The notes beneath the pieces are model-generated. The model made no database searches and was not told the DNA's origin. It saw only the letters and a program-made list of their open reading frames with translations. The translations under genes and the position numbers were made by a program. Shown piece after piece: positions 1 through 64,000 of a stretch of 64,000 nt of DNA. Location of the stretch: the NCBI GenBank assembly GCA_002269645.1, contig NIVC01001733.1, positions 124,001 through 188,000 on the forward strand, written 5' to 3'. Numbering within the stretch: position 1 is the stretch's first letter; every line of letters starts with the position of its first letter. The DNA comes from Macrostomum lignano (lineage: Eukaryota).

Positions 1-12388: not shown

Positions 12389-15300
12389 ATGCACGCCTGT
12401 CTGGCTGCAGTGATCGCAATTGCATTGCTTGGATTTCAAGTTGAAGCTGCAGAAAAAGACAGCAGCAAGACTGTCGATGCCAACGCCCTGGAGCAGTACG
12501 GTCCGGCTGTAGACGCGATTGCAAACGCAATCAGCAACTCAGACAAGAAGACCAAGGACTTGCTGGATGATCTCACGCAATCAACTGACGGTCAAGCCAC
12601 TCCACTCATCACCAGGGAAATTCTAAAGAACATGCTGAAAGAGCGCTCGGCAAAGACGCAGAAAGCAGGCACGAGATCCATCAGTCTGCAGGCCGACAAG
12701 GGCTTCAACGGATTCTCCAACTATCAGCCTTCGAATTGGGTGATGACGGAGACTGTAGGCGAGCCTGAAAAAATGAAGGAAGAGCCAGAAGATAAGATGC
12801 CCGTCTATGTCTATCCAATGGGGGTTGGTCCGGTGTTGATGAATGGGTGCACAGGTGCATCATATCCCAAGACTAGCAAGTGCTACTCCAGCAAGGTGCT
12901 TGGCAAGGGCAATACAATCTGCATGAACCTCCTGGACGCTGCCGCGTACATCGGCGTCGGCTTCGACGGACGAGGATTCTACAAGATCGAGAGCCGCAAA
13001 GCCAGTCTGGTGCAGCGCTACTGCTCCAGCATGGCCACCTTCCTGGACAAGGACGTGCCCGACACGATGAACGTGTTTGGCATCTTCGAGACCACAGCTG
13101 AGACCAAGTCGTTCCGGTCTGCGGACGAGTACATGAGCTACATCAGGGACAAAGCCGGTCTGTCAGAGCAGCGAAATTTGTTCTTAAGCGAGTCTCACCA
13201 GCACAGCTCTTCTCGCAAGGCGGGGCGGGACAGCTCTGGCAGCTCGTCATCAACCACTAGCAGTCAATCAGCCTAAAAAAATTCACAGTATTCCCAGGCT
13301 GCAAGAAAACAAGGTTCTACTGACGATTTCTTTGCCATCATGTATGTGAGTGTAATCATGTACAAAATTTCACTGGATGATGTGAAGCCCAATGACATCA
13401 ACTTTGCTGCGCTCAGAGACTACATGAGTCTTCCAGAGTCCTACTTTTCAGTGGGCGCTGCCAGCAAATTTCAAGACTTTCTGCTACGCTGGGGCACGCA
13501 TTTTATCCGGTCTGGAAAGTTCGGCGGTCAGCTAAAAATCACAATGAGAGCAAAGACAAACAAGTTTGCGTCGTCGGAAGAGTTTGCCAGTCTGGCTGAG
13601 ACCGAGTTCCAGTCAATGTTTTCATCGCTGCAGTCAAAAAATTCTCAGAAAACCACTCGGACGGGCTTTTTCGGTCTTGGACCCAAGAAAACGACTACAA
13701 CAAAATCGAGCAGTGAAAGGTCGGAGAGCCAGTACAGGAGCACAAGAAATGAACGTAATCAAGAGTCCCACAGTTCTAGCGGGTCCGAGTTTACCCAGAC
13801 CACCGTCGAGGCTCAGGGAGGAACTCCGGAGATCGCAGAAGCTCTCGTTGACTTTTACACTCCGGCATTCAAGCAGCTGTACCACAGGTGGATCGCCTCC
13901 ATCAATGACTATGTGAAGCCGTTCGAGTTCAAGCTGAAGCCCATCGATCAGCTGTTCGACATGAACATGGACGACCTGTTTCCGGCTGGAAACCGCGACT
14001 TTGGCTGTATTGGAAGTGCGGGAAGCAAAGTGAATATTTTGACGGAGCCCAAAACTCGTCGTCGCTACTACCTCGATGAGGAGACTTACTTTGCTAACAA
14101 TCAGACAAAAACTAAATTGGTTAAAATCTACTGCAAATACAAGAACCAACAAGACTTTAAGAACGCTCTAAAGAGACGAAGACTCTCACTGGAGAAGGCC
14201 GTAGCTGCGTACATGACGGAAGGTCCCTTCCCAACCTCCTCACACGAGTTGAAAGCAGGGCAACCCGGTTGTGAGAGCTCTACACTGGCCAAGATCGACG
14301 TGTTTAACTCAAATAACAACACACTGACGTTTCTGCAGCTCAAGAAGTCCCCGTTTTTAATCTCATTTGATCTGCCCCAGGATATTCCGAACTTGTTGAA
14401 ATCGCAAGCCAAGTATGTGATGACGTATCTAAAAGACAGGTGGTTTGCGACCGAGCCAGGGCACCATCATGCACACCTGTACGAAGGCTGTCAGCTGGAA
14501 GGCTTCAAGCCAGCTGAGACTAAAATCTGTATCTATGAGGAGGAGACAGGCTTCTTCCATATCGATCCGCTGGACTTTATTGCATCAAAGCGACGCAACC
14601 CAAACCTTCCAGACTGGATAGAGGGTACCACGGTTGCTAGGGCTTCTCGGATAGAAGGGCAAAAAGGCACAGACTCGACTGATGCGGCGTCAATTCCGTG
14701 CAACGTTCGATGGTTGAACTCTCACAGACTGGACCCTGATAGGGAAGAAAACTGCCTTTACTTTACGGCTGCGACTGCTGGAGACATCTTTGTTATATTC
14801 GCGTCCATACCAAGAGACCACACAACATGGTACTACCTGCAGATCAATATGGATGGAGTGACATTCTACAAAGCAATGAAACCGCAGAAGAGAGACTATC
14901 AGAAGGGAATGGGGACACTTGGAGACAAGAACCTGTACCAGTCCTACTTCTTGTGTGTGAATCAGGCCAATGGATCAGTTCTAATGCAGTTCGGTAAGGC
15001 GGGCTCGAACAGCGAGATCGGCACTGTCTACTCTGGGTACAAGTTCCGACCGGACAGCCAGTACAGCCGCCTGTCTTTCTACACGTTCGGAGCGGGCTCG
15101 AAGTCTGTGACATTCACCTCACCAAGGATATGCCGCAGGTGGAGTGTTTGAACAATAACTACAAGCTGGTTGATGGTCACTGCATCCTGGATTGTCACAA
15201 AGAGTGCATCGACTGCAATCTAGCAAAAGATGACACGAGCTGCTTCCAGTGTCGCAATGTGCGCGTTGAATTGTGGAATTCTATTGGGGGCAGGAGAGTC

Positions 15301-17094
15301 AGGACAGTGCAGTGCTTGCCAGAGTGTCCAGTTGGCTACCAACTGAGTGACAGCAAGGAAAATCTGTGCGTGCCCTGCCAACCAGGTACTTTCAAGAACA
15401 CAACGGGAAATCATAACTGCTTGCCATGCGCTCCTGGAAGTTTTTCTGCATCACAAGCGACTGTGAGTTGCATGCTCTGCAGTCCAGGAAATTTTGCTTC
15501 CAAGCCAGGATCGGTACAGTGCCAGCAGTGCCATGTTGGAACAGCGAGCAGGTTTAACGGATCTGCTTCGTGCGGGGCCTGCAGTGCCGGCTTGTTCGCA
15601 GCTCAGCGAGGTCAAACGGAGTGCACTCCCTGTCCAGTGGGACAGTTCAATAAAGCAGAGAGACAGACGCAGTGCCAGTTGTGCTCTGCGGGGTTCTTCG
15701 CCGACAAGCCAGGTCAGAAATCCTGCACTGCTTGCCCTGCTGGAACGTCGAGTGCTGAGGTCTCAGTGAGCTGCGCCAACAACTGCAAGAGGGGCGAGTT
15801 CAGTCCAGTCGAGGGCATCCCTTGCGCCAAGTGCCCTGCAGGCTCGTTCAGTCCCAGTGCGGGATCGGTAAATTGCACTTCGTGTGCCAAAGGCAGCTAT
15901 TCCAGTCGTTCTGGGTCAGCGTCTTGCACCCCGTGCCCTGCTGGAAGCTTTGCTGACCTAATATCCTCAACAAACTGCAGCCAGTGCCCTGCAGGCTCGT
16001 TCAGTCCCAGCCCGGGATCGGCAAATTGCATTTTTTGTGCCAAAGGCAGCTATTCCAGTCGAGTCGGATCAGCTTCTTGCACCCCGTGTCCCCGGGATTC
16101 TACCAGCCACAGGCAAACCAGACGCACTGTAAGAGCTCCAAGCCAGGGTGGTACGTCGATACGGAAGGCCGTTCGGAGCAGAGAATGTGTCCGCTGGGGA
16201 AGTATTCCGGTCTTGCTGCATCGGAATGCACCGTTTGTCCTTCTGGGACCTTTGCTGACCAAATGGGCTCAACAAACTGCAGCCAGTGCCCTGCTGGAAG
16301 CTGGAGTAAAGCAGGCTCCGCACCTTGCCAGCTTTGCGAAGCAGGCTCATTCTCAGTTGGAAACGCTGCCAGCTGCTCTCTGTGCCCAGCAGGCACTTTC
16401 TCTGGCAGCTCAGGCAGCGGTGAGTGCTCCAAATGTCCCGCTGGCACCTACGTTAGCGAATCCGGTGCCAAAGGATGCCACAATTGTGATTTGAACTTCG
16501 CTCTGAAACGCCGCATTGGAATGGCGCATTGTGACCTGTGCCCCGACTCTGGGTCTACCTTTGGCACCGATAAATGTTACCGTAAGTAAACTGGAGCTGT
16601 ATATAGCTAAAAGCTAGTGTTTACTGCTTTTACTAAAGTACAGTTTGACCCATACGAATACTCATACTAACATGCTTTCAGGCAAGATACGTATGAAATG
16701 CAATCCGAGCTTTGACGAGTGTGAGAAAACTATCGATAACGATGTGAACACATACGGAGTAACAATTCACATACTCCACGCACCGGCTGGCACTCAAGAG
16801 TACCGCAGTCACTGGCAGTACACACTCGACCAAGTGGCGAATAAAGTAAAAGGCTTCATCGTCTGGCCCAGAAAATATTACGATGTTTCGTCTTCCAGAA
16901 ATCTGCAAATCACTCTATATGATTCCTATAAACAAGAGCTTACTCGATGTTACATCCACACAGATTTTGTGCATCCGTACTCAATGCACGAGTGCGCTGC
17001 TTCGAATGTGAAATATATGAAGATCAACCATAGTTATGACGAAAGGGACAGAAGAGAAGTCAGCTTAGCTGAATTTGCACTGTATGCTGGGTAG
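12389..17094 (+). pseudogene. Secreted MACPF-domain protein with furin-like and GCC2/GCC3-type Cys repeats and C-terminal lectin/F5-8C-like domain (~1535 codons); disrupted in this sequence
   Basis: Signal peptide MHACLAAVIAIALLGFQVEA. MACPF signature WGTHFIRSGKFGG at 13490-13528. ORFs 12374 and 13340 share a frame separated only by TAA 13274-13276. Frameshifts near 15107-15112 and in the CCCC run at 16090-16093. One 100-bp GT-AG intron 16582-16681 with TACTAAC branch point and matching phase 1. AATAAA at 17108-17113. Pseudogene versus sequencing error is unresolved. Confidence 0.85.
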
Positions 17095-17671
17095 TTTGGC
17101 GTACTGAAATAAACAATGGTAATTATCATGTACGCTCGCATTGACGACAACTTGATGATTTCAAAGCGGATTTTATTCAGCAAAATATAACAAACACATG
17201 GCCACGGGATAACATTCAGAAAGCATACCTTATTCCTTTGTCATATTTTCATTAACGATTAATATTTTCATGCACGGAGCAGCCCCGAGTGCGCAGGGTC
17301 CAGCTGCCGCTTCACGTCTCGGCGATATACAGGGCGTTCTCGACCACCGAGAGACTTTCTTGTGAGTCCGCGGCTCAGCTGCTTTCTCACTCCTCTCTCA
17401 TTCTATCATCTCTCTCTTACTACTCTCACCTCTGTCTCGCTTTTCACACTTTCTCGCTCCCCTCTCTCCTCCCCTTTCTCTCTCACTCCTCTCTCACTCC
17501 TCTATAGCTCCTTTTTCATTCTTCGCTTAATCAATTTATGGGTAATGCTTATATGTATTTTGTTTAGGGTGTCTCGCAAAAGAAAGTTTCGGTGTGAGGG
17601 GCTACTGAGCTTAGGTCGAGTAGTGAGCGGTTTTCCCCTCCTCCTTGCCGTCTCTTGATTGTGGGGTTGTA

Positions 17672-17979
17672 GGTAGCCTAGTGGTTAGAGCGTTGTACTC
17701 ACGATTGAAAGGTCGGGGGTTCGATTCTTTATCAACTCGTAATAATTTGTGTCCTTGAGCAAAACACTTAACTCTGCATTGCTTCAATTCTCCCAGTGGT
17801 AAAATGGGTGCCAGGATTAGCTGGGGTAATTGAGGGTGTGTGGCGACCCTCCCCCCCAGTCCTTGGACTGAACAGCCGTACGCAGCCTTCAGGTGCGCCG
17901 CGCAATAGCTGCGGCTGAGCTGGTTGGTTGCACATCTGCCTAATCAGGGCAGGTGTAATCAGTTATTATTCTTAATTAT
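17672..17979 (+). mobile_element. tRNA-derived SINE, copy 1 (CpG intact)
   Basis: A-box-like TAGCCTAGTGGTTAGAGCG, B-box GGTTCGATTC, core TGTGTCCTTGAGCAAAACACTTAACTCTGCATTGCTTC, TTA-rich tail. Second copy at 30965. Confidence 0.8.
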
Positions 17980-18995
17980 TGACTGACTTAATGATCTGCG
18001 CTCCTAAAAACTCGAGCTCCATCTTCATATGCAGCATATGTGTTCTGAAAGCACCATGCTTCATTGAACCCCCCCCCTCAAAATGTCCTTTGTACAATAT
18101 TTCTGGCCAGCTCGCACGTTCTTACATGTACAGTACATGTACCCCAGCCCCCTGGACGCCCCCAATTCTCACTAACTGTTTCTGTAAACTCCTGCTTTGA
18201 CACTCCCAGATATTGCATAGAATAACGCGTGGCTTTTAAGCCTTCTAAAATTTTACTTTTTACGTCGTTCCGAACTTTGAATGATCGACTGAAGCTGATT
18301 TACACTAGCTCCAGCTGCATGCATGAGTAACTGGCAATTGCTTTGCTAGGAAGTAAATTTTATGCAACAGCTACATAGTCGTAAATACTACAAAATATTA
18401 CTGCATATACATCTATGCTCCTCGTGAAAGTGTACACCATGAGCTAAAATGTACACCGAAAATGTCTCAGTCCAGGCATTTACTGATTGGCGCTTGACCG
18501 GACAGATATCTCGGGCAATCAGACATCCTACATGTAAGTCCAGCTCATGTCAAACCATGGGGCAACCAGCGCTGCTTTTTTATTTGCGTCTTGCAAAGAG
18601 CTCGCGTTGTGACAAACCAACCAACTGCATGCATATATACTCGTATGTATTTACGCTTTTTTACTAGCTGTTACATGTAAACTTGATAATTAGGACATTT
18701 GATAAGGATATTTAGGAATGGCATTTTTTATCAAAACTGAAGCTGGTCATGTCCCCCTTGCAACGCCAGCTTCAACCAATATATATATATATATATATAT
18801 TGTACATGTACTAAATACTCCAGCTGTGCTTATACGGCTCATTCGAACCAAGATATTATTTTAGCCCCTAATTCTTTATATTCTTTAAAAATATTCTGCT
18901 GCAGGATATGTCTTTAGGGAGCTACATGTAGTTTATCACAACTGAATCAACAAAACTATATTATGTATTGAACAATTGATTACATATGTACTTGG

Positions 18996-21196
18996 CAGCG
19001 GTGTCGGAACATATTTCAAAGTGGGGGGGGGCTATTGGTGGGAGGGCACATTGCACATAATTTTTTTTAATCTAGGGCACCCAAACTTCTGCTGTCATGT
19101 CAGTTTGTGACATTAATTGTTACAACCAGAGCAATATTCAATTGTGTTGAAAGTAGCCAAAAGTCTGAAAATGCTCGAATATTCAACCAATTCAAGCATT
19201 GCGCAACTGCACTGCACTATCAATTAATTTTTTTAGTGAATATCTAAAATGAATGGAAATTGCAATATTCAGTAATTTTCTGGATCTCTTGGCTGCCTCC
19301 TTCAGTTCCTCTTGGCGCTGTCTCTACTTATTGTTTTATCTGACGGCATTTTAGCGATTTTACGAGCCAGTTGCAGCGCCAGCAGTGGTTTGAGTCTTTG
19401 GATTCCGGCATACTCGGAATTTCGATCAGTGACGCCAAAGTACAAAAGCTAAATACGCTCGTACTAAAATAGGGGTCGGCAAACTCCCAGGTCGGCCGCA
19501 TGTGGCCCACAAACCTATCGGGCCCTTGGGTCCTTTGAATCTTCACAATAGCAATCCAGCCCACTATGTTTGTGTCTTCTCAGCTCTCAGCTCTCAGCTC
19601 TCTTCTCATATTCTCTCTTGTCCTCTCCTCTCCTCTCCTGATCTATTCACTTCTCTCCTCTTCTCTCTCCTCTCCTGACCTCTCTCCTCTCCTCTCTCAT
19701 CTTCCTCTCCTCTCTCCTCTCCTCTCTCCTCTCCTCTCTCCTCTCCTCTCTCGTCTTCCTCTCCTCTCTCCTCTCCTCTCTCCTCTCCTCTCTCGTCTTC
19801 CTCTCCTCTCCTCTCTCATCTTCTCATCTCTTTCCTCTCCTCTCATCTCCTCACCTCTCTCCTCTCCTCTCCTCTCCTCTCCTCTCCTCTCCTCTCTTCA
19901 ACTCTCTTCTCTTTTCCTCTTCTCTGTCTGCTCCTCTCACCTCTTTCCTTTCCTCTCTCCTCTCCTCTCTCCTCTCCTCTCTCGTCTTCCTCTCCTCTCC
20001 TCTCCTCAGCTCTTTCCTCTCCTTTTACTCTCCTCTCATTTTCTCATCTCTTTTATCTCTTTCCTCTCCTCTCATCTCCTCACCTCTCTCCTCTCCTCTC
20101 CTCTCCTCTCCTCTCCTCTTCTCTCCTCAACTCTCCTCTCTCTTTTCCTCTTCTCTGTCTTCTCCTCTCACCTCTCCTCTCTCCTCTCCTCTCCTCTCTC
20201 CTCTCCTCAGCTCTTTCCTCTCCTTTCTCCTCTCCTCTCATCTTCTCATCTCTTTCCTCTCCTCTCATCTCCTCACATCTTTCCTTTCCTCTTATCTCCT
20301 CACCTCTCTCCTCTCCTCTCCTCTCCTCTCCTCTCCTCTCCTCTCCTCTCGTCTCCTCTCGTCTCCTCTCCTCTCTCTTTTCCTCTTCTCTGTCTTCTCA
20401 TCTCACCTCTTTCTTTTCCTCTCTCCTCTCCTCTCCTCCTCTCCTCTCTCCTCTCCCTCATCTCTTCACCTCTTTCCTCTCCTCTCATCTCCCTTTTCCT
20501 CTCCATTCTCTTCTCCCTTCCCTCCTCTCTCCTCTCCTCATTCATTTCTCTTCTCTATTTCTTAACTCTGGGCTCTCTCCCTCCTCTGGCCCGCAGTCAT
20601 TAGGACTCTTGGGCCCGCTTTGCTTAGGGGCCCAGTGAAGCAGACCCAAAAGGGCAGTCATGAGCTGGGTTCTCATTCTGGCCTCTTGAGGTAAAAAGTT
20701 TGCTGACCCCTGCACTACTCGTAAAAGCACTAGGCTTAGGCACATTCGATAAAAACTGTAGTGGAATGGGATTGAGAGCAACATGAATTATTATATGCCC
20801 ACATACCCGATTAAGGGTGACGGCACCTATGCAACCAAGCGTGATTGGGGCAGAGAAAGATGGAAGGAAAGGCTCGTGAGGAAGGGAGCACAGGCTATGT
20901 GAAACCCCTACTACCCACTGGCCATTGTACATTCTTTATTCTTACAATAAAAATGTCTGACTTTGGTTTATCACAGTTTTTTATTGAAGTGGATTCCATG
21001 TTGTACATTGAGGATCTCTAGGTGTGAATAGCAACGGTGGCCTCTCACTCCAGCTTGTATCCTTAGCTCCCAAAGACTCAGAAAAGCCAAAGCCCAAAAC
21101 TGGCCAACACTTGTATAAAATTCAAAAAGGGCACTTGCAGGATCATGCTAAAAAGTGGGGGGGCTCCAGCCCCCCCCTCCAGTTCCGACACCCCTG
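18996..21196. mobile_element. Non-autonomous hAT-type element D (2201 bp)
   Basis: TIR CAGCGGTGTCGGAAC / GTTCCGACACCCCTG. Exact TSD GTACTTGG at 18988-18995 and 21197-21204. Confidence 0.88.
19470..20712. mobile_element. Probable hAT MITE nested in D, carrying a ~1-kb CT-rich microsatellite (19570-20570)
   Basis: Termini TAGGGGTCGGCAAACT / AGTTTGCTGACCCCTG are inverted matches. The flanks do not form a clean TSD (TACTAAAA vs CACTACTC). Confidence 0.55.
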
Positions 21197-21333
21197 GTAC
21201 TTGGAGTACCTACCTTGCTATAAATTTATGTTACACTTATATATACATGTACATGTACAATACTCGTACATGCAACACAACAACATAATAAAATACATGT
21301 ACATGTACATTGTCAGCCAGCGGTCAAGCGTTG

Positions 21334-21808
21334 TCACAGGGCGCGTACGTACAGGGCCTGGGCACGAACGTAGGCCGCATCGCCAGCAGTGTCCAGGGCG
21401 CTGGCATCAGCCAACAGGCAGTCGACGAACTGCCGAGTGCGTGTCTGCCCCGCCGCGGTAGGGCGCCTGCAGCGTCAGCAGCAGCGCACCTCCTGCACCC
21501 GCGCCCGTTGTGGCAGACAGTTGGGCAGTACGACTCGATCAGCTCGAATTATATCCTAGGTGCAACAGTTCGCTGGGATGGAACAGGCCGAGATTATCGC
21601 GTTGGTGACTCGCTAGTAAGCGATCTTTAAGGCGTGCCTGCTGTTCGAGCGACTGCTGTTCGAGCGAATCCGTCAGCGTCCCGATCTTGGCGTTGTACAA
21701 CAGGACGGTCTCGATCTCCGCCTGGAACAACACCGCCCTCTGGAGGTCAGGCAGGGCCTCAGACTGTAGGACAGCCATCACGGAAGAAGGCAGCCCCGGC
21801 AAGTCCAT
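21334..21808 (-). pseudogene. Intronless ~158-codon coding-like segment of unknown family, with a frameshift and an in-frame TGA
   Basis: GC3-rich codons giving MDLPGLPSSVMAVLQSEALPDLQ...HPSELLHL, then in another frame DIIRADRVVLPNCLPQRARVQEVRCC*RCRR...AYVRAQALYVRAL*. Family not recognised. Confidence 0.35.
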
Positions 21809-23768
21809 ACAACATCGCATTGATATACATTGTACATGTACAATATATTTTTCAACCAGAAAATGGTCCAATGAAACTGAGATGAGAATTAAAACTCTAT
21901 CAGTAGCATGCAAGCATGCAATCAGATTTCACCAGTGCCTACAGTAAGCTGGCTAAAAGTCAAAACGTTCGGCGCTTTCTGGACAGAAGATTCAACATGG
22001 GCGACAGCTTTTGTCACCGGAAAGTACGAGTTTTCTTTGCATGATTTTTGCTAATTTATTCTATTTTTACATAAGTAAAATTTGAACGTACGATATAAAC
22101 TTCGCATGGTGCTATTTTAGTTGAGTAATTCATCGTATAAAATTCTAAAAATTTGTTCTATCTCTTGCGTAACCTTGAACATCATCTGAAGAAGAGTTAC
22201 TATATTTTACACTACGAATACTGAAGAGATAAAAGTACGCAGAGTTGTTTACTTTCCATTTATGAACTTGGCGTAACCGACGGATTATAGCATCGCCATT
22301 ATACTACCGTATAAGTGTAAAGTGTAGGTATTCATTGATAAGCAGGGTATATTGATTAACTTGAACTGTATCTGTTGGCCAGCACAAAATTCTCTTTCAT
22401 CACGATTTCATGTGTATATTAATAATAATAACTAGCTTATAGAAGTTATTTATGGCCTAGTAAAAGATATCATAGGCCCTCGCCTATCATCATTAGCCTA
22501 GATAGACCTAGATCTTACTAATTTAGTTTTTACTAGGCCTAGGCCTATTATTTAAGATTTTAGAGATTTAGTGTAGCTGAGTGAATTAGGCCTAGTTTAA
22601 TACTAGAAAGCTAGGCCCTAGTTACTAATTTGTTGGGCCTTGTTCATTGAGTGATATTGCATAGGCAGTAGGCTAGGCTAAGTCCTTAAGAGTTAAGATT
22701 TACTTGGGTTGCAATACCCCTTATTTACTTTTCTATTGTTGACCAATATAGATTATATTATAGACCTAGTCTTAAGCCAAATACAATAAGCCCTAATTGA
22801 TATTTATTTAAGCCTAGGCCCCAAATAAAAATTAATTTTACATTGGCCATCTATAGATAGGCCCTACTGATATTTTTTAGGGCCTAGTCTCAGTACTTTC
22901 AGACTTAGAAATTATGACTGTGGCTATATTAGACTTGGACCTACCTAGGAGTTGGACTAACTAAGCCCTATCCTTTAGCTTATGGCCAGTGTTGGGCACC
23001 AGTCTGTTAATAAGTGTTATTCCATTTATAAGTGTTAAGAATTTTCATTAACATTAATGGACAGCCATTAAAATTTTTGGAACAAATGGATTAATGAATT
23101 TGTGTTAATAATTTTATGAATTAATGATAAATTCATCATTAACATTAATGCAATGGCAATGTCAATGACCAAAGAGTCAAAGATGCAAAGAAAAAATAAA
23201 AATATGTCTGACAAAAAGTTATAACATTACAAATGTTTTTGAATTTACTCTAGTCCTAAATGCCTTATTTATCTCTGTTTATAATGATGATCATGCAAAT
23301 GTAACAATTTCTTACTAATGAACTTTAATAAAAAATTAAAATTAGGCCTATGAAATTTATTGTTCTTGTATGAGCATCAATTGCTTTGATTCACTTCTTT
23401 AACAATCTTTTGTGACTTTCTGCTGCACCTGCTAATGCTACTGAAGCAACCTTCCTATTTGTATTGTATTATTAATATTAACTAATTAGCTTTCAAGTTT
23501 CAAAAAAAGTTACTTTTCTACTATATGCTTACTTTTTAGCTTATAACTAGCAATCTACGCCCCCCGTTGGGGAGCCAAAAAATGCAATACACATTTTTTT
23601 AATAAGCTACATGTATCCTTGAAATCTTAAAAAATCTCCTGTCAAACCTTGTAAGCCTTGACATGTCAGTAATTCCCCCCCATAAGGTGTAACATATCAA
23701 CTTCCCCCCTTGACATCTCAGCAATGCCCCCAATAAGCCTTGAAAATCTAAAAATATCTGTCAACCTT

Positions 23769-23829
23769 CTAACCCTAACCCTAGCCTACCCTAACCCTAA
23801 CCCTAACCCTAACCCTAACCTAACCCTAA
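23769..23829 (+). repeat. Interstitial telomeric (CCCTAA)n, duplicated at 24889-24949
   Basis: Direct reading; part of the duplicated 1.12-kb block. Confidence 0.9.
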
Positions 23830-25859
23830 AGCATTGAAATTTCAGTAATTCTCTCTAAGAGTCATTATAGCACTACAGCATTATAGCGATTCCCTGCCAG
23901 CCTCGACATCGTAGGGATTCCCAAATGAATCTCTTAACTTCGACATGTAGCTTATTTTATTTTTTACATTACGCTTTTTTTATCAGTGATCCCTCCCCTG
24001 AGGAGGCATCAAATAATGTAATAAAAAGTTTTCAATAAACTTCATGTAGCTTCTGACTTTAGCCTTGAAATCTCATTTATACCCCCGTGAGCCTTGACAT
24101 TTCAGCTATTCCCCCCCGTAAGCCTTGACATGTCAGCGATGGCCCCCATATACCTTGAAATCTAAAAAATCCCCTGTTATTCTGTTAACCTTGAAACCCG
24201 ATAAAATCTAACCCTCAACCCACACCTGACCTAAACCTAACTTTAACCCAACCTAAAGCCTTGAAATCTCAGCAATTCTTCTCCCCTAAGCCTTGACATT
24301 TTAGTGATTCCTTCTTTAAGAATCACAGCACTATAACAATTTCCACCCAGCTTTGACATCGTAGCAATTCCCAAATGAATCTTTTAACTTCGACATGACT
24401 TTTATTTTATATATACATAGTGCTACTTTTATTTTTTACATGACTCTTCTTCTATCAGCGCCCCCCCCCGTGGCGAGCCAACAAAGAATGCAATAAAAAA
24501 ATTGAGTAAAGTACATGAACTTTGAAGTAGCTTCTGACTTTTGCTTTGACATCTCAGAACCCCCCCCCCCTGTAATCTCAGTTATTCTCTGAGAGCCTTT
24601 ACGTCTAAGTTTTTCTCCCTAGCACAGCATTATAGCTGCATTAAATTTTTACATGACACCCTTCATGTCCGACATGACGCTTCTTTTATTGTACCATCGT
24701 ACCATTGTACCATCTTTTATTGTCCAGCTACATGTATCCTTGAAATCTTAAAAAATCTCCTGTCAAACCTTGTAAGCCTTGACATGTCAGTAATTCCCCC
24801 CATAAGGTGTAACATATCAACTTCCCCCCTTGACATCTCAGCAATGCCCCCGATAAGCCTTGGAAATCTAAAAATATCTGTCAACCTTCTAACCCTAACC
24901 CTAGCCTACCCTAACCCTAACCCTAACCCTAACCCTAACCTAACCCTAAAGCATTGAAATTTCAGTAATTCTCTCTAAGAGTCATTATAGCACTACAGCA
25001 TTGTAGCGATTCCCTGCCAGCCTCGACATCGTAGGGATTCCCAAATGAATCTCTTAACTTCGACATGTAGCTTATTTTATTTTTTACATTACGCTTTTTT
25101 TATCAGCGATCCCTCCCCTGAGGAGGCATCAAATAATGTAATAAAAAGTTTTCAATAAACTTCATGTAGCTTCTGACTTTAGCCTTGAAATCTCATTTAT
25201 ACCCCCGTGAGCCTTGACATCTCAGCTATTCCCCCCGTAAGCCTTGACATGTCAGCGATGGCCCCCATATACCTTGAAATCTAAAAAATCCCCTGTTATT
25301 CTGTTAACCTTGAAACCCGATAAAATCTAACCCTCAACCCACACCTGACCTAAACCTAACTTTAACCCAACCTAAAGCCTTGAAATCTCAGCAATTCTTC
25401 TCCCCTAAGCCTTGACATTTTAGTGATTCCTTCTTTAAGAATCACAGCACTATAACAATTTCCACCCAGCTTTGACATTGTAGCAATTCCCAAATGAATC
25501 TTTTAACTTCGACATGACTTTTATTTTATGTATACATAGTGCTACTTTTATTTTTTACATGACTCTTCTTCTATCAGCCCCCCCCCGTGGCGAGCCAACA
25601 AAGAATGCAATAAAAAAATTGAGTAAAGTACATGAACTTTGAAGTAGCTTCTGACTTTTGCTTTGACATCTCAGAACCCCCCCCCCCCCCTGTAATCTCA
25701 GTTATTCTCTGAGAGCCTTTACGTCTAAGTTTTTCTCCCTAGCACAGCATTATAGCTGCATTAAATTTTTACATGACACCCTTCATGTCTGACATGACGC
25801 TTCTTTTATTCTACCATGATGCTTCTTAATATTTTAAATGACACTTTCATTACTTTTTA

Positions 25860-28255
25860 AATGAGGCTTCTATGATTTTTTCATGACGCTTCTATGATTG
25901 TTTACATGACGCTTATATGATTGTTTACATGACGCTTCTATGATTTTTTACATGACGCTTCTATGATTGTTTACATGACGCTTCTACAATTTTTTACATG
26001 GCGCTTCTATGATTGTTTACATGACGCTTCTATGATTTTTTACATGGCGCTTCTATGATTGTTTACATGACGCTTCTACAATTTTTTACATGGCGCTTCT
26101 ATGATTGTTTACATGACGCTTCTATGATTGTTTACATGACGCTTCTATGATTTTTACATGACGCTTCTATGATATTTTAAATGATGCTTCTATGATTGTT
26201 TACATGATGCTTCTATGATTGTTTACATGACGCTTCTATGATTTTTTACATGACGCTTCTCTGGTTTTTTACATGACGCTTCTATGATTTTTTACATGGC
26301 GCTTCTATGATTGTTTACATGACGCTTCTACAATTTTTTACATGGCGCTTCTATGATTGTTTACATGACGCTTCTACAATTTTTTACATGGCGCTTCTAT
26401 GATTGTTTACATGACGCTTCTACAATTTTTTACATGGCGCTTCTATGATTGTTTACATGACGCTTCTATGATTGTTTACATGACGCTTCTATGATTGTTT
26501 ACATGACGCTTCTATGATTTTTTACATGACGCTTCTATGATTTTTTACATGACGCTTCTACAATTTTTTACATGGCGCTTCTATGATTGTTTACATGACG
26601 CTTCTATGATTTTTTACATGGCGCTTCTATGATTGTTTACATGACGCTTCTACAATTTTTTACATGGCGCTTCTATGATTGTTTACATGACGCTTATATG
26701 ATTGTTTACATGACGCTTCTATGATTTTTTACATGACGCTTCTATGATTGTTTACATGACGCTTCTACAATTTTTTACATGGCGCTTCTATGATTGTTTA
26801 CATGACGCTTCTATGATTTTTTACATGGCGCTTCTATGATTGTTTACATGACGCTTCTACAATTTTTTACATGGCGCTTCTATGATTGTTTACATGACGC
26901 TTCTATGATTGTTTACATGACGCTTCTATGATTTTTACATGACGCTTCTATGATATTTTAAATGATGCTTCTATGATTGTTTACATGATGCTTCTATGAT
27001 TGTTTACATGACGCTTCTATGATTTTTTACATGACGCTTCTCTGGTTTTTTACATGACGCTTCTACAATTTTTTACATGGCGCTTCTATGATTGTTTACA
27101 TGACGCTTCTACAATTTTTTACATGGCGCTTCTATGATTGTTTACATGACGCTTCTACAATTTTTTACATGGCGCTTCTATGATTGTTTACATGACGCTT
27201 CTACAATTTTTTACATGGCGCTTCTATGATTGTTTACATGACGCTTCTATGATTGTTTACATGACGCTTCTATGATTGTTTACATGACGCTTCTATGATT
27301 TTTTACATGACGCTTCTATGATTTTTTACATGACGCTTCTACAATTTTTTACATGGCGCTTCTATGATTGTTTACATGACGCTTCTATGATTTTTTACAT
27401 GGCGCTTCTATGATTGTTTACATGACGCTTCTACAATTTTTTACATGGCGCTTCTATGATTGTTTACATGACGCTTCTATGATTGTTTACATGACGCTTC
27501 TATGATTTTTACATGACGCTTCTATGATATTTTAAATGATGCTTCTATGATTGTTTACATGATGCTTCTATGATTGTTTACATGACGCTTCTATGATTTT
27601 TTACATGACGCTTCTCTGGTTTTTTACATGACGCTTCTACAATTTTTTACATGGCGCTTCTATGATTGTTTACATGACGCTTCTACAATTTTTTACATGG
27701 CGCTTCTATGATTGTTTACATGACGCTTCTACAATTTTTTACATGGCGCTTCTATGATTGTTTACATGACGCTTCTACAATTTTTTACATGGCGCTTCTA
27801 TGATTGTTTACATGACGCTTCTATGATTGTTTACATGACGCTTCTATGATTGTTTACATGACGCTTCTATGATTTTTTACATGACGCTTCTATGATTTTT
27901 TACATGACGCTTCTACAATTTTTTACATGGCGCTTCTATGATTGTTTACATGACGCTTCTACAATTTTTTACATGGCGCTTCTATGATTGTTTACATGAC
28001 GCTTCTATGATTGTTTACATGACGCTTCTATGATTGTTTACATGACGCTTCTATGATTTTTTACATGACGCTTCTATGATTTTTTACATGACGCTTCTAT
28101 GATTTTTTACATGACGCTTCTATGATTGTTTACATGACGCTTCTATGATTGTTTTCATGACGCTTCTATGATTGTTTACATGACGCTTTTATGATTTTTT
28201 AAATAACGCTTCTATGATTTTTAAATGACGCTTCAATGATTTTTACATGACGCTT
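25860..28255 (+). repeat. 23-bp satellite (CATGACGCTTCTATGATTGTTTA), ~100 units with higher-order structure
   Basis: Variant run GATATTTTAAATGATGCTT...CTCTGGTTTTTT recurs near 26170, 26950 and 27525. Confidence 0.95.
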
Positions 28256-30964
28256 CTTTTTAAAAAGTCTTAGTTTTCCTGACGTTGAAAAGCTTTAATT
28301 AAAAAAATTATACTCTATGAAAATTCGAACCAATTCGAACCAAACTGCATTTAGCAGTTCAGTTTGTACACCTCTAGGCTAGCTCTCATCATTTTGATAA
28401 CATCAAATTTTGCACTTATATAATTCAACACTTTAAAATCCAAGCATAGAGTAAATCACACGAAGCAGTTATGACATAATCAGTTTCTCAGTTAGTCAGT
28501 ATCAGTTAACAATATGGTTACGCAATTTAAATCAAGTCTGGTGCTACGCTTCCACACTGCATTTTCAATTCAAGTCAGAGTTACAATTCAGTTATGATGC
28601 AATCTATTTCAGAATCAGAATTCAACCAGTCAGTTTTTTCTCTAGCATTCTTACAATGCATTTCAAGTCGAAAAGTTTGCTTGACCTTTGCAAAAAAAGC
28701 ATGTTTTTCGAATATTTAATGCCTTTAGCATCGAGCAATTTCTTAGCCACGATGCATGTACAGTCACGGGAAAATTTCTGATCGAACAGTGCAAGTTCGA
28801 ACAAAATCGGTCCAGCCATTTTTTCTCTAATCAATCACATAGATAGATAGATAGACACAGACAGACTTGGAAAGTATATTGTATATTGGAAAATGGAAAT
28901 TGCTTAGATGACCTCTATGTTTTGTTAAAAGATGGAAAAGCAAACAGTGCATTATAAAGTATGTTTTGGAAAAAAGTGTGAGATTTATTTTTTTTATGAG
29001 TTAGCTTTAACAGATTAACACTTATTAACAATTATCAGTTAATTTTCAATTAACTTTATTGAAATTAGGAGTTAATAAGTTAAGATTTTTTGTTTTAATG
29101 CTAATGCTTTTGCTATTAATGGAAGTTAAAATTTTCATTAATGGTGCCTAACACTGCTTATGGCTAGGGCCTAAGTATGAGCATGTCTAGGCCTATTCTT
29201 AGGGCCTATCAATAAAATAAAAATCAATCAAAATAAAATAAATATTTATAAACTTAGGCCTAGTATTAACTTTAGTTTTTAATGCTTTATCAAAGGCCTA
29301 ATTATAAAAAAAATATAATCAAACAAAATATTTATTTTAAGCATTTTGGTTTAACTTGACCTTTGACCATTTTAAACAGTTTGTTTGTAAAATATAATTT
29401 ACTAATATAGGGCCTAATACAATATATAGTAATCAATTATGTAATTAGGATTGGCTTATAATTTTTTGAAGATAAATCTAGACTTAGTTCAAATGCTAAT
29501 AGTATACAAGTTTTAAATTAGGCCTGCTATATATTATAAAAACAAATGAAAATAAGGCAATCTTTTAGTTTGTTTAATAATATTGTTTTTGAATTTAAAT
29601 TAATATTATAATATAGTGCCTTGTAAAAATGTTTTGCCAAAAAGGATAAAAACAGTATTAGAAAATGATTTAGTATATAGGATTAATTAGGCCCTTAGCC
29701 AAGAATAAAAAGCTAAGTGGGCTATTTATATTTTTTATTAGATTTCTACCCTAAGATTTTACCCATAGATATACCTTATACAAAACATTTAAAGCTATTG
29801 TCTATATTGTCCATGGCCAAAAATCTAGTTTAAAAAGCTAAACATATTTTATTAATAATGTTTCTCATCTCTTTTGGTCATAGACATCAGTTTCTAATGT
29901 GGCATTAATGGAAAATTAGATAATAGAATATCCTTAATACATGTTTTACATTATTAGAGGGCCTAGTCAAGTTGAATATCATTATTAAGAATAGGTCTAA
30001 GTTTTTTAATTATATAATCTCTAGGGACCCTAGTTGAATAATATAAAACCAATGAGGCTTAAGAGTCTTTATAGCCAAGTAAGTAGTCATTAATAGTAAA
30101 GTTTTTAGCCATTGTTCTTTGGCTTTTGGATGTATATCTTTTTGTTTTTCTTTTTTTATCCAAGAAATACTCTAATAAAAGTAGCAAAACTCATAAAAAA
30201 CATGTTTATATGAGATAGCATAAAATCCTATTAGAATGCATTTGAAAAACTGATAGATATGCAAATTATAGAAATATGAAAACAAAATAAAAAGGAAGTA
30301 AAAATGCCAAAGATAAAACAAAAGCTTTTTAACTATATTATTTTACTTTTTAAATTCTTTTATCTAGTAACACTTGCTAAAATTTATTTTATATAATAGG
30401 GATATAATGCTACATTTTTATAATTTCCAAACATCTAGAGTATTCTATCATGATTGATAGTCATATTATATTATTATAATAGAGATAAAAGTAAAAAAAT
30501 TAAATCTGCTTATATATTGATTTTTGATTAACTGTGAAATAGTTGGTTTAGAGCTGTTAATTTAGAACCAAATAGTATCCAAAAGCTACAAAGAATGAAC
30601 ATAATGAGGCATGCACTTAAGCAAATCACCTTTCTATTATTTAGGATATGGAGCCTAACAGTTACATGGAAAGCTAATATAAGTTGGCTTATAATAAACA
30701 ATGATCAATAAGCACCCTTTAATGAAATTAACTTCTATAGCTAAGAACTAAAGTTTATGTATCTTGTCTCTATCATAAATTTGATATTCTCTATCATAAA
30801 ATTTAAAGCATAAAAGAATTTGAACTGCTTTGATCACTGTCAAAGCAAAATTATTATCAAAATACCTTTTTGTAAAGCTGGGGTATTTTCTTAAGACAAT
30901 TATTTATTTTCCCAATGAGCCATATAGAATAGGGCAAAGTGGCTTCTTATTGTATCAATTTATT

Positions 30965-31300
30965 GGGTAGAGCCAGTGGCTAAGAGTATCAACTTATGAC
31001 TTGAAGGTTTGGGGGTTTGATTCCTAATCCCATTAGAACAATTTGTGTCCTTTAGCAAGATACTTTCTCTGCATTGCTTCAGTTTACCCAACTATAAAAT
31101 GGGTACCAGCATTAGCTGGGGTTATTGAGGGTGTGTTTGGTGACCCCACAGTCCTTAGGCTGAATAGCCATATGCAGCCTTCAGATGTGCTACACAATAG
31201 CTACAGCTGATCTATTGGTTGCATTGCATATTTCGCCCTATTGTGGTAGGTGAAATCATTTATTATTATTATTATTAATATAATAACTATTAATAATGAA
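30965..31300 (+). mobile_element. tRNA-derived SINE, copy 2 (CpG-erased)
   Basis: Colinear with 17672-17979, but the CpG sites read TG, CA or TA. (TTA)n tail. Confidence 0.8.
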
Positions 31301-31599
31301 TAATGACTAGACATAGCAAACAGAGTGCTTAAATTATCTCTAGAGGAGTCATTTCACAGAGCAAAATATCTGTAAGCCTCTACTTTCAGTAATTATCAAC
31401 GAAAACTCTGTTTCCATCCCAGCTACCAGCCCCTCAGCCAATCAAAGCCCGTTTACGCACTCTCTCTGCACTCATTTCATGGGCCTGGAGCGGATTTGAA
31501 CCGAGCTACAGGAAAGGATTAGAGATAGAAAGATCCCCAGGGCCTCCGAGCTTGAAGCATTCGGGCGCACCGCAGCTGCACAGTTGACACAGCGAAGCA

Positions 31600-34500
31600 A
31601 TGAGCGCTGAACTCCCCGCCGCCATTGACGTGACGGCCTGGCGCGGCGCCCGGGTGCTGTTCTACCACGAGCCCCTGGCCGCCTACCTGCCCGGCCAGCT
31701 GGTGGCCTTCACGCCCGGCAACCAGCGAGCCGTTGTTGAAGTCGAAGAGCGCCTGGCCAGCAGCCTCGGCCTGGTGGTCACCGACTATCGCTCGGTGAAG
31801 CTCAAGCTGAAGAGTCCCAGCTTGGCCGCTGGCGACGCCGGTTCCGGCCTCTCCAGCCGGCAGTTCCGCGTCCCCATCGAGGAGGTCGTGAGCGACGCCG
31901 CGCCGCAGCTCAGCCAGCTGGTCGAGGGCCAACTCGCCTGCGCCCAGCTGCCGCAGGACCAGCTGGCCGACGGTGTGTACCGCCCAGTCACCGTTGACGG
32001 CCTGTCCGCGGCCGCCCAGCCCGCTGTGACCGTGCGGCTGAGCTCCGGCCAGCTGGCGTCGGTGCACCGCTCCCAGCTCCGGCTGCTGCGCCCGCCCTGG
32101 CAGGACGAGCTGGACGCCGCTGCCGCCGCTGCTGCTGAAGTCGCCGCTGCCGCTCCTGCCGCCGCGACCACCGAGTCGACTGCCACCACAGCGTCCGCCT
32201 CTGACACCGTTGACGATTTGTCCTCGCCGCCGCCGGGACTGGAAGATGAAGATGAGTCTGGTGAGTCTGCTACTGAAATTCTTTCGGCCGTAATCTTTCT
32301 CTTATAGCTCTTCCACCTGCAGCTTCCGCTCTCCCATCTGCAGCTTCCACTCTCTCATCTGCAGCTTCCGCTCTCCCATCTGCAGCTTCCGCTCTCTCAT
32401 CTGCAGCTTCCACTCTCTCAGCTGCAGCTTCCACTCTCTCAGCTGCAGCTTCCACTCTCTCAGCTGTAGCTTCCACTCTCTCATCTGCAGCTTCCGCTCT
32501 CTCATCTGCAGCTTCCGCTCTCTCATCTGCAGCTTCCACTCTCTCATCTGCAGCTTCCACTCAATCATCTGCACCTTCGGATCCCCCTCTCTGCTACTTC
32601 TTAAACCAATCGAAACAATTCCGACAAAGTCACGAGAGCGGTGCTGCAGTCACTTTCATCCTCACTATAACAGGCTGCCTCATCGTCTCTGACAAAGACT
32701 TGTTTTCGAGATGCAGCCCTGCCGGGCACTGGGCTTGCAGTCAGTCAGAGCGGTGTCGGTTTACACATTGCTGGCCTGCGAATCTGCCAATTTGGCTGCG
32801 ACAATTATCGATATTTGCTCCACAGATGAGCCCTGCTTCTCTTTACAGTCTCTTTTATCTTCTTTCGGAGCAATAGCAGCAATTTTCAATCGCTGGCTTT
32901 TGGAGGGGGGGGGAAATCTGTTGCAGCTGGGGCCGCTTCTTTGAGCCGCCGGGATTTCTGCTGCCGGATTCCATTCTGCTTCTTTTCATGAATTGGGCGA
33001 AATCAGCCGAAAATTGCCCCAGTGTGTCTCAGCCAGGCCCTGCGCTGGCATTTGAGCACAGTGGGGGTTCCCCCGCCTTTTCCCTGTCCCACTAGTTTTG
33101 CTGCGATGCTCGCTCAGGTTCAGCTTCGCTCAGGGCGTGCAGTTGACAGTCGGTGGGAAGATGGACGTGATTCCACTGGTTGCTTAAGCGGGCGGAAATG
33201 ACTGCCTAGTTTGAGCAGGACTCAGGCCTTTCTTTCATATTCTTCACCTGCTTGGGAGTAGCGGGAGGGTAATTAAATTAATAGACAAGCTGCTGAGCTC
33301 CAGGCCTGTTGCCTATAAATAGAAATTCGGGATAAACAACCAGACTTTCGGTGCTAAGTGTCCGGTGATTCATTTCTGAAGAATTGCTTTGGTGTGCTGA
33401 ATCAGTATTCACAGATCAGGACTTTCTAGGTGGGTTTGGATTTACTATCAGTAGCCTAATGGCTTTCGGGATCAGTAGCCTAATGGCTTTCGGGATAAGT
33501 AGCCTAATGTGATTTGGAATTAGCAGCCTAATGGGATTTGGGATCAGTAGCCTAATGTGATTTGGAATCAGTAGCCTGATGGGATTTGGGATCAGTAGCC
33601 TGATGGCATTTGGGATCAGTAGCCTGATGGCACTTGGGATCAGTAGCCTGGTGGGATTTGGGATCAGTAGCCTGATGGGATTTGGAATCAGTAGCCTGAT
33701 GGGATTTGGAATCAGTAGCCTGATGGGATTTGGGATCAGTAGCCTGATGGGATTTGGGATCAGTAGCCTGATGGCACTTGGGATCAGTAGCCTGATGGGA
33801 TTTGGGATCAGTAGCCTGATGGCACTTGGGATCAGTAGCCTGATGGGATTTGGGATCAGTAGCCTGATGGGATTTGAAATCAGTAGCCTGATGGGATTTG
33901 GGATCAGTAGCCTGATGGGATTTGGGATCAGTAGCCTGGTGGGATTTGGGATCAGTAGCCTGATGGGATTTGGAATCAGTAGCCTGATGGGATTTGGAAT
34001 CAGTAGCCTGATGGGATTTGGGATCAGTAGCCTGATGGGATTTGGGATCAGTAGCCTGATGGCACTTGGGATCAGTAGCCTGATGGGATTTGGATCAGTA
34101 GCCTGATGGCATTGGATCAGTAGCCTGATGGGATTTGGGATCAGTAGCCTGATGGGATTTGAAATCAGTAGCCTGATGGGATTTGGGATCAGTAGCCTGA
34201 TGGGATTTGGGATCAGTAGCCTGATGGCATTTGGGATCAGTAGCCTGATGGCACTTGGATCAGTAGCCTGATGGGATTTGGGATCAGTAGCCTGATGGGA
34301 TTTGGGATCAGTAGCCTGATGGGATTTGGGATCAGTAGCCTAATGTGATTTGGAATCAGTAGCTTAATAAGATTCAGAATTAGTAGCCTAATGGGATTTG
34401 GAATCAGTAGCCTAATGGGATTTGGAATCAGTAGCCTAATGGGATTTGGGATCAGTAGCTTAATAAGATTCAGAATTAGTAGCCTAATGGGATTTGGAAT

Positions 34501-36769
34501 CAGTAGCCTAATGGGATTTGGGATCAGTAGCTTAATAAGATTCAGAATTAGTAGCCTAATGGGATTTGGAATCAGTAGCCTAATGGGATTTGGAATCAGT
34601 AGCCTAATGGGATTTGGGATCAGTAGCCTAATGGGATTTGGGATCAGTAGCCTAATGGGATTTGGGATCAGTAGCTTAATAAGATTCAGAATTAGTAGCC
34701 TAATGGGATTTGGAATCAGTAGCCTAATGGGATTTGGAATCAGTAGCCTAATGGGATTTGGGATCAGTAGCCTAATGGGATTTGGGATCAGTAGCCTAAT
34801 GGGATGTGGGATCAGTAGCCTAATGGGATTTGGGATCCGTAATCCCAAATGGGATTTGTGATCAGTAGCCTAATGAGATTAGGGATCAGAAGCCTAATGG
34901 GATTGGCTTTTTCAAAGTCCTTGAGGGGAAGAAAATCCATATCTAAGCAATATTATTTAATTTGCGCCACCCGCCCGCAGACTGCGACCCGCAGCTGGCC
35001 TCAGGCCGGTTCAGCAAAGGCGACGTCGTCCGGACTCCGGGCGGGGTGAAGAAGAAATTCAACGGCAAGCAGTGGCGCCGGCTGTGCAGCGCCGACGGCT
35101 GCTCAAAGGAGAGCCAGCGAAGGGGCTTCTGTTCCAGGCATCTCAGCCAGAAGGGCAAGGCGTCCAAGTGAGTGCGGCCGGGGACCGGGGATGACAATCA
35201 CTCTGGGAAGAAAATCCCAATTTTATTGGGCTCCTGATCCCAAATTCCATGAGGCTACTAATCCCAATCCCATTAGGCTACTGATACCAAATCTCATTAA
35301 GCTACTGATCCCAAATGCCGTCAGGCTACTGATCCCAAATCCCATTAGGCTACTGATCCCAAATCACACTAGGCTAGTGATCCCAAATGCCATCAGGCTA
35401 CTGATCCCAAATCTCATTAGGCTACTGATCCCAAATGCCATCAGGCTACTGATCCCAAATCCCATTAGGCTACTGATCCCCAATCCTATTAGGCTACTGA
35501 TCCCAAATCCCATTAGGCTACTGATCCCAAATCCCATCAGGCTACTGATCCCAAATCCCATTAGGCTACTGATCCCAAATCACATTAGGCTACTGATCCC
35601 AAATCCCGATCCCTACCGCAGCGGAGCCCTTCTTGGCTTTTGCAGCGCTACCTAAGCTGGATTTTTAGCAAACCTGTATAAAATTTTCCAGATACCAGCG
35701 CCCTCTGGAGCCCTGGGCGCCTGGCGTGCCTCCTGCTGCCACTGTGCCAGCCGCACCGGTTGCACCTCCACCCTTTATTGCTACCGGCTACTCCACTTTT
35801 GCTCCAGCCTCCGTTGTTACACCGTTGTCTTCTGCTTTTAGTCTGCAACTGCATCACCAGCAGCAGCAGCCGCATCCGTCCTGCACCAGCTTGCTGCCCA
35901 TTCTGGAGTCTGAGCTCAAGCGCGATCCCAGCCAATCGGTGCTTCATCATGACCAGCTGCCAGCCGTAGCCACCGCCGGCGCACTTGATGGACAGGCAGC
36001 TCGGCCAGCGGCTGCCAGCGAGTCGGACACCGCGGCTAAGGCTGCCCCGCCAACTGTTGGCTCTGCTACTATGGAAGATGAAGACGACGTGTTCCAGCTG
36101 CCGGAGAGGCCGCAGCGAGATGCTCCTCAGGCGGACAAGTCCCAGCAGCAGCAGCAACCGGAGCACATTCGCCGCCCCATGAACGCCTTCATCCTGTTCA
36201 GCAAGCGGAATCGAGCTCGCGTCCAGGAGGAGAATCCCGGCCTGGACAACCGCGCCGTCAGCAAGATCCTCGGCGAGTTGTGGTACAACCTGTCCAAGGC
36301 GGACAGGGAGCAGTACAACAGCCTGGCCAGCCAGGTCAAGTCCGAGCACTTCCGCCAGAATCCCAACTTCCGCTGGTCGTCCGCTAAGGAGCGCCGACGG
36401 TCCGACTCAGCCTCCGCCGCTGTCGCTCAGCCGCTTCATCATCAGATCGGCGGCGCTGCAGGCAGCAACGGCAGCGACAGCAACCTCCGTCTGCTGGCGG
36501 ACGCCGCGGTGGCTCATCAGGCCGCTCAGGCGTCGCCGGGGTTGCCGCCGACTTTGCAGCGACAGCAGCAACAGCTGCCGCCGCGTCCGCCTCCGCTGCA
36601 GCCGACTATGTCGAAGTTTCGTCGACTATCGGAGCATCTGCAGCAGCAACATCAGCAGCAAGGATTTCAGCGCTACTCAACAAGCAGCAGCGGAGGCGCA
36701 GTTCTGGTTCCAACCACTGTGCAGCCCAGCCTGCTCAGCATCAGCGACCAGCACAGCCAGCACCAGAGT

Positions 36770-36800
<31 letters not shown>

Positions 36801-64000: not shown

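Follow-up and report, generated by a model that had tools for sequence, protein, structure and literature searches.

The window analysed here, a 64,000-nt stretch of Macrostomum lignano DNA, contains a two-exon gene on the forward strand (12389-17094) for a large MACPF protein, the reading frame of which is interrupted. We consider it probable, at roughly two chances in three, that the neopolyploid M. lignano has three syntenic subgenome copies of a gene for a secreted MACPF protein of ~1,540 aa, of which the window carries one; that a nonsense codon in TMH1, the loss of part of a conserved strand through an 18-nt in-frame deletion and two frameshifts have inactivated this copy; and that one homeolog is intact and pore-forming in the way proposed below. 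Judged from sequence comparison, the protein belongs to a MACPF subfamily of eumetazoans that is uncharacterised and combines a conserved core with lineage-variable C-terminal modules.

From the N-terminus, the repaired protein consists of a signal peptide, an N-terminal extension, the MACPF domain, a linker, a beta-sandwich, a furin-like knot, a CxxC stalk and a C-terminal lectin-like domain (Table 1), and the order given by the original prediction is essentially correct. When the whole repaired protein was scanned, strongly hydrophobic 19-residue windows were found at residues 1-4 only, and no hydrophobic segment indicating a transmembrane anchor or a cytosolic tail was detected beyond the signal peptide. 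Because the sole hydrophobic stretch is the signal-like N-terminal segment, the protein has no transmembrane anchor, in agreement with the prediction, and its description as a large secreted multidomain MACPF protein is supported.

Table 1. Features of the MACPF gene, with positions counted from the first letter of the window.
Feature	Position	Strand	Basis
Start codon (ATG, 12389) and signal-peptide-like N-terminus, MHACLAAVIAIALLGFQVEA followed by AEK	12389..12448	+	Hydrophobicity; cleavage site by eye
N-terminal extension with conserved Cys motif YPMGVGPVLMNGC...C...C (12812 onward)	12449..12946	+	Alignment
MACPF domain, YIGVGFDG to helix-turn-helix after fourth core strand	12947..13912	+	Pfam, profile, AF2/Foldseek
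TMH1	about 13115-13327	+	
Lesion 1, in-frame TAA in TMH1; TCA (Ser) in L003; also in L001	13274..13276	+	Three-way DNA alignment
MACPF signature WGTHFIRSGKFGG	13490-13528	+	Exact motif match
TMH2	about 13556-13798	+	
Post-MACPF linker, about 240-250 aa, mixed helix and strand	13913..14680	+	Conserved across phyla; AF2
18-nt in-frame deletion, also in L001; W-S-I-I-L-T lost	14532..14533	+	Alignment with L003
Beta-sandwich module, IPCNVRWLNSHRLDP...FYTFGAGSKSV	14693..15108	+	Conserved; AF2
Lesion 2, 10-nt deletion (GTCGCTGATG), frameshift; window copy only	15108..15109	+	Alignment with L003 and L001
Furin-like / growth-factor-receptor-like cysteine knot, ECL...C..DCH.EC..C...C..C...C..ECP	15112..15366	+	Invariant cysteines, alignment
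Cysteine-rich stalk, 17-aa CxxC..G.F units (Ephrin_rec_like / TNFR-like)	15367..16581	+	Pfam, repeat count
Lesion 3, 1-nt deletion in G-run (CCCCGGG vs CCCCGGGG), frameshift; window copy only	16093..16094	+	Alignment with L003 and L001
Intron, the sole one, 100 nt, phase 1, GTAAGT...TACTAAC...TTTCAG	16582..16681	+	Read from sequence
C-terminal beta-sandwich domain, 136 aa, F-type-lectin / F5/8-C-like predicted fold	16684..17091	+	AF2 and Foldseek
Stop codon TAG	17092..17094	+	AATAAA downstream, 17108-17113

Three paralogous copies exist for about 85% of the M. lignano genome (PMC10733133), and two further loci, L001 and L003, were found to be syntenic with the window across its flanks. Three-way DNA alignment revealed that the intron is kept in both. 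After its removal, L003 gives an uninterrupted ORF of 1544 aa, while L001 carries the TAA and the window copy carries the TAA together with two frameshifts, so comparison with an intact syntenic homeolog confirms the three predicted lesions as genuine. The 10-nt deletion removes the residues SLMD, which are conserved across all flatworm paralogues, and the single-base deletion shifts the frame at CPRGFY. The residues lost through the 18-nt deletion form part of a conserved strand (KIC..G...TY.E) present in L003, in P0002-P0004 and in the amphioxus and cnidarian homologues. There is also an insertion of ~6.35 kb lying ~160 nt upstream of the start codon.

Given one nonsense codon and two frameshifts relative to the intact homeolog, we regard the window copy as most probably a pseudogene of recent origin and not an intact gene; repair of the lesions, as in the original prediction, in effect yields the annotated hypothetical protein Mlig027274g1. 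The window copy has the features of a non-processed (duplicated) pseudogene: compared with an intact syntenic paralogue it bears disabling mutations, and its intron and flanks are kept. The substitution pattern gives an equivocal picture of relaxed constraint and is unlike that of a long-dead pseudogene, since the lineages bearing the TAA (window and L001) show an excess of synonymous changes (29/70 against an expected proportion of 0.27 at kappa 3.2, p = 0.006), and the branch of the window copy has 12 synonymous and 14 nonsynonymous substitutions. Possible reasons are a recent date of the lesions, spread of the TAA by gene conversion, or some remaining function of the copies. This excess, on the window branch and on the window and L001 lineages, would suit a working gene in which the frameshifts are assembly errors and the TAA is read through or artefactual, as would the position of the 1-nt lesion in a homopolymer, where it could be a sequencing error. 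Furthermore, a three-copy genome is hard to assemble, and the published M. lignano assemblies have been called error-prone for paralogous copies (PMC10733133). We nevertheless regard a working window copy as unlikely. Two separate contigs, with 73 other differences between them, share the TAA and the 18-nt deletion, which are therefore not random assembly errors; the 10-nt deletion is atypical of base calling. No gene product on record matches the window ORF, and the annotators of L001 had to begin its protein downstream of the TAA. We know of no mechanism in M. lignano by which a TAA would be read through.

The MACPF domain of the repaired protein is recognised by Pfam far above chance (PF01823, 58 bits against a cut-off of 21.5 bits, E = 1.9e-15), and the paralogues score 47-76 bits. 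The MACPF signature is defined as Y/W-G-T/S-H-F/Y-X6-G-G, and the form WGTHFIRSGKFGG is invariant across the family, including the GG pair. The cysteine motif of the preceding extension, a region of low AF2 confidence, is likewise invariant in flatworm, amphioxus and cnidarian homologues. When searched against the PDB, the family profile matched GNIP1Aa, C9, C8alpha, C6 and perforin. An AF2 model of the core, calculated for a 95%-identical homeolog (moderate confidence, pLDDT 62), contains four long strands, between which lie two inserts of low confidence, and Foldseek assigned it a probability of 1.0 to GNIP1Aa, perforin, Plu-MACPF, Mpf2Ba1, MPEG1 and C9. The predicted MACPF domain is thus confirmed by Pfam, by an exact signature and by the predicted fold. 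A survey counted 13 MPEG1 genes in M. lignano (PMC10781884), and MPEG1 structures are among the Foldseek matches, so the window protein might be one of the MPEG1/perforin-2 orthologues reported for this species. We consider this very improbable: the protein lacks a transmembrane segment and a cytosolic tail, no MPEG1 chain was obtained in the PDB sequence and profile searches (E<=1), in which GNIP1Aa, C9, C8 and C6 rank instead, and the region after the MACPF domain has a conserved architecture of its own that is unreported for MPEG1, with no Pfam domain in the linker. The MACPF-EGF-C2 architecture of perforin-1 was also considered and rejected, as neither C2 nor EGF was matched in the window protein by Pfam.

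The linker following the MACPF domain obtained no Pfam match at E<=10 and no PDB sequence match; its AF2 pLDDT is mostly 65-88. The next module is all-beta in the AF2 model (pLDDT 70-85), with weaker Foldseek matches to concanavalin-like sandwiches (PilC, neurexin LNS and PRY-SPRY). The tentative likeness of this module to Methyltransf_FA (PF12248) is confined to sub-threshold matches in homologues: the Pfam profile search gave no match for the window module, and the modules of Nematostella and Owenia scored 14.5 and 16.2 bits against a cut-off of 24.2 bits, over a near-full span of the profile (E-values in these homologues 0.009 and 0.03).

The furin-like knot is kept in the whole family, and the Furin-like and GF_recep_IV profiles of Pfam reached it at sub-threshold level in the Nematostella homologue only. 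Between 15112 and 16581, knot included, there are 23 CxxC motifs, where ~24 units of ~17 aa after a furin-like repeat had been predicted, and 16 of the 22 spacings are exactly 17 aa. Ephrin_rec_like (PF07699) matched 11 stretches of the repaired protein (164 bits against a cut-off of 23.1 bits, E = 6e-49), again far above chance. Going by the dimensions of TNFR-type cysteine-rich domains, a stalk of about 21 repeats would be roughly 20 nm long. At this estimated length, the tip would more probably serve as a tether or arm for capture, and less probably as a membrane-proximal anchor. The same type of 17-aa CxxC repeat occurs in the Chlamydomonas mastigoneme protein Mst1 (PDB 8tx1), the sole solved structure having a long run of them, which matched the stalk of paralogue P0002 (E = 2.5e-29, phmmer). 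Mst1 is a structural hair protein without a MACPF domain, and the likeness is confined to the stalk.

The C-terminal tip is predicted to have an F-type-lectin-like fold, as had been proposed from its sequence pattern. Genuine F5/8-C and F-type lectin sequences were part of the input alignment for its AF2 model (moderate confidence, pLDDT 62, pTM 0.62) and may have biased the predicted fold. The best Foldseek matches of the model were the lectin domain of lectinolysin, at the top, a fucose-binding module of Streptococcus pneumoniae, F5/8-C domains and CBM32 (for the first two, E ~1e-3, probability 1.0, TM ~0.5). By hhalign, the tip aligned with the true F5/8-C and F-type lectin domains of the family at E = 3.6e-4 and a probability of 37%. 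For the window domain, no Pfam match was found at E<=10, F5/8 type C (PF00754 / PF22633) included. Paralogue P0002 gave sub-threshold matches to F5_F8_type_C (E = 0.044 and 0.06), and a fragment of the P0002 type, P0177, is named 'F5/8 type C domain-containing' in UniRef.

The protein had also been called a glycan-targeted perforin, which the binding motifs of the window domain do not support. F-type lectins carry a fucose motif HX24RXDX4(R/K) and a cation motif h2DGx (PMC5712786). The canonical fucose motif is absent from the window tip, which has H-x33-R-x3-D-x4-R only, and from P0002 and P0003, and the cation (calcium) motif is replaced in the window tip by TIDND. The amphioxus homologue P0006 has, in the equivalent C-terminal position, a near-canonical fucose motif (H-x26-RVD-x4-R, matched with a spacing of H.{22,28} instead of the strict HX24), and the cation motif is present in both P0002 (AVDGS) and P0006 (AVDGN).

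The nearest proteins are M. lignano Mlig021963g3 (PAA48284.1, 97% identity) and Mlig027274g1 (PAA54631.1), with Mlig017717g9 (PAA75732.1) as a further relative. A core of ~850 aa, from the N-terminal extension through the MACPF domain, linker and beta-sandwich to the furin-like knot, recurs with 30-36% identity in amphioxus, Lingula, Owenia, Nematostella and corals, and over 100 columns of the core alignment are invariant; the amphioxus matches have 33-36% identity across 88-94% of the 911-aa query. At E<=1e-30 the family comprises 125 cluster representatives. Its named members include proteins of Branchiostoma (LOC144874877, LOC144869188, LOC109462237 and others, a lineage expansion in amphioxus), Lingula (LOC106160199), Owenia fusiformis (an unnamed product), Nematostella (LOC5500372 and LOC5522337) and Oculina (ACROYT_G043917). 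These relatives share the core at 30-97% identity, and many have Ephrin_rec_like repeats and a C-terminal F5/8-C or F-type lectin domain. They differ in C-terminal modules that vary by lineage (SRCR, CUB, EGF, fn2, kringle, D8C-like), and the window copy differs from them in being broken. The combination, at first not recognised among described MACPF proteins, is therefore not peculiar to this flatworm, since the core with variable tips occurs in several phyla. None of its members is characterised: every named one is annotated as 'uncharacterized', and our literature search found no paper on a MACPF family with this core and no member with a described function.

From these features we infer that the intact protein may form pores and bind glycans; the roles in prey capture, defence or immunity first put forward are likewise putative. 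The protein would be secreted, and a recognition module would bind the target surface, either the lectin-like tip or the conserved beta-sandwich, which adjoins the MACPF domain in the position taken by the C2 domain of perforin. By analogy with perforin, C9 and MPEG1, monomers would next assemble into an oligomer, in which both TMH regions would unfurl to build a beta-barrel pore, and target binding may enhance activity as in lectinolysin. The flatworm proteins have TMH1 and TMH2 regions of unusual length that are polar and rich in Ser and Thr, and a Gly/Ala-rich hydrophobic TMH segment, present in L001, P0003, P0004 and amphioxus, is absent from the window copy and L003; membrane insertion is therefore not assured. 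A less probable but serious alternative is that the family is non-lytic, like astrotactin, BRINP and Torso-like, with secreted members acting in matrix, adhesion or signalling, the MACPF domain as a scaffold and the stalk and tip for extracellular binding. Besides the polar, low-complexity TMH regions, which contain large indels between near-identical copies, this would fit a long rigid stalk that sets the tip far from the MACPF domain, C-terminal EGF, fn2, kringle, CUB and SRCR modules typical of matrix and adhesion proteins, and the presence of astrotactin-2 among the Foldseek matches; a review deals with conserved perforin-like proteins using non-pore mechanisms (PMC5483515). However, the signature is exactly conserved across phyla, GG pair included, the TMH regions of cnidarian members are of ordinary length, and the proteins that match best in structure (GNIP1Aa, perforin, Mpf2Ba1, MPEG1, C9) are genuine pore-formers. 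Immune recognition would fit the tips of SRCR, F-type lectin and CUB type and the amphioxus expansion equally well.

More speculatively, the intact members might belong to an ancient class of secreted 'pattern-recognition perforins' of eumetazoans that has so far gone unrecognised. In this class, a conserved killing core of MACPF domain, linker and beta-sandwich would have been fused by lineage to interchangeable recognition arms (F-type lectin, discoidin, SRCR, CUB, kringle) that a rigid stalk of cysteine repeats holds out. As effectors in innate immunity or in the lysis of prey, they would form a class alongside complement, perforin and MPEG1, and loss from vertebrates, insects and nematodes would then be the reason why the family is unstudied.

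Among known pore-formers, perforin-1, C6-C9 and MPEG1 have the MACPF fold and signature in common with the window protein and bind their targets through an ancillary domain, a beta-sandwich or another type, that follows the MACPF domain. The window protein is far longer, has a unique conserved linker and beta-sandwich and a Cys-repeat stalk, and contains no C2, TSP/LDLa or P2/TM modules detectable by Pfam or hydrophobicity. Lectin-coupled pore-formers are already known from lectinolysin and the snail protein PV2. Lectinolysin of Streptococcus mitis, which also belongs to the MACPF/CDC superfamily, combines a pore-forming toxin with an F-type lectin fold. No structure matched the window C-terminal domain better than this lectin domain, and the pore formation of lectinolysin is enhanced by glycan binding (PMC5712786). 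In contrast to the window protein, it is a bacterial cholesterol-dependent cytolysin (CDC) and not a MACPF protein, its lectin domain is N-terminal and adjoins the toxin body with no stalk, and it carries the canonical fucose-binding triad that the window domain lacks. Pomacea perivitellin-2 (PV2) is an animal MACPF protein coupled to a carbohydrate-binding module for targeting (PMC7082926); it is a two-chain complex of tachylectin and MACPF subunits, whereas the modules of the window protein lie in one polypeptide and include another lectin fold.

On the best reading, the locus is a subgenome copy, disabled recently, of a genuine gene from an uncharacterised eumetazoan subfamily of proteins with the perforin-like MACPF domain. 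Reading of the sequence gave one gene with two exons and a single intron on the forward strand (window positions 12389-17094), whose landmarks are collected in the table together with the repeat arrays of the window. The original prediction was borne out in nearly every detail of this gene. In the joined conceptual protein, Pfam detected the MACPF domain (E=1.9e-15, 58 bits against a cut-off of 21.5 bits) and Ephrin_rec_like repeats in 11 stretches (E=6e-49), with overlapping TNFR-like families matching the same cysteine repeats. The MACPF signature WGTHFIRSGKFGG is exact. The predicted stalk of CxxC units is present, but the motifs number 23 instead of about 24, and the spacing is exactly 17 residues in 16 of the 22 intervals. 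As predicted, no TM-like segment was found past the signal peptide in the joined window protein.

Landmarks of the MACPF gene and positions of minisatellite arrays in the window
Feature	Position	Strand	Remarks
Start ATG	12389	+	Opens frame with hydrophobic signal-like N-terminus
In-frame TAA	13274-13276	+	Same frame then runs on to about 15108
Two frame shifts	near 15108 and 16093/16094	+	Reading-frame analysis
Exon 1 end	16581	+	Textbook 5' splice site GTAAGT
Intron, 100 nt, phase 1	up to coding restart 16682	+	TACTAAC branch site, TTTCAG acceptor
Stop TAG	17092-17094	+	AATAAA 14 nt further on
Minisatellite arrays	25792-28257, 33447-34904, 37845-39249, 43836-46456, 48668-51571, 53604-54907 and others		

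Several other features were detected in the window. A 623-aa ORF with an HMG box (35726-37597, forward strand; Pfam E=1.5e-19) lies in a stretch of 64% GC and is probably a separate gene. Two further forward-strand ORFs matched DUF4819 (31600-32307, E=6e-12) and the ALK/LTK glycine-rich domain (61228-62163, E=5e-8), the latter overlapping simple repeats and possibly spurious. More than 20 minisatellite arrays, with units of 19-33 nt and up to 131 copies each, probably explain why the GC and AT skews become so extreme past the gene on its downstream side, and also account for several long spurious ORFs. Scans of the window for tRNAs and Rfam families gave no matches.

The closest relatives of the window protein are hypothetical proteins of M. 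lignano; an exact search of public assemblies with the 603-aa ORF of the window gave no match. Mlig021963g3 (P0001) is 1221 aa long, 97% identical, and begins at the first methionine past the position of the TAA; Mlig027274g1 (P0011, 1538 aa) falls in the same 90% cluster. The locus of the former, L001, shares synteny with the window, at 99% identity in the flanks and 96-98.5% in the gene, and carries the TAA in identical context, with both frameshifts absent. The locus of the latter, L003, likewise shares synteny, with identities of 95.3% for the gene and 88-96% for the flanks, and, minus its single intron, forms an unbroken ORF of 1544 codons. Thus one locus is intact, one has a nonsense codon, and the window copy has two frameshifts besides the nonsense codon. 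The two homeologous copies lie on contigs NIVC01004190.1 and NIVC01002877.1. In the neopolyploid M. lignano, about 85% of the genome is in three paralogous copies with a coding SNP divergence of about 1.1% (PMC10733133), and the three loci fit such a three-copy genome.

The lesions were defined by three-way alignment of the window, L001 and L003. The change from TCA to TAA sits in a cluster of four substitutions. The window alone carries a 10-nt deletion (GTCGCTGATG), by which the conserved SLMD is lost and the frame shifted, and a 1-nt deletion within a G-run. By an 18-nt in-frame deletion, common to the window and L001, WSIILT is lost from a strand whose conservation extends from cnidarians to amphioxus. 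Additionally, about 6.35 kb of extra DNA (window 5877-12228), absent from L001 and L003, ends about 160 nt upstream of the ATG and may part the MACPF gene from its promoter; searches of this insertion for LTRs, TIRs and long ORFs gave nothing convincing. A tiny intron around the TAA (e.g. 13263-13298) was rejected, because the codons after the stop align with paralogue coding sequence and L003 has TCA there. We also rejected the window and L001 as one locus with sequencing errors, as they are 73 substitutions, a 126-nt indel and the 6.35-kb insertion apart.

In the annotation of P0011 (PAA54631.1), the 18 coding nucleotides for WSIILT (L003 about 12140-12160, equivalent to window 14532) are left out as an 'intron' with CT..AC ends. 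This 'intron' probably arose artificially when a transcript from a copy without the 18 nt was projected onto L003, which would mean that a window/L001-type copy is transcribed.

On its structure, the window copy appears to be dead. The TAA and the 18-nt deletion are not random errors, because two contigs with differences at 73 further positions both have them, and base-calling does not typically produce a 10-nt deletion. The pattern of substitutions is more ambiguous. Substitutions were assigned to branches by parsimony on three sequences only, which gave 12 synonymous and 14 nonsynonymous changes for the window branch, 17 and 27 for the L001 branch, and 71 and 73 for L003 plus the stem. On the two TAA-bearing branches the synonymous share (29/70) exceeds the expected fraction of 0.27 (p=0.006, kappa of about 3.2 from the observed transition bias), and these branches show no significant difference from the intact one (Fisher p=0.31). 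The synonymous excess would fit a functional window copy whose frameshifts are assembly errors, a reading we consider improbable given the TAA and 18-nt deletion in two separate contigs and the atypical character of the 10-nt deletion. Probably, then, the window copy is non-functional.

A Gly/Ala-rich segment of 126 nt (GFNLGAIGGIVGGAIGAIAGGPAGAALGAALGGAVGG) in TMH1, one of the two presumed membrane-inserting regions of the domain, is present among the three homeologs in L001 only (about 9748-9890). It recurs in the flatworm paralogues P0003 and P0004 and, in shorter form, in amphioxus, and is missing from the window (13213-13228) and from the intact L003. Because this distribution conflicts with the grouping of the window and L001 by the TAA and the 18-nt deletion, it suggests recombination or gene conversion among subgenome copies. 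We conclude that either the inactivation happened recently or conversion spread the TAA.

Homologues were collected with the first 911 residues of the window protein as a query. Flatworm paralogues showed 61% and 53% identity, amphioxus proteins 33-36% with 88-94% of the query covered, and coral and Nematostella proteins 30-32%; a profile of the core added Owenia and more coral members. With HMMER, 1.84 billion cluster representatives were searched exhaustively; 928 matched at E<=0.001 and 125 also passed E<=1e-30, and about 30 of these span the whole 829-position profile. The best ten that were looked up, from Branchiostoma (many paralogues), Lingula and Nematostella, are all named 'uncharacterized' or 'hypothetical'. 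The alignment defines a conserved core of about 850 residues, consisting of a Cys-containing N-terminal motif, the MACPF domain, a linker of ~250 aa, a beta module of ~150 aa (consensus PCNVKW.N.HR.DP...C.HFTAAS.GDIFVVF..IP.D..TWYYLQIS) and a furin-like knot. The C-terminal modules are Ephrin_rec_like repeats and a lectin-like tip in flatworms, Ephrin_rec_like with SRCR or EGF with CUB and F-type lectin in amphioxus, and F5/8-C in cnidarians, where EGF and fn2 may accompany it; one flatworm paralogue has a kringle, and one coral protein has a D8C-like region. In amphioxus the family has expanded to at least nine diverged paralogue clusters (among P0005-P0009, P0018, P0019 and P0025-P0035), and expansion with lineage-swapped C-terminal modules is a pattern typical of invertebrate immune-recognition gene families. 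The domain combination, which had not been recognised among described MACPF proteins, is therefore real but neither special to this locus nor new to databases, since homologues exist in amphioxus, Lingula, Owenia and cnidarians. A literature search covering gene and locus identifiers and MACPF architectures found no paper on the family, which we class as a putative MACPF effector type whose conserved core is undescribed and whose recognition arms are interchangeable.

A Logan contig (L004; SRR30276812, 4934 nt) contains an unbroken 1523-codon ORF for P0003, with an Illumina adapter remnant at its start; neither a poly-A tail nor a spliced leader was found at its ends. It may be a transcript joining MACPF domain, stalk and tip.

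For the core, the sequence of the intact homeolog (95% identical) was modelled from 16 aligned sequences (mean pLDDT 62). The result comprises four long predicted MACPF strands together with two long inserts of low confidence at the expected places of TMH1 and TMH2. Foldseek against the PDB matched the model to GNIP1Aa, perforin, Plu-MACPF, Mpf2Ba1, MPEG1, C9, TgPLP1 and C6 (probability 1.0, E from 1e-12 to 1e-8), so the model has the MACPF fold whose absence would have counted against the original prediction. Lower-ranked matches were concanavalin-like sandwiches (PilC, neurexin LNS, PRY-SPRY; E about 2-6e-4), for which the all-beta module would be the likeliest source in the model. The beta module proposed as Methyltransf_FA-like is all-beta, but the assignment itself appeared only below threshold and only in the Nematostella and Owenia modules. 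The ~250-aa linker had no match in Pfam or by PDB sequence search.

For the tip, the last exon was translated exactly as it stands in the window and modelled (136 aa, nine sequences; pLDDT 62, pTM 0.62). Its best structural matches were the lectin domain of lectinolysin, an S. pneumoniae fucose-binding module, a Bacteroides F5/8-C domain and CBM32 modules; the alignment given to AlphaFold held real F-type lectin and F5/8-C sequences, a possible bias. In profile-profile comparison with the true F5/8-C and F-type lectin domains of the family, the expected strands align (E=3.6e-4, probability 37%). Furthermore, the flatworm paralogue P0002 has sub-threshold F5_F8_type_C matches, and a P0002-type fragment is labelled 'F5/8 type C domain-containing' in UniRef. 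F-type lectins are defined by the motifs HX24RXDX4(R/K) and h2DGx (PMC5712786), which in P0006 from amphioxus are canonical or nearly so. The window tip has H-x33-R-x3-D-x4-R and TIDND instead. Thus the lectin-like pattern proposed for the tip agrees with the predicted fold but not with the canonical binding motifs; the tip is probably an F-type-lectin-derived beta-sandwich, from which the ligand is not inferable.

The protein shows a secretory-type N-terminus, a repeat stalk and a lectin-like predicted tip, and in the family the MACPF signature and fold are intact. An intact protein would be secreted and bind a target surface, where it would oligomerise and insert TMH1 and TMH2 into the membrane as a beta-barrel, like perforin, C9 and MPEG1. 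A binding module would raise the local concentration on the target, a role performed in lectinolysin by an F-type lectin domain (PMC5712786). The conserved beta-sandwich is the better candidate for a membrane-proximal binder, because it follows the MACPF domain and linker, at the position of perforin C2. With the dimensions of TNFR-type cysteine-rich domains, about 21 seventeen-residue units would span roughly 20 nm, and with a stalk of this length the tip is more plausibly a capture or tether arm than a membrane anchor. In the flatworm proteins, the TMH regions are long and polar, have a high Ser/Thr content and vary by large indels between near-identical copies; both features favour a non-lytic role, for which astrotactin, BRINP and Torso-like are MACPF precedents (PMC5483515), and which we regard as a serious, though less probable, rival to pore formation. 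Assignment to MPEG1 was rejected, as a TM anchor is lacking and sequence and profile searches of the PDB yielded no MPEG1 chain.

The importance of the window copy itself is limited by its probable non-function. The locus illustrates clearly how a gene begins to decay once the whole genome has been duplicated, with subgenome copies caught at three stages (intact, nonsense only, nonsense plus frameshifts). Pore formation by intact members is directly testable, because M. lignano is tractable to transgenesis and RNAi and because family members occur in Nematostella and amphioxus too. Earlier examples of lectin-coupled pore-formers are known, and the family is worth experimental study. If intact members form pores, their swappable recognition modules would bear on the targeting of pore-forming immunity before antibodies and complement, and the family would be a fourth broadly conserved lineage of animal MACPF effectors beside complement C6-C9, perforin and MPEG1.
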